From Alphaproteobacteria bacterium (GTDB lineage: Bacteria; Pseudomonadota; Alphaproteobacteria; SP197), in assembly GCA_964291265.2 (NCBI GenBank), contig OZ219747.1, positions 1,856,001 through 1,920,000 on the forward strand: DNA of 64,000 bases, in the 5' to 3' direction. Both the position numbers and the translations under genes were made by a program. Shown in pieces: positions 1 to 64,000 of the stretch. The notes under the pieces are model-generated. The model saw only the letters and a list, made by a program, of their open reading frames with translations. It made no database searches and was not told where the DNA came from. How positions within the stretch are numbered: the stretch's first letter is position 1; each line of letters opens with the position of its first letter.

Positions 1-398
1 AGGAAGTCGGCTTCCCGTTGATGACCGGGGCCGAACAGGAAGCGGTTGGCATCAATACCTTCGACATCATCACGGTGACCGAGGACTTTGCCAGCCAGCA
101 TCCCGACCTGGTGCAGGCCTTCATGGATGTCACCGAGGCGGCCAACGCCGCCTACAAGGCCGATCCGGGCGCTGCCCTTGCGACCATCGCCAGGGCCGCG
201 GGCATGGACGAGGATGCCACCGGGGCGATGCTCGCCAACTTCGGTTTCCCGAGCGTCGCCGACCAGAAGGGTGCCAACTGGCTTGGTGGCGGCGTGCAGT
301 CCATGACCAAGGGTGTCGCCGACGTCATGGTCGAGGCGGGCAACATGGAATCCGGTCTCGACGACTATTCACGGTTCGTCGACGACAGCTTCCTTTGA
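1..398 (+). CDS. ABC transporter substrate-binding protein, taurine/sulfonate type (5'-truncated by window)
   Basis: C-terminal part of an SBP (FASQHPDLVQAF...); lies upstream of a TauB/SsuB-like ATPase and a TauC-like permease. Confidence 0.8.
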   Translation, partial: EVGFPLMTGAEQEAVGINTFDIITVTEDFASQHPDLVQAFMDVTEAANAAYKADPGAALATIARAAGMDEDATGAMLANFGFPSVADQKGANWLGGGVQSMTKGVADVMVEAGNMESGLDDYSRFVDDSFL

Positions 399-408
399 GA
401 AATCCGGC

Positions 409-435
409 AACCGGGCAGCACGGCGTTGTCCGGTT
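409..435 (+). other. Intergenic stem-loop after the SBP gene (possible mRNA stabiliser or attenuator)
   Basis: AACCGGGCAGC...GTTGTCCGGTT can pair with two G-U pairs; no U-tract. Confidence 0.4.
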
Positions 436-492
436 CCCGTTCCGCGGCAGGCGGATCCGGCCGTTTGCGGCGGCCCTGACGGGGAAGTCGGG

Positions 493-1296
493 ATGACGGA
501 GATGGCAGAGATTGCGGTCGACCGGGTCTCCATGGTCTACGCTATGCCCGATTCCGAGGTCGACGCGCTCAATGACGTGTCGCTGGACATCGGCAAGGGC
601 GAGATTCTGAGCGTTCTCGGACCATCGGGGTGCGGCAAGACCACCCTTCTCAACATCATTGCGGGCTTCCTTTCCCCGACCAGGGGCGAGGTCCGCGTCG
701 CCGGCAAGGCGGTGAAGGGTCCAGGCGCCGAGCGCGGCATGGTGTTCCAGCAGGGAGCGCTGTTCGAATGGCTTTCTGTCACCCAGAACATCTCCTTCGG
801 ACCGAGAATGTGCGGCAGGGACCGTGGGGAGACGGCCGACACCGTGCAGCGCCTGCTGGGCATTGTCGGTCTCGCGGAGTTTGCCGACAAGCCGGTCTAC
901 CAGCTCTCGGGCGGCATGCAGCAGCGTGTGGCCCTGGCTCGATGCCTTGCCAACGATCCCGGCGTCATTCTCATGGACGAACCGCTGGGCGCGCTCGATG
1001 CCCTGACCCGCGAGAAGATGCAGGGCCTTGTGCTCAGACTGTGGAAGGACACCGGCAAGACCATCCTTCTCGTCACCCACTCGGTGGAAGAAGCCCTCTT
1101 CCTCGGCGAGCGCCTGATCGTCATGGCGCCCCGGCCGGGGCGTATCGAAAGGGAGTTTCGTCTGCCGTTCGCCGATGAGGCTCTCGAGAAGCCGGCGCGG
1201 GCCGTCAAGGCCGGCAACGAGTTCGTGGCCGCCCGCGAGGAAATCCTCTCCATGATCTGGGACATGGAGGAGGAGATCATGGGCGACAACGGATAG
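493..1296 (+). CDS. ABC transporter ATP-binding protein (TauB/SsuB-like)
   Basis: Walker A GPSGCGKT, signature LSGGMQQR, Walker B ILMDEP, THSVEEA; ATG at 493. Confidence 0.92.
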   Translation: MTEMAEIAVDRVSMVYAMPDSEVDALNDVSLDIGKGEILSVLGPSGCGKTTLLNIIAGFLSPTRGEVRVAGKAVKGPGAERGMVFQQGALFEWLSVTQNISFGPRMCGRDRGETADTVQRLLGIVGLAEFADKPVYQLSGGMQQRVALARCLANDPGVILMDEPLGALDALTREKMQGLVLRLWKDTGKTILLVTHSVEEALFLGERLIVMAPRPGRIEREFRLPFADEALEKPARAVKAGNEFVAAREEILSMIWDMEEEIMGDNG

Positions 1297-1319
1297 GATC
1301 GTCAGGAGGGAGGGAATCC

Positions 1320-2183
1320 ATGCCGCGGCACAAGCCTTCCGGCCTGGCGATCTGGCTCGGCCTGTCGGACAATTCGTTCACCCGTCAGAAGACTGTCAAG
1401 TTCGGCGATGCCACTGCCGTCAATTCGGGACGGTTCTATTCGATGCTGACCCTGGCGGTTCTCATCGTGGCGTGGGTGGTTGCTTCGGCATTCGAACTCA
1501 TCGAGCCTTTCTACTGGCCGACGATTTCCGGGACCTGGGAACGTCTTGTCAAGATCCTGAGCGAGGGATTCCGCAATACGACGCTCGTCGACCATGTGGG
1601 CATCAGCGTCTACCGGGTGTTGTCAGGCGTGTTCTACGGGGCGTTGCTCGGCATTCCACTCGGCTTCGCGATGGGACTTTCCTCCATCGGCAGGGGTCTC
1701 TTCGATCCCGTGGTCGAGTTCATGCGTCCGATACCGCCCCTGGCGCTGATTCCGCTCATCATCCTGTGGTTCGGCATCGACGAGTTTGCGAAGATCTTCC
1801 TGCTGTTCCTTGCCTCGCTCTTCATCATGACGATCGCCGCACGGTCAGGCGTGTCGAGTGTGCGCATCACCAAGGTCCACGCGGCCCATTCCCTTGGCGC
1901 CTCGAAACTGCAGATCCTGCGCCATGTCATCCTGCCCAACGCCCTGCCCGAGATCTTCACCGGGCTGAGAACGTCCATGGGCGTGTGCTGGGGCACGGTC
2001 GTTGCCGCCGAACTGGTGGCCGCCGACAAGGGGCTGGGCTCGATGATCATGATTGCCAAGAACTTCCTGCAGACCGACACGGTGGTGATCGGCATCATCC
2101 TGATCGGCGTCATCGGCTACATCATCGAACTCATCATGCGCCGCCTCGAGCAGTGGCTGATCCCGTGGCGCGGCAAGGGCTGA
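1320..2183 (+). CDS. ABC transporter permease (TauC/SsuC-like)
   Basis: RPIPPLALIPL, EAA-like loop AAHSLGAS, VILPNALPEI. Confidence 0.92.
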   Translation: MPRHKPSGLAIWLGLSDNSFTRQKTVKFGDATAVNSGRFYSMLTLAVLIVAWVVASAFELIEPFYWPTISGTWERLVKILSEGFRNTTLVDHVGISVYRVLSGVFYGALLGIPLGFAMGLSSIGRGLFDPVVEFMRPIPPLALIPLIILWFGIDEFAKIFLLFLASLFIMTIAARSGVSSVRITKVHAAHSLGASKLQILRHVILPNALPEIFTGLRTSMGVCWGTVVAAELVAADKGLGSMIMIAKNFLQTDTVVIGIILIGVIGYIIELIMRRLEQWLIPWRGKG

Positions 2184-2261
2184 TCAGGGGGGCCGCCGCG
2201 GCCGGACGTTGAAGCCCCCGACGCGTTTCGGCGGTGCGTCTGGCTGCCGGCAACAGGGTGG

Positions 2262-3689
2262 TCATGCAGGACGGTCGAGTCCGATCACCTTTCCGGGATT
2301 GAGAATGTTGGCGGGGTCGAGGGCACGCTTGAGCGTCGCCATGAGAGCCAGTTCGGTGGCACTCTTGTAGGCATCCAGCTGACGCATGCGCAACCGGCCG
2401 ATGCCGTGTTCGGCGCTGAACGAGCCGCCGAAGGAGACGGCGAGTGATTCGACGATGTCATTGACGTCGCCGGCGCGGGCGAGGAGTGCGGCGCCGTCAT
2501 CGGGGTTCGCCGCACAGAGATTGACATGCATGTTGCCGTCTCCGAGGTGTCCGTAGGGGATGATCCGGGCCTCGGGCACCCTGACGGCGATCTCTTCGCC
2601 GACCTGATCGAGATAGTCGGCAATCGAGCCTGCGGGAACCGCAACATCGTGACTGATACTGCCGCTCATCATCGTCTGGGCCTGCGGCATGTCCTCGCGG
2701 ATCTGCCAGAATGCCCGGGCCTGTGCCGTCGATTCCGCCATGACGGCATCGGCGAGCAGCCCCTCGTCGAGTCCCCTGGCCAGCTCCTCCTCGACCACCC
2801 GTCGCAGGTCGCCATCCGGTGTGCTTGAAGCGGCTTCCATGAGAACACAGGCAGGATATTCGCACGGGAACGGTGACCGGTTGGCGGGACGTTGCGAGAA
2901 GGTCATCTCGAGGGCGCTTGCCGACATGTACTCGAATCCCGTCACCTGTCCGCCGGTGGCGTCCTGAAGGCGCTGGAGCATGGCCAGAGCCTCGCGGGGA
3001 CCCGCGATACCGAGCCATGCGGTGACCTCGTCGCGAGGCAGCGGCCAGAGCTTCAGGACGGCGGCGGTGATGATGCCGAGGGTTCCCTCGGTGCCAAGGA
3101 AGAGCTGTTTGAGGTCATATCCCGTGTTGTCCTTGCGAAGACCCTTGAGACCGTTCCAGATGCGTCCGTCGGCGAGCACGACTTCCAGGCCAAGGACGTG
3201 GTCCCTGGCATTGCCGTAGCGCAGGACATTGGTACCACCTGCGTTGGTCGACAGGGTGCCGCCGACACGGCAGCTTCCCTCGGCGGCAAGGCTGAGCGGG
3301 TAGAGCCGACCAGCGTCGCGCGCCGCTTGCTGGACATCCTGGAGAATGCAGCCCGCGTCGACCGTGATGGTGTTGTTCTGCGGATCGATGGCGCGTACTC
3401 TCGTCATGCGGTCGACACTGAGAATGATCTCGTGACCGCTGTCGTCGGGGACGCCGCCTCCCACCAGGCCCGTGTTGCCGGCCTGCGGCACGATTCCGAT
3501 TCCCGCCTCTGCGCAGGTGCTGACGATCGCCGAGACTTCCTTCACGGTGGCCGGACGCATGACGATCGACGCGGCGCCAGTCCACTTGTTGCGCCAGTCC
3601 CGGACATAGGGCGCCACGTCATGGACCCCGGTGAGCCAGCCCGCCGGTCCGGTAATCGCCTTGAGTCGGTCCAGGACGGCGGAGTTCAT
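2262..3689 (-). CDS. FAD-binding oxidoreductase (D-2-hydroxyacid dehydrogenase, FAD_binding_4 / FAD-oxidase_C)
   Basis: GNTGLVGG, LRKDNTGYDLKQLFLGTEGTLG, GHLGDGNMH, SAEHGIG; ATG at 3689 overlaps the cysQ stop. Confidence 0.9.
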   Translation of the reverse strand: MNSAVLDRLKAITGPAGWLTGVHDVAPYVRDWRNKWTGAASIVMRPATVKEVSAIVSTCAEAGIGIVPQAGNTGLVGGGVPDDSGHEIILSVDRMTRVRAIDPQNNTITVDAGCILQDVQQAARDAGRLYPLSLAAEGSCRVGGTLSTNAGGTNVLRYGNARDHVLGLEVVLADGRIWNGLKGLRKDNTGYDLKQLFLGTEGTLGIITAAVLKLWPLPRDEVTAWLGIAGPREALAMLQRLQDATGGQVTGFEYMSASALEMTFSQRPANRSPFPCEYPACVLMEAASSTPDGDLRRVVEEELARGLDEGLLADAVMAESTAQARAFWQIREDMPQAQTMMSGSISHDVAVPAGSIADYLDQVGEEIAVRVPEARIIPYGHLGDGNMHVNLCAANPDDGAALLARAGDVNDIVESLAVSFGGSFSAEHGIGRLRMRQLDAYKSATELALMATLKRALDPANILNPGKVIGLDRPA

Positions 3690-4453
3690 GGCGGCGCACT
3701 GCCCCAGGCCACGAAGGGCGGGTTGACGAATCCCGGCTTGCCATAGAGGAACGCGCCCCCGTCCGGTTCCCTTACCGCACCACCGGCGGCCTCGAGGATG
3801 CCGTGTCCGGCGGCGGTGTCCCATTCCATGGTGCGGCCGAAGCGCGGGTAGACGTCGGCCCTGCCTTCGGCCACGAGGCAGAACTTGAGCGAACTGCCGC
3901 CGATGATCTCGTCGGTCACGGGAAGGGACTCCAGGAAGGTCTCGGAGGCACTGTCCCGGTGGGAGCGACTCATGGCCGCTGTCATGCCGCTCTGCGGTGG
4001 CTGTCTGGTGCGGATGGCGACCGTATCGCCGCCCGCCTGTCGCCGCCACGCCCGCGTGCCGTCACTGGCATAGGTAAGGCCCTTGGCGGGAGCGCCGACA
4101 ACGGCCAGCGTCACCAGGCGTTCCTCGATGAGTGCGATGTTCACGGTGAACTCGCCGTTGCCGCCGAGGAACTCCCGCGTTCCGTCGAGAGGATCGACGA
4201 GCCAGAACCGGCTGGCTGCTTCCCTGTCCGGAGCCGTGCCGGCCATCATCTCCTCGGCGATCACCGGAATGTCCGGCGTCAGCCGGTGGAGCGCCGCGAC
4301 GATCAGGGCCTCGGCAGCCTCGTCTGCGTCCGTGACCGGGGATCTGTCCGCCTTCAGGCGCGCGGCGGCACGACCATGGTGGTCCATGATGACGGAGCCG
4401 GCCCTCCCTGCAACGACCATAAGTTCGTCAAGCAGGCCGGTTGCCATCAGCAT
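3686..4453 (-). CDS. cysQ: 3'(2'),5'-bisphosphate nucleotidase
   Basis: SPVTDAD, WLVDPLDGTREF, GSSLKFC, TMEWDTAAG motifs. Confidence 0.9.
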   Translation of the reverse strand: MLMATGLLDELMVVAGRAGSVIMDHHGRAAARLKADRSPVTDADEAAEALIVAALHRLTPDIPVIAEEMMAGTAPDREAASRFWLVDPLDGTREFLGGNGEFTVNIALIEERLVTLAVVGAPAKGLTYASDGTRAWRRQAGGDTVAIRTRQPPQSGMTAAMSRSHRDSASETFLESLPVTDEIIGGSSLKFCLVAEGRADVYPRFGRTMEWDTAAGHGILEAAGGAVREPDGGAFLYGKPGFVNPPFVAWGSAPP

Positions 4454-5043
4454 GTGTCCCCCTTGCCCGAATCATCGGGCGCAAGCCAGCCGAATCCGGC
4501 GCCGGGCTCGGCCAGATAGGCTTCCTCGTCGGCCGTCGAGACCCGCCCCAGCATCCTGTTGCGATGAGGGAAACGGCCGAAACGCCTGATGACGTCCCGG
4601 TGGGCTTCCGCGAACTGAAGGGAGCGAGGGTCATCGAGGGTGGAAAAGAGACGGACGCTCCGGTCCTGGACCTCGGGATCCTCGGAGTGTTCGAAGGGGA
4701 GGTAGACGAACTTGCGTTCGACGGCTTCAAGCCCGTCGTCCATTCCGCCGTCGACGGTTTCTCTCGCCAGCGCCAGGGCCGCGTCGTCTGTCGAGAACGC
4801 GGCGGCCTTGCCGCGGTAGATGTTCCGCGGGAACTGGTCGAGCACGATGATGGCGGCAAGCCTTCCGTGCGGTGAGGCGCGCCATGACGAGGGGACACCC
4901 TGGCGCCACAGGCGGGCGTGCAATCCGCCGAACCTTCGGGCAATGGTCTCATCGAGATCATCACCGGGCTGGAACCACTCTTCCGGCGTCAGCTGGCCGA
5001 ACCAGAAATCGAGAACCTCGGCGGCATCGTCGGGAAGTGACAT
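4447..5043 (-). CDS. DUF924 family protein
   Basis: VLDFWF, IIVLDQFPRNIYRG, YLPFEHSE, FGRFPHRN. Confidence 0.9.
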   Translation of the reverse strand: MSLPDDAAEVLDFWFGQLTPEEWFQPGDDLDETIARRFGGLHARLWRQGVPSSWRASPHGRLAAIIVLDQFPRNIYRGKAAAFSTDDAALALARETVDGGMDDGLEAVERKFVYLPFEHSEDPEVQDRSVRLFSTLDDPRSLQFAEAHRDVIRRFGRFPHRNRMLGRVSTADEEAYLAEPGAGFGWLAPDDSGKGDTC

Positions 5044-5046
5044 CGG

Positions 5047-7008
5047 CTAGATCTCCGCAGCTGTCTTGAGGCCCTCGAGGACAGCCTCCTCGGCAGTTCT
5101 GGGAGCGAGGCAGTCGCCGACAAGGTGCAGTTCCCCCGTCCAGTCCTCGAGGTCGTCGGCAAGGTCGGTCACCGAATGATGGCCGAGAGCCGTGACGAGC
5201 GTGTCGACCTCCTCGACGATCATCGCTTCACCGCTGGTGGCGTGCTGCAGGTAGACACTGTCGGAGTCGACGCCGAAGAGGCGGGCATAGGGAATCACCT
5301 TCACCCCCAGTTTCTGGAGAATGCCGGCCCAGTGATCGCGGACATACATCTGGATCGTCTGGCCGGGCATGTAGCCGTCGACCGCCAGGGTGACGTTGCA
5401 GCCATTGCGCGCGAGGTGCTCGGCCAGACCGAGGCCGATCCAGTCGCAGCGCCAGTCGGCGATCACCACGTTGCCCCCGACGTTTGCCTCGCCCTTGACC
5501 ACGGACCAGGCCTCGACGACATGGGCCTCGGCGCCTCCCTCGATGTCGACCGGCGCCGGCACCGCTCCGGTGGCGACGATGACCGCGTCGGGGGCTTCCT
5601 TCTCGACCAGTTGGCGCGTCACCTTGCGGTTCCTGACGACCTCGACGCCGGACAGCTCCATTTCCCGGGAGAGATTGGTGACGATGCCGCCGAATTCGGC
5701 ACGGCCGGGGAGTGACTGCGCCAGCAGCGTCTGTCCGCCCAGGCGGTCCGTCGCTTCGAACAGCGTCACCCGGTGGCCGCGCTCCGCGGCCACCGCTGCC
5801 GCCTTCATGCCGCCGGGCCCGCCCCCCGCCACCAGGATCCTCTTGATGCCGGCCGCCGGCTGGCGCTCGCCATAGGCCAGTTCGCGGCCTGATTCGGGGT
5901 GCTGGATGCACGAGATGCCGACCCCCATGTGCATGTGGCCGATGCAGGCCTGGTTGCAGGCAATGCAGGCGCGGATGTCGTCGACACGCCCCTCTCGGGC
6001 CTTGTTGGCCAGATGCGGATCGCAGATCTGCGCCCGTGTCATGCCCACCATGTCGGCCTGACCGCTGGCGACAATCTCCTCGGCCTGGTGCGGCTGGTTG
6101 ATCCTGCCGGCCACGAACACGGGAACCGACACCTTCTGGCGGATGGTGGCGGCGTAGGGCGCCACGTAGGCGTTGTCGATGAACATCGGCGGCACGATGT
6201 GCACGGACCCGCCGAGCGAGGACGACGATCCAGCGATGACATTGAAGTAGTCGAGACCGCCGCCGGCGTCGAGCATGCCGATGGCCTCGGTCACCGTCGC
6301 CACATCGGGGCCGTCATGGGAGTGTTCGTCGCCGGTGATCCTCAGGCCGACCACATAGTCGCTGCCCACCTTGACGCGGATGTTGTCGACGACTTCCCGC
6401 AGGAACCGCACGCGGTTCTCCAGGGTTCCGCCGTACTCGTCCTCGCGCACGTTGACCCGGGGATTGAGAAACTGTGCCGGGAGATACCCGTGGCTGGCGA
6501 CGATCTCGACCCCGTCGAGGCCGCCTTCACGGAGTCTGACGGCGGCATCGCCGTAGCCGTCGATCACATCGTGGATCATGGCGCGCGGCATGGCTCGGGG
6601 CATGATGTGGAAGCGCTCGTTGGGCACCGACGAGGGCGCCCAGGCAACCGGAGCGCTGCCATCGATCGATTCGAATGTCTCGCGGCCCGGGTGAAAGAGC
6701 TGTCCGAAGACACGGCAGTCATGGCGATGCACGCGCCGGGCGATGTTCCGGTAGCCGGGGATGCAGTCATCGGTGTTGGCCATGATGGTGTGGGAGGTGT
6801 AGACCGCCGAGCCGTGGACCAGCGCGACCTCGATGATCACCAGCCCTGCTCCGCCCCTGGCGCGCGACTCGTGATAGGCCGCGAGTTCCTCGTTGGGCCT
6901 GTATCCGGTCACGAGCGTCGTCATGTGACCGGTCGAGAAGATCCGGTTCCTGAAGGTCACATTCCCCATGGAAAGCGGCGAAAAGAGATTCGGGAACGCG
7001 GTTGACAT
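5047..7008 (-). CDS. NADH:flavin oxidoreductase (old yellow enzyme barrel + Fe-S + FAD/NAD domain; DADH/TMADH-like)
   Basis: ASHGYLPAQFL, CIACNQAC, GGGPGG; start MSTAFPNLF at 7008. Confidence 0.9.
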   Translation of the reverse strand: MSTAFPNLFSPLSMGNVTFRNRIFSTGHMTTLVTGYRPNEELAAYHESRARGGAGLVIIEVALVHGSAVYTSHTIMANTDDCIPGYRNIARRVHRHDCRVFGQLFHPGRETFESIDGSAPVAWAPSSVPNERFHIMPRAMPRAMIHDVIDGYGDAAVRLREGGLDGVEIVASHGYLPAQFLNPRVNVREDEYGGTLENRVRFLREVVDNIRVKVGSDYVVGLRITGDEHSHDGPDVATVTEAIGMLDAGGGLDYFNVIAGSSSSLGGSVHIVPPMFIDNAYVAPYAATIRQKVSVPVFVAGRINQPHQAEEIVASGQADMVGMTRAQICDPHLANKAREGRVDDIRACIACNQACIGHMHMGVGISCIQHPESGRELAYGERQPAAGIKRILVAGGGPGGMKAAAVAAERGHRVTLFEATDRLGGQTLLAQSLPGRAEFGGIVTNLSREMELSGVEVVRNRKVTRQLVEKEAPDAVIVATGAVPAPVDIEGGAEAHVVEAWSVVKGEANVGGNVVIADWRCDWIGLGLAEHLARNGCNVTLAVDGYMPGQTIQMYVRDHWAGILQKLGVKVIPYARLFGVDSDSVYLQHATSGEAMIVEEVDTLVTALGHHSVTDLADDLEDWTGELHLVGDCLAPRTAEEAVLEGLKTAAEI

Positions 7009-7439
7009 CACGACCTCCAGGGAGCCGAGCGATACATAGCAGACATCGACGGCCCGGGCGAGACACGCAGGACCATTCGTGTTGTCGCGATCGGCGGTGG
7101 ACAACCCGCGTCGGAGTGGCCGTTCCTGAAGTGGGTGGCACCATCTCGAGGTCGGAACCGGCCTATCGACAACGAAATCCGGTCCCGAATGGACCTCCAG
7201 ATCAAGCCTGCAACGCCCCTCGTCGGACGAAACCGGACAAACAAAGGAGCAGCCCTGTCTCCCAGGGCGCTGACACCCGGCGAAGCGCATCCTTCTGCTG
7301 CCGCTGGCGGCGGACTGGGACACCTGTCTGGAGGCGCGGCGCGCCCTGACGCCCGGGGACGGTCTTAACAGCGCGGCCCGGGCAGAGAACGAATTCGGCG
7401 TCGCGCCCTCAGGCGACGCCCGCCTGACGCAGCGGCTTG

Positions 7440-7935
7440 CGTAGTGCCGAGGTTCAGGGTCGCCGACGAAGACGTTCTTCGCTGCGGCGGCTGGCTGCGG
7501 GGCGACGGTGAAGGGATGCTACAGGATGATCGAGCATCCGGACTACGAAGCGGTCTGTGCGTCCACCTTCATCAGGGGGCATCGCGCACGGACCCTGCGG
7601 CGGATGCAGGGCCAGGCGCTGTTGTTGATGGTGCAGGACGGCACCCGCTGGCCGCACATCCGCTGCACCGTACGCTGACGCTGCGGCGCCAGGATGTTCG
7701 CTGGGGTCACCGCCAGCGTCATCCAGTCCTGCGAGCCGTCCGAAGCCCGTTGCCATGTCCCCACAGTCTCGGGGGAAGCGGCAAGGGCTCACCACCTTCT
7801 TCCTTGAGGGTCCTGACCTCCGGACATCGGTCGAGACCCGGCAGAAGACCCCATTCCCCAACGCGCCTGGCAGCGCAGCTTCTCCGGCGTGCGCACCTGG
7901 GCCATGGTCATGAAGGCCAGCATGATGAGGGGGGG
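7440..7935 (-). pseudogene. Degraded transposase remnant (same family as 19345-19696)
   Basis: Frame pieces LAFMTMAQVRTPEKLRCQALGEWGLLPGLDRCPEVRTL and WQRASDGSQDWMTLAV; ~110 bp homologous to 19345-19465. Confidence 0.6.
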
Positions 7936-8072
7936 GCGGGTCTCATCATCACCGAGGCCCTCCACTGTTCACGGAAGCTTACGAGGTGCCTCGCACCCTG
8001 CCGATGGTGAGCGACGACGACGGGGTATCTCGCTCGCCGAAGCCGCCTGGCCCATGGCCGATCACGGGAATC

Positions 8073-10082
8073 TCATGTGCCGGGCGTGTTCATGTGGCCT
8101 GGCAGGTGGCCGATCACGACCTGCCGCGTCGCCTCGTCCCAGGAGAAGTAGAGCCGGAAGCAACGCTTCGGATCACGCGTGCCGGATCTGTTCTTGATGT
8201 GGCGGTCGAGTGTCAGCCGGCGCCGGTCCCACTCAATGACGAAATCGTCGCGCGCCTTGCCCTGCTGACCGGGGCGAAGGCTCGGTGTCTCCAGGAGCCG
8301 GAGGTCGCGCAGCGTGTTCTCGAAGGTGTCACGCAGCTCCAGGCTTCCCCCGGTCTTGATTCCCCAGTAGGTCGTGGCGAGCATGTGGATCGCCTTGCCG
8401 ACAAGCCCGACATCCTCGAACTCGGCCCCCTTGAGCGCCCTCACTGCGCGGCCTGAGAGCGCAACCCGTCCGGCGAAGTGGGCCGCCGTCCAGTCGGGCA
8501 GTTCCTCGTAGCTCCCGAGGGGAGGAACAGTCCCTTCCTCCGTCGAGCCGCAGCGCCCTCCCCCTTCCAGGGCGGCGAGGCGTTCGAGTAGTCGGTACCT
8601 TTCGCTGCGCAAGCCGTCATTCTCCTCCTTGACGTCGTCAAGCGTCGCCTGCAGTACCGCCAACCTCTCGTCGTCCGCCTGGCGAGCCGCCTTCAGAGCG
8701 TCGATCTCGGCGTTCAGCTCACGCACCCTGGCGCGCGATCCGGGGACAGGTGGCAGTTCGTCCCAGGCATCGTGATCGGTCCAGTACCCGTACTGTAACG
8801 CCATCGCTGTGAGGGCTGCGGCAATCCGATCGAGTATGTCTGATGCGGGCGCGATTGACCGTGGGTTGTCGCGTTCGGCAGCCATCGCCGTGTGCAGGGC
8901 TTCGCGGTTTGCAGCGCTCGGATCCTCTGCATAGCGGCGCGACGCCTCGCGCAGGGCGAGTTCCTGTTCAACAGGACCGACCAGTGCCGCGCGAAATGCC
9001 TCCGCCAGTTCCTCGCAGCGTTTCCACTCGGGCTCCGTGAAGACAAGCGGCACCGGTCCGTCCTTCGCGATCTTCGCTATCGAATCTGTCAACCGCGCAG
9101 TGTCGCCGTCCAGCGCCTCAGGCATGGCGTTCATCGCCTGTTCGAGTCTTGCGCACACCGCCGCGTGACGGCAGCGTGCCGAGGCGCTGTCTCGCGCATC
9201 GGTGATCCTCAGGATGTCGCGATCGAGGAGTTCGACCTTGAGGAGGTGCGATGAAAGATCCTTCAGCGCCGGGCGATAGTGGTCGTGATCGGCCACCAAC
9301 TCCCTCAACCTGCTCCAGTGGCTGGACGCGTCCTTGTGGAGCTCGAGGCACTCTGCACCGGCGCGTGCGATCAGTTTCTCCAGATGCGGTCCCACCGTCT
9401 CGCGCTTCAGTCTTTCCACCAGGTGGCCGAGGTCGGGGCGCGGAAGGTACTGGGCGCGGTGAATCGCATCCCCGATCAGATCGTCGATGATCGGATCTTC
9501 CACCCATTCGGACATCATGTGACTGCTGATCGCGTCCTGCAGGCAGGACATGGCCCAGACCACCTGGGCGACCAGGAGATGCTCTCCTTCCCCCCACAGC
9601 GTCTCGAGGTCGTCGAACAGTTCGGGCTCCGCCTCGGCTCGGGCCAGCGGGTGCAATTCACGTGCCCTGTCGCCGGCTGCAGCCAGGAGTCTCGAGACGA
9701 GCTGTTTCTTCCTTCCCTTGACAGGACCGAAGAGCTTGAGGATCCGGTCTTCGAACACCCAGAGGAACCAGGTCCAGTGTTCCGCCTGATCGTGCACCGC
9801 GCGCCAGAACGCCGCCGCATCGCTTCCATCCGCCGTCCAGTCGGGGTACTCATCCGTCAGCACCACCGCCAGCTTGCGCAGATCGGCCTTCATCAGATGA
9901 TGATTGTCCCGAAGCCAGTCGGGTGTTGCGAACCCTGGCAACACGCAGGGCAGGTATTCATGCCCGGACTCGAACGGGAGAGTGGGGTTGGTCAATTCGT
10001 TGATCGTCTTCTCCTCCCCTGCATCCGCCGACTCGCCAACCTGCGATGACGGATTCAACGGCCGCCGACAGGATGGAAACAA
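8073..10082 (-). CDS. Hypothetical protein with helical/coiled-coil region and a compact C-terminal domain (start uncertain; alternative ATG at 9893)
   Basis: 669-aa ORF; coiled-coil-like stretch RVRELNAEIDALK...LLERLAALE; C-terminus HIKNRSGTRDPKRCFRLYFSWDE...VVIGHLPGH. Confidence 0.75.
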   Translation of the reverse strand: MFPSCRRPLNPSSQVGESADAGEEKTINELTNPTLPFESGHEYLPCVLPGFATPDWLRDNHHLMKADLRKLAVVLTDEYPDWTADGSDAAAFWRAVHDQAEHWTWFLWVFEDRILKLFGPVKGRKKQLVSRLLAAAGDRARELHPLARAEAEPELFDDLETLWGEGEHLLVAQVVWAMSCLQDAISSHMMSEWVEDPIIDDLIGDAIHRAQYLPRPDLGHLVERLKRETVGPHLEKLIARAGAECLELHKDASSHWSRLRELVADHDHYRPALKDLSSHLLKVELLDRDILRITDARDSASARCRHAAVCARLEQAMNAMPEALDGDTARLTDSIAKIAKDGPVPLVFTEPEWKRCEELAEAFRAALVGPVEQELALREASRRYAEDPSAANREALHTAMAAERDNPRSIAPASDILDRIAAALTAMALQYGYWTDHDAWDELPPVPGSRARVRELNAEIDALKAARQADDERLAVLQATLDDVKEENDGLRSERYRLLERLAALEGGGRCGSTEEGTVPPLGSYEELPDWTAAHFAGRVALSGRAVRALKGAEFEDVGLVGKAIHMLATTYWGIKTGGSLELRDTFENTLRDLRLLETPSLRPGQQGKARDDFVIEWDRRRLTLDRHIKNRSGTRDPKRCFRLYFSWDEATRQVVIGHLPGHMNTPGT

Positions 10083-10166
10083 CTCCCCACCGGTTCAAGC
10101 CATGCAACCCGGCTTTGTGAACATCCTTGTCGCGCCATCATCGCGCATGCGGCACAACGAAGACTG

Positions 10167-10367
10167 TTGCTTCGGGATCGAGGTCTCCCTGCGGGCCCGT
10201 CAACCGGCGGTCAAGGAGTATCATCAGGGGAAGAACTCGACAGGATCCAAACGGTCGCCGGTGTGCGCTGTGTCGATCTGGCCAGGGCCCTTGTTGTCTC
10301 ACGGCCCACCGTCGACCGTGCGGTGAAGTTCCTGCAGGCCAGGGGCAGGTGTTTGCGCGATTTTTGA
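10167..10367 (+). pseudogene. Small winged-HTH fragment
   Basis: DLARALVVSRPTVDRAVKFLQARG looks like an HTH; no convincing start. Confidence 0.35.
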
Positions 10368-10713
10368 CGTGGATTCCGTCGGTTCTGCTTGAATTGTCTG
10401 CTGGTCTGGGGTGATTGCCCCTCGACCGACCTGCAAGAAGTCGGCCGAGGGGCTTGTCTCCGTGACAGTGAGATCAGCGGAGGCCAGTCAATGTCGCACG
10501 TTTCCTTCCCGGGTCCCATGCTTTCCTGCGCCCATGTCTGGCCTCTCCTTGAGAGGATTGACGTGGCCGAGGCCGACCGCTGCCGCCTGGAGGGATGCCC
10601 GCATGGCGGCGGTCGCCGCGGTATCCGCGCGAGCCGCACGCGCTTGCCCTTCGCGGCGACATCCGCCGCTTCAGCTTCTGCTGTGCTGAGTGCAGGTGCC
10701 GGACGACTCCGCC

Positions 10714-10896
10714 TGTTGATGGTTGCATAGAACGGCGGGATTTCGGCGATTCGCCGCGCTTTGTCAGGGTCGTGTTTCTTCCCTGTTGTCAGGTCCTATT
10801 GTCACGTCCTGTTGTCGTGGGTTCAGTGTTCGGTTGATTGTCTCCCCGAGCGCCGCCGTCTTTTCCTATTGTCGTTTTGGTCCGGTTCGGGTTCCG
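10714..10896 (+). mobile_element. Solo left end of the IS21-family element at 48522
   Basis: 183 bp almost identical to 48522-48704, starting at the terminal TGTTGATGG. Confidence 0.9.
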
Positions 10897-11006
10897 CTGA
10901 TCCGGAAACTGCGCTTCTGACATCCCTTCTCGGCGCCACCAGACCGGAACCATCAATCCACTTTCCGTGATGACTCGGCGAAATCAGACCTGGGCAGTTA
11001 CCGCGT

Positions 11007-12098
11007 TCAGGAGAGGAGAACGACGGAGCGCCTTGACCAGTTCAGCCACATCTCTCCGTCGCGTGGGCCAACCTCGGCGGCGTCGCTGTCCAGGTTGGGC
11101 ACCGACACGATGAAGGGCGCCTCAATTCCCTCGACCTTCACGAAGTGATGACTGCGGTCGCCGAGGTAGGCCGTGGAGTCGATGACGCCCTTGACGGTGT
11201 TGCCGCTGTCAGGCCTGATCGTGTGAAGCGAGATCTTCTCCGGCCGTACTGCCGCGGTGCACCGTGCGCCGGATTCGGGGTGGGGGTCCCGTCTGTGGGC
11301 CTCGATGATCCCGGCAGCCCCGGCATCGATTGCCAGCGTGTCGCCCCTGACTTCGAGCACCCGGGCGTCGAGGAAGTTCATGGTGCCGATGAATTCCGCG
11401 ACCTCTCGGTCGCGCGGTGTCTCGTAGAGCCTGGTCGGGGAGTCGATCTGCAGGTGGCGCCCCTTCGACATGACGGCGACGCGGTCCGACATGGTGAGCG
11501 CTTCCTCCTGATCGTGGGTCACGAACACGAATGTGATGCCGACCGAGCGCTGCAGGTCCCTCAGTTCCAGCTGCATGTTTTCCCGCAGCTTCTTGTCGAG
11601 GGCGCCGAGCGGCTCGTCGAGCAGGAGAACCTTGGGTTGACGGATCAGCGCCCGGGCCAGGGCCACGCGCTGTCGTTCGCCGCCCGACAGTTCGTGCGAG
11701 GCACGGTTCTGGTATCCGGGAAGCTTGATGAGGTCGAGCATCTCCTCGACGCGTTCATTGACGCGGGCCCGGGGCAGTCGTGCCTCGAGAAGGCCATAGG
11801 CGATGTTCTTTTTCACCGTCAGGTGAGGGAAGATGGCGTAGTTCTGGAACACGATGTTGACGGGTCGATGGTTGGGTGCAACCGCCGCCATCGCCTGCCC
11901 GTCGATGTGGACTTCCCCAGATGTCGGGAACTCGAAGCCGGCGAGAATGCGCAGCAGCGTGCTCTTCCCGCACCCCGACGAACCGAGCAGGGAAAAGAAC
12001 TCACCCCGACGAATGTCGATGCTGACCTGGTCCACGGCCAGGATGCTGCCGAATCTCTTGGAGACATTCCGTATGGAAATGAAGGAGGTATCGTTCAT
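11007..12098 (-). CDS. Polyamine-type ABC transporter ATPase (PotA/PotG-like)
   Basis: GSSGCGKS, FQNYAIFPHL, LSGGERQR, VTHDQEEA, C-terminal TOBE-like region. Confidence 0.92.
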   Translation of the reverse strand: MNDTSFISIRNVSKRFGSILAVDQVSIDIRRGEFFSLLGSSGCGKSTLLRILAGFEFPTSGEVHIDGQAMAAVAPNHRPVNIVFQNYAIFPHLTVKKNIAYGLLEARLPRARVNERVEEMLDLIKLPGYQNRASHELSGGERQRVALARALIRQPKVLLLDEPLGALDKKLRENMQLELRDLQRSVGITFVFVTHDQEEALTMSDRVAVMSKGRHLQIDSPTRLYETPRDREVAEFIGTMNFLDARVLEVRGDTLAIDAGAAGIIEAHRRDPHPESGARCTAAVRPEKISLHTIRPDSGNTVKGVIDSTAYLGDRSHHFVKVEGIEAPFIVSVPNLDSDAAEVGPRDGEMWLNWSRRSVVLLS

Positions 12099-12144
12099 CA
12101 GGCAAAGCTCCCGGAGTGCCCGTCATGGTGGCCGGATCCCGTCA

Positions 12145-13899
12145 TCATCGGAACCCGTCCGCCGGTGTCACGACGTGTCTGTCTCCCGACCGCCTGAAAA
12201 ACTCGGCGGTGACGATGAGAATGATGGACACCATGAAGATGAGGGCGCCCAGGGCCAGAACACTTGGCAGCGTCTGCGGGAAACGAACCTGCGTCCATAT
12301 GAAGACAGGCAGGGTGACCTGGTTGCCTCCCAGGAAGAAGGCGAAGAGAAACTCGTCGAAGGACGCGGTGAAGGTAAGCAGGAACGAGGCGACGACGGCC
12401 GGCAGGATGAGCGGGAACGTGACACGCCAGAAGGTCATGAAACCGCCGACACCGAGATCTCGCGAAGCTTCCTCGATGTTCCTGGAGAAGCCCTCGAGAC
12501 GTGCCATCACGACAAGGGTGGCAAAGGGGAGCGTGGTCACGACATGGGCGACCCCGACCGCCCACAAAGAAAGGGGCATCCCCACGGCAAGAGCAAGAAC
12601 CAGGAGACCGACCGCCAGAATGATGCCGGGCATCACCATCGGAATGAGGATGAAGCCGATGGCCACCCCCCTGCCGGGCATTCGGTACCGGGTCAGCGCC
12701 TTGCCGGCAAGGATCGCCAGGACGGTCGTCGTGGCAGCGACCGGCAGGGCGACTTTCAGGCTGTTGAAGAGGGCGCCCTGCAGGCCGGCATGATCGGCCA
12801 GTGCGGCATACCACTTGAACGTAAAGTCCTTGAGCGGCAGCACCATCTGGATGCTGTCATTGAAGGAAAAGACCGGCAGCATCGCGGAGGGGATGTAGAG
12901 AAACGCCAGGTAGAGGATGACGTAGAGAAGCAGCCAGTCGATCCCGCGCCCGGTGCGGTCGACAGGCCGGGGTGCCGTCGTGATTTCCATGTCCCGCGCT
13001 CTCACCGTACCCAGACGGGCGAACCAGATGATGGTGCAGACGATGGCCGTGATCGAGATCATGATGATGATCGTCAGCGCCGCTCCCAGGGGCCAGTTGT
13101 TGGCGGCACCGAACTGGGCGGCGACAATCTGGCCTATCATGACACCCTTGGGTCCACCCACCATGACGGGCGTGATGTAGTCTCCGACCGTGGGGATGAA
13201 CTCGATGACGGCCGCGGCAATCACTCCAGGCATGGAAAGCGGCAGGGTGATGCGCAGGAAGCGCTTCACGGGTCCGTCACCCAGGTCGGCGGCTGCCTCC
13301 AGGAGCGACCGATCGATCTTCTGTAGCGACACGTAAATCGGCAGGATGGCGAAGGCCGCCCATGCATGGGCGAGGGTCAGCACCACGGCAAAGCGACTGT
13401 AGAGAAGGTACTCCAGGGGCTCCTCGATGAAGCCAAGTCCCTCCAGGGTGCCGTTGATCACGCCGTTGTTGCCCAGCATGATCTTCCAGGCGAGAACGCG
13501 CAGCAGGTAGCTTGTGACGAACGGAATGTTGATCAGGATGAGCCAGGTCATCTTGTTCCTCGTCACCCTGAAGGCGAGGAAGTAGGCCACCGGGTAGGCG
13601 AGCAGGATGGTGATGACCGTTACGGTGGCGGACATCCTGATCGATCGCAGGAGCAGCTTTCCGTAGATCCACTTGTCGAAGAACGTCTCGTAGTTCTTCA
13701 GCGTGAAGGACTGGTCGACGTAGACGTAGGTCTGTGACCAGAAACTGTAGGTCACGAGCGTGAAGATCGGCAGTGCCAGCAGGCAGAACATGGTGAGAAT
13801 GGCAGGGGACAGCAGCGTGTAGCCGCGCAACCATTCGAATCGCAGGAAACTGGCCCTTGTCCAGGCGGTCCAGCCCGCGATGACATCACGTGACGTCAT
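12145..13899 (-). CDS. Fused PotB-like + PotC-like ABC permeases
   Basis: One 584-aa ORF with two EAA loops (LLEAAADLG and IEEASRDLG). Confidence 0.85.
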   Translation of the reverse strand: MTSRDVIAGWTAWTRASFLRFEWLRGYTLLSPAILTMFCLLALPIFTLVTYSFWSQTYVYVDQSFTLKNYETFFDKWIYGKLLLRSIRMSATVTVITILLAYPVAYFLAFRVTRNKMTWLILINIPFVTSYLLRVLAWKIMLGNNGVINGTLEGLGFIEEPLEYLLYSRFAVVLTLAHAWAAFAILPIYVSLQKIDRSLLEAAADLGDGPVKRFLRITLPLSMPGVIAAAVIEFIPTVGDYITPVMVGGPKGVMIGQIVAAQFGAANNWPLGAALTIIIMISITAIVCTIIWFARLGTVRARDMEITTAPRPVDRTGRGIDWLLLYVILYLAFLYIPSAMLPVFSFNDSIQMVLPLKDFTFKWYAALADHAGLQGALFNSLKVALPVAATTTVLAILAGKALTRYRMPGRGVAIGFILIPMVMPGIILAVGLLVLALAVGMPLSLWAVGVAHVVTTLPFATLVVMARLEGFSRNIEEASRDLGVGGFMTFWRVTFPLILPAVVASFLLTFTASFDEFLFAFFLGGNQVTLPVFIWTQVRFPQTLPSVLALGALIFMVSIILIVTAEFFRRSGDRHVVTPADGFR

Positions 13900-13917
13900 G
13901 ACCGCCGAAGTATCGCC

Positions 13918-15201
13918 CTACCACTCGCGCCGGCTTTGCCAGCGGTAACCGGCAAGACGGGCCTCAACGCCCAGTGCCAGAAACGGTTGGGCGGGCAGCC
14001 TGGCGGGACCGCTGAGCGCTGCCGCGTCATCGATAAGGGATGATTCGCCGCCTAGGGCATGCTCGGCAACGAGCTTGCCGGAAATCGTGCCCCTCGCCAG
14101 GCCCACGCCGCAGTAGCCCAGGGAAACGAAGAGACCCGGCTCCAGGCGGCCGAAATGCGTCGCCCAGTCCCGCGTCATGCAGAAGACCCCGGCCCACGTG
14201 TGTTCGAAGTCGAGGGGCGCGAGCATGGGAAAGCGATCGGTGACCCCCTTCCTGTGCGATGCCAGGAGAGACTTGCGGCGCTTCGCCCCAAGACGGAAGT
14301 CTCCGGCATAGTAGGTGCCGAAACGCGCAAGGATGCGGTTGGACGGGGTGCGGCGCAGGGTTGCGGTCCCGGTGATTCCCCAGGCGCGATGCCCGGTCAT
14401 GGCCGCATCCTCCTCGTCGTTGAGAGGACGCGACAAGCTGGCACAGGCGATCATGGGAAACACCTCGCCTTTCAGGAGGCCGAGCCGGGTTATGAAGGCG
14501 TTCGTCGTCAGGAGCACGTTGGGTGTGTCGATACGTCCATCGTCATGAACCACTGACCGGGTCCTGCCGGAGGTGATGCGCCGCACGCAAGTTTCTTCGA
14601 AGACGTCGACGTTCTCCGGCAGTGATTGGCCGAGTCCCCGGCACATGGCCGCCGGATTGACCGTCACGGTGCGGGGCGTGAGAACGGCCGCATGGTAGCA
14701 ATGTGTGCCGACCACGTCGGCAAGCGCGTCGCCTTCCAGCCATTCGTATGTTTCGCCAATGCTCTCCAGCATGGCCACGGTTGCATGGAGGCCGCCGACC
14801 CGCGACTCGTCGACCACGGCTGTCAGGTGACCATGAGGTGTCCATTCGCAGTCGATTTCGTTCTCCCTCACCTGGAGCTCCAACTCGGCCAGTCCCGCCA
14901 GAACCAGGCGGGATATCCGTAGGTTGGTGGCATGGTCGAACTGTTCCGTAAGGTGCGGTGTATCGATGATGAAACCGGCGTTGCGGCCGGATGAACCATA
15001 GCCGATGCGATATTCCTCGATCAGGACGATTCGACTGTCCGGAAGCAGTTCGCCAAGCCGGCGGGCTGCTGCAAGTCCCGTGACTCCGCCGCCGACGACA
15101 ACCCAGTCCGCGACCTCAGCTCCTGTCAGGCGCCGTGCGGGTGCCGACGGTGGCAGGATGGCGTACCAACCCGGAGCATGCTCCCGCTCAGTTGTCGCCA
15201 T
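13918..15201 (-). CDS. FAD-dependent oxidoreductase, DAO family (PuuB/OrdL-like)
   Basis: VVGGGVTG, SSGRNAGF, GYCGVGLARGT. Confidence 0.85.
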   Translation of the reverse strand: MATTEREHAPGWYAILPPSAPARRLTGAEVADWVVVGGGVTGLAAARRLGELLPDSRIVLIEEYRIGYGSSGRNAGFIIDTPHLTEQFDHATNLRISRLVLAGLAELELQVRENEIDCEWTPHGHLTAVVDESRVGGLHATVAMLESIGETYEWLEGDALADVVGTHCYHAAVLTPRTVTVNPAAMCRGLGQSLPENVDVFEETCVRRITSGRTRSVVHDDGRIDTPNVLLTTNAFITRLGLLKGEVFPMIACASLSRPLNDEEDAAMTGHRAWGITGTATLRRTPSNRILARFGTYYAGDFRLGAKRRKSLLASHRKGVTDRFPMLAPLDFEHTWAGVFCMTRDWATHFGRLEPGLFVSLGYCGVGLARGTISGKLVAEHALGGESSLIDDAAALSGPARLPAQPFLALGVEARLAGYRWQSRREW

Positions 15202-15212
15202 GAAGGGTGCCC

Positions 15213-16067
15213 TCAATCCGACTGGAAGGGCAGGTGGCGAAGGCTCGACGACACGTCGTGCGGAGCAACAGCGACATAACGCGCCATGTTGTGCATGGAG
15301 GCGTCTCCGCCCATGCCGTACTCCGCATCGTAGCCATGGAGGTGATCGTCATCATCTTCCGTGCCAAGACCTCCGAGATTGCCGGCCAAAAACAGGATGC
15401 GGGTCTGCGCCTGGTCCGGATCGATCCTGTTGAAGGGATGCCAGTTTCCCATGACGGTCGTGCCGTGGCGCTTCTGTGCCGCATCGAGATAACGGCCGAG
15501 CGGTTCGACTCCTCCGGCCCTCACCACTAGGTTCGGTTCCTCACGCAGGCGCTCGAACGTTTCGTAACCCCGTTTCGACTGCCGCATTATGTCGAAATCC
15601 GATATGACACCGTACCGCATGGGCAGATCGGGGACTCCAGCCTTGAACTCCCGGAACGGATAGACCGGAATCTCAGTGCCGTCGGGAAGCCTGCCTTCGA
15701 GGATGTCCCGCACTTCGCGACTGGAGATCTTGGCAGCGTACTGACCGGTGAACCCTTCCGGATTGGTGCGGGCGGTGCTGGACCGGTACACCCTTTCAAA
15801 ACGTTCGGGCGACGCGAAGATGCCGCCTCCGTGCACGCCGACGACCACCCGGTTGCCCGCAGGCGTGGTCATCACGCTTTCCTCGGAATTCGAGGTGAAC
15901 CAGGTATTCCAGATGATGTTGTCATAGGACGCATGGGCGCGTGCATGCAGCAATTGAGGCATGGAGGCGACAAACCCGTCATCGCCCGCATGCTCAAGGG
16001 CCCGCCTGAGAGCATCGGGAACATGGGTTTCAAAGACGATGCCGGCTTCCATCCTGATTTCGGTCAT
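15213..16067 (-). CDS. Hypothetical protein within the polyamine-type cluster
   Basis: Clean ORF, co-oriented with neighbours; no recognisable motif. Confidence 0.7.
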   Translation of the reverse strand: MTEIRMEAGIVFETHVPDALRRALEHAGDDGFVASMPQLLHARAHASYDNIIWNTWFTSNSEESVMTTPAGNRVVVGVHGGGIFASPERFERVYRSSTARTNPEGFTGQYAAKISSREVRDILEGRLPDGTEIPVYPFREFKAGVPDLPMRYGVISDFDIMRQSKRGYETFERLREEPNLVVRAGGVEPLGRYLDAAQKRHGTTVMGNWHPFNRIDPDQAQTRILFLAGNLGGLGTEDDDDHLHGYDAEYGMGGDASMHNMARYVAVAPHDVSSSLRHLPFQSD

Positions 16068-16166
16068 GATGGTGTCACTCCCCGACGGACACTGTTGACG
16101 AACGATCGACACAACGATGCGCTCCTTGCCGGAAACCACCGGCAAGGAGCGCATGTCAGGTGATCG

Positions 16167-17264
16167 CTACATTCCGGCCTGGGCTTCGTGCCACATCTCG
16201 ATGAGGCGCGCATCCTTCTCCGGGGGAACCTCGTCGAAGAAGACTCCCTTGGAGAGAAGGGCGACGGGGTCATCGAGCCCCTTGTCGCGCAGGACATCCG
16301 GGTCGATCAGATCGAACGTGTTGATGTTGGCGTGACCGTAGCCGTAGGTCTCGAACAGGGAGAGCCCTCCGACCGGATCGAGCATGGCGTTGATGTACTC
16401 GTAGGCCTGGTCTTCGGATCCCTCGCCATTGCTGCTCAGGCACAGTCCGCACATCCACGGCATGACCGGATCAACGATGACGACCGGGATGCCCTCCTCC
16501 TTCATGCGTCGTGAGGCACTGCCGTATATGTAGGAAATGCCGACGTCGCCGGCGACCCAGGCTTGCTCGAGCTGTGTGCTGTCGGTCCACACAAAGCGGG
16601 CATTGTCCAGCATCTTGCGGAAGATTTCCGGTGCCATCGCCATCTCATCCTCGGTGGGATCGAGTGGGTTGGCCCAGCGTCCGATGACGCCGGCCACCAA
16701 GGTGTTGACTCCCATCTGCGACGTCAGGGAGGTCTTGCCCTTGAATCGCGGGTCGACGAAGATATCGAAGGTCGGGTTGTCAACTTCGATGACCTCGGGA
16801 TTGTAGGCGACCTTGGAAAAGCCCCAGTCCCACGGACAAAAGAAGTATTCGCCTTCGATGCGAACACCCTTGACCTCAAGAAGATCCGGGATGATCTCGG
16901 GCCACCTCGGAATGCGGTCTGTCTCAAGGGCCTTGATGAGTCCCGCATCGCGGAATTTCTTCACCGAGGCGGTGCAGGGATGCACCAGGTCCACCCTGAA
17001 ACCGGCGCGCATCTTCTGGAAGGCGTCCTCGGTTTCCGAAAAGAACGTCACCTCGGGCTGTCCGCCATGCTTCGCATTGTACTCGGGGTGGAAGGACTCG
17101 TATTCGTAGCCGTTCCACTCCAGGAGGCTGAGGTCGACTTCAGCCCGCGCCTTGCCGGACACCAGGGACACGGTCACGAGGCCTGCCGAGGAAAGGACTC
17201 CGGCGGCCTCACGGCGGGTCAGGGCACCAGCGCGCAGCACCCTGGCGAACTCTTGCGGTTTCAT
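16167..17264 (-). CDS. PotD/PotF-like substrate-binding protein with Tat-like signal
   Basis: LTRREAA..., DLVHPC, PWDWG, AYEYINAML. Confidence 0.88.
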   Translation of the reverse strand: MKPQEFARVLRAGALTRREAAGVLSSAGLVTVSLVSGKARAEVDLSLLEWNGYEYESFHPEYNAKHGGQPEVTFFSETEDAFQKMRAGFRVDLVHPCTASVKKFRDAGLIKALETDRIPRWPEIIPDLLEVKGVRIEGEYFFCPWDWGFSKVAYNPEVIEVDNPTFDIFVDPRFKGKTSLTSQMGVNTLVAGVIGRWANPLDPTEDEMAMAPEIFRKMLDNARFVWTDSTQLEQAWVAGDVGISYIYGSASRRMKEEGIPVVIVDPVMPWMCGLCLSSNGEGSEDQAYEYINAMLDPVGGLSLFETYGYGHANINTFDLIDPDVLRDKGLDDPVALLSKGVFFDEVPPEKDARLIEMWHEAQAGM

Positions 17265-17316
17265 GGAATTCTCCCTCATTGTCTTGTTGTTCGCGAATAG
17301 GGACCGGAGTTGTCCA

Positions 17317-17443
17317 GTCAGCGTTCGGTCACGATGCAGCGATCGAGGCATCATGGAACTGAGCGAATGCGGGTGAGACCCGGGATATGTGCGCAGTTGC
17401 CACCGTCACCCTCATTATCGTCACCCCTTGACCGAACGCCTAC
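17317..17443. mobile_element. IS66-type MITE, copy 1 (127 bp)
   Basis: Ends GTCAGCGTTCGGTCA...TGACCGAACGCCTAC match the IS66 IR; flanks GTTGTCCA / ATTGTCCA (7/8 TSD). Confidence 0.8.
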
Positions 17444-17676
17444 ATTGTCCAAACACTCGATTCCTCTTCGATCGTGCCTTGATCCGCCCCAGGATCGGGC
17501 GGTTCTCCTCATGGCCAGGGAGCAGTATAGGCACATGTTCCGGCGAATGACAGGCTGCACGAGCACGCCGAATCTCACCGGCCATCCTCGCAGAGGGGTG
17601 AGGAGCCCGGGGCGACGCGGGCTTTTCAAGCGGATGCGACCAGCGATACCATGCGCGGAACGGGGGAGTGAAGGCC

Positions 17677-18894
17677 ATGAACGTCATCGCGTTTCCGGGA
17701 GCCGGCGGTGCGTGGCAGTCGGTCTCGGATGAGGTGCTGGAGCAACTCGGGCGGACAACATCGCTGGCGAGGGGGCTTCCCAACGCCGCCTTCACCGATG
17801 GCGCGTTTCATGAACTTGAGAAGACTCGCCTGTTTTCGAGAACCTGGTCCTTTGCGGCGCCAGCGAGCACGCTCGGCGATCCCGGCGATGTCCTGTCGGT
17901 GGAGATCGCCGGCCATCCGCTGATCCTTGTGCGCGGACACGATCATATGGTGCGTGCCTTTCACAATGTCTGCCCGCATCGCGGCGCCAGGCTGGTGACG
18001 GAATCCCGCTGCTCGAGGACGGTTCTCACCTGTCCTTACCATGCCTGGTCCTATGGTCTCGACGGTGTCCTCAAGGGACGGCCTCACTACCATGGCCATG
18101 GCCGTCACCAGACGGCTTGTGACATCGTCGGCGAGGATGTCCGCCTCTTCGCCGTCCCGTGCCGGCAGTGGTACGACTGGGTGTTCGTCAACATCGACGG
18201 CAAGGCGCCCGAATTCGAGAGCTTCCTGGCCCCGGTGGAGGAACACTTCACCGGCCATGACATCACGCAGTTCCGCCGTTCGGACCAGACCATGGCCGTG
18301 GAGTTCGCCTGCAACTGGAAACTTGCGGTGGAAAACTACTGCGATTTCTACCACGTGTTCGCCGTCCACCCGGCCCTCGACCGCATGATGAGCCCGCAAA
18401 CGCGCCAGTCCATGCGCGAGAGTGGTTGCCACCTGCTGAACGGCTATGCCTTCACCGCCAGCGGCAGGGGTATCGCGGTCGACGAGTCGGGGCCCGGCCT
18501 GCCGTCACAGGAAGGAATCGACGAGGATCTGGAAACGAGCGCCCGCTATGCCGTGCTGTTTCCGAACTTTGCGGTCAATGTCTATCCGGGCAGCCTCCAG
18601 GCCGTGCTCTTTGAGCCGCTGGCGGCAGATCGGACCATCATGCGCATGTGGTTCTACTACGTCGGTGATGCCGCCCGTGCCGCCGAACACGCCGAATCGA
18701 GAGACGCTCTCTACCGGGAATGGGTGGAACTCAACAACGAGGACAAGGACATCTGCCTGCGCCTCCAGGAGGGGCGCGCGTGCACGGCCTATGACGGTGG
18801 TCGCCTGGCGCCTCACTGGGATCGCGGGACGGTCCACTTCCACCGCCAGGTCGCACACGCCATCCGCCGCGAAGGCGCCTTCACGGAACCGTGA
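17677..18894 (+). CDS. Rieske non-heme iron oxygenase alpha subunit (choline monooxygenase/GbcA-like)
   Basis: CPHRG...CPYHAW Rieske motif; NWKLAVENYCDFYHVFAVH iron ligands. Confidence 0.9.
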   Translation: MNVIAFPGAGGAWQSVSDEVLEQLGRTTSLARGLPNAAFTDGAFHELEKTRLFSRTWSFAAPASTLGDPGDVLSVEIAGHPLILVRGHDHMVRAFHNVCPHRGARLVTESRCSRTVLTCPYHAWSYGLDGVLKGRPHYHGHGRHQTACDIVGEDVRLFAVPCRQWYDWVFVNIDGKAPEFESFLAPVEEHFTGHDITQFRRSDQTMAVEFACNWKLAVENYCDFYHVFAVHPALDRMMSPQTRQSMRESGCHLLNGYAFTASGRGIAVDESGPGLPSQEGIDEDLETSARYAVLFPNFAVNVYPGSLQAVLFEPLAADRTIMRMWFYYVGDAARAAEHAESRDALYREWVELNNEDKDICLRLQEGRACTAYDGGRLAPHWDRGTVHFHRQVAHAIRREGAFTEP

Positions 18895-18918
18895 GGACGC
18901 CGGGCAGCCCGGCGTCCT
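18894..18918. terminator. Hairpin between convergent genes
   Basis: Perfect 11-bp stem AGGACGCCGGG-cag-CCCGGCGTCCT. Confidence 0.6.
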
Positions 18919-18924
18919 TCACCG

Positions 18925-19340
18925 TCATTCGGCGAGCTTGACGTCGTTGTACATGGAGACGTAGCGCTCGAGAATGTCGGGAGGCCACGATTGCCAGGGG
19001 GTGGCCTTCGCGAGGAAGGCGCTGACGTCCCCGTCGAGTCCCATCGATGACGAGACGGCAGGATCGACGATCTTCCATGTCCGTCGGTTGGCGTGGCCGT
19101 AGCCGTAGACCTCGACCAGGAACTTGCCGGCCTCGGGCGAATTCCAGGCGTTGATGAAATCGTAGGCCGCTTCCTCGTCACCCTCGCCGGTCGTCGACAT
19201 CACCAGTCCGCAGACCCAGGAAATCAGGCCACCCCTTGGGTCCAGCAGGTACTCAACCGGAATGCCGTCCTGCTGCATGCGGTGGACGGGCCCACTCCAG
19301 AAATAGCTGGCCACGACCTCGCCTGACGCCAGCATCACCT
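18925..19340 (-). pseudogene. C-terminal fragment of a PotD-like SBP, paralogue of 16167-17264
   Basis: WVCGLVM...AYDFINAW...YGYGHAN matches the intact paralogue; 5' part replaced by a transposase remnant. Confidence 0.8.
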
Positions 19341-19344
19341 CGCC

Positions 19345-19696
19345 ATCTCAAGGAGGAAGGTGGCAGCCCTTGCCGCTTCCCCCGGGACGGTGGAAGCATG
19401 GCAGCGGGCCCTCGGGCGGTCATGGCCCGAGGACGGCTCGCAGGACTGGATGACGCTGGCCGTGGACGTGTCATGTCAAGGTCTACCACGGCAGGGGCAA
19501 GGTGCCGAAACACTTCGTCAAGCGCCGGAAGCTCTGCCTTCCGGCTACGGCAAGCTACTGGATCAACGCCCTTTCGGGCGCCCCTCCGGCATGTCTCCAC
19601 AAGGATCTGGACGGCAAGATGGTGCAGGCCCTTGAGCATGACGAGTTTCCGCATCTTTCGCTGATGCTCGACGAAGTTGATGAGGAGTCTGCATGA
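19345..19696 (+). pseudogene. Transposase remnant
   Basis: QDWMTLAVD / HVKVYHGRGKVPKHFVKRRKLCLPATASYWINALSG across a frameshift; recalled as a DDE-type putative transposase family. Confidence 0.6.
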
Positions 19697-19930
19697 CTCG
19701 ACGGCGAAGGCTTCGATGGTCGGTTCGGGAGCGGGAGATCCACGCCTTACTGTTCGCCACCATCGCGAGCCGCCGGGACTGCTTCTCCGGCGCGGGGGGC
19801 GCACTTGAAAGCGCCGTTTCGCCTCAATGGAGAAGATCGCCGGCGGGACCTCTCCGAGACGATCGTCCCACGCTCGGACCGGCAACACGACGCGCGCGGA
19901 TGCGCACGTCACTGTGCCTTCTACGGCCGA
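19690..19930 (+). pseudogene. Highly degraded IS remnant (possibly IS5-like)
   Basis: GAAGGCTTCGATG...GGTTCGGGA...TCCACGC segment is repeated at ~59049-59090. Confidence 0.3.
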
Positions 19931-21025
19931 ACTCCCTCATCGTCTGTCATCACCGACAAGAGACGACGCCTGGCCCATGTCACGCACAGGCAATCCTGCG
20001 CGGCACGGCGCGCCAGTCAGGCACCGCGGGCTCGCACCACCATTTGCACTTGCCTATCCAAGTTGCTTGTATCACGGACATGGCATAGGGTACGTTTGCG
20101 GGCGTTGGCTCACCTGGCCACGCGATGGGATGGATTATCGGGTGCTGCTTGGGCGAAAGGACTCTCCTTAAGGGAGAACCACAAAAGGCTCGCGGCAATC
20201 GCAGACAAGGTATAGAAAGGTTCAAGGGTTGGCGTGACTACGGCGGAACTCAGGCGCCGGGCAACGAACGGTGCCCAAGGGGGAGCTTGTACGGCGACAG
20301 ATCAAGGATAAGATCGTGGCAGGAGACGTACTGGTGAAAAGCAGTCTCGAATGGATGGAAATGACGTACGAAGCGGAGTTCCTGCACCCGCTGTTCGATT
20401 TGCCAAGCCACAACATAGAGCTTCTGAAGTCATTTTACCAATCCATCCATCCTCAATTCCCGCTTCGAACGACAGACTTGCATGTATTCGGCGGGAGCGC
20501 ACTTTCAGACGTTTGCGTGCGCGTGGCGATGCTTGGAGGTCATGGGACTATCGAGATGACAGCAGAAAGACTGTCGATACGTATCAACGGCATAACAGAC
20601 GAACAGGAACTCGCCACCTGCAACAGGTGCATCATGCTGGCGACTCAGGCATTGAAGGGAACTCTCCCGGATGTCGTGACCAAGACTGTCGCGGCTCGAA
20701 CCACACGATCGCTCAGCCTGGGCGACGGATCCATGACGGCGAGCGACTTCCTGCAGCAAACAGTAACACCGGGTATCGACATGAAGTTGACTGATCTCGG
20801 CAATGCAGTGCAGTCACCTTGCGTGAACATTGAAGTCCAGAACAACGATGAAGACTGGCGGGCAGTCCTGCACGCACACACCAATGCCATTGAGAGGTCG
20901 TCAGTTATCGTTTCATGTTGGACAGCCGTAAGCGTTCGGCCGTTCGGTGATGGCTGATTTTGGTTGGTTTGGGTCTTGCTGACTATCGTCTGAGAAAGAG
21001 CTGGTAAACTCGTTTGGTCTCGATT

Positions 21026-23470
21026 ATGGTCGAGGCCATGAAGACTTTTGCCGAGACGCGCGGAGCGACACAGCAGCTGACGGGAGGTGGTGACGGCCTA
21101 TGTCGGGCGTCAGTGGCCTTGTCATGCGAGGCGCCTGACTGGCGTGCGCTCTATGAGGCGGAGCGGGTTCGTGCGGATGCGGCGGAAGCGCGTATGCGGT
21201 GTGCCAGGCGAACTGGCGGAAGGTAGGGGGTGAAAGTCCCCTGGAACGAAGGAGTAACCAAACCACGTTTCTCCGCGAGCCGTGCGTCGGTTCCCGCGAG
21301 GGGGCAGGCGAAGCGTCGGTAGCGGTACGGATGGGCAGGGCTAATGAGCACCGAAAAAGCTATCATCCGGGGTGCCGAGGCTTTCGCATTGGTCGAAGGC
21401 AACATCGCAGGCATCGATTTGGTGAGATGTCGGCGAGCCCCGCGGTGTCAGAGAACCCATGCACGTCCGCACGCCTTCTGTTGGGACCCTGGGAGATCTT
21501 CAAACCGTCCCGCCGGTTGTGGCGGGACCGCATGGGGAAGGAGAAAACCGAAGCCTATGATGTACGGTTTGAAGAAGTCGGATGAGGCCGTAGTACCTGT
21601 GAAGGCGGCGAACAAGGAAGCGTTAGCTTCTGCGGAGTCGCTGGAGGAAAGGGCCTCAACCAAGGGGAATCCGGGACGCTAAAGCACGCACCGAACGCAG
21701 TGTCGGGCAAGCGTGCCACAGGCGGCGGATCGGATACGGGAAGCCGCAGGCTAGTCCAGTGGTTTGCCGTCCAGTACCCGAGGTAGGAGCCGGATGGATT
21801 AACGTCCACGTCCGGATCTGCGCGGGGGGTGCGCAGCAATGCGCATCCCTACCGCGTCTGACCTGCGCCGTGCGAAGAATTCTGCCCGTGCCCGTGCGGG
21901 CACATTCAAGTTTCATCTCGACCGCACTCGTGATCAGCTCAAGGAGGCTCGCCGGGAGGTGAAGCGTGGACAGGCCCGAGCGGAGGCGCTGGAGCAGGAA
22001 AGGGACGCTCTGAAGCTCAAGAACGCTGAACAGGCGAGCGAGCTGAGGAATCTCCGCGGGACGCGTGCCAAGCACGCGACGGCGCGCTTCGGGTCGAAGA
22101 GCGAGAAACGGAAGAAGAAGGAAGGCACCGGGAACAAGCGGGGTCAGCAACCCGGCAAGAGCGGCCACGGGCGCACTCCGCGTCCGAAGCTCAAGGAGAA
22201 GCACGAACGCCATGATCCACCGGCATCGCAGCGCACGTGCCCGTGTTGCGGCGAGCCCTATGTGGCCAACGGCAGCCACGAGACCTCGATCATGGAGGTC
22301 CATGTCAAGGCTCATGTCCGGCGGATTGAGCGTGGGCGTTGGCGCCGTGGTTGTCAGTGTTCGTCGGCGCCTGCGGAGATCATCGCGCCGCCACCTTTGC
22401 GCTTGCTTGCGAATACCCCCTTCGGCATCAGTGTCTGGGCATGCGTGCTCTATGAGCGCTTCGCCTGCTTGCGTCCCCTGCGCCGGGTCTCGCGATGGCT
22501 GGAAGACCAGGGACTGCCGATGGCGCCGGGAACGATCGCTGGCGGCATGAAGAAGATGACGCCGATGTTCGCGCCTCTCGCTCAGGCCATCCTCGATCAT
22601 CAGAACCGGCTGACGGTGCGCCACGGCGACGAGACCAGCTGGCGCATCCAGTCCCTCAAGGCCTCGGGGCGCTCGCAGAAGGCCTGGCTGTGGACCGCGG
22701 TCAGCGCCGACTCCGTCTTCTTCCTTATCGACCCGTCACGCAGCACCCGGGTGGCCATGGTGCTGTTCGCCTCCACCGAAGGCACCGTCTTCCTTGTCTG
22801 CGATCGCTACGCGGTCTACAGGAAACTGGAGCGTGAGCTTGATGGCAAGGTGATCCTCTGCCTTTGCTGGGCGCACTCCAGGCGCGATGTGATCGAGGCT
22901 GCGGCAGGCCAAGAGGGGCTGGAAGAGTGGTGCGACAAGTGGCTCGACAGGATCGCGCTGATCTACACACTGAATGGGCAACGGCTGAAGCACTACGATC
23001 CCGCACGCAAGCGTCAGTCAGCGAGGTTCAATGCCCTGCAGAAGGACCTTCGTGCGGCTGTCGAGGCGCTGTTCAGGCAGGCTCAGGAGGAACTCGACGC
23101 CTTGCCCGAGGGTGCACGCGAAGCGAAGCCCTTGCGTTCCCTGATCCGTCACCGCGAGGGACTGTGCGTCTTTGTCGACCATCCCCAGGTGCCCATGGAC
23201 AACAACCTGGCCGAGAGAACCCTCCGGGGTGCGGTGACCGCGAGAAAGCTGAGCTTCGGCTCCGACAGCGAGGAAGGCGCCGCCTTCACCGCCATCATGT
23301 ACTCGGTCATCGGCACCCTTGCCATGAACAACATCAATGTTCGGCGCTGGCTTCATGAGTGGCTTGAGGCCTGCGCGCAGAACGGCGGCAAGCCGCCGGA
23401 TGACCTCGACCCGTGGCTGCCATGGTCGATGCCCCCGGAGCGTCGAAGGGACCTCATGGAACCGGGGTGA
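21026..23470 (+). CDS. IS66 transposase (TnpC), interrupted by a sense-oriented intron at 21199-21858
   Basis: FGSKSEK, CPCCG zinc finger, HGDETSW, CDRYAVY, CWAHSRR, DNNLAER; splicing would restore ...EARMR/DLRR. Confidence 0.88.
21199..21858 (+). ncRNA. ORF-less (internally deleted) group II intron, 660 nt
   Basis: 5' GTGTG; DV GAGCCGGATGG...TCCGGATC and DVI kept; ~1.26 kb of the RT removed; ends ...CGCGTC instead of ...CGCGAC. Confidence 0.9.
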
Positions 23471-23760
23471 TCGAGTGCCGTTACGACGGCCGTGACTTCA
23501 CCGCGCACGAGATGGCGCTGTTGCGCTCCCTGATCACCCAGCACCCCACCCGTGCGGCCATCGCCCGCGCCTTCTGCCGCGAGACCGGCTGATACAAGCC
23601 CGACGGGGCCTCAAGAACATGATGGCGAATGTCGCCTTTCTGGCCATGCACCGCGACGGCCTCATCACCCTGCCGCCACCCCAACGACGAGCAACCCGAC
23701 CCGGACCCATCGTCTTCGGACCCAACAGCGAACCGCCACGTGGTGCGCCTCCCAAACGCA
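23467..23760 (+). pseudogene. DUF4338-type N-terminal passenger remnant inside IS66 (mirrored in copy B, ~54725-55018)
   Basis: VIECRYDGRDFTAHEMALLRSLI...FCRETG*YKPDG/LKNMMANVAFLAMHRDGLITLPPP; GTGA-coupled to tnpC; has a stop and a frameshift. Confidence 0.65.
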
Positions 23761-23943
23761 TCCTCAACCGGTGAATATCACCAACAATCACCGCGTGGCC
23801 GAACGCTTACGGACAGCCTGCCAAGGTGACTCGGAAGAGTCTCTGTACGGGAACTGCATCCGTCTCCAACGGCAACTTCTCGAAGCCCTGCACCGGGGGC
23901 TGAACATCGAGATGAAGTCCACTTTCGCGGTCTCGACGCCGTC

Positions 23944-24633
23944 ATGAACCCCGGTGATGTCAGGAGGGTACAGGTAGGGAGGGAGTTGTCGACCGTCCAG
24001 CACGGTGGCTTTGGGTCAGAAACCGGACATACACGGACAAGGATCGACGCAGTCGATGAACTGCAACTACGAGGCAGACAGTCGGATCAGGCCACGGGTA
24101 TCATCAGACAACGGCAATCAAGTCAGGGCGCGGGTTTCGGCAACTTGCCGTCAGGGGTAGTGTCAGGGGCGTTTCCAGGCATGATGGAGCCGTTGCATTC
24201 TGGCAACCTCCATCAGGAGGCCCGTGTCGGCAGCATCATCAAGGAGAGAGCCGAAACAGAAACTTTACCATACCAGACGCGTCTGTCGGGACCTGTTCAA
24301 TTTCTCAAGAAACTCCTGGGCACATGGTCGCTGGACTTGACGAATGCGCCTGTCCTGCTCGGAATGGATCCGGATGACGGATTATTCGCGGAAAACCTGT
24401 TGAACGGTCGAGTCCCTCTCAGGGGGCGTGACGCCAAGGATCGCATTGTACACCTGTACCGGATTCGCAAGATCTTGTCAGCACTGTTTCGTGATGAACA
24501 AGTCGAGAATGAGTGGCTTCGAGAGCCGCACGAGATGCTGAACGAGCGCTCGCCTATGGACCTGATGTTGGATGGGTCGATGGAAAATCTCCTTCTGGTG
24601 AAGGAGTATGTCGAAGCAGCAGCAGGGCGTTGA
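23944..24633 (+). CDS. Xre/MbcA/ParS-type antitoxin
   Basis: C-terminal EWLREPHEMLNERSPMDLMLDG...VKEYVE. Confidence 0.8.
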   Translation: MNPGDVRRVQVGRELSTVQHGGFGSETGHTRTRIDAVDELQLRGRQSDQATGIIRQRQSSQGAGFGNLPSGVVSGAFPGMMEPLHSGNLHQEARVGSIIKERAETETLPYQTRLSGPVQFLKKLLGTWSLDLTNAPVLLGMDPDDGLFAENLLNGRVPLRGRDAKDRIVHLYRIRKILSALFRDEQVENEWLREPHEMLNERSPMDLMLDGSMENLLLVKEYVEAAAGR

Positions 24634-24635
24634 GT

Positions 24636-25262
24636 ATGCTGGACCAGATTGCCAGTCGATACTGCAGGGAGGTTCTCGTTCGATTTGCAAGCCACCGAAC
24701 TGATGAGGATTTTCTGGGCGACCAGGACATGACAGCGGAACAGATTGCTGAGATGAAGGAATTGCTGATGTCTCGCGGCGTGAACGAATCCCTCGAGGAA
24801 CTTGTTGATACACCATTCAAACCGAAACGTCAGCTTTATAAGTCTGGTTATGCCGAAACGCGTTTTTCCGACGGGACCTTTCCGGTCGGGTATTTCGCCA
24901 TGGAGCCAGAGACGGCGGAAGCAGAAGTTCGCTACTGGTTTTGCAAGAATTTTTTTGGCAGGCCAAGTGATAAGCGAAGGGCGTGGTACTCGCGATTTAC
25001 ATGTGACTTTGCAGGCCATGCAAAGGACTTGCGCCCCATGCAAGCTGCATGGCCTGACCTGATGAACAGAACCGACTATGCGTTTTGCAGGCGGTTGGGA
25101 ACGCAGGCCATGTCCGAGGGCCTGGATGCACTGCTGACCCCATCGGTCCGCAAGTCGAGCGGAACCAATGTACCGGTATTCGTCAGGCGGGCACTCAAGC
25201 GATCCTCGCGAACATTCATTGGTCGAGATCCGGTGCGATCAGACATGCGACACGGGAGATGA
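24636..25262 (+). CDS. RES-domain toxin (possible C-terminal frameshift near 25197)
   Basis: TRFSDG, TAEAEV, LLTPSVR, GTNVPVF motifs; directly follows the antitoxin. Confidence 0.8.
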   Translation: MLDQIASRYCREVLVRFASHRTDEDFLGDQDMTAEQIAEMKELLMSRGVNESLEELVDTPFKPKRQLYKSGYAETRFSDGTFPVGYFAMEPETAEAEVRYWFCKNFFGRPSDKRRAWYSRFTCDFAGHAKDLRPMQAAWPDLMNRTDYAFCRRLGTQAMSEGLDALLTPSVRKSSGTNVPVFVRRALKRSSRTFIGRDPVRSDMRHGR

Positions 25263-25570
25263 CTGATCGACACACTGGCGCACCCGAAGGTGATGGCGCA
25301 TCGCCGGAGTGCAGGCGCCCCTCACCGTCCGGGACATCGTCAAGGTTCGACGTTCGACCGGCCGATGCCGGGCCTCATCGGGGATGGATGATGCCTGAGC
25401 CGGTCAACGACAGCAGCCGCGCCGGCTGCCCTGCCGGGGGCGCCGCATGAAGCATGGGTGTCAGACCCGGACCATCATCGACACGTGAAATCCGACCCCG
25501 GGACTGGTACGAAGCACAGTCCCCGAGGAACGAAGTGTCAGTGCAGGGGAAAGCGGGAGGATCGGGAACC

Positions 25571-27004
25571 ATGGCCAGCAACGTTCTTGTCATCTGTTCG
25601 GACCAGCACTGGCGCGATGCGGCGGGTTGCCACGGGCATCCATTGGTCCTCACGCCCAACATCGACGCTCTCGCCCGGCGCGGCACCGTCTTCGATGTCG
25701 CCTATTCGGCGGCGCCCATCTGCGTCTCGGCCCGCGCCGCCATGCAGACCGGGCGCTGGGTCCACCAGCTTGGCACCTGGTCGAGCGCCGAACCCTACGA
25801 CGGTTCGCCCAGGAGCTGGGGGCACCGGCTCCAGGAGGAGGGGCGGCGGGTGGTGTCCATCGGCAAGCTCCACTTCCGGTCGAGCGAAGACGACAACGGC
25901 TTCACCGAGGAGGTCATCCCGGTCCACATCCTGAACGGGATCGGCTTCACCTCGTCCATGGTGCGGGACGGTCTTGAACCCTATGCCAGCAACGCGGATT
26001 TTGCCCTTGACATCGGGCGCGGCGAATCGCGCTACACGCGTTACGACCGCAAGGTCACCGAGCTTGCCTGCGCCTGGCTTGGCGATGCTGCTCCGGGAAC
26101 CGATCAGCCGTGGACGCTCTTCTGTTCCTTCGTGGCGCCGCACCATCCCATCGTTGCCCCCGACACGTTCCACGATCTCTACGACAGGCGGCAGGTCGAC
26201 CTGCCGCGCCTGCGCGCACCTGGAGAACGGCCGGTCCATCCGGTCCTCGATGTCTGCCAGGCGATCTGGGACTACGACCGGCATTTCCGGGACGATGACC
26301 ACATCATCGAGGCGCGACATGCCTACTACGGCTACGTCTCCTTCCTCGACGACAATGTCGGGCGCGTGCTCGCTGCGCTCGAGGCGTCCGGCGAGGCGGA
26401 CAACACCCTCGTGATCTACATGTCCGATCACGGCGAAATGCTCGGCAACCACGGCATGTGGGCGAAGATGAACATGTACGAGGAATCGTCGGCCATTCCT
26501 CTCATTGCTGCCGGACCCGGCATGCCGGCGGGGCGGCGCTGCGCCTCTCCGGCCTCCCACATCGATCTTTGTCCCACCGTCCTGAAGGCCCACGGACTCG
26601 ACAGTGCCGACGGCCTCGATGGTGTCGCATTGCAGGACCTTGCGGGAGGCGGTCACCATGACCGGGCCGTTCTCTCGGAGTACCACGAGCGCGGCGCCGT
26701 CACCGGCATGTTCATGATGCGCTGGCGGAACTGGAAGTACATTGCCTATCCGGGATACTCACCGCAGCTTTTCGACATGGACGACGATTCCGTCGAGTCC
26801 GCCGATCTTGGCCGGCACCCGGCCCATGAGGCCACGCGGGCGGCCTGCGAGGCGCGCCTTCGCGCCCTTGTGGACTGCGATGCGGTCAACCGACGCTGTT
26901 TCGCCGATCAGGCGCGAAAGATCGCGGCCCTCGGTGGCCGCGAGGCAGCCATGGCGGACGGTGAACACGCCTACACGCCCATGCCCGACGTGACCTCGCT
27001 GTAA
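25571..27004 (+). CDS. Sulfatase (choline-sulfatase-like)
   Basis: SDQH, CVSARAAMQTGR, GKLH, SDHGEMLG, MYEESS. Confidence 0.88.
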   Translation: MASNVLVICSDQHWRDAAGCHGHPLVLTPNIDALARRGTVFDVAYSAAPICVSARAAMQTGRWVHQLGTWSSAEPYDGSPRSWGHRLQEEGRRVVSIGKLHFRSSEDDNGFTEEVIPVHILNGIGFTSSMVRDGLEPYASNADFALDIGRGESRYTRYDRKVTELACAWLGDAAPGTDQPWTLFCSFVAPHHPIVAPDTFHDLYDRRQVDLPRLRAPGERPVHPVLDVCQAIWDYDRHFRDDDHIIEARHAYYGYVSFLDDNVGRVLAALEASGEADNTLVIYMSDHGEMLGNHGMWAKMNMYEESSAIPLIAAGPGMPAGRRCASPASHIDLCPTVLKAHGLDSADGLDGVALQDLAGGGHHDRAVLSEYHERGAVTGMFMMRWRNWKYIAYPGYSPQLFDMDDDSVESADLGRHPAHEATRAACEARLRALVDCDAVNRRCFADQARKIAALGGREAAMADGEHAYTPMPDVTSL

Positions 27005-27019
27005 GGAAGGGAGACGGTC

Positions 27020-27916
27020 CTACCGGGGTTGAGCCTCGTCGATCAGCGATCTCAGCAACGCGATGTGGCGGGGCAGGGTGCCGCAGCACCCGCCGACGAT
27101 GCGGGCGCCATCGGCAAGCCACCGGGCGACATGGTCGCGGTATGATTCGGGATCGAGGTCATGGCGGTGGCCGATCGACTTGTCGCCGGGATAAATCGGA
27201 ACGAAGGTGTTGGCGTAACCTCCGGTGGGGCGGCCGGTGGCCAGAAGTTCGGGCAGGGCCCGCGTCACGGCCTCCGGTGTGCAGCAGTTGGCAATGAAGG
27301 CGCTGACCGGCAGATCGGCGACACTGCGGGCAGCCTCAGCAACGCTCGTGCCGTCCTTGAGCGAGGCCTCCTTCTCTTCGTGGAGCGTCCAGCCGATCCA
27401 CACGGGCTTGCCGGTGGCCGCCGCCGCCGCCGCGGACGCACGGGTCTCGGCCACCGTGGTGAGCGTCTCGCAGATGAAGAGGTCGACACCGTCGGCCAGG
27501 ATGCCGGCCTGTTCGGCGTAGCGTTCCGCCAGGATGTCCTCGGAGTCGACCTCGTCGGGGAGGTAACTGTCCGACAGCGGCGGCAGCGAGCCGGCGATGA
27601 GGACATGGCGATCTTCGGCGTCGACGGCCTGGCGGGCGATTTCGAGCGCCTTGAGATTGAGTTCGCGGAACCGGTCCTCGATGCCGAGATCGGCCATGAA
27701 GGACCGCACGACGCCGTAGGTGTTGGTGATGATGAGATCGGCGCCGGCACGGATGAAATCGCGGTGCAATCCGAGGACGGCATCGGGTGCTTCGATGAGT
27801 GCGCGCCCCGACCAGAATGGTGAACCGGGCTGACGCCATCCCATGCTGGCGAGGGCTTCTCCCATGCCTCCGTCGGTGAGGATCGGGCGATCATCCTCCA
27901 GGGCGGCGTTTATCAT
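27020..27916 (-). CDS. Homocysteine S-methyltransferase family protein
   Basis: LTDGGMG, FIRAGADLIITNTY, ANCC, VGGCCG. Confidence 0.9.
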   Translation of the reverse strand: MINAALEDDRPILTDGGMGEALASMGWRQPGSPFWSGRALIEAPDAVLGLHRDFIRAGADLIITNTYGVVRSFMADLGIEDRFRELNLKALEIARQAVDAEDRHVLIAGSLPPLSDSYLPDEVDSEDILAERYAEQAGILADGVDLFICETLTTVAETRASAAAAAATGKPVWIGWTLHEEKEASLKDGTSVAEAARSVADLPVSAFIANCCTPEAVTRALPELLATGRPTGGYANTFVPIYPGDKSIGHRHDLDPESYRDHVARWLADGARIVGGCCGTLPRHIALLRSLIDEAQPR

Positions 27917-28013
27917 GGCGTTGCTCCATTGAATTGCCCGGGCATCTTGCGCCACTATGGCGAAAACCGTTCAAGGTTGCGATCCCTCGAATGGGATCAA
28001 TGGGAAGGACATC

Positions 28014-28757
28014 ATGAACCGTTCGCCGGTTACCTACACGTTGTGGCTTGCCAGCGCCAATGCGGTTGCCGTCGAAGCGGCCAGCATCCACGGTTGCCAT
28101 GGCATCACCATCGACATGGAGCATGGCGTCTTCGATCACGGCGATGTTGACCGGCTGATCCTTCTGGCCCGCGAATCGAGCCTTCAGTCCTTTGTCCGGG
28201 TCGCCGAACCGACGCGTATCGCGGTCCAGAAGCCGCTCGATTCCGGAGCGACGGGAGTCATTGTCCCCCATGTCGACGATCTCGATCATGCCCGCGAAGT
28301 GACGGCCTTTGCCAAGTATCCGCCCATGGGTGACCGCAGCGTCGGGGGCGGCCGGACCTTCGGCTACGGTGGACGTGGCGAGGCCTTCTTTGCTGCCGAG
28401 AACGCCCGCGTACGCTGTTATCCCATGGTGGAGACCGTCGGCGCTCTCGAGGATGTCGAGGCCATCCTGGCGCTCGATTGCGTGGACGGGGTCTTCCTCG
28501 GGCCGGCGGATCTCAACATGGCGCGGGGCCGCAGGGGCGTGTTCGGCGACGTCGACGCGGAAGACCGCAGCCGCGTCGCCGATGCGTGCCGCAAGGCAGG
28601 AAAGGACTTCGGCATGAACGTCTACACGACCGGGGACATGGAGGCATCGCGAGAGATCGGTCTCACCTTCGCAGCGCTTCTGGACGATGTCGCAGCCCTT
28701 CTCGATGGCTACGGCCGCATCGTGAGCGATGCGCGCAGGATCATCGAGGGCGCCTGA
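28014..28757 (+). CDS. HpcH/HpaI aldolase family protein
   Basis: IDMEHG, KPLDSGA, YPPMGDRS, MVET, FLGPADL. Confidence 0.88.
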   Translation: MNRSPVTYTLWLASANAVAVEAASIHGCHGITIDMEHGVFDHGDVDRLILLARESSLQSFVRVAEPTRIAVQKPLDSGATGVIVPHVDDLDHAREVTAFAKYPPMGDRSVGGGRTFGYGGRGEAFFAAENARVRCYPMVETVGALEDVEAILALDCVDGVFLGPADLNMARGRRGVFGDVDAEDRSRVADACRKAGKDFGMNVYTTGDMEASREIGLTFAALLDDVAALLDGYGRIVSDARRIIEGA

Positions 28758-28780
28758 CAGAAGAGGAGGGAGGTAGGGTC

Positions 28781-29617
28781 ATGGTCACGGGGAGCTGCCT
28801 GTGCGGCGCGGTGCGCTGGCGCATCGATGGTCCGCTCACGGGGATGACCCATTGCCATTGTTCCATGTGCCGCAAGATCCACGGAGCGCCGTTTGCCACC
28901 TATGCCGCGGTGGATCCGGAGACCGTGGCCTTCCTGTCAGACAAGGATCATGTGGATTTCTTCGAATCGTCCCCCGGCGCCCTACGCGCCTTTTGTTCCA
29001 GGTGCGGGTCGGTGGTGCCGGTTCCCGGTGAATCGGCGACGCCGGTGGGTGGTCTCGATGGTGATCCCGGCGCCAGGCCCGAAGTGCATATCTTCGCTGC
29101 CTTCCGGGCGCCGTGGCACATCATCGCCGACGATCTGCCGCGTCACGACATCTGGGGGGAGGAGACGGAGGGTCCGGTCATCGACATGCCGGCACGGGCC
29201 GCGCCGGAGGCGGACAACCTTCACGGCAGCTGCCTGTGCAACGCCATCGCCTACGAGGCGCCATCGCGTTTCACGCGGGTGCACAACTGTCACTGCTCGC
29301 GGTGCCGCAAGGCGCGCGCTGCAGCCCACACGACCAATGGCTTTCTCGATATGGACGACCTCCGCTTCACCCGCGGCGAGGATCACCTCAGGATCTGGCA
29401 TCTGCCGGGTGCGCAGTATTTCGCCCAGTCGTTCTGTGTCCGCTGCGGTTCCGTCATGCCCCGTCATGACCGCGGGCGCATGGTTGCGGTGATTCCCTTC
29501 GGGTCTCTTGACAGCGATCCCGGGCAGTCGGCCGATGATCATGTCTTCGTCGGTTCCAGGGCACCCTGGTACGACTTCGCCGATCACCTTCCCCGTCATG
29601 ACGGGATGCCGTCATGA
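28781..29617 (+). CDS. GFA family protein with two tandem GFA domains
   Basis: Two copies of GSCLC...CHCSxCRK...FCxRCGS. Confidence 0.88.
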   Translation: MVTGSCLCGAVRWRIDGPLTGMTHCHCSMCRKIHGAPFATYAAVDPETVAFLSDKDHVDFFESSPGALRAFCSRCGSVVPVPGESATPVGGLDGDPGARPEVHIFAAFRAPWHIIADDLPRHDIWGEETEGPVIDMPARAAPEADNLHGSCLCNAIAYEAPSRFTRVHNCHCSRCRKARAAAHTTNGFLDMDDLRFTRGEDHLRIWHLPGAQYFAQSFCVRCGSVMPRHDRGRMVAVIPFGSLDSDPGQSADDHVFVGSRAPWYDFADHLPRHDGMPS

Positions 29618-31164
29618 AGGCCGCGACGAGAAACAGCTGGGCGCCGGAGATCGAGCTCAAGTTCGCCGTCTCGCCGGAAGCCGCGGGATCGCTTCTCCAC
29701 CTGCCGCCGCTGCGCAGGGCGCGGGATCTTGGCGAGCGCTGCATCGATTCACGCTACTTCGACACGGCGGGGGGCCGCCTGCAACGTGACGGCATTGCAT
29801 TGCGCGTGCGGCGTCAGGGTGATTCCTTCGTGCAGACAGCCAAGATGTTCGATCCGGCCGGACACACCGCCTTTCGCCTTGAACGAGAAGATCCGGTCAC
29901 CGGACCACGACCGTGCGCGGCCCTGCTGCGCCAGGCTGCCGGTTCAGGATATGCGGACATCGCTGATGCCGATCTCGTTCCGGCCTTTCGCACCATGATC
30001 AACCGCCGGGTGCTCATGCTGGAGGATCAGGGCAGGGGATCGAGAGTCGAGGTGGCGATCGACAACGGCTTCGTGGAAGCGTCGGGCGCCAGGGAGCCGC
30101 TGAGCGAAATCGAACTCGAGCTCATGGAAGGCGGGGTCGGCGATCTCTACAGCCTGGCGCTCGGGATGCATCGCCAGACACCCCTGGCCATCGAGGTCTT
30201 CACGAAGTCCCAGCGTGGCTATGCGCTCGGTGGTGGTCTGCCGCCGGCATGGAGCAAGGCCGGCGCCTTCGTGCTTGGCCCCGACACAAGTCTCGATGAC
30301 GCCATCGCCCTGACACTGGGACGCTGCTACGGGCACTGGATGAACAACCAGGCCGCGGCCCTTGACGGACGCGATATCGAAGGCGTGCACCAGATGCGTG
30401 TGGCCCTGCGCCGGCTGAGGGCGGCTCTGGAGTTGTTCGCCCCCTGGCTCGGTGACGGAAGCCAGGCGCGCTTCACCGCGGACGTGAAGTGGATTGCCGC
30501 CAGTCTTGCTGCAGTGCGAGACCTCGATGTCTTCAGCCAGGTCATCCTGGCGCCCCTGCGCGAGGCCTTTCAGGGTGACGATGATCTCGCTCACCTCGAG
30601 GCGTGCATGGAGAACCGCAGACGGAAGGCCTGCCGTCGGCTTGTGCTGGCCCTGGGTTCGCCACGCTACACGAGCGTGGTCCTCACACTGGGCCAGTGGA
30701 TCGCCGAGCGTGGCTGGTCTGCGGGCGATCCTGTCCTTGACAGCCCGGCAGGATCCCATGTCGGTCAGGCCTTGAGCGAGGCCTACGCTGACGTGCTGTC
30801 CCGCGGCGAGAGTTTCGCGACCCTGAACGCGGTCGCACGTCATCGACTCCGTCTGCGCATCAAGCGTCTGCGCTATGCCATCCAGTTTGTCGGACCGGCC
30901 TTTCGGGGCACGGGCCCATGGCTCCAGGCGCTTTCGGACCTGCAGGATGCGCTGGGCGTGGCCAACGATGCCGTCGTGGCGGGTGACCTGATCAGGTGCA
31001 GCACCAGGTCGGCCTTCGACAGGCGCCGACTTGCCCGGGCCGCCGGCCTCGTTGCCGGATGGTGGGCGGCAAGGGGGGAACATCTCGAAAGCAACGCGAG
31101 GGCGAGATGGCGGACGTTCACTGAACTCGAGCCATTCTGGAGAACCGACCCGGATTGCCCCTGA
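29614..31164 (+). CDS. CYTH + CHAD domain protein
   Basis: EIELKF, YFDT, EIELEL; VHQMRVALRRLR, HRLRLRIKRLRY, LQDALG. Confidence 0.9.
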   Translation: MKAATRNSWAPEIELKFAVSPEAAGSLLHLPPLRRARDLGERCIDSRYFDTAGGRLQRDGIALRVRRQGDSFVQTAKMFDPAGHTAFRLEREDPVTGPRPCAALLRQAAGSGYADIADADLVPAFRTMINRRVLMLEDQGRGSRVEVAIDNGFVEASGAREPLSEIELELMEGGVGDLYSLALGMHRQTPLAIEVFTKSQRGYALGGGLPPAWSKAGAFVLGPDTSLDDAIALTLGRCYGHWMNNQAAALDGRDIEGVHQMRVALRRLRAALELFAPWLGDGSQARFTADVKWIAASLAAVRDLDVFSQVILAPLREAFQGDDDLAHLEACMENRRRKACRRLVLALGSPRYTSVVLTLGQWIAERGWSAGDPVLDSPAGSHVGQALSEAYADVLSRGESFATLNAVARHRLRLRIKRLRYAIQFVGPAFRGTGPWLQALSDLQDALGVANDAVVAGDLIRCSTRSAFDRRRLARAAGLVAGWWAARGEHLESNARARWRTFTELEPFWRTDPDCP

Positions 31165-33043
31165 GATCCGGCGCAAACCTCAGTGTGCCGCGGCGCCACG
31201 TGACGCCCGTTTGATCCAGGTGCTCCAGGAGATCCACCGCGTGATTGCGCCCGATGCCCAGAGCGTCACGCAGGTCGCCCACGCCGATGCCATCCGGGTT
31301 CTCCCGGAGCAGGCGGCGCACGGCCGTGTCCGCTTCGGCGACCTGCCGCGGTGTGAGGTAGCGGTTGCGCGCAATTCTCACCACGAGGCCAAAGGCGGTC
31401 ATTCGTTCGAGAAACCGGCGCAGGTCGTCAGGATTCATGTCCAGGGTGGCGGCAAGGGGATGAAGCGATGGTGGCGAGCCCGACGCCACCTCCATGGCTG
31501 CTTCGGTCCTGGCCCACAGGGCCAGGTCCCTGCCCGGCGGTTCCACCTTGTGTCCCGGACGGTGGATCACCACCCCGCGCCGCGCCAATGTGCCCGTGCG
31601 ACAGAGATCGTCGATGACCGCGCCGACGAGAACGGAATCGGCGGATCCGGGCACCAGCAAGTGGAGTTCCCCGGCTGCAGGCCCGAGCCGGTCCTGCCGG
31701 CGAGCGTGATCTGCGTCGACTGCGTCGAGCACACGGCCGGCGAGAGCGTTCCAGTGACGTTCATGGATCACGTGTTGGCGTCCGTCCCGGGTGAATCGGA
31801 ACAGGGGCTCGGGAAGGGGGCAGGCACCTGCCGCCAGGTTGCGTGACGAAAGGAAGGCCGCCGGATCGAGACCGGTCGCCGCGATGTCGATGAGGGCGTC
31901 CAGCACTTCTTCGTGATCCTTGCCATCGATGGCTCTCAGGCGCGCCAAGCGTTCGGGGCGGGCCCGTCCCCGTGCCGGTCCTGCAGCCTCGAGCACCCGC
32001 GCTCCGCCGATCGTGCGGCGTGCCGATATGTCGCGCAGCAGCAGGCGATCGTTCCAGGCCGGCACCAGCGGTCCGTCGACACGCAGCTGCGCCAGTCCGC
32101 TGCAACCGGGGGCAATCGCGGAATCCTCGAGCAGGGCGACGCGCCCGGTCACATGATCGGTCCCGTGGTGAACGTGCACGGCCTGCCAGTGCTTGAAGGC
32201 CCGGCGTTCACTTTCCAGGATCGTCACCACCGCGTCGATCCGGCGCGACGGCGCCAGGATGTCCGGCGTCACGACCCAGTCCCCGCGACGGACGTCGTTG
32301 CGGCCCAGCCCGGCGAGATTGATGGCGGCCCGTTCGCCGGCGCCAGCCCGATCCACCGGGCGGGCCTGGCCGCGAAGTGCCCGCGCCCGGGTGTCGAGTC
32401 CGGCAGGAAGCACGGTGAGGGAGTCGCCGGTAGAGACTTCCCCGGAACAGATGGTTCCGGTCACCACCAGCCCGGCGCCCTTCATGATGAAGGATCGGTC
32501 GACGGCAAGCCTGAATCCGCCCTCCCGGGCGGGAGCTGCCACGGCCTCTGCCGCATCCTCGAGATGGTGGCGCAGTCTGGAGAGACCTCTCCGGTCGACG
32601 ACGGAGGTGGCGATCACGGCCCCGAGATCCATGCCGTGATCGCTCACCAGGGCTTCGGCTGCAGCGGCGCTGCGCGAGACGAGCTCACCGGTAACGCGGT
32701 CGGCCTTGGTGACGGCGATCACCACCTGCCGGACGCCGAGAAGGGAGAGTACAGCCACGTGTTCGCTCGTTTGCGGCATGACGCCATCGTCGGCCGCGAC
32801 AGCGAGAAGGCCGAGATCGACCCGAGAGAGGCCGGCCACCATGTTCCGCACGAATCGTTCGTGGCCCGGCACGTCGATGAAGCCGATGCGCCGTCCGCAC
32901 GGCGGATCGAGCCATGCGTATCCAAGATCGATGGTGAGGCCGCGCCGCCTTTCTTCCGACAGCCGGTCGGTGTCGACGCCCGTCAACGCGGCCACAAGCG
33001 ATGTCTTGCCGTGGTCCACGTGACCGGCCGTGGCGATGATCAT
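31118..33043 (-). CDS. selB: Selenocysteine-specific elongation factor
   Basis: [27 protein letters not shown]-terminal winged helix (RDALGIGRN...LEHLD). Confidence 0.95.
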
Positions 33044-34419
33044 GGAAGATCCAGATCCCGCAGTCCGGCGCGGAACGCGTCGCTGTCGTCCAGGCAGCGC
33101 AGGTCAAGCAGGAGAGCGCCGCTCCTGATGGACCCGATGACGGGCCGAGGCAGGTGTCGCAGGGCGGCTGCGAGTCGCCGCAGACGCCGGTCCGAACCGC
33201 GTCCGGAATCTGCCGGACGAATGGCAAGGCCGGCACTGGGGAGGGTGGAGACGGGCTGTGCTCCGCTTCCTATCTGGCTTTCCAGGGGAACGACCTCGAC
33301 CGTGAAGGCGGGTGTGAGGGCGCCGGCGAGGTCACTCTCGAGCTCCCTGGCCTCGCGCATGATGTCGGCGGCGGCCCGCGTCAGCAGGCGCAGGACCGGG
33401 AGCGTGCGGGGCAGGCTCTCGGGATCCTCGTAGAGAGCCAGCGTTGCTTCAAGTGCCGCCAGCGTCGTCTTGTCGGGACGCATCGCCCGCATCATCGGAT
33501 TCGACGACATGCGGCTGACGAGATCGGCTCGTCCGACGACGATTCCGGCCTGGGGTCCTCCCAGAAGCTTGTCACCGCTGAAGGTCACGAGATCCACCCC
33601 GTGGGCCACGATATCGGCCACCACCGGTTCCCTGGGCAGACCCCAGCGGCTGAAATCGACCAGCGCTCCACTGCCGAGATCAACCGCGAAGGGTACGCCA
33701 TGGACCCTGGCGAGGCGTGCGAGTTCGGCTTCCTGCACTGCCGATGCAAAGCCCTGGATCACGTAGTTGCTTGTGTGGACTTTCAGCAACAGTCCGGTTC
33801 CAGGGCCGAGCGCCTCTTCGTAGTCGGCAAGGTGCGTCCGGTTCGTGGCCCCCACCTCCACCAACCGGGCACCGGCCCTCGCCATGATGGCCGGCAGGCG
33901 AAAGGCGCCGCCGATCTCCACCAGTTCTCCCCGTGAGACGGGAACCTGGCGTCGCAGCGCCAGCGTGTTGAGAAGCAGCATGACCGCGGCGGCATTGTTG
34001 TTGACGACAAGTGCGCTGTCGGCGCCCGTCAGGCGTTGCAGACGGTGTGCGACATCGGCCCCGCGGCTGCCCCGCCTGCCGCTTTCGAGATCGTACTCCA
34101 GTGCCGAGGGACCCGAAGCGACCCGCACCATGGCTTCGATGGCCGGCGCCGCCAGTGGTGCGCGTCCGAGATTGGTGTGAATGACCGTGCCGGTGAGATT
34201 GAAGACCCGACGCGGACCCGACTCCATGCGTGTCCTGCAGAAAGCCTCGACGAGAGCCGGGCCCTTGCCGGTCGCCCAGTCAACGGCTGAATGGTGGCGA
34301 ATGATGTCGCGCACGCCTTCCTTTGCCAGGCGCCGCCCATAGAGATCCTGAATGCCGGCCATGGCCGGCATGCGCAGTATGGTGTCCACGCTTGGCGGGC
34401 GTCGGGTGGCATCCACCAT
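33040..34419 (-). CDS. selA: L-seryl-tRNA(Sec) selenium transferase
   Basis: NLTGTVIHTNLGRA, VNNNAAAV, SRGELVEIGG, FSGDKLLGGPQAG; start at 34419 (or 34452). Confidence 0.95.
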   Translation of the reverse strand: MVDATRRPPSVDTILRMPAMAGIQDLYGRRLAKEGVRDIIRHHSAVDWATGKGPALVEAFCRTRMESGPRRVFNLTGTVIHTNLGRAPLAAPAIEAMVRVASGPSALEYDLESGRRGSRGADVAHRLQRLTGADSALVVNNNAAAVMLLLNTLALRRQVPVSRGELVEIGGAFRLPAIMARAGARLVEVGATNRTHLADYEEALGPGTGLLLKVHTSNYVIQGFASAVQEAELARLARVHGVPFAVDLGSGALVDFSRWGLPREPVVADIVAHGVDLVTFSGDKLLGGPQAGIVVGRADLVSRMSSNPMMRAMRPDKTTLAALEATLALYEDPESLPRTLPVLRLLTRAAADIMREARELESDLAGALTPAFTVEVVPLESQIGSGAQPVSTLPSAGLAIRPADSGRGSDRRLRRLAAALRHLPRPVIGSIRSGALLLDLRCLDDSDAFRAGLRDLDLP

Positions 34420-34494
34420 CGCCGCTGTCCCCTGGGGTTTGAACGGCGTCATGCTAGCTGGTTTGAACCGACGATGCAGGATAGGGTCGCCGCC

Positions 34495-36591
34495 ATGACA
34501 GAACACCGCCTTCGCCCGCTTCTCGAACCCCGCTCCATCGCCCTGGTGGGCGCCTCGGCACGTCCCGATTCGTTCGGCTATGCCACCTTGCGCAACCTCG
34601 CCGGCCCGCACTACGGGGGCAGGGTCCACGCGGTCAATCCTCGCTACGACAGGATCGATGACATCGACTGCCATCCCTCGCTTGGCGATGTCCCGGGAGG
34701 CGTCGAGCATGCCGTTCTCTCGGTTGCGAATGCCCGCATCGAGGCAGCCCTCGTCGATGCGGTCGAGGCGGGTGTGCGTTCGGTGACCATCTTCGGCAGC
34801 GTTTATCTCGAGGGGGATACGGCCGAATCGAATCTCAAGGATCGCCTGCAGGGGATCGCGAGGGAGGCGGGACTTCTCGTCATCGGCGCGAACTGCATGG
34901 GTTACGTGAACTACTCGGTCGGTGCCCGGGTCACGTGGATGAACGTGTCGGAAGACGGCTGGTTTGATCCGGGGCACATCACTCTCATCAGCCATTCGGG
35001 CACCTGCTTTCTGACCCTGCAATTCACCGACCCGAGGCACCGGCACAACCTCTGTATTTCGGCGGGCCAGGAGCTCACGGTGACGGCCGCCGACTACATC
35101 GACTATGCGCTCGACAAGGAGAGTACGCGGGTCATCGCGCTCTTCCTCGAGACGGTACGCGATCCCGATGGCTTCCGGGCGGCCCTTGACAGGGCGGCCG
35201 GGGCGAACATTCCGGTTGTGGCGATCAAGGTGGGTCGAATCAGCCGGAGTGCGGAGCTGGCGCGCAGTCACTCCGGTGCGCTCGCCGGAAACGACGCCGC
35301 GTACGAAGCGGTCTTCGACCATTACGGCGTGCTGCGGGTCGACAACTGGAATGAACTCGCCGCGGCCAGCCGTCTCTTTGCGCACCACAAGGAGCTCGCT
35401 CCCGGGGGGCTTGCAGGAATCATGGATTCGGGCGGCGCCCGCGGCATGCTGCTCGATCTTGCAGCGAGGATGGACGTTCCCTTCGCCGATATCGGCGACG
35501 ACACGGCAAGGGCGCTCGCGGGTCTCCTGGAGTACGGTCTCGAACCGGTGAACCCGACAGATGTGTGGGGCTCGGGCAGGGATTGGCAGGATGTCTATAC
35601 GGGCTCCATGAAGGCCCTGGCCGATGATCCCGCGTCGGCCATGACGGGACTCTTCGCGGACTTCGGCGAGAGCAGGACAGGCGGTGCCGCATACCTCGAT
35701 CTCTGCGAGAAGATCGAGCGGGAGACGGCGAAGCCGGTCTTCTTCTGTCAGCACTGGAGCCGGGCCATGGACCCGGAGATGACGAGGAGGACGGCGGCGA
35801 GTCCGATACTCGTCATTGACGGCACCGAGACCTTCCTCGCCGCAGTGCGCCTTGCCATGCAGCGCCGCGACCGGATGGACGATTCCCCAGGCGACATGGC
35901 TCCCGTCCCCGCGGAACCGGTGATCGAACACTGGCGCCACCGCCTTGCCGGAGCCGGGGCGCTCGATGAGAACGAGGGCCTCGCCCTCCTCGAGAGTTTC
36001 GGCATCGTCGCTCCGGCAAGGCAGATGGCGGCCTCGGCCGACGAGTGCGTCGCGGCTGCCGCCGCCATCGGCTGGCCCGTGGTCCTCAAGACAGCCGCCA
36101 GCGGTCTCCTGCACAAGACCGAAGCCTCCGGTGTCATTCTCGCAGTCGGCAACGAAGACGATGTCGTGCGAGGCTGGCATGATCTCGCGGGGAGGCTGGG
36201 TCCGCGGGTGCTGGTGGAGGCCATGGCTCCCCGCGGGGTGGAGATGGCGGCCGGCATCGTCGTCGACGGACAGTTCGGGCCCCTTGTGATGATTGCCGCA
36301 GGAGGGGTTCTCGTCGAGACGCACGCCGACCGCAGGTTCCTTCTCCCTCCTGCCGGACGGGCAAGCGTGCGCCGCGCCATCGATCAGCTCGCCTGCCGGG
36401 CCCTCCTCGATGGTGTGAGAGGCGGCGAAGCGGTGGACGTGGATGCCCTGGTCGACGCCGTCGCCAGGCTCTCCGTCATCGCCACGACCCTGGGCGACTG
36501 CCTTGCCGAACTCGACATCAACCCGTTCATCGTCCACCCGCAGGGTTGTCAGGCGGTCGACGCCCTCGTCCTCCCGCGGGTCCATCCCTGA
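34495..36591 (+). CDS. Acetate/acyl-CoA ligase (ADP-forming) family protein
   Basis: PRSIALVGAS, GANCMG, SHSGALAG, ATP-grasp WPVVLK...HKTE...ELDINP. Confidence 0.9.
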   Translation: MTEHRLRPLLEPRSIALVGASARPDSFGYATLRNLAGPHYGGRVHAVNPRYDRIDDIDCHPSLGDVPGGVEHAVLSVANARIEAALVDAVEAGVRSVTIFGSVYLEGDTAESNLKDRLQGIAREAGLLVIGANCMGYVNYSVGARVTWMNVSEDGWFDPGHITLISHSGTCFLTLQFTDPRHRHNLCISAGQELTVTAADYIDYALDKESTRVIALFLETVRDPDGFRAALDRAAGANIPVVAIKVGRISRSAELARSHSGALAGNDAAYEAVFDHYGVLRVDNWNELAAASRLFAHHKELAPGGLAGIMDSGGARGMLLDLAARMDVPFADIGDDTARALAGLLEYGLEPVNPTDVWGSGRDWQDVYTGSMKALADDPASAMTGLFADFGESRTGGAAYLDLCEKIERETAKPVFFCQHWSRAMDPEMTRRTAASPILVIDGTETFLAAVRLAMQRRDRMDDSPGDMAPVPAEPVIEHWRHRLAGAGALDENEGLALLESFGIVAPARQMAASADECVAAAAAIGWPVVLKTAASGLLHKTEASGVILAVGNEDDVVRGWHDLAGRLGPRVLVEAMAPRGVEMAAGIVVDGQFGPLVMIAAGGVLVETHADRRFLLPPAGRASVRRAIDQLACRALLDGVRGGEAVDVDALVDAVARLSVIATTLGDCLAELDINPFIVHPQGCQAVDALVLPRVHP

Positions 36592-36964
36592 TCCCCGGGA
36601 CCGTCGACACCCTGTCGCCGGAAGCCGCTGAGGCATGACGACACGCGGATGTGGTTCCGATCATGCATCTGTTCTCAAGGAGCTCGTGCACGTCTGCCCG
36701 GACCCCATCAAGGTCCACAGATCAGCGATGCTGCCGGCTGGCCAAGCCGTGGAAGCGAGCCGGGTTCCACGTGGTTGCAACGCTTGAGGCCGCATACATG
36801 CGGGACGTTGAAAGCTCCCGGGCCGGCCGGTTCCGGTTCGTCACTCCACTCGGGGACGTGGCGGCCGATGCACGTCACGAGTCACCTGCTCGTCATCGGC
36901 CACCCAACAGTCCATCGCGGGAGCATCATGTCGCCACCGGGGGCCGCGGCGCCCGTGAGCTGCG

Positions 36965-37711
36965 TCAGGCGATGAACGCGAAGTCACCGGCCGTGAGTTC
37001 CGCGCTCCAGTCCTCAAGGGTCAGGGTGTCGTCCCCGAAGTGGATCACCGTATTGCCGTCCGCCTTGCGGATGTCGAGGTCGCCGAATCCGGCAACCCCG
37101 GCGATCTTCTTCAGAATGATGGTGTCCCCTTTCTGGAAGTCCGCGATGACGTCGTCGCTCACGCCCTTGTAGACGAATTCATCGTTCCCGGCCCCGCCGA
37201 TGAGCCTGTCGTTGCCCGGGCCCCCGTGCAGCCGGTCGTTCCCGGCCCCGCCGTCGAGCGTGTCGTTGCCCTTGCCACCCTGCAGCCGGTCGTTCCCGTC
37301 CCCGCCGTTGAGCGTGTCGTCGCCCATGTTGCCATGGAGGATGTCGTCTTGCTTGCCTCCATGGATCTCGTCGTTGCCCTTCTTGCCAAAAATTTCGGCC
37401 CCGACGTAGCCGTGGACCACTTCGTTCGCGTCCGTGCCCACGGGCGGCCAAACCCCGTCTTCGACCGCAACGTACCGAAGGTTCTTCTCCAGGTCGATCT
37501 TCGACTGGGGTACTCGGAATTCAATAGCGAAAGCAACGATATCTTGATCACTGAGGGGGGATCCATCTCTCCGGATGATCGTCCACGCCGATCGTGAATC
37601 GAGAACGCGGACCTCCCACCCCTCGGGCAATTCAATGACATCCTGTTCGGGATCAAACTCCCACAGGATTGCTTGCTTGATGGGTCTGTAGACTTTGCCT
37701 GACGTGGTCAT
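36965..37711 (-). CDS. Small RTX-type calcium-binding repeat protein
   Basis: About 8 GGxGxDxLx nonapeptides; C-terminal DVIADF...DFAF resembles a T1SS signal. Confidence 0.8.
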   Translation of the reverse strand: MTTSGKVYRPIKQAILWEFDPEQDVIELPEGWEVRVLDSRSAWTIIRRDGSPLSDQDIVAFAIEFRVPQSKIDLEKNLRYVAVEDGVWPPVGTDANEVVHGYVGAEIFGKKGNDEIHGGKQDDILHGNMGDDTLNGGDGNDRLQGGKGNDTLDGGAGNDRLHGGPGNDRLIGGAGNDEFVYKGVSDDVIADFQKGDTIILKKIAGVAGFGDLDIRKADGNTVIHFGDDTLTLEDWSAELTAGDFAFIA

Positions 37712-38690
37712 GAGATTGTGCCCCCCTGTTCCTGGGCCGCGAACTTGCCGCCCTGACCCTGCTGTTTACCCGTTCCCGCCCCGGCATGCAATTCCCGGAG
37801 GAAACAGTGCGGGCAGGTTCTGCCGCCTGTTCCCGGCTGGCATCTTCGGCCCGACGGCCTGTCGGCAGTGCCCGCCCGAGACGTCGGTCGGCGGCGCCGA
37901 CGCATCCGCTCGGGACGCGGTCGCGCAGACCAGCGGAGCCCCTGCTCGAGGCGGAGGCTTGTTCCCGGATGGACGGTCCTGGTCTGGTTGAGTTCGCCGA
38001 TCAGCGGAGTCTTGATGACACCCGACCGCAGGCTCTCGTTGAAGGTGCTGTGCGACACGCCCAGTGCACGGGCAATAGGCGCGTCCGCCCGGAACCCGGG
38101 GCCGCATCCCCCGGCGCGCCGCGGCAGGGGCCGGGAAGATCACTCGTGCGTCCCGTGGCCGCCGCGGTGCGCCGAAGACCGCCTCGCCCCTGGCCTCCCG
38201 GTGCTTCTCCGCACGCCAGACATCGAAGGCCCTCGCCGGATCGACACGGCGCACGCCGCACCGTCAAGAACCTGGCGATGCCCAGAGCCCAGAGCCCGGG
38301 GCCTGTCGACGGGTGTCGTGACGGGTGGCATGGCAGTCAACAGGGCTCGGGATGGGAGACGTGTGCCTTGCCTGATCGCCGATGACGGCCCACGAGAAGG
38401 AGGAGGCGATGGGTCGTGGCATCGGCTCCCTGGAGCGGAACGAGGCGTTGTTGATGGATCCCGGGACGTGGAGCAGAGCACTACGGGTGCCTCCATTCAC
38501 GGCGGAACCCCACGCCTTCTACTTCAGACCCGAAACCGAACCCGGCGGGCTCAATCAGCTGGTCGATGGGATGGAGGCGGATGAGCTCGCTCGAAAGCAG
38601 GCTCAGGTGATCATTTCCGACATCGATCTGCTGGCGCCTGTCCCCGAGACAAGGCGCATTGCGAGATGCGCTGTCAGCCGCGGACAGACG

Positions 38691-39599
38691 TCATGGCCGG
38701 AACGTCGGGTGTCCGGGATGTCCGACACGCAGGCGCAGAAAGGTCGTTTCCGCGGTGACGAAGAGATCGCGCATGTCGTCGCCCCCGAAGCAGAAGTTGG
38801 CCGGAAACCGGGGGGTCAGGATGACGCCGAGCAGGGTGGCGTCCGCATCGAAGACATGGATTCCGCCCGGGCCGCCGCACCACACGTTTCCCATGGCATC
38901 GACCTTCATGCCGTCCGGCGAGCCATCTCCAAGCGCGCCGTCGTCGTCCCGCGTCTCGGCGAAGAGCAGGCCGCCCGAGGCGCCGCCCTCGGCGTCGATC
39001 TCGTAGGCCCTGATGTGCTGACGTTCGCTGTCGTTGACGTAAAGGCGTGACTTGTCGGGCGAGAAGCAGAGACCGTTCGGCCCGTCGTAGTCGTCGTCGA
39101 CGAGGTGAAGGGTGCCGGAAGCGTCGATCCGGAAGACGCCGCGGAAGGGCAGGCCCGGCTCGCGCGTCACGCCTGTGTGGCCCGTCCGGCCGTAGAGTGG
39201 ATCGGTGAACCAGATCCCGCCGCGATCGTCGACGACAATGTCATTGGGGCTGTTCAGTTCGTTGCCCTGCCAGGCGTTCGCCAGCACGGTCACCTCGCCA
39301 TCGTGCTCGAGACGGCTGACCCGGCTGGAGGCGTGCTCGCACATCAGCAGCCGGCCCCGGGCGTCGTAGCAGGTGCCGTTGGTCATGTTGCTGGGTTCGC
39401 GCAGGACTTCGAACCTGCCGGTCGAGGCGTGCCAGCGGTGAATGCGGTTCGACGGAATGTCGGTGAACGTCACATGGCGTTCCGTCGGATGCCAGGACGG
39501 ACCTTCCGTGAACCTGAACCCCTCGGCCAGCGTTTCGAAGACGGAATCCTCGACGACGAGATCCCTGAAACGGTCGTGGGCGGCGCGATAGATGGACAT
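38691..39599 (-). CDS. SMP-30/gluconolactonase family protein
   Basis: FTEGP, NSPND, PNGLCFSPD, PDGMKVD. Confidence 0.9.
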   Translation of the reverse strand: MSIYRAAHDRFRDLVVEDSVFETLAEGFRFTEGPSWHPTERHVTFTDIPSNRIHRWHASTGRFEVLREPSNMTNGTCYDARGRLLMCEHASSRVSRLEHDGEVTVLANAWQGNELNSPNDIVVDDRGGIWFTDPLYGRTGHTGVTREPGLPFRGVFRIDASGTLHLVDDDYDGPNGLCFSPDKSRLYVNDSERQHIRAYEIDAEGGASGGLLFAETRDDDGALGDGSPDGMKVDAMGNVWCGGPGGIHVFDADATLLGVILTPRFPANFCFGGDDMRDLFVTAETTFLRLRVGHPGHPTFRP

Positions 39600-40305
39600 G
39601 ACCTACTCCCGCCTCGGACCGCCGCCCGGCTTGCCGGCGTGGGACGGCCGGCTGAGTGAAGCCGCCGGTGCGCCGCCTCCCACGAAGGTTCGGCGCCAGG
39701 TCCGCGAGGCGGGCCATGAACACGGTCCGCAGGCGATCGTCACCGGCATGGTGGTCAGTCCCTCCGCTCCGCCAGCTTCCAGTGCGATGAGGCTTACCAT
39801 CACGCTCGATGATGCGCCAGACAAGACACAATGCGCCTTGACAGGCGATGCGCCGATCAGGCTGTCCAGTCCCCCGATACAGTTGAAGCGTGCGTTTGTG
39901 CCCCGTATTGGTCAGATGAAGGAAGCTCAGCCATGAACCGCGCGGTCCTGGAGGAAGCTGACCTGGTCATGCCTCGATTCACCGCGTTCATGAAGGCAGG
40001 GGAGATGACGGGCATCGAGGGCCCGTTCAGAACCGTCGATCACCCGAGAGATACCCCGCTGGAGCTGCCGTGACGCGGTCTATGCAGCCTGCCGGGAAAG
40101 AACACTGAACGTCGCAGGTTCACACCGCTTCTGCCCTTGACGAGAATCGATGGACAACCCTTCGCTTCGCGCTGGCGGCGCCGGGATGCGGCGAAGGCCG
40201 CGTCGACCGTCGGCCGGTGGTTGCCCGCCGGACTGCGGGATCACCTTTGACACGCCTGCAGCAGGGTGTACAGGATAGGGACGGTGCTCGACGCGAGAGG
40301 CCTTC

Positions 40306-41238
40306 GTGAGCGGTTTTCCCTATTCCCGCGTGGCGGTCACGGGAGGCAGCGGCCGGCTGGGTCGCTACGTGGCAAGGCATCTGGAAGCGATCTGCGATGT
40401 CACCGTCATCGATGTCGAGGCCGGTGACGGCCGGGTGACTCCGTGTGACGTGCGTGATATCGATGCCGTGCGGAGAGCGCTGCAGGGATGCCAGGCGGTG
40501 GTCCACCTGGCGGCCCTCGATGATGGCATCGTCGAGGAGGAGGAAGCCTACGTCGACGTCAACCTGCGAGGCACGTGGAACGTCCTGCAGGCATCCGAGG
40601 AACTCGGCGTCTCGCGCGTGGTGCTGGCCTCGAGCGTGGCCGCACTCGGAATGGGCGCCGACAATCCGCCGGGCGTGCTGCCGTTGCCGGTGGAGACCGA
40701 GCTGCGGCCCCGTCAGGCCTACGGCGTGACGAAGAAGGTGGCGGAGCAGTTCGCCCGGACCTTCGTTGACCGGGGACGCCTCGAGGTCATCTCGCTCAGG
40801 CCCAGCCTTGTCGCCCAGCCGGACATCACCTGGTCCATGGCGCAGACGGCTGCCGAGGCCGATGGTACCGAGCCGCCGCCTGCCGCCAGCGGGACGGGCT
40901 GGCGGCTCCTGCGCGAGCCGCTGGCTGTCACGAGGGCCTTCGTCTCTCCCGATGACGCGGCCAGGGCCTTCCGCGCCGCCCTCGCGGTGCGCGGCATCCG
41001 CTGCGGCAGCTTCTATGTCACCGGTCCGGACACCTGTTCGGCCCTGGATACCATCGAGGCCATCGAGCGGTCATGCGGTCACCGGCCGGCGATCATTGAC
41101 GCGGCACTCTACCGGCGCGATCCGCGCGCCAGCGCCTTTGACCTGCGACCATCGAGGGAGGTCCTGGGGTGGCAGCCCGAGGACTGCTGGGCCGATCACC
41201 TCGCCCGCGTCATGGCCTCTGCCGGAGCGTCGCCATGA
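40306..41238 (+). CDS. NAD-dependent epimerase/dehydratase (extended SDR)
   Basis: TGGSGRLG, HLAA, YGVTK. Confidence 0.88.
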   Translation: MSGFPYSRVAVTGGSGRLGRYVARHLEAICDVTVIDVEAGDGRVTPCDVRDIDAVRRALQGCQAVVHLAALDDGIVEEEEAYVDVNLRGTWNVLQASEELGVSRVVLASSVAALGMGADNPPGVLPLPVETELRPRQAYGVTKKVAEQFARTFVDRGRLEVISLRPSLVAQPDITWSMAQTAAEADGTEPPPAASGTGWRLLREPLAVTRAFVSPDDAARAFRAALAVRGIRCGSFYVTGPDTCSALDTIEAIERSCGHRPAIIDAALYRRDPRASAFDLRPSREVLGWQPEDCWADHLARVMASAGASP

Positions 41239-42743
41239 CCATGCTCTTGAGGGGCGGGCGTATCCTCGATGCCGAAGCCCGGGATGCGCCCTATCGCGAC
41301 CTGATGATCAGGGACGGCGCCATCCTTGACGTGATGCCGCCTGGAACCGGCGGCCCCGAGGGCGCCCCGGAGAGGGATGTTTCCGGTTATCTCGTCATAC
41401 CCGGACTCGTCAACGGCCATACCCATGGCCACGGCAGTCTCGGCAAGGGCCGCGGCGACCGCTGGTCCCTGGAGCTTCTGCTCAATGCCGGCGTGTGGAT
41501 CAGCGGCCAGCGCACCGCCGAGGACATGTACCTTGCCACGCTTCTCAATGCCGCGGAGATGATCCGTCGGGGGTGCACGGCCTCCTATGACCTGACCCTC
41601 GAGTTGCCGCACCCCAGTGCCGCCGGCATCCGCGAGGTGGCCAGGGCCTACGAGGATGCCGGCATGCGGGCCATCGTCGCCCCCATGGTGGCGGACATCG
41701 GTTTCCACGACCTTGTGCCGGGTCTCGGCGAGGCCATGGGCCCCGGGCTGCGGGACACCGTGAAGGCATGGAAACCCGAACCCTGGCAGGTGGCGCTTGA
41801 CGCCTGCCGCGACATCGTCCGGGACTGGTCCCCGGCGAGCGACATGGTGCGCCCCGGCCTCGCTCCGACCATCCCGATGCACTGCACGGATGACTTTCTC
41901 AAGGCCTGCCGGGATTTCGCCAGGGAGCATTGCCTGCCTGTGCACATGCACATGGCGGAATCGAAGCTCCAGTCCATTCTCGGTCATGAGACCTATGGCA
42001 TGTCGCTCACTCGCCATGTCGACGGGATCGGGCTCGTGGACGAACGGTTCACGGCGGCACATGGTGTCTGGCTCGATGACGACGAGGTGCGTCTTCTCGC
42101 TGATCGGGGCGCCTCGGTGGTCCACAATCCGGGCAGCAATCTGCGGCTTGGATCGGGCCTTGCCGCGGTGCGCCGCATGCTTCAGGCCGGACTCAACGTT
42201 GCCGTGGGCTCGGACGGCTCCAACTCTTCGGACAACCAGAACATGTTCGAGGCGATGCGCCTTTGCGCCTATGTGTCGCGGATCATGACACACGATCTCT
42301 CCCGGTGGGTGTCGGCTGAGGAAGCTTTCCGGATGACCACCCTGGGTGGCGCCCGCGCCATGGGCCTCGAAGGCAGGATCGGACGGATCGCACCGGGATA
42401 CCTGGCGGATCTCGTCTTCATCGATCTGGGGGATCTCTCCTGGCTGCCCCTCAACGATCCGCTCAACCAGCTGGTCTATGCTGACGATGGCGGGGCGGTC
42501 GACCATGTGATGATCAACGGCCGCATGGTCTATGAAAACCGACGGTTCACGACCATCGACACCGATGTCCTCGCAACACGGATCAACGGCGCCATGGAAC
42601 GCCTCAACGCGGCGACTGGCGAAAGGCGTGAGGTGGTGACGGCCCTCGAGCCGATCGTGGCCAACCTCTGCGTCTGCTTCATGTCAAGGTCGTGGCACCT
42701 CAGCCGCATATGCGAACGGACAGGAGGGAGGGAGGAGCGGTGA
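41235..42743 (+). CDS. Amidohydrolase (TRZ/ATZ/MTA-deaminase type)
   Basis: PGLVNGHTH, HMAES, AHGVW, HNPGSN, GSDG. Confidence 0.88.
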   Translation: MTMLLRGGRILDAEARDAPYRDLMIRDGAILDVMPPGTGGPEGAPERDVSGYLVIPGLVNGHTHGHGSLGKGRGDRWSLELLLNAGVWISGQRTAEDMYLATLLNAAEMIRRGCTASYDLTLELPHPSAAGIREVARAYEDAGMRAIVAPMVADIGFHDLVPGLGEAMGPGLRDTVKAWKPEPWQVALDACRDIVRDWSPASDMVRPGLAPTIPMHCTDDFLKACRDFAREHCLPVHMHMAESKLQSILGHETYGMSLTRHVDGIGLVDERFTAAHGVWLDDDEVRLLADRGASVVHNPGSNLRLGSGLAAVRRMLQAGLNVAVGSDGSNSSDNQNMFEAMRLCAYVSRIMTHDLSRWVSAEEAFRMTTLGGARAMGLEGRIGRIAPGYLADLVFIDLGDLSWLPLNDPLNQLVYADDGGAVDHVMINGRMVYENRRFTTIDTDVLATRINGAMERLNAATGERREVVTALEPIVANLCVCFMSRSWHLSRICERTGGREER

Positions 42744-44083
42744 CGATGGATCTCGTCATCAAGGGAGATCTCGTGACGCCGGCGGGGGTGGTGGAGAACG
42801 GTTGGGCCGGTGTCGTCGACGGAGTGATCGCCGCCACCGGTTCGAACGAGCCCCCCCCTGCCCGGCAGGTTGTGGATCATACGGGGAAACTGGTGTTTCC
42901 CGGGGTCGTGGACGGCCAGACCCATGCCGGTTCGATTGCCGGATTCGACGGACTCGGGGATCTGACCAGGAGCGCTGCGGCAGGTGGCGTGACGACGATC
43001 GTCGACATGCCCTTCGACGAGCCCGATCCGGTATGGAGTCGCGATCTGCTCGACGCCAAGATTGCCACGGCCAACCGCGTGGCCCATGTCGACGTGGCGC
43101 TCTACGGTTCCGTGAAGAAGGTGGTCGAGACTGCCGAGATCGCACGCCTCGCCGAGGGCGGCGCGTGCGCATTCAAGATGTCGACCTATGAATCCAGTCC
43201 TCACCGGTTTCCCCGGATTCCCCACGACCAGATGGCGCGCGCTTTCGCGGCCATTGCCGACACCGGCCTCACGGTGGCGGTCCACAACGAAGACCAGGAG
43301 GTGGTCGATCACGCCATCAGCGTGTTCCGTGACGAGCAGCGCCGGGATGCCGGTTGCCATCATCCGAGCCGCCCGCCACTCGCGGAACTCCTCGCCAACG
43401 CCGTCATCCTGGAACTCGGGGCCGCGACCGGGGCCCGGGCCCATATCGTCCACTCCTCTCTGGCCCGGGGGTTTGACATGGCGCGCCTCTACAGGGATCA
43501 GGGCTACCAGGCGACGGCGGAGACCTGCATCCACTATCTGGCGTTCACCGAGGCGGACGTGCTCGCCATGGGCGCCAGGGGCAAGGTCAACCCGCCCATC
43601 AGGCCCGACGAGAAGGAGGCCATCTGGATGCGCTTGGCGGCAGGCGACGCCTCCTTTGTTTCCTCCGATCACTGTTCATGGCCCCTCGAACGCAAGTCCG
43701 ATGACGACATCTTTGCCGCGGCGCCAGGCGCCCCCGGGATCGAGTGCCTCCTTGTCGTCATGCTGAGCGAGGCGGAAAAGCGTGGCCACGGTCCCGGCCT
43801 TGTCGCCGCCATGCTGTGCGAGGGGCCGGCGCGGCACTTCGGCCTGTGGCCGGCAAAGGGCGCCATCCGCGAGAGGGCCGATGCCGACCTTGCCGTCATC
43901 GAACGCGGCCGTCACCGCCATGATGACGCCACGCTCCACTGCGAGCTGGCTCCCTGGACGCCCTATCACGGCATGGAGCTTTCCGGACGGGTCTGCGAGG
44001 TCTGGTTGCGCGGCCACAGGGTCTTCGATGGCCGGAACGTCCTTTCCCGTCCCGGAGACGGCAGGTTCGTCAGACCGGTCTGA
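42740..44083 (+). CDS. Cyclic amidohydrolase (allantoinase/hydantoinase/dihydroorotase family)
   Basis: PGVVDGQTH, GGVTTIVDMP, VHNED, KVNPPIR, SSDH. Confidence 0.85.
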   Translation: MTMDLVIKGDLVTPAGVVENGWAGVVDGVIAATGSNEPPPARQVVDHTGKLVFPGVVDGQTHAGSIAGFDGLGDLTRSAAAGGVTTIVDMPFDEPDPVWSRDLLDAKIATANRVAHVDVALYGSVKKVVETAEIARLAEGGACAFKMSTYESSPHRFPRIPHDQMARAFAAIADTGLTVAVHNEDQEVVDHAISVFRDEQRRDAGCHHPSRPPLAELLANAVILELGAATGARAHIVHSSLARGFDMARLYRDQGYQATAETCIHYLAFTEADVLAMGARGKVNPPIRPDEKEAIWMRLAAGDASFVSSDHCSWPLERKSDDDIFAAAPGAPGIECLLVVMLSEAEKRGHGPGLVAAMLCEGPARHFGLWPAKGAIRERADADLAVIERGRHRHDDATLHCELAPWTPYHGMELSGRVCEVWLRGHRVFDGRNVLSRPGDGRFVRPV

Positions 44084-44087
44084 AGTC

Positions 44088-44771
44088 ATGGCACGGCGCA
44101 TTCTCGTCATCAATCCCAACAGCAGCCGCGATGTCACCGTGGCGATGTCACAGGCTCTCGACCGCTTCCGTTTCGACGGTGGACCGGTCATCGACTGCAT
44201 CACCCTTGACGATGGTCCGCCCGGCGTCGAGACCGACCGCCATGTCGCCGAGGTCTCGGGCCTCGTCGTGGGCGTCATCGAGGATGAAGAAGCCGACGCC
44301 TACGTCATTGCCTGCTTCAGTGATCCGGGTCTCCATGCCGCCCGGGAGGTGCGTGCGCAACCGGTCTTCGGCATCGGCGGTTCAGCCTATGCGGCGGCCC
44401 TGGCGACAGGTGAGCGGTTCGGCATCATCTCGATCCTGCCGGTGGCCCTTCCCCGACACCGACGCCATGTCGCCTCCCTGGGGCTCTCCGGTCACCTGGC
44501 GGGCGATATCGCCATCGACCTTGCCGTGACGGATCTCTCCATGGAGGGCCTGGTTCTCGAACGCCTGGTCCGGGCCGGCCTGTCGCTCAAGGACGAGCAC
44601 GGCGCCGGCGTGGTCATCATGGGCTGTGCCGGCATGGCTCGCTACCACGCCCGTCTCGAGGCAAGGCTTGGCCTGCCGGTCATCGAGCCGACGCGGGCGG
44701 CGACGGCGCTGGCGCTCAACGCCCTTGCGACAACGGGATCCCGGATCCGGCAGGAAGGAGAAGGACCTTGA
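44088..44771 (+). CDS. Hydantoin racemase (Asp/Glu racemase family)
   Basis: ILVINPNSS, IACFSDPG, MGCAGM. Confidence 0.88.
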   Translation: MARRILVINPNSSRDVTVAMSQALDRFRFDGGPVIDCITLDDGPPGVETDRHVAEVSGLVVGVIEDEEADAYVIACFSDPGLHAAREVRAQPVFGIGGSAYAAALATGERFGIISILPVALPRHRRHVASLGLSGHLAGDIAIDLAVTDLSMEGLVLERLVRAGLSLKDEHGAGVVIMGCAGMARYHARLEARLGLPVIEPTRAATALALNALATTGSRIRQEGEGP

Positions 44772-45700
44772 GCACGCGAATCATGACAGTCGGCGGCGCC
44801 CAGATGGGACCGGTGCCACGTTCGGATCCTCGGTCGAGGACCGTGGCGCGCATGGTGGATCTCATGCGTCAGGCCCATGCGCGAGGGTGCCGTTTGGTGG
44901 TCTTTCCGGAGCTGGCGCTGACGACGTTCTTTCCGCGCTGGCTGATCGAGGACGAAGAGGAGCTGGCCGGGTTCTACGAGTCATCTATGCCGGGTCCCGA
45001 GACCCTGCCGCTCTTCGAGACGGCGGCGGAACTCGGAATCGGTTTCCACCTGGGCTATGCCGAAATCGCCGAGGATGGCCGCTTCAACACGGCGATCCTG
45101 GTGGATCCGGACGGCGGGATTGTCGCCAGGTACCGCAAGATTCACCTTCCGGGTCATGCGGAGAACGATTCCGCCCGCCAGTTCCAGCATCTGGAAAAGC
45201 GCTACTTCGATGTCGGCAATCTCGGCTTCAGGGTATGGGACACCATGGGCGGGCGGATCGGCATGCTGATCTGCAACGACCGGCGCTGGCCCGAGGCCTT
45301 CCGGGTCCTGGGCCTTCAGGGAGTCGAGCTGGTTCTCATCGGCTACAACACGCCGACACTCAATGGCCAGACCTTCGAGCCGCCACACCTTCGCATTCAT
45401 CACAATCTCCTGACCATGCAGGCCGGTGCCTACCAGAACGGCACCTGGGTGGTCGGCGTGGCGAAGGCCGGCCTCGAGGACGGTGTTCACATGATGGGCT
45501 CGAGCGTCATTGTCACCCCCAACGGTGAAGTTGCCGCCCAGGCCAGCACTCTCGACGACGAACTGATCGTGGCCGACTGTGATCTCGACGCGGGCGCCTA
45601 CATCAAGGCCCATGTCTTCGATTTTGCCGCTCACCGCCGCACCGAACACTACCGTCTGATTGTCGAGACCACAGGAGTGGTGCCACCGCTGGGCACATAA
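44768..45700 (+). CDS. N-carbamoyl-D-amino acid amidohydrolase (nitrilase superfamily)
   Basis: FPELALTTFFPRW, YRKIHLPGH, ICNDRRWPE, GYNTP, QAGAYQN. Confidence 0.9.
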   Translation: MSTRIMTVGGAQMGPVPRSDPRSRTVARMVDLMRQAHARGCRLVVFPELALTTFFPRWLIEDEEELAGFYESSMPGPETLPLFETAAELGIGFHLGYAEIAEDGRFNTAILVDPDGGIVARYRKIHLPGHAENDSARQFQHLEKRYFDVGNLGFRVWDTMGGRIGMLICNDRRWPEAFRVLGLQGVELVLIGYNTPTLNGQTFEPPHLRIHHNLLTMQAGAYQNGTWVVGVAKAGLEDGVHMMGSSVIVTPNGEVAAQASTLDDELIVADCDLDAGAYIKAHVFDFAAHRRTEHYRLIVETTGVVPPLGT

Positions 45701-45800
45701 GGCAGCAGCCGATTCACCGGCACGTCTTCATGGATGGACCGGCTCCTCACATACGCACCGTCCGCGTGGCGCGGCTCGAGCGATCTCACGGTCTGCATCG

Positions 45801-45926
45801 GTAAGCGTTCGGTCATGGGGTGACGACGATGGACATGACAGTGACATCTGCGCACTGTCCCGGTTTTCGCTCAGCATTCTCTCAGACGCCATCATCCCCT
45901 TCATGAGCGCGTGATCGAACGCCTAT
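45801..45926. mobile_element. IS66-type MITE, copy 2 (diverged)
   Basis: GTAAGCGTTCGGTCA...GTGATCGAACGCCTAT; internal similarity to the other copies; supplies the rpn stop codon. Confidence 0.7.
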
Positions 45927-47086
45927 CCGTGCCTGGGCCTGGCGGCCAGCACATCATCAAGGCTTGGGGCAGCCAGCACTGCCTCCGCCCAGGCCTCCAG
46001 TTCGGCGGCCGACGCACTGCGGACCCGCTCGCGGACCGCATCCGGCACATCACCGAAGCGCAAGGACAGTTGACGAAGAAGAAGTTCCGCGAGGGCCTCG
46101 CTCCGGCCTCGCTCGATTCCCTTCTCGATTCCCTCGGCTCTTCCCCTCTCGATTCCCTCGGTTCTTCCCCTCTCGATTCCCTCGGCTCTCCCCCTCTCGA
46201 TTCCCTCGGTTCTTCCCCTCTCGATTCCCTTCTCAAGTCCCTCGGCTCTTCCCTGTTCGACCCAGGCTTGTGCGATCGTGCCCATCAGCACCTCCCAATG
46301 GTCCGGTTTCGTCCGGCGCAAAGACGCCTCCAGCAGAGGCAGCGTCAGACCCTTTTGCTCGGTCATATAGCGCACAATATGGCGCTCGAAGTCGCTCCCT
46401 GCAAGCAGCCCGTCCATGATCACGTCGAGAAGATCGGGCGGCACCTCCTCGGCAAAGGCAAACCTGAGCGCCAGAAGAGCGGACCGCACCTCGGGTGAGG
46501 TCGACGGCCGGTCCGGCGCCATCACCCCGAGGTCGTGCACCACATAGGCGAACTCCCTGACGAACGACTCCAGCCCCTCGGTCAGCTCGTCGGGCACGTC
46601 GATCATGTCCGGCACCGAGCGCTCCGCCGTCCAGCGGCCCCGGCCATGGTAGAAGACCAGCGGGATGATCACCGGCAGCCTTATCCTGCCGCTCTTGCTC
46701 TTGCTCCGCTCGCTCTTGCTCCGCTCGATCTCGCGCCGCCAGATGTTGACCATGTATCCCAGGAGCTGGAGCGGCGTCGCGGCGTCGACCTGGCTCTTGT
46801 GTTCGAGCAGCACGTAGAGGCGCGCATCTTTGCCGTCCTTCAATCTCACCCGGAACAGCGCATCGCATTGGCTGGTACGGGCAGCCTCGTCGACGAAACT
46901 GCCCTTGACCGCCTCGAGCGGCGCCTTGAGATCGAGGAGGTGAGCCACCTTCGGCGGCAGGTAGTCGGTGAGCAGCGAAGCGGCGCGGGACGGCTCGGAG
47001 ACCAGATCCCGGAACAGCGCATCGTGCCGGTTCGCCGGAAATCTCCTGCGAGAGGCTCCCGGCGTCTCAACGGGCATCGCGCTCAC
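45923..47086 (-). CDS. Rpn (YhgA-like) PD-(D/E)XK recombination-promoting nuclease with C-terminal DUF4351-like tail
   Basis: HDALFRDL, CDALFRV, LLEHKS, LPVIIPLVFYHG, EGxExG repeats, LSLRFGDVP. Confidence 0.9.
   Translation of the reverse strand: MSAMPVETPGASRRRFPANRHDALFRDLVSEPSRAASLLTDYLPPKVAHLLDLKAPLEAVKGSFVDEAARTSQCDALFRVRLKDGKDARLYVLLEHKSQVDAATPLQLLGYMVNIWRREIERSKSERSKSKSGRIRLPVIIPLVFYHGRGRWTAERSVPDMIDVPDELTEGLESFVREFAYVVHDLGVMAPDRPSTSPEVRSALLALRFAFAEEVPPDLLDVIMDGLLAGSDFERHIVRYMTEQKGLTLPLLEASLRRTKPDHWEVLMGTIAQAWVEQGRAEGLEKGIERGRTEGIERGRAEGIERGRTEGIERGRAEGIEKGIERGRSEALAELLLRQLSLRFGDVPDAVRERVRSASAAELEAWAEAVLAAPSLDDVLAARPRHG
46105..46256 (-). repeat. 12/24-bp coding tandem repeats (EGIERGRA/T)n in rpn
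   Basis: Repeated CTCGATTCCCTCGG(C/T)TCTTCCCCT units. Confidence 0.9.
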
Positions 47087-48589
47087 GGGCTGGAAGAGGG
47101 CTGGTGTTCGTCATGGCGGCACCCTACGCCGAACAGCACCAAGGCAGCAATCGTGGCGCCCAAGGCCTTCCCACGCTGGAATTCGCTTGATTTCACTTGA
47201 CGTCAGGCGTTCGTATGTTGCACGCGCGCGGACATTTCCCGCTGGCCATCCCGCTTGGGATGTGCGACGGTCCGGTCATGTCGATTCGCAAGCGCATGGA
47301 AGCTGTCCCGATCCATCAGGAAGCACCTGAGGGTTTTTCCCTGTCTGAGGTTGAGGTTCGCCTGACGAGGCCGGAGGAGCGTCCGCTCCTGGACGCGCTG
47401 ATGAACGAGCACCACTATCTCGGCTTCCGTCGCCTGGCGGGTCGCGGTCTGCGCTACCTTGCGACCTTCAGGGGCCATTGGCTGGGGCTGGCGGCGTGGC
47501 AGAACGGCGCCTTCAAGTGCGCTCCCCGCGACCAGTGGACCGGCTGGAAGCCGGAGCAGCAGTTCCAGCGGCTCTCGATGGTAGCCAACAACACGCGGTT
47601 CTTGATCCTCTCCAAGCCCGGGGTGTTTGCGAACCTTGCTTCCTGTTTCCTTGCGTGCATGACGCGCCGGCTCTGTGACGATTGGCTGCAGGTGCACGGC
47701 CACGGGGTGCTGCTGGCGGAGACGTTCTGCGATCCGGAGATCTTTGCCGGCACGATGTTGAAGGCTGCGGGCTGGACGTGTCTGGGTGAGACCAAGGGGT
47801 TTGCCCGCTCCAACGGGCGCTATACCGATCCCCACGGCAAGCCCAAGGATATCTACGTTACGGCACTGAGGCGCGATGCCCGGGCGCTGCTGTCGAGCCC
47901 GCTGCCGCTTCCCCCCGACGTGGCGCCGCCCTCATGCCCCGAACTGGCGCCCCGGGACCCCAAGGTGCTGCGCTCGCTCTACGCCGAGCTCGCGGCCATT
48001 CCCGACTTCCGCCGGGCGCAGGGAAGGAAGCATACCGCGGCATCGGTGCTCACCGTGCACGTGCTCGCCGAGTTCGCCAACATGAAGGGCTGTGTCGCCG
48101 CCGCGCAGTTCGCGCGGTCCCTGTCCCAGGAGGAGTTGGAGGCCATCGGCGCGTGGCTTAACCCGAAGACGGGGCTTCGCGAGCCCGTCTCCAAGTCCAC
48201 CATCCACCGGGTTATCCAGTCGATCGACCCCGAGGCTCTGGAGGATGTGCTCACCCGCTGGTCCCGGCCTCGGCTTCACCTCGCCCGTGCACTCGCCGCC
48301 GACGGCAAGCGCATCCGCGGCGCCAACCGCAACGGCGATGGCCGTCTGAGAGACCGTGGCCCTTGTCGACCATGAGACCGGCGCGCCCTTTTCCCTCCTG
48401 AACTTCAACGACGAAGGCGGCGAACTGGCGGCCATGCACGATCTCCTGGAGCGCAGCGACATCGGCGGCAAGGTGATCACCCTCGACGCGCTGCATACGA
48501 CACGCCATACCGCGAAGCTGATGTTGATGGCTGCATAGAACGGCGGGATTTCGGCGATTTGCCGCGCTTTGTCAGGGTCGTGTTTCTTC

Positions 48590-48681
48590 CCTGTTGTCAG
48601 GTCCTATTGTCACGTCCTGTTGTCGTGGTTTGAGTGTTCGGCTGGTTGTCTCCCCGAGCGCCGCCGTCTTTTCCTATTGTC
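48590..48681 (+). repeat. CCT(G/A)TTGTC direct repeats in the IS21 left end
   Basis: Copies at 48590, 48603, 48616 (13-bp period) and 48673. Confidence 0.75.
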
Positions 48682-48999
48682 GTTTTGGTCCGGTTCGGGT
48701 TCCGTCGACCTCTGCTTCGGTCTTGGTGACGGTTGCCGGGAGGGTTCCGGTTCCGAGGCACTCGCGGGATTGTTTGTCTTCCCTGTGGGCGGGTCGCGTT
48801 GTCCGGTCCCGGGGCGGCGTTTTTGCCGCCGCCCCGGGTGGATGCTAGATCGGCATCAAGAGAAAGAGCGATGCGATGCCGGGCGGAGTTGTGACGCCCC
48901 CCGGCGCAGCACCCGGACGAGCCGGTCACGGGGGACCGAACTCCCGTGTATTGTCGAGCCATTTTGCGTCCGGGTCCACCCCCGCTCTCGAGACGGATC

Positions 49000-49476
49000 G
49001 TGTGCACGACGGGACGACTGTTCAACTGCAAGCGGTGTCAGCGGCAGGTTGTTCTCTGCCGGTCGTGTGACCGGGGGCATGTGTATTGCTCCAAGGAGTG
49101 CAGGGAATCGTCCCGGATCGAGCGGCGCCGCGCGTCGCGTCGTCGCTACCAGAGCACGCTGAAGGGCCGTGAGACGGGCCGTCACCGCCAGCGGCGTTAT
49201 CGGCTCCGCAAGGCGGAGGAGGCGCGTGCGTTGAAGGCCAGGGCGGCGATGGTTGCCGAGATCATGGGCACGCAGACGTCTGCTGTGGTGCTGCTTGGCG
49301 ACGTTCCGGCGGTGTCTGGAGACGCCGGTTCTGAAGAAATCGTTACGGACCACCCTTCCCGACTGCTGCCGACCTCCCTACCTGCGGTTGTGAAGGCGCG
49401 AGAGCGGCGCGAATCGCCGCTTCGGTGCGCCCGGTGCGGACGGGTCGTGACGCATGTGGTGCTGAGGGACCTGTGA
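49000..49476 (+). CDS. Cys-rich, Arg-rich putative zinc-finger protein upstream of istA
   Basis: CKRC...CRSC...YCSKEC and C-terminal CARC; start uncertain. Confidence 0.7.
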   Translation: MCTTGRLFNCKRCQRQVVLCRSCDRGHVYCSKECRESSRIERRRASRRRYQSTLKGRETGRHRQRRYRLRKAEEARALKARAAMVAEIMGTQTSAVVLLGDVPAVSGDAGSEEIVTDHPSRLLPTSLPAVVKARERRESPLRCARCGRVVTHVVLRDL

Positions 49477-49508
49477 TGCGGCGTTGAGGAACCAAAGGGA
49501 GGGAGTTC

Positions 49509-51002
49509 ATGGCGATCGACGAGGACACGCGGGCGACGATCGTGCGGCTGTCGCGGGCCGAGGGCTGGGCTGTGGGGACGATTGCCCGGCATCTCGGCGT
49601 GCACCACGGCACGGTGACGCGGGCGCTCAAGGCGTCGGGGCAGGAGCGGCGGCCGCGGGCCAAGCTCATCGACCCCTTCGTTGCCTTCCTCGGGGAGCGT
49701 CTTGAGGCGTCGCCGGACCTTCCGGCCAGCACGCTCTGGCGACAGGTCGTGGCTCTGGGCTACCGCGGCGGCGAGGATCACTTCCGTCACGACCTGCGCC
49801 GCCTCGGGCTGAGGCCGGTGAAGAGGCCCGAGCCGTCGCTGCGGCTGAGCTTCCTTCCGGGCGAGCAGGCGCAGGTTGACTGGGCCGAGTTCGGGAAGGT
49901 CCGCATTGGCCGGGCGGAGCGCAGGCTCATGGGGCTTCTCGTCACCCTCAGCTACTCGCGCCAGACTGTCCTGAGCCTGTTCCACGACGCGCGGATGGCC
50001 AGCTTCCTGCAAGGCCATGTCGAGGCTTTCGCGGCATTCGGGGGTGTGCCGCGGAGGCTTCTGTACGACAACCTGAAGAGTGCCGTGGTGACGCGCCGCG
50101 GCAAGGCGGTCACCTATCATCCGATGCTGCTCGGCCTCGCGGCCCACTATGCCTTCGAACCGAGCGCCGCCTGGCCCAGGAGCCCGCAGGAGAAGGGCCG
50201 CGTGGAACGCCGTGTGCGCTTCGCGCGCACCGGGTTCTTCGCCGGGCGCGACATCACGGTCCCGCTCGGCGAGCTCAACGCCGCAGTTCGGGAGTGGTGC
50301 TTCGGCGCCGCCGCGGAGCGGCCCTGGCCGGACGACGACAGTCTCCTGGTGCGGGACGCCTTCGCCCGGGAGAGGGAGCACCTGATCGTCCTTCCCGCCG
50401 ATCCCTTCCCGCATCACGAGGTCCGCCCGGTGCGCATCGACAAGACCTGCCACGCCCGCTTCGACACCAACGACTACAGCGTTCCGGGTAGCTTCTCCAA
50501 GGCCCTGCTGACGCTGGTCGCCGACCGCGACGAGGTTCGCATCCTCGACGGCGCCGACGAGGTCGCGCGCCACCGACGCTCCTACGACAGGAAGCAGGCC
50601 GTCACCGATCCGGAGCATGCCAGGGCGATCGCCGCGGGCAAGCGGCGGGCCCGCTCCATGAGCGTCCGCGACCGGGTCCTGCGCACCGTGCCGCGGGCCG
50701 AGGAGATGCTGGCGCGCGCCGGGACCAACGGGCGCAACGTGGCCTCCTGCGCCCGGATGCTGGAGACGCTTCTCAACGCGCACGGCGCCGACGCTCTCGA
50801 CCGGGCTGTCGCCACGGCGCTGGAGCGCGGCTCGTGCCACCCCGAAACCGTGCGCGTCATCATCGAGGAGCGCCGCCGGGAGCAGGGCCTGCCGCCCCTC
50901 AGCATCGCCGACGACGGCCGCGGCGGCCGTGGCACGACGCCGCGGGGGACCGCTCTCGACGCCTACGACAGGCCCGAAGCCAGCGCCAGGAACAAGACAT
51001 GA
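49509..51002 (+). CDS. istA: IS21 family transposase
   Basis: N-terminal HTH, PGEQAQVDW, YDNLKS, KGRVER, NDYSVP. Confidence 0.93.
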   Translation: MAIDEDTRATIVRLSRAEGWAVGTIARHLGVHHGTVTRALKASGQERRPRAKLIDPFVAFLGERLEASPDLPASTLWRQVVALGYRGGEDHFRHDLRRLGLRPVKRPEPSLRLSFLPGEQAQVDWAEFGKVRIGRAERRLMGLLVTLSYSRQTVLSLFHDARMASFLQGHVEAFAAFGGVPRRLLYDNLKSAVVTRRGKAVTYHPMLLGLAAHYAFEPSAAWPRSPQEKGRVERRVRFARTGFFAGRDITVPLGELNAAVREWCFGAAAERPWPDDDSLLVRDAFAREREHLIVLPADPFPHHEVRPVRIDKTCHARFDTNDYSVPGSFSKALLTLVADRDEVRILDGADEVARHRRSYDRKQAVTDPEHARAIAAGKRRARSMSVRDRVLRTVPRAEEMLARAGTNGRNVASCARMLETLLNAHGADALDRAVATALERGSCHPETVRVIIEERRREQGLPPLSIADDGRGGRGTTPRGTALDAYDRPEASARNKT

Positions 51003-51700
51003 GCGAGCTCAGGGAGCGTGCCCGGGCGCTCGGCCTCCACGGGCTCGTCGAACGCTGGGACGAGGTCGCCGGGACCGCATGGATCGAGGAGGTGGTCAGC
51101 GGCGAGGAACAGGCCCGCAGGGCCCGCAGCCACGAGCGCCGCCGCGCCGCGGCGCGGCTGCCCGCCTTCAAGCCCCTGGCGGACTTCGACTGGACATGGC
51201 CGCGCGACATCAGCCGGGCTCATGTCGAAGCGCTCCTCGGCCTCGGCTTCGTCGACCGTGCGGACAACGCCGTGCTCGTCGGCGGGCAGGGCACCGGAAA
51301 GACCATGATCGCCGCCAACGTGGCTCACCAGGCCCTGCTGCACGGCCACACCGTCCGCTTCGAGAAGGCGCCGGAACTGCTCGAGGCACTCGCCGAGACC
51401 GTCTCGCGCAGCGAGCTGCGCCGCCGCCTCGCGATCCTCGCCAGGCCCCGCCTGCTCGTCCTCGACGAAATCGGCTACGTGACCCTCGAAAGCCACCATG
51501 CCGACATCCTCTACGCCATCGTCTCGCGGCGCTATCAGCGCCGCTCGACCATGGTCACGACAAGCCTCGCCTTCGCCCAGTGGGACCGCGTCTTCCCCAG
51601 CGCCTCCGGCATCGCCGGCACCGTCGACCGGCTCATGCACGACGCAACCCTCATCTCCATCGACAGCGACTCCTGGCGGCTCAGGCGTGAAACCCGATAA
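50999..51700 (+). CDS. istB: IS21 family AAA+ ATPase
   Basis: DFDW, GGQGTGKT, LLVLDEIGY, DRLMH, SWR; ATGA-coupled to istA. Confidence 0.93.
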   Translation: MSELRERARALGLHGLVERWDEVAGTAWIEEVVSGEEQARRARSHERRRAAARLPAFKPLADFDWTWPRDISRAHVEALLGLGFVDRADNAVLVGGQGTGKTMIAANVAHQALLHGHTVRFEKAPELLEALAETVSRSELRRRLAILARPRLLVLDEIGYVTLESHHADILYAIVSRRYQRRSTMVTTSLAFAQWDRVFPSASGIAGTVDRLMHDATLISIDSDSWRLRRETR

Positions 51701-52580
51701 ACCCCGCCGCGTCGACTTCGACGCCGTCAAGCGCATGCCGTTCGAACGCATCGCCGCCGACTGGGGATACGTCCGCGACGAACAGGCCTCGACACGCGCC
51801 AACCCCGTCCTGTGCGCACCCGGCCTGCCGAAGCTCGTCACGAAGTGCCTCAACAACGGACACTGGGTCTACTTCAACACCCAGAACGATGAAGACAACG
51901 GAACCGTCATCGACTTCATGCTCAACCGCGGACTGGCCTTCGCCGACATCTGCACCCGCTTCGCAGCACCCGACGCCGCGCCACGCGACTTCCGCAGCCT
52001 CTGGGCCGCGGCAACGCCCGATGCGGCCCCGGACTGGCTCACCGGGCGCGGCATCCTCCCGGAGACCCTCGACACCTGCCGCCCCCTGGTCCGCCGCGAC
52101 CACAACGGACGCGTCCTCTTCGCCCATCGCAACAGGAAGCGAAAGCTCACCGGCTTCGAGATCGGTCCCCCCGACGGACCGAAACGCTTCGCCACCGGTG
52201 GAACCCGAAGCCTGTTCGCCGTCCGCGCCGGAACCGCCGCGGACCTCGAGGCCCTCGTCATCACCGAAAGCGCCGTCGACGCCCTCAGCCTGGCCCAGAT
52301 CGACCAATGTCCCCCCAGCCACGCCTTCCTCTCCACCGCCGGGGCACCCTCGCGAAGACAGCACGAACAGATCAGCCTCGCCGCAAGCAGCCTGCCCAAC
52401 GTCAGGACCATCGTCCTCGCCCAGGACCACGACGAGGCCGGAGAGCGACAGGCCGAAACCCTGCGCAAAAAGATGAAGCTCCCCTCCCACGTCTCGTTCC
52501 ACAGACGCAGACCGCCGGAAAACGCCGACTGGAACGACGTCGTCAACGCCAGGACCAAAGAACCACAAGCGAGATCATGA
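51687..52580 (+). CDS. Toprim-domain primase-like protein (DUF3991/Toprim_2-like)
   Basis: GTG start overlaps the istB end; NGTVIDF, WLTGRGI, ITESAVDALS, AQDHDEAG, DWND. Confidence 0.82.
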   Translation: MKPDKPRRVDFDAVKRMPFERIAADWGYVRDEQASTRANPVLCAPGLPKLVTKCLNNGHWVYFNTQNDEDNGTVIDFMLNRGLAFADICTRFAAPDAAPRDFRSLWAAATPDAAPDWLTGRGILPETLDTCRPLVRRDHNGRVLFAHRNRKRKLTGFEIGPPDGPKRFATGGTRSLFAVRAGTAADLEALVITESAVDALSLAQIDQCPPSHAFLSTAGAPSRRQHEQISLAASSLPNVRTIVLAQDHDEAGERQAETLRKKMKLPSHVSFHRRRPPENADWNDVVNARTKEPQARS

Positions 52581-52606
52581 CCACGTCCGTCACAAGGAGA
52601 CCACTC

Positions 52607-52897
52607 ATGCCCCTCACGCCCGCCGAAAAGCAGCGGTGATACCGGGAACGGCGCAAGGCCGGCATCCCTCCCGTCCACACCCCAAAGCACCGTGACCGGC
52701 GCTCGCGACCGCAACGCTGGAACGACGCCGTGGCCGAACTGCGCTCCCTGCAGGACGAATGGCGTGACCACCTCGACAGCATCCCCGAAAGCCTCCGTGA
52801 CACGCCTTACGGAGAACGCCTGCAGAGCGTCGCCGATGCCGACATCGAGGCCCTCGAGGACATCGAACCGCCACGCGGCTACGGAAGGGATACGTGA
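52607..52897 (+). pseudogene. Small helical IS-associated protein with an in-frame TGA (52637)
   Basis: MPLTPAEKQR*YRERRK...QRWNDAVAEL...PPRGYGRDT. Confidence 0.65.
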
Positions 52898-53490
52898 TCC
52901 CGCAAGACCCTTGAACGCGGTCACGCGTTACCATCCAGGAATGAGAACGTCTCACCCCGACGCGCCGCTCAGCCTCCCCGGGAAACACCCGGGCCGTCCA
53001 AACGACACCGCATCACGAGACTGCCGCAGCCTCTGAGCCGCAGCGACGCCCGATCCGCCGCCGGGCTGGCTCACAGGTCGCAGCATCCGCCCGAAAACAC
53101 TCGACGCCTGCCGCACCCTGCAGGACGAATGGCGTGACCGCCTCGACAGCATCCCCGAAACCCTCCGTGACACGCCTTACGGAGAACGCCTGCAGAGCGT
53201 CGCCGATGCCGACATCGAGGCTCTCGAGGACATCGAACCGCCACGCGGCTACGGAAGGGACACGTAATCTCGCAAGACCCTTGAACGCGGTCACGCGTTA
53301 CCATCCAGGAATGAGAACGTCTCACCCCGACGCGCCGCTCAGCCTCCCCGGGAAACCCCCGGGCCGTCCAAACGACACCACATCACGAGACTGCCGCAGC
53401 CGCTGAGCCGCAGCAACGCCCGATCCGCCGCCGGACTGGCTCACAGGTCGCAGCATCCGCCCGAAAACACTCGACGCCTGCCGCACCCTG
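52746..53490 (+). repeat. 370-bp tandem duplication, including decayed copies of part of the Toprim gene
   Basis: CAGGACGAAT at 52751 and 53121; 53020-53120 and 53390-53718 align with parts of 51988-52560. Confidence 0.9.
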
Positions 53491-54106
53491 CGCCGCCGCA
53501 ACCGCAACGCACGCAGCCTCTTCGCCCAGCGCAACAGAAACCGTCAGCTCTCCAGCCTCGAGATCGTCCCGCCCGACGAACCACGACGAGGACGGAGAAC
53601 GCCAGAACGAAACCACGCGCAAAAGCCTGAAGCTCCCCTCCCACATCACGTTCCACAAACGCCGAACGCCAGAAAACGCCGACCGGAACGACATCGTCAA
53701 CGTCAATGCAAGACCAATGGGATCCAACAATAGGCAGAAAACAAAGACCGGGCGGACCTTCGTCCAATGCCGCACGTTCTCCTGTCGTGGTCACCCACTC
53801 ACACGATCAGCGCCCAAAAGAGCGGTTCTCCGCCAATATCCCGCCGTTCTAAATCGCCGCCGACAGCTGATCACACAACGCGCGGATTACGTCTTCGTCG
53901 TCAAGGGCAACGCTCCGGAGACCTTCGCCATCCTCGACAGCATCAATTGGCAAAAGGACGCCACCGGCCACTTCACGGAGCCGTTCGACAAGGCGCACGG
54001 TCGACTGGAGCAGCGTTCGATCAGCGTCCTCGTCCCGTTGGACGGTCTGATCAACTATCCGGGCGTCCGTCAGGTCGCCCGCATCACCCGCTATCGGGAG
54101 CCGTGG

Positions 54107-54298
54107 AAGAAAGGCTCCGGCGATGCCGGGAAGGAAGGCCCCGGCGATGCCGGGAAGGAAGGCCCTGGCGATGCCGGGAAGAAAGGCTCCGGCGATGCCG
54201 GGAAGGAAGGCTCCGGCGATGCCGGGAAGGAAGGCCCTGGCGATGCCGGGAAGGAAGGCCCCGGCGATGCCGGGAAGAAAGGCCCCGACGATGCCGGG
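54107..54298 (+). repeat. 8 x 24-bp in-frame tandem repeat (K[E/K]G[P/S]GDAG) inside the ISAs1 transposase
   Basis: AAG(G/A)AAGGC(C/T)CCGGCGATGCCGGG units. Confidence 0.92.
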
Positions 54299-55842
54299 AA
54301 GCAAGAAGAGAAGGATTACACGGAAACCGATTACATCATCACCTCTCTCGATACGGGGGCCACGTCGCCGGAAGAGTTGCTGCGACTGAACCGCCGCCAC
54401 TGGGCCGTGGAAAATCTGAACCATCGACAAAGGGATTGCGTCTTCGGCGAAGACGCCTGCCTGACCCGCACCGACAACGGCCCGGCGAACCGGGCCAGCC
54501 TCAACAACATCGCGCTCGCGGTGATCTTCGCCAACCGCCGCGAGGCCGAAAGCCTCGCCGAAACCCGGCGCCGCCTACAACTGGACCGTCGCGAGGCCAT
54601 CAACGCCCTGACCCGGCCCTGAGACGCCTTGAACGTCCGGGGATCCCGGAACGCTGCCAGAACATCGAGAACCAGTAAGCGTTCGGCCACGCGGTGATTG
54701 TTGGTGATATTCACCGGTTGAGGATGCGTTTGGGAGGCGCACCACGTGGCGGTTCGCTGTTGGGTCCGAAGACGATGGGTCCGGGTCGGGTTGCTCGTCG
54801 TTGGGGTGGCGGCAGGGTGATGAGGCCGTCGCGGTGCATGGCCAGAAAGGCGACATGCGCCATCATGTTCTTGAGGCCCCGTCGGGCTTGTATCAGCCGG
54901 TCTCGCGGCAGAAGGCGCGGGCGATGGCCGCACGGGTGGGGTGCTGGGTGATCAGGGAGCGCAACAGCGCCATCTCGTGCGCGGTGAAGTCACGGCCGTC
55001 GTAACGGCACTCGATCACCCCGGTTCCATGAGGTCCCTTCGACGCTCCGGGGGCATCGACCATGGCAGCCACGGGTCGAGGTCATCCGGCGGCTTGCCGC
55101 CGTTCTGCGCGCAGGCCTCAAGCCACTCATGAAGCCAGCGCCGAACATTGATGTTGTTCATGGCAAGGGTGCCGATGACCGAGTACATGATGGCGGTGAA
55201 GGCGGCGCCTTCCTCGCTGTCGGAGCCGAAGCTCAGCTTTCTCGCGGTCACCGCACCCCGGAGGGTTCTCTCGGCAAAGTTGTTGTCCATGGGCACCTGG
55301 GGATGGTCGACAAAGACGCACAGTCCCTCGCGGTGACGGATCAGGGAACGCAAGGGCTTCGCTTCGCGTGCACCCTCGGGCAAGGCGTCGAGTTCCTCCT
55401 GAGCCTGCCTGAACAGCGCCTCGACAGCCGCACGAAGGTCCTTCTGCAGGGCATTGAACCTCGCTGACTGACGCTTGCGTGCGGGATCGTAGTGCTTCAG
55501 CCGTTGCCCATTCAGTGTGTAGATCAGCGCGATCCTGTCGAGCCACTTGTCGCACCACTCTTCCAGCCCCTCTTGGCCTGCCGCAGCCTCGATCACATCG
55601 CGCCTGGAGTGCGCCCAGCAAAGGCAGAGGATCACCTTGCCATCAAGCTCACGCTCCAGTTTCCTGTAGACCGCGTAGCGATCGCAGACAAGGAAGACGG
55701 TGCCTTCGGTGGAGGCGAACAGCACCATGGCCACCCGGGTGCTGCGTGACGGGTCGATAAGGAAGAAGACGGAGTCGGCGCTGACCGCGGTCCACAGCCA
55801 GGCCTTCTGCGAGCGCCCCGAGGCCTTGAGGGACTGGATGCG

Positions 55843-57761
55843 GTGTGCCAGGCGAACTGGCGGAAGGTAGGGGGTGAAAGTCCCCTGAAACGAAGGAGTA
55901 ACCAAACCACGTTTCTCCGCGAGCCGTGCGTCGGTTCCCGCGAGGGGGCAGGCGAAGCGTCGGTAGCGGTACGGATGGGCAGGGCTAATGAGCACCGAAA
56001 AGTCCGTTGTTCGGGGTGCCGAGGCTTTCGCATCGGTCGAAGGCAACATCGCAGGCATCGATTTGGTGAGATGTCGGCGAGCCCCGCGGTGTCGGAGAAC
56101 CCATGCACGTCCGCACGCCTTCTGTTGGGACCCTGGGAGGTCTTCGAACTATCCCGCCTGTCGTGGCGGGACCGTGTAGGGAAAGGAGAAAGCCGAAGCC
56201 TATGAGGAACGGTTTGAAGAAGTCGGATGGGGCCGTAAGACCGGTGAAGGCGGCGAACAAGGGAGCGTCAGCTTCTGCGGAGTCGCTGGAGGAAAGGGCC
56301 TCAACCAAGGGGAATCCGGGACGCCAAAGCACGCACCGAACGCAGTGTCGGGCAAGTGTGCCACAGGCGGCGGACCGGATACGGGAAGCTGCAGAGAGGA
56401 ACCCGAAGGAGCGTCTCACTGCACTCTTCCATCACATTACGCCGGACGCGCTCCGGGCGGCCTACTTCGGTTTGAAGAAGGAAGCCTCGGCAGGTGTCGA
56501 CGGCGTGACGTGGGCGGCGTATGGCGAGGGTCTGGACGAGCGCTTGCTTGATCTGCACTCGCGCCTGCATCGTGGGGGAGCGTACCGGGCGCCGCCGGTT
56601 CGGCGGGTTGAGATACCCAAGCCGGACGGCGGGACACGACCGCTCGGGATTGCCGCACTGGAGGACAAGATCGTCCAGAAGGCGGTTGTGGATGTGATCC
56701 TGACACCGATTTATGAGGTGGAGTTCCTTGGCTTCAGCTACGGGTTCCGACCGGGCCGAGGGGCGCATGACGCTCTCGACGCCCTGGCGTTCGGGATCGA
56801 GCGGCGCAAGGTCAACTGGATAGTCGACGCGGACATTCAGGGGTACTTCGACACAATCCCGAGGGATTGGTTGATCAAGTTCCTGGAGCATCGCATTGGC
56901 GACAGGCGGGTGATCCGTCTGATCCGCAAGTGGCTGAACGCTGGCGTCATGACCGACGGATCATGGAGCGACACCGGTGCGGGCACGCCTCAGGGCGCCA
57001 TTGTCAGCCCCTGCCTGGCGAACGTGTTTCTGCACTACGTGCTCGATCTGTGGTTTCACAAGGCATGGCGTCCGAAGGTTCCGAACGGTAAAGCGATCAT
57101 TGTCCGCTACGCGGACGATATTGTGGTCGGGTTCCAGCATAAGCGGGATGCGGAGACATACCTTCGCGACGTTCGGGAGAGGCTGGACCGCTTTGGTCTC
57201 ACCCTTCACCCGGACAAGACCCGTCTCGTTGAGTTTGGACGGTTTGCCAAGGCGAACCGGCGATCTCGCGGGGCGGGCAGGCCGGAGACGTTCGACTTCC
57301 TGGGCTTCACGCACTTCTGCACGGAGACCCGGAGAGGACGCTTCAGGCTTGGTCGCAAGCCGGTCGCAAAACGGGTCGCAAGGACCCTGGCGCGCATCGA
57401 GGAGGTGCTTCGCAATCGACGGCATCACGACATATGGGAGGTCGGCATGTGGCTTGGGCGAGTTGTCAATGGCTGGTCCAACTACTTCGCCGTTCCGGGG
57501 TCGACCCGATGGCTGCGCACGTTCCGCCAAAGGCTGCAACGCCTATGGCTGCGAGCGATCCGCCGCCGCTCCCAGCGCCACTGCTTTGACTGGAAGCGAT
57601 TGGAGCGCATGACCGAGCTTCTTTGGCCGCGCGTCTCCATCCGCCACCCATGGCCGGACCAGCGGTTTACCGTCAAGCACCCGAGGTAGGAGCCGGATGG
57701 ATTAACGTCCATGTCCGGATCTGTGCGGGGGGTGCGCAGCAATGCGCATCCCTACCGCGAC
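55843..57761 (+). mobile_element. Group II intron, full length (1919 nt)
   Basis: GTGTG...CGCGAC boundaries are exact when compared with the uninterrupted site in copy A (22631-22655); DV and DVI present. Confidence 0.95.
56202..57689 (+). CDS. ltrA: Group II intron reverse transcriptase/maturase (no C-terminal endonuclease domain evident)
   Basis: IPKPDGGTRPLG, SYGFRPGR, GTPQG, RYADD, FDFLGF, GWSNYF. Confidence 0.95.
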   Translation: MRNGLKKSDGAVRPVKAANKGASASAESLEERASTKGNPGRQSTHRTQCRASVPQAADRIREAAERNPKERLTALFHHITPDALRAAYFGLKKEASAGVDGVTWAAYGEGLDERLLDLHSRLHRGGAYRAPPVRRVEIPKPDGGTRPLGIAALEDKIVQKAVVDVILTPIYEVEFLGFSYGFRPGRGAHDALDALAFGIERRKVNWIVDADIQGYFDTIPRDWLIKFLEHRIGDRRVIRLIRKWLNAGVMTDGSWSDTGAGTPQGAIVSPCLANVFLHYVLDLWFHKAWRPKVPNGKAIIVRYADDIVVGFQHKRDAETYLRDVRERLDRFGLTLHPDKTRLVEFGRFAKANRRSRGAGRPETFDFLGFTHFCTETRRGRFRLGRKPVAKRVARTLARIEEVLRNRRHHDIWEVGMWLGRVVNGWSNYFAVPGSTRWLRTFRQRLQRLWLRAIRRRSQRHCFDWKRLERMTELLWPRVSIRHPWPDQRFTVKHPR

Positions 57762-59455
57762 CCAGCTGGTCTCGTCGCCGTGGCGCACCGTCAGCCGGTT
57801 CTGATGATCGAGGATGGCCTGAGCGAGAGGCGCGAACATCGGCGTCATCTTCTTCATGCCGCCAGCGATCGTTCCCGGCGCCATCGGCAGTCCCTGGTCT
57901 TCCAGCCATCGCGAGACCCGGCGCAGGGGACGCAAGCAGGCGAAGCGCTCATAGAGCACGCATGCCCAGACACTGATGCCGAAGGGGGTATTCGCAAGCA
58001 AGCGCAAAGGTGGCGGCGCGATGATCTCCGCAGGCGCCGACGAACACTGACAACCACGGCGCCAACGCCCACGCTCAATCCGCCGGACATGAGCCTTGAC
58101 ATGGACCTCCATGATCGAGGTCTCGTGGCTGCCGTTGGCCACATAGGGCTCGCCGCAACACGGGCACGTGCGCTGCGATGCCGGTGGATCATGGCGTTCG
58201 TGCTTCTCCTTGAGCTTCGGACGCGGAGTGCGCCCGTGGCCGCTCTTGCCAGGTTGCTGACCCCGCTTGTTCCCGGTGCCTTCCTTCTTCTTCCGTTTCT
58301 CGCTCTTCGACCCGAAGCGCGCCGTCGCGTGCTTGGCACGCGTCCCGCGGAGATTCCTCAGCTCGCTCGCCTGTTCAGCGTTCTTGAGCTTCAGAGCGTC
58401 CCTTTCCTGCTCCAGCGCCTCCGCTCGGGCCTGTCCACGCTTCACCTCCCGGCGAGCCTCCTTGAGCTGATCACGAGTGCGGTCGAGATGAAACTTGAAT
58501 GTGCCCGCACGGGCACGGGCAGAATTCTTCGCACGGCGCAGGTCACGCATACGCGCTTCCGCCGCATCCGCACGAACCCGCTCCGCCTCATAGAGCGCAC
58601 GCCAGTCAGGCGCCTCGCATGACAAGGCCACTGACGCCCGACATAGGCCGTCACCACCTCCCGTCAGCTGCTGTGTCGCTCCGCGCGTCTCGGCAAAAGT
58701 CTTCATGGCCTCGACCATAATCGAGACCAAACGAGTTTACCAGCTCTTTCTCAGACGATAGTCAGCAAGACCCAAACCAACCAAAATCAGCCATCACCGA
58801 ACGGCCGAACGCTTACGAGAACCAAGCATCCGGGCCGAAAACGCTGCCAGTGTCGCTGTGCGGGCGGCACTGAAGCCACGGAATCCGCCCAGTGACATCC
58901 CGATTCGGCCGCGATTCGTCGGCCTCGCGCAAGATCAGATGGCCGATTCGGGCGCAATTCATCAGCTTCCCGAAAAATCAGCCGTAGCGTAGGAAAGTCC
59001 TGCGTGGCGCCTGGCCCGGGACCTGCCAGCATCAAGACCTCGATAACGAAGGCTTCGATGTATTGGTTCGGGATCGGGAGGTCCACGCGCCGGGCGCTGT
59101 CGGCCGGATCCGTGGAGGTCAAGGACCATGTTTCGTCCTTGTTGGGCGATGCGGCTGGCCGGCGTGATCTCGGGCTCATGAGCGTGCGAGACGCTCGACG
59201 CTCATGACGCGGCACACGGCGATGGCGTCGAAGGCCAGACACCCCTCATCTCGCCGGTCTGGCGAAGCCGGTCCGTATGCCGGCCTTCAGGGTCTTGGAG
59301 TGTGTTCCTTAAGTCGTTGCGATGCCTATATCTCGCATGGGTGGCCTCAGCCCAGGCCATGGTACCCACCATATGTGCTGTTGTGCACCTGATGAATGCC
59401 ACGATTCGTGATTATCCGCGACGTCAGGAACAAACTCTTCAAGGACTCTTCAATC

Positions 59456-59576
59456 GCAGGTGCTCGATCAAGGGGGCCATGATGAGGGTGACGGTGGCAA
59501 CCACGCACCGTCCCGAGTCTCGCCCGCACTCGCTAAGTTCCATGATACCTCGATCGCTGCGTGACCGAACGCTTAC
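59456..59576. mobile_element. IS66-type MITE, copy 3
   Basis: Aligns with the reverse complement of 17317-17443; right end TGACCGAACGCTTAC intact. Confidence 0.8.
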
Positions 59577-59605
59577 CGAGGGAGAGTGACGCTCGCAGCT
59601 CCGCC

Positions 59606-60385
59606 TCAGTGCAACCGGGGCTGCCGGATGAAGACGAAGGTCGACGGCGAAGACGATTCGGGGTCGAACCGGTAGCCGTCGGCGTCGAAGGACTTGAGAT
59701 CCTCGATGCTGTCGATCCGGTTGCGGATGACGTAGCGCGCCATCATGCCGCGCGACACCTTGGCGGTGAATCCCATGGTGCGCGCCACGCCGTTTCTCAT
59801 CTCCTTGAACACCGGCGTGATGACGGACGCCTTGAGCCGGTCCGGGGGAATGGCGCTGAAGTACTCCTTCGAGGCCGCGTTGACGACGACCCGCGAATCC
59901 AGCTGCCTGAGGTCGCGGTTGAGGGCGCGGGCAATCCTGTCGCCCCAGAAGTCATAGAGACTGTGACCCCGGGGCGTGGTGAGCCGTGTGCCCATTTCCA
60001 GGCGATAGGGCTGGATGAGGTCGAGCGGCCGCAGCACGCCGTAGAGGCCCGAAATGATGCGCAGATGCGTCTGCGCATGGTCGAGATCCTCGGACGAGAG
60101 GCTCGCGGCATCGAGTCCGCGGTAGGTGTCGCCGGCGAAGGCGAGGACAGCCTGTTTCGCGTTCTCCGGCGTGTGCTCGAGGCGGAAGGCGCGGTAGCGG
60201 TCACGGTTGAGATCGGCGAGTTTCTCCGAGAGTCCCATGAGGCCCGCAAGGTCGACGGCGCTGAGCGTGCGCGTGGTCTTCATCAGTTCGCGGGTCTGGG
60301 CCATCAGCAACGGCTTCGTCCAGGCAATCCCTGGATCGGGGTCTTCGAAGTTGAGGGCCTTGGCAGGCGACACGACGACGAGCAT
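59606..60385 (-). CDS. yaaA: Peroxide stress protein YaaA (UPF0246)
   Basis: MLVVVSPAK, FAGDTY, ISGLYGVLRPLDLIQPYRLEMG, AKVSRGMM. Confidence 0.93.
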   Translation of the reverse strand: MLVVVSPAKALNFEDPDPGIAWTKPLLMAQTRELMKTTRTLSAVDLAGLMGLSEKLADLNRDRYRAFRLEHTPENAKQAVLAFAGDTYRGLDAASLSSEDLDHAQTHLRIISGLYGVLRPLDLIQPYRLEMGTRLTTPRGHSLYDFWGDRIARALNRDLRQLDSRVVVNAASKEYFSAIPPDRLKASVITPVFKEMRNGVARTMGFTAKVSRGMMARYVIRNRIDSIEDLKSFDADGYRFDPESSSPSTFVFIRQPRLH

Positions 60386-60447
60386 CTTCTTCCTCCCTTG
60401 CACCGCTTCCTGTTTAGTCCGGCTCGCGGCCGGCTGCAAATCCCGCC

Positions 60448-61230
60448 TCAGCGACCCTTCCACACGGGCCGGCGCCTTTCGATGAAGGCGCGGGCCCCTT
60501 CCTTCGAATCTTCCGATTCCAGGACCCGGGACATCATGGTGAAGCGGCCTTGCGAGTCGAGCCGTGCGGCTTCGTGCGGCGGCAGATCGCCGGCCATGTT
60601 GACCATCTGCTTTTCCGCGCGCACCGACAGCGGTGCGGCGGCGGCGATGTCGCGGGCGATGTCGCGCGCCGCGTCCATGACCCCGCCCTCCGGGGTCATC
60701 CGGCTCACCAGGCGCAGGTCGAAGGCTTCCTGGGCGTCCATCCGCCTTCCGGTGTAGAGCATCTCGAGGGCGACACTGCGCGGCAGCCTGGAGAGCAGAC
60801 GCGGCACGCTCGATGCGGCCGTGATGAGGCCGACATTGACCTCCGAGAGGAAGAACACGGCATTCCGGGATGCCACCAGAATGTCACCGGCGAGAGCGAG
60901 TTCGAATCCCCCGGCCACGCAATAGCCGTTGATGGCCATGATGACGGGTTTCTCGAGATCGAAGTTGCGTGACAGCCCTCCGAAACCCCAGCGTCCGTAC
61001 TCCTTGTCGGGTTCGTCCTCGGCGCCCTCGTTGAGATCCCAGCCGGTGCAGAAGAACCGGTCACCCGCCCCGGTCAGGATGGCGACGCGCAGGTTCGCGT
61101 CCTCGTGGAACATTTCGAAGGCGTCGTTCATATCCCGGCTGGTTGCCGCTCCGATGGCGTTGGCCTTCGGGTTGTCGAGAGTGACTTCCAGGATGTGACC
61201 ATCAATCCTCGTGTGAACCGTCCGTGTCAT
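60448..61230 (-). CDS. Enoyl-CoA hydratase family protein (CaiD-like)
   Basis: PKANAI, FFCTGWDL, GGFELAL, SEVNVG, EGARAFIERR. Confidence 0.88.
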   Translation of the reverse strand: MTRTVHTRIDGHILEVTLDNPKANAIGAATSRDMNDAFEMFHEDANLRVAILTGAGDRFFCTGWDLNEGAEDEPDKEYGRWGFGGLSRNFDLEKPVIMAINGYCVAGGFELALAGDILVASRNAVFFLSEVNVGLITAASSVPRLLSRLPRSVALEMLYTGRRMDAQEAFDLRLVSRMTPEGGVMDAARDIARDIAAAAPLSVRAEKQMVNMAGDLPPHEAARLDSQGRFTMMSRVLESEDSKEGARAFIERRRPVWKGR

Positions 61231-61326
61231 GACGCCCTTCCGTCCTGCCTCGCCGCAGAACCTAGACCTGCCATGTCATGAAAATTAGGTCTGGACGTGC
61301 CGCTTGGTCTGCGCTAGCTTGCCGCC

Positions 61327-62147
61327 ATGATGGCACGATCCAGCATTCTTCACACTCTGCGCGAGGACGGGGCCCGGGCGCGCGTTGCTGCCATCCTGTC
61401 GCGGGAGCAGCACTCTGGCCGTCGGGCTGCGAGCCGCCGGGTATGCGAGGAGTTTTCGTTCCGGGACGCGGCCGGGCGTTGGCAGCTGTCGAGTTGTCTG
61501 AAGGCCCTGACCACGTTGGCATTGTCGTATCCGGAGATCCGGCTTCCGGCACCACAGGCTGCTGCCGTGGACAACTCTCCGCGTCTTCTTGACGGAGAAG
61601 TGCCGCTGCCGGTCGGGGTGCCGTCCCGTCTGTCCGGGATTGCGCAGGTGCAACTGTCGGTGGTGACCGAGGTTTCGGAGCGAACGGTATGGAACACGTT
61701 GATGGCGCGCGAGCATCCTCATGGCATGACGACGTTTGCCGGCTGTCAGGTGCGCTATCTTGTGACGTCGGAGCACGGGATCCTGGGTGCGGTCGGGATC
61801 TCGGCGGCGGCGTTGACGGGCGAGGCCCGCGATCGCTGGATGGCATGGACGCCGTCCCAGCGGCGGGATCATCTCCAGCGGGTGGTCTGTCTGAGCCGGT
61901 TTCTGCTTCGGGTGCGGTGCCGGCACCTGGCGAGCCATGTTCTGGGGCGACTTCTCCGGCGTCTGCCGAGGGATTTCGAGGCCCGGTATGGATTCCGTCC
62001 CCTGGTGGTGGAAACCTATGCGGACGAGGGCTATGCCGGGACCTGCCTGCGGGCTGCGAACTTCGTGTGTGCGGGGCGGACGAAGGGTCGGGGTCGTCAG
62101 GATCGTCACCATCGCGCTGCCAAGACCGTCAAGACGGTCTGGATGCG
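61327..62147 (+). CDS. DUF4338-domain protein (probably the N-terminus of a transposase), interrupted by a group II intron
   Basis: WNTLMAREHP, GCQVRYL, RDRWMAW, VVCLSRFL, HLASHVLG, VVETYAD, GTCLRAANF...TKGRGR. Confidence 0.8.
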
Positions 62148-64000
62148 GTGTGCCAGGCGAACTGGCGGAAGGTAGGGGGTGAAAGTCCCCTGAAACGAAG
62201 GAGTAACCAAACCACGTTTCTCCGCGAGCCGTGCGTCGGTTCCCGCGAGGGGGCAGGCGAAGCGTCGGTAGCGGTACGGATGGGCAGGGCTAATGAGCAC
62301 CGAAAAGTCCGTTGTTCGGGGTGCCGAGGCTTTCGCATCGGTCGAAGGCAACATCGCAGGCATCGATTTGGTGAGATGTCGGCGAGCCCCGCGGTGTCGG
62401 AGAACCCATGCACGTCCGCACGCCTTCTGTTGGGACCCTGGGAGGTCTTCGAACTATCCCGCCTGTCGTGGCGGGACCGTGTAGGGAAAGGAGAAAGCCG
62501 AAGCCTATGAGGAACGGTTTGAAGAAGTCGGATGGGGCCGTAAGACCGGTGAAGGCGGCGAACAAGGGAGCGTCAGCTTCTGCGGAGTCGCTGGAGGAAA
62601 GGGCCTCAACCAAGGGGAATCCGGGACGCCAAAGCACGCACCGAACGCAGTGTCGGGCAAGTGTGCCACAGGCGGCGGACCGGATACGGGAAGCTGCAGA
62701 GAGGAACCCGAAGGAGCGTCTCACTGCACTCTTCCATCACATTACGCCGGACGCGCTCCGGGCGGCCTACTTCGGTTTGAAGAAGGAAGCCTCGGCAGGT
62801 GTCGACGGCGTGACGTGGGCGGCGTATGGCGAGGGTCTGGACGAGCGCTTGCTTGATCTGCACTCGCGCCTGCATCGTGGGGGAGCGTACCGGGCGCCGC
62901 CGGTTCGGCGGGTTGAGATACCCAAGCCGGACGGCGGGACACGACCGCTCGGGATTGCCGCACTGGAGGACAAGATCGTCCAGAAGGCGGTTGTGGATGT
63001 GATCCTGACACCGATTTATGAGGTGGAGTTCCTTGGCTTCAGCTACGGGTTCCGACCGGGCCGAGGGGCGCATGACGCTCTCGACGCCCTGGCGTTCGGG
63101 ATCGAGCGGCGCAAGGTCAACTGGATAGTCGACGCGGACATTCAGGGGTACTTCGACACAATCCCGAGGGATTGGTTGATCAAGTTCCTGGAGCATCGCA
63201 TTGGCGACAGGCGGGTGATCCGTCTGATCCGCAAGTGGCTGAACGCTGGCGTCATGACCGACGGATCATGGAGCGACACCGGTGCGGGCACGCCTCAGGG
63301 CGCCATTGTCAGCCCCTGCCTGGCGAACGTGTTTCTGCACTACGTGCTCGATCTGTGGTTTCACAAGGCATGGCGTCCGAAGGTTCCGAACGGTAAAGCG
63401 ATCATTGTCCGCTACGCGGACGATATTGTGGTCGGGTTCCAGCATAAGCGGGATGCGGAGACATACCTTCGCGACGTTCGGGAGAGGCTGGACCGCTTTG
63501 GTCTCACCCTTCACCCGGACAAGACCCGTCTCGTTGAGTTTGGACGGTTTGCCAAGGCGAACCGGCGATCTCGCGGGGCGGGCAGGCCGGAGACGTTCGA
63601 CTTCCTGGGCTTCACGCACTTCTGCACGGAGACCCGGAGAGGACGCTTCAGGCTTGGTCGCAAGCCGGTCGCAAAACGGGTCGCAAGGACCCTGGCGCGC
63701 ATCGAGGAGGTGCTTCGCAATCGACGGCATCACGACATATGGGAGGTCGGCATGTGGCTTGGGCGAGTTGTCAATGGCTGGTCCAACTACTTCGCCGTTC
63801 CGGGGTCGACCCGATGGCTGCGCACGTTCCGCCAAAGGCTGCAACGCCTATGGCTGCGAGCGATCCGCCGCCGCTCCCAGCGCCACTGCTTTGACTGGAA
63901 GCGATTGGAGCGCATGACCGAGCTTCTTTGGCCGCGCGTCTCCATCCGCCACCCATGGCCGGACCAGCGGTTTACCGTCAAGCACCCGAGGTAGGAGCCG
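62148..64000 (+). mobile_element. Group II intron, full-length copy (runs off the window)
   Basis: Apparently identical to 55843 onward; inserted after GATGCG. Confidence 0.95.
62507..63994 (+). CDS. ltrA: Group II intron reverse transcriptase/maturase
   Basis: Same protein as 56202-57689. Confidence 0.95.
   Translation: MRNGLKKSDGAVRPVKAANKGASASAESLEERASTKGNPGRQSTHRTQCRASVPQAADRIREAAERNPKERLTALFHHITPDALRAAYFGLKKEASAGVDGVTWAAYGEGLDERLLDLHSRLHRGGAYRAPPVRRVEIPKPDGGTRPLGIAALEDKIVQKAVVDVILTPIYEVEFLGFSYGFRPGRGAHDALDALAFGIERRKVNWIVDADIQGYFDTIPRDWLIKFLEHRIGDRRVIRLIRKWLNAGVMTDGSWSDTGAGTPQGAIVSPCLANVFLHYVLDLWFHKAWRPKVPNGKAIIVRYADDIVVGFQHKRDAETYLRDVRERLDRFGLTLHPDKTRLVEFGRFAKANRRSRGAGRPETFDFLGFTHFCTETRRGRFRLGRKPVAKRVARTLARIEEVLRNRRHHDIWEVGMWLGRVVNGWSNYFAVPGSTRWLRTFRQRLQRLWLRAIRRRSQRHCFDWKRLERMTELLWPRVSIRHPWPDQRFTVKHPR

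Follow-up and report, generated by a model that had tools for sequence, protein, structure and literature searches.

An active four-gene IS21-family transposon with a predicted DUF3991-Toprim primase that may prime DNA synthesis during its own transposition

Introduction

What would a primase-like protein do inside an insertion sequence? The question is raised by an IS21-family element in a 64,000-nt stretch of an alphaproteobacterial genome (contig OZ219747.1; hereafter the window), in which a DUF3991-Toprim gene follows the transposase gene istA and the helper gene istB. Canonical IS21 elements carry istA and istB only and measure about 2-2.5 kb, and a figure-eight or circular copy-out/paste-in intermediate is proposed for IS21. 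Most bacterial IS families use copy-out/paste-in, and conversion of the intermediate to a double-stranded copy is ascribed, in the sections drawn on here, to an unnamed "host replication machinery" (PMC7780238). The initial annotation of the window proposed that the element might be self-priming or might replicate as an excised circle. No IS21 element with its own primase was described in the literature that we searched, and no experimental characterisation of DUF3991-Toprim proteins was found in papers naming the domain.

Results

The element occupies 48522-53865 of the window and is 5,344 bp long, with TGT...ACA ends and a 5-bp target duplication. It was first described as a cleanly bounded unit, and this description held, with TGTTGA...CCGACA termini at 48522 and 53865 and GCTGA on both flanks. 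The following features make up the element and its insertion site.

47197..48521, + strand: ISAs1-type transposase, left part (host site, outside the element; DDE_Tnp_1_assoc, E 2.1e-12)
48517..48521, no strand: left target-site duplication GCTGA (from the sequence)
48522..48570, + strand: left end TGT..., imperfect inverted repeat, core TAGAACGGCGGGAT common to the right end
48946..49476, + strand: Cys-rich zinc-finger-like ORF (ZnF), 176 aa, intact in 30/30 copies
49509..51002, + strand: istA, IS21-family DDE transposase, 497 aa (NF033546, 222.8 bits, cut-off 160)
50999..51700, + strand: istB, AAA+ helper ATPase, 233 aa (PF01695, E 3.6e-50)
51687..52580, + strand: DUF3991-Toprim primase-like gene, 297 aa, with a zinc-less N-terminal domain and a T7/DnaG-type catalytic core
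52607..52897, + strand: passenger ORF, small and helical, of 96 codons; codon 11 is TGA here
52742..53481, + strand: 370-bp tandem duplication, two units (97% identity, spacing 370)
53373..53705, + strand: decayed partial second Toprim copy (residues 96-167 and 247-287)
53817..53865, - strand: right end ...ACA with inverted repeat (repeat and end comparison)
53866..53870, no strand: right target-site duplication GCTGA (from the sequence)
53871..54622, + strand: ISAs1-type transposase, right part (host site, outside the element; DDE_Tnp_1, E 2e-4)

The top inverted repeat of the region covers 35 nt at 77% (48536-48570 and 53817-53851), and the left end is the same in 29 of the 30 full copies found in the host genome. 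Three of the 30 copies are 100% identical. Inverted-repeat termini of the TG...CA type were also found on elements in eight other genomes. By eye, AGAAC(C/G)G is repeated every 21 bp in the right end, a motif for which a formal repeat search returned no family. An in-frame "IPPF-stop" within the right inverted repeat was treated as a coincidence of IstA-binding sequence. A search for a sigma-70-type promoter found none.

The insertion splits an ISAs1-type transposase frame that resumes after the element, and the empty-site joint 48515->53865 was present in two of three sequencing runs. Target duplications flank 26 of the 30 copies (21 of 5 bp, four of 6 bp and one of 7 bp; none on the other four), and the range for the IS21 family is 4-8 bp. 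Target immunity is not evident, because five of the 30 copies lie in or against another copy of the same element. The element makes up 4.1% of the host genome and is an active transposon. It resembles IS21 and IS5376 in an IstA above the family cut-off, an overlapping istB, TG...CA ends, 5-bp duplications and low target specificity; the 5-bp duplication of IS5376 is given in the text consulted (PMC10122671).

The catalytic triad of IstA is D124, D187 and E233, and IstB scored 191.4 bits against NF038214, slightly below the cut-off of 200. The overlaps first read between istA, istB and the Toprim ORF are real: istA and istB share an ATGA, and the Toprim gene, which starts with GTG at 51687, has its first 14 nt in common with the end of istB. 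The ZnF ORF matched unnamed Atlas clusters only, and its median dN/dS was 0.55. Of the five-gene order originally proposed, ZnF-istA-istB-Toprim stood, whereas the small helical ORF was rejected as a core gene: its early stop codon stands in the present copy and in three identical copies of the 30, it was detected in just one other of 20 genomes, and a second element of 1,978 bp (four copies) also carries it. The final 1 kb or so of the element consists of the tandem duplication and the decayed second Toprim copy, the latter with 48 variable sites/kb among element copies vs 6.7/kb in the intact gene; the minimal element in relatives is therefore 4.0-4.7 kb.

The neighbourhood search covered 66 related loci in 20 genomes, a single genome contributing 25 loci. 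The order ZnF-istA-istB-Toprim was found at 55 of the 66, and istB lay immediately upstream of Toprim at 62/66 loci (19/20 genomes). In all eight multi-copy genomes tested, the element ends enclose the Toprim gene, and the four-gene elements span 4.0-5.3 kb. Unlike canonical IS21, these elements thus have four conserved genes, with ZnF upstream and Toprim downstream inside the ends. Rarity of the Toprim gene beside close IstA homologues would have spoken against the initial proposal; close IstA relatives were found to carry it. At E 1e-100 there were 3,291 IstA relatives, only about 27 of them above 59% identity.

Purifying selection, on which the initial proposal also depended, was evident: the median Nei-Gojobori dN/dS of the Toprim gene was 0.43, vs 0.42 for istA and 0.39 for istB, and the two most closely related pairs gave values of 0.21 and 0.22. 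The Toprim gene is intact in 29 of the 30 copies, and the gene trees of Toprim, istA and istB (quick trees with SH-aLRT values only) were nearly congruent. As the initial annotation had supposed, the Toprim gene is no random cargo; it belongs stably to the element and is kept under selection.

Selection by itself might act on a role other than transposition, the Toprim gene being a passenger captured from a plasmid that converts incoming element-bearing DNA from single- to double-stranded form, or that acts as a Toprim nuclease. The DUF3991-Toprim family, large with its 3,258 clusters reaching E 1e-10, is at home on mobilisable plasmids, where the matches were fused to relaxases or lay near mobilisation or Rep genes, and where priming would be the expected role of the domain. 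Viral contigs yielded no close relative, only 20 distant loci, of which the two annotated ones had plasmid-type neighbours. A detached Toprim fragment in the host genome, the true passenger that the element tolerates in its small helical ORF and the mobility of Toprim-less sister elements (see below) also fit this explanation. The fixed position, the start/stop overlap and the co-divergence with istA and istB argue against it, as does the Toprim tree, in which three distinct lineages (the present clade, L067 and L071/L055) have DUF3991-Toprim genes in the same place, behind a DDE transposase and an ATPase. In addition, Toprim replaces a conserved slot gene, and a nuclease role sits poorly with the fold, since primases were the top matches. 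We consider a plasmid passenger improbable.

In the HMM search of 51687-52580, Toprim_2 matched at E 3.5e-13 and DUF3991 weakly. A structure model of the protein (pLDDT 92) matched T7 primase (1nui) with Z 15.3 and rmsd 3.5 over 179 aligned positions (model residues 97-292) and DnaG folds with Z 11.6-13.3, whereas the Toprims of topoisomerase and RNase M5 scored well below, at 10.9 and 8.9; the best Foldseek match had E 4.5e-8. A phmmer search of the PDB with the single sequence gave no match, but the family profile matched T7 gp4 at E 1.4e-9. The N-terminal domain has no conserved zinc Cys/His ligands; it aligns globally to the DnaG zinc domain, with a probability of just 10.5% when searched alone and a pLDDT of 47 in a single-sequence fold. 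Neither a helicase nor a helicase-binding domain is present in the protein. The ZnF protein was considered as a source of the missing zinc domain in trans, an idea that was dropped because Toprim-less sister elements also carry ZnF.

The acidic motifs that had been read as intact are so in the present copy (E194, D198, D247, D249 and the DWND with D281/D284), which keeps all five catalytic acids (E, D, DxD, D) of a DnaG/T7-type primase. Among 28 close relatives, E194, D247, D249 and R121 (T7 R84) are conserved in all and D281 in 27. D198, at the position of T7 D161 and DnaG D269, is Asn in 15 of the 28, vs Asp in 37/37 sequences outside the clade; position 160 is Gly, Ala or Ser in the clade vs Lys in 35/37 outside. 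The T7 K122 position is Glu throughout the Toprim family, and a new invariant R167, with R/K166, lies near the T7 K128 position, the equivalences to R84, K122 and K128 being mapped by sequence profile only. The Toprim protein is thus like the T7 gp4 primase domain and DnaG in its catalytic-core fold, acidic metal ligands and R84-equivalent Arg, and unlike them in its absent zinc ligands, missing helicase part and altered basic residues. On the structure model, it is a predicted primase-fold protein of T7/DnaG type.

These departures could also be those of a pseudo-primase in transition, a protein that binds single-stranded DNA or forks as a transpososome adaptor or regulator and makes no primers; it might protect the displaced strand, pass the intermediate on to the replisome of the host or steer insertion to forks. 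Asn at position 198, the lost Lys at position 160 and the absent zinc ligands point this way, as do the exchange of the slot for a non-enzymatic small protein (see below) and the long stem of the Toprim clade (1.14 in the Toprim tree), which would be compatible with functional change. On the other side, E194, D247, D249, D281, D284 and R121 vary hardly or not at all over 50-80% identity, R167 is newly invariant near the K128 position, the present copy retains D198, and metal ligands would hardly be expected to persist in a protein with a purely structural role. A protein that makes no primers, and the roles envisaged for it, seem to us rather unlikely.

A sister group without Toprim is much larger than the Toprim-carrying group. 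Its members lie on plasmids of Aromatoleum, Paraburkholderia, Mesorhizobium, Methylotuvimicrobium and others, with the plan ZnF-istA-istB-small ORF, and are annotated merely as IS21 transposase, helper ATPase and hypothetical protein. They share with the present element an IstA of 42-47% identity, the ZnF gene, TGT...ACA ends and, in fourth position, an ORF coupled to the stop codon of istB; they differ in their length of about 3.4 kb and in a fourth protein of about 70 aa with an SSB-like tail. The Toprim gene was absent from every sister element examined, so IS21 chemistry works without it.

In 8/8 sister elements opened, an ORF of 61-73 aa sits on the istB stop (ATGA), and at loci L058 and L059 the Toprim gene occupies the same ATGA overlap. 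The two proteins are unrelated (hhalign probability 0.2%), and comparison with the small helical ORF likewise showed no relationship to the slot-4 protein. The small slot-4 protein, whose family has over 2,800 members, usually ends in acidic-x-Pro-Phe, resembling the tail of SSB (SDFDDGIPF in the host). A terminal PF was found in 107 of the best 120 homologues, a biased count because the tail belongs to the search profile, and in 8/9 after thinning to <60% identity; of 12 sister loci read directly, five end in PF and three in SF. The SSB C-terminus (DDDIPF) binds DnaG, Pol III chi and PriA, according to the portion of the source used (PMC5872125). The presence of an SSB-tail-like protein in the Toprim slot strengthens the self-priming proposal of the initial annotation, which is plausible; the sister elements examined, which have no primase, weigh against it. 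By comparison of sequences, slot 4 may couple transposition to DNA synthesis, here via the element's own predicted primase, a claim for which we see the chances as balanced.

The same four slots (small ORF, DDE transposase, AAA ATPase and slot-4 gene) recur in a pMOL28 locus of Cupriavidus metallidurans CH34, which we take to be a Tn6049-type element. Its slot-4 protein shares 65% identity over 55 aa with that of the IS21 sisters, and Tn6049-type relatives in the host genome and at L055 have a DUF3991-Toprim gene in slot 4. They differ from the present element in an IS481/rve-like transposase, an AAA_22/ExeA-like ATPase and a Toprim from another branch. We tentatively suggest that IS21-like and Tn6049-like transposons share a swappable replication-coupling slot after the ATPase, filled either by a primase of their own, in some cases together with a helicase, or by a small mimic of the SSB tail that recruits the host primosome, the present element being of the self-priming kind.

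The alternative from the initial annotation, a replicating excised circle, found no support. In this view the circle would behave as a mini-plasmid, which the primase, with IstB in the part of a DnaC-like loader, would multiply prior to reinsertion. The high copy number (4.1% of the genome) would suit it, TnGBS circles offer a precedent in the part of the source used (PMC3942029), and IstB scored weakly on DnaC/DnaI models; such weak likeness is, however, expected of any IstB from the shared AAA+ scaffold, as stated in the portion consulted of PMC11208146. The element ORFs matched no Rep, helicase or polymerase family of Pfam or NCBIfam. The assembly contains no right-end/left-end junction (53865->48522), nor do the contigs of three runs, contigs being able to show presence and not absence. 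A symmetric end-to-centre G+T gradient along the element (+0.41 to -0.64 at 4-fold sites) might also have marked a circle. It amounted to 0.21-0.47 in eight Toprim elements vs 0.07 and 0.14 in two sister elements, a comparison confounded by differing hosts, but a 2,443-bp repeat family that lacks a primase had a gradient of equal strength within the one genome (0.43 vs 0.42). It was rejected as the mark of a special replication mode, several such families showing 0.25-0.43. A replicating circle is very improbable.

Discussion

With mobility, gene order, selection, fold and residues established for the element, we have proposed a model in which this active four-gene IS21 transposon probably uses its Toprim protein to prime single-stranded DNA exposed in replicative transposition; we give this reading a probability of roughly 0.5. 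IstA would nick one end and produce a branched intermediate (figure-eight), in which the free 3'-OH would prime one strand and the displaced strand would require new primers. The co-translated Toprim protein may supply these in cis, replacing reliance on host DnaG, and in the sisters the protein of about 70 aa, its acidic ...PF tail mimicking the SSB C-terminus, may recruit host DnaG, PriA or Pol III. IstB would then bring IstA to a random target, giving the 5-bp duplication. That the copy-out 3'-OH already acts as a primer, according to the part of the preprint consulted (10.1101/2023.06.07.543989), counts against a need for Toprim priming. The Toprim gene would accordingly be an efficiency module, for which IS21 chemistry would have no absolute need.

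Known systems provide partial precedents. In the accounts available to us, the insertion sequence excision enhancer IEE, an AEP PrimPol-helicase, is a primase/polymerase-type enzyme acting on copy-out intermediates; unlike Toprim, it has an unrelated AEP fold, promotes excision and is the product of a gene outside the IS. TnGBS, likewise as described there, is a DDE element with replication functions, having its own plasmid replicase and conjugation genes, families that found no match in the five ORFs scanned here. Self-synthesizing transposons (casposons, pipolins and Polintons) encode their own DNA polymerase, and the same five ORFs matched no DNA polymerase family.

An insertion sequence with its own predicted primase, together with sisters that carry a probable SSB-tail mimic, provides two genetic handles on the copying step. 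Even with an inactive primase, the element would represent a previously undescribed branch of IS21 with four genes. If the proposal is true, it would give a first function to the DUF3991-Toprim family and to the slot-4 family of about 70 aa, and the shared slot would explain how DDE elements pass a branched intermediate to DNA synthesis.

Structure and Mobility of the Element

The element spans 48522-53865 of the window, with left terminus TGTTGA and right terminus CCGACA, and the region's longest inverted repeat (35 nt, 77%) sits near its ends. The bounded 5,344-bp unit with TG...CA ends, inverted repeats and a GCTGA duplication at either side, as claimed in the initial annotation, was found in full. 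The element splits an ISAs1-type transposase gene whose reading frame continues past the target duplication. The empty site (joint 48515->53865) was present in two of three public runs, as expected since the target is itself multi-copy. The genes are:

48946-49476, Cys-rich (ZnF) ORF
49509-51002, istA
50999-51700, istB, overlapping istA by ATGA
51687-52580, Toprim gene, with a GTG start 14 nt inside the istB end
52607-52897, small ORF

The gene overlaps claimed for istA, istB and Toprim were thus borne out (ATGA and 14 nt, respectively). The Toprim start is GTG in the window copy and Met in relatives. The claimed small helical ORF exists, but its window copy has a stop at codon 11; the rest of the right arm is made up of a 370-bp duplication together with a partial copy of Toprim that has decayed (relic). 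A small helical ORF of 76% identity is also carried by a 1,978-bp element of the host genome (G000:C2:2591488-2593465 and three further copies), whose transposase is presumably IS110-like by its motifs.

The surroundings are rich in mobile DNA. The split ISAs1-type transposase bears an N-terminal DruA-like domain (47197-48375; PF14236, E 4.3e-19) and a 24-bp tandem repeat in its C-terminal part (54105-54300). Judging motifs by eye, we take 45923-47086 (minus) to be an Rpn/YhgA-like transposase gene, 56103-57689 (plus) a group II intron-type reverse transcriptase and 55015-58730 (minus) a split IS66-like transposase.

The element is highly mobile. The 4.8-Mb host genome (G000) holds 30 full-length copies with 97.7-100% identity plus interrupted ones (44 left ends, 40 right ends), so that element DNA makes up 4.1% of the genome. 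Of the 30 copies, 21 have a target duplication of 5 bp, four one of 6 bp, one has 7 bp and four have none; no consensus is visible among the 21 sites with 5-bp duplications. Multi-copy DNA lies in a flank of 21/30 copies. Five copies are inside or abut another copy, and there was no sign of target immunity, given nested self-insertions with 5-6-bp duplications; stacks of these occur at G000:C2:4058043-4075257, 4237410-4248078 and 295923-308929. ZnF, istA and istB are intact in 30/30 copies, Toprim in 29 and the small ORF in 27. Variable sites per kb were lowest in Toprim (6.7), followed by istA (12.0), istB (14.6) and the relic (48); four of six Toprim variants were non-synonymous, which are small numbers.

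Base composition is strongly strand-asymmetric from the ends to the centre, the left end being G+T-rich and the right end C+A-rich even at four-fold sites of one coding strand, which would fit synthesis running inwards from both ends. Several other IS-like families of the genome share this asymmetry (first minus last quarter 0.25-0.43) and others show none.

The Toprim Gene Is Part of the Element

The gene is integral to the element, in agreement with the proposal that it is part of the operon and not random cargo. A Toprim-first scan across species-representative genomes yielded 66 loci in 20 genomes, with 25 loci contributed by a single genome; by label, nearly all sources were alphaproteobacterial MAGs, plus one Acidimicrobiales. 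istB lies directly upstream at 62/66 loci (19/20 genomes), the other four being Toprim fragments, and the full ZnF-istA-istB-Toprim set was detected at 55. Copy comparison in multi-locus genomes placed the gene inside paired TGT...ACA ends with ~5-7-bp duplications (4.0-4.7 kb) in 8/8, and the Toprim and istA trees were nearly identical.

Close IstA homologues also tend to carry the gene. Starting from IstA, a search of 100 relatives found 10 matches in five same-genus genomes: seven with istB and Toprim behind, one decayed with a truncated Toprim, one IstA fragment and one sister-type locus without Toprim. These loci are probably not independent of the Toprim-first loci, since their identity values equal those of some of them. 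Purifying selection was indicated by median dN/dS (Nei-Gojobori, 12 elements; dS compressed by high third-position GC) of 0.43 for Toprim, 0.42 for istA and 0.39 for istB, with 0.55 for ZnF (11 elements), and by Toprim values of 0.21 and 0.22 in the two closest pairs. That the gene is a passenger kept by selection for another role we consider improbable, given its fixed overlap with istB and the matching trees.

At L001:1134-7496, two further IS21-family elements interrupt a Toprim-bearing IS21 copy, and between the two lies a detached DUF3991-Toprim gene. The istB and Toprim genes of loci L058 and L059, labelled Alphaproteobacteria and Acidimicrobiales, are near-identical, which reflects either a recent transfer between phyla or an error in binning.

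The Toprim gene is not universal among relatives of the element's IstA, which number ~27 above 59% identity and 3,291 overall at E 1e-100. Eight of the 25 best plasmid IstA matches (42-47% identity) were opened, and all were ZnF-istA-istB without Toprim. A class-wide search gave 26 IstA loci in 18/400 genomes (three sister-type, 23 distant), with no Toprim gene in the DNA examined, which included wider flanks for 20 and several contigs ending near the gene. In quick trees the 11 core Toprim elements fall together (SH-aLRT 100 for IstA, 99 for IstB), whereas the istB of L058/L059 is of the sister type and is followed by a related Toprim; the gene has therefore undergone gain, loss or swapping on at least two occasions.

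The Toprim Protein Resembles Primases

The HMM and structure searches both pointed to primases. Pfam matched Toprim_2 at E 3.5e-13 and, weakly, DUF3991, a domain that in the open literature searched appears in two papers, in tables only. The predicted model (pLDDT 92) best matched the primase domains of DnaG, T7 gp4 and Twinkle, and the top VIA-align match was T7 primase (Z 15.3, rmsd 3.5, 179 residues), compared with 10.9 for topoisomerase and 8.9 for RNase M5 Toprim. Profile alignments placed E194, D198, D247/D249 and D281/D284 on the acids of DnaG EGYMD, DGD and DPDD, and R121 on T7 R84. Across 28 close relatives, E194, D247, D249 and R121 are invariant, D281 is present in 27 and D198 is Asn in 15; this last position, D161 in T7 and D269 in E. 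coli DnaG, is essential in those enzymes. Position 160 is Gly/Ala/Ser in the clade vs. Lys in 35/37 outside proteins, and R167 is new in the clade and invariant. The basic residue set is only partly matched, because Glu occupies the T7 K122 position throughout the family; K122 and K128 are described as essential in T7 primase (PMC9198812, PMC2910064). The N-terminal 95 residues align globally with the DnaG zinc domain (10.5% when scored alone) and contain no zinc ligands. On its residues the clade does not fit a dead primase, as its acids are conserved save for D198N in roughly half of the relatives. Weighing these departures against the invariant acids, we regard the main rival, a non-catalytic DNA-binding adaptor, as rather unlikely, and favor a candidate primase.

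At E 1e-10 the wider family comprises 3,258 clusters, and proteins of 750-1,000 aa in which the domain is C-terminal are common among them. Two such plasmid proteins were scanned and both were relaxase fusions; other loci adjoin Rep, ParA or coupling-protein genes. In a quick tree (112 rows, with one left out for a short match), the element's clade holds together with support 99 and sits on a long stem of length 1.14.

The Fourth Position Alternates With an SSB-Tail-Like Protein

In sister elements, slot 4, directly behind the ATPase gene, holds a 61-73-aa ORF overlapping the istB stop by ATGA (8/8 opened), and in L058/L059 Toprim starts at the identical overlap. Among 12 sister loci, the slot-4 tail was PF in five (e.g., DFNDEIPF, FNEHDPPF, TDDPPF) and SF in three, with neither or no such ORF in four. 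A search with a slot-4 profile yielded 2,819 proteins; the best-ranked tails are mostly acidic-x-PF, SSB-like, and PF ends 107 of the best 120 (8/9 after thinning to <60% identity), a ranking that favors PF tails since the tail was included in the profile. The controls gave 0/120 for IstA and 0/148 for wider Toprim proteins. The host SSB itself ends in SDFDDGIPF, and the E. coli tail DDDIPF is described as using its acidic residues and terminal Phe to bind DnaG, Pol III chi and PriA (PMC5872125). These istB-coupled ~70-aa proteins (L127-L134, L082, L101; P0363-P0482) have >2,800 members and no Pfam label.

Other transposon lineages have the slot. The fourth gene (L226:4752-5024) of the pMOL28 ZnF-DDE-AAA element, a Tn6049-type unit of Cupriavidus metallidurans CH34, encodes the small slot-4 protein (65% over 55 aa) with the tail LADNDF. 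In its relatives, slot 4 holds Toprim alone (L055) or an AAA_25 protein plus DUF3991-Toprim, the latter in a second primase-carrying transposon of the host genome:

G000:C2:47063-52222 (L071:7063-12223), minus strand, 5.16 kb, ends TAAGCG...CGCTCA, 5-bp duplications

Its order is small Cys ORF, rve/IS481-like transposase (47% identity to that of the pMOL28 element), AAA_22 ATPase, AAA_25 protein and DUF3991/Toprim; four copies are uninterrupted and two are split by the IS21 element, besides a 742-bp right-end fragment. A third lineage (L067:710-5308) is a distant IS21-type cluster, ZnF, ParB-like, istA, istB and DUF3991/Toprim, with its Toprim on a different tree branch from the element's. In the tree, the Toprim genes of these three lineages form separate groups.

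A Plausible Model for Slot 4

IS911 depends on host DnaG to convert the figure-eight into the circle. Copy-out/paste-in has been proposed for IS21 (PMC11208146, 10.1101/2023.06.07.543989), and in this pathway, as described, the 3'-OH of the first nick primes synthesis and host replication makes a double-stranded circle from the figure-eight (PMC7780238). We propose, at about even odds (roughly 0.5), that slot 4 would couple this step of transposition to DNA synthesis, here through a putative element-made primase that would prime the displaced strand. Replication of the excised circle we hold very improbable. Searches of the open literature turned up no description of an IS21 element that carries a primase gene, nor of an SSB-tail mimic in a transposon; subscription journals, ISfinder and TnCentral, outside this scope, may list one. 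We conclude that the unit is a genuine and active IS21-family element, of a four-gene variant new to that family.
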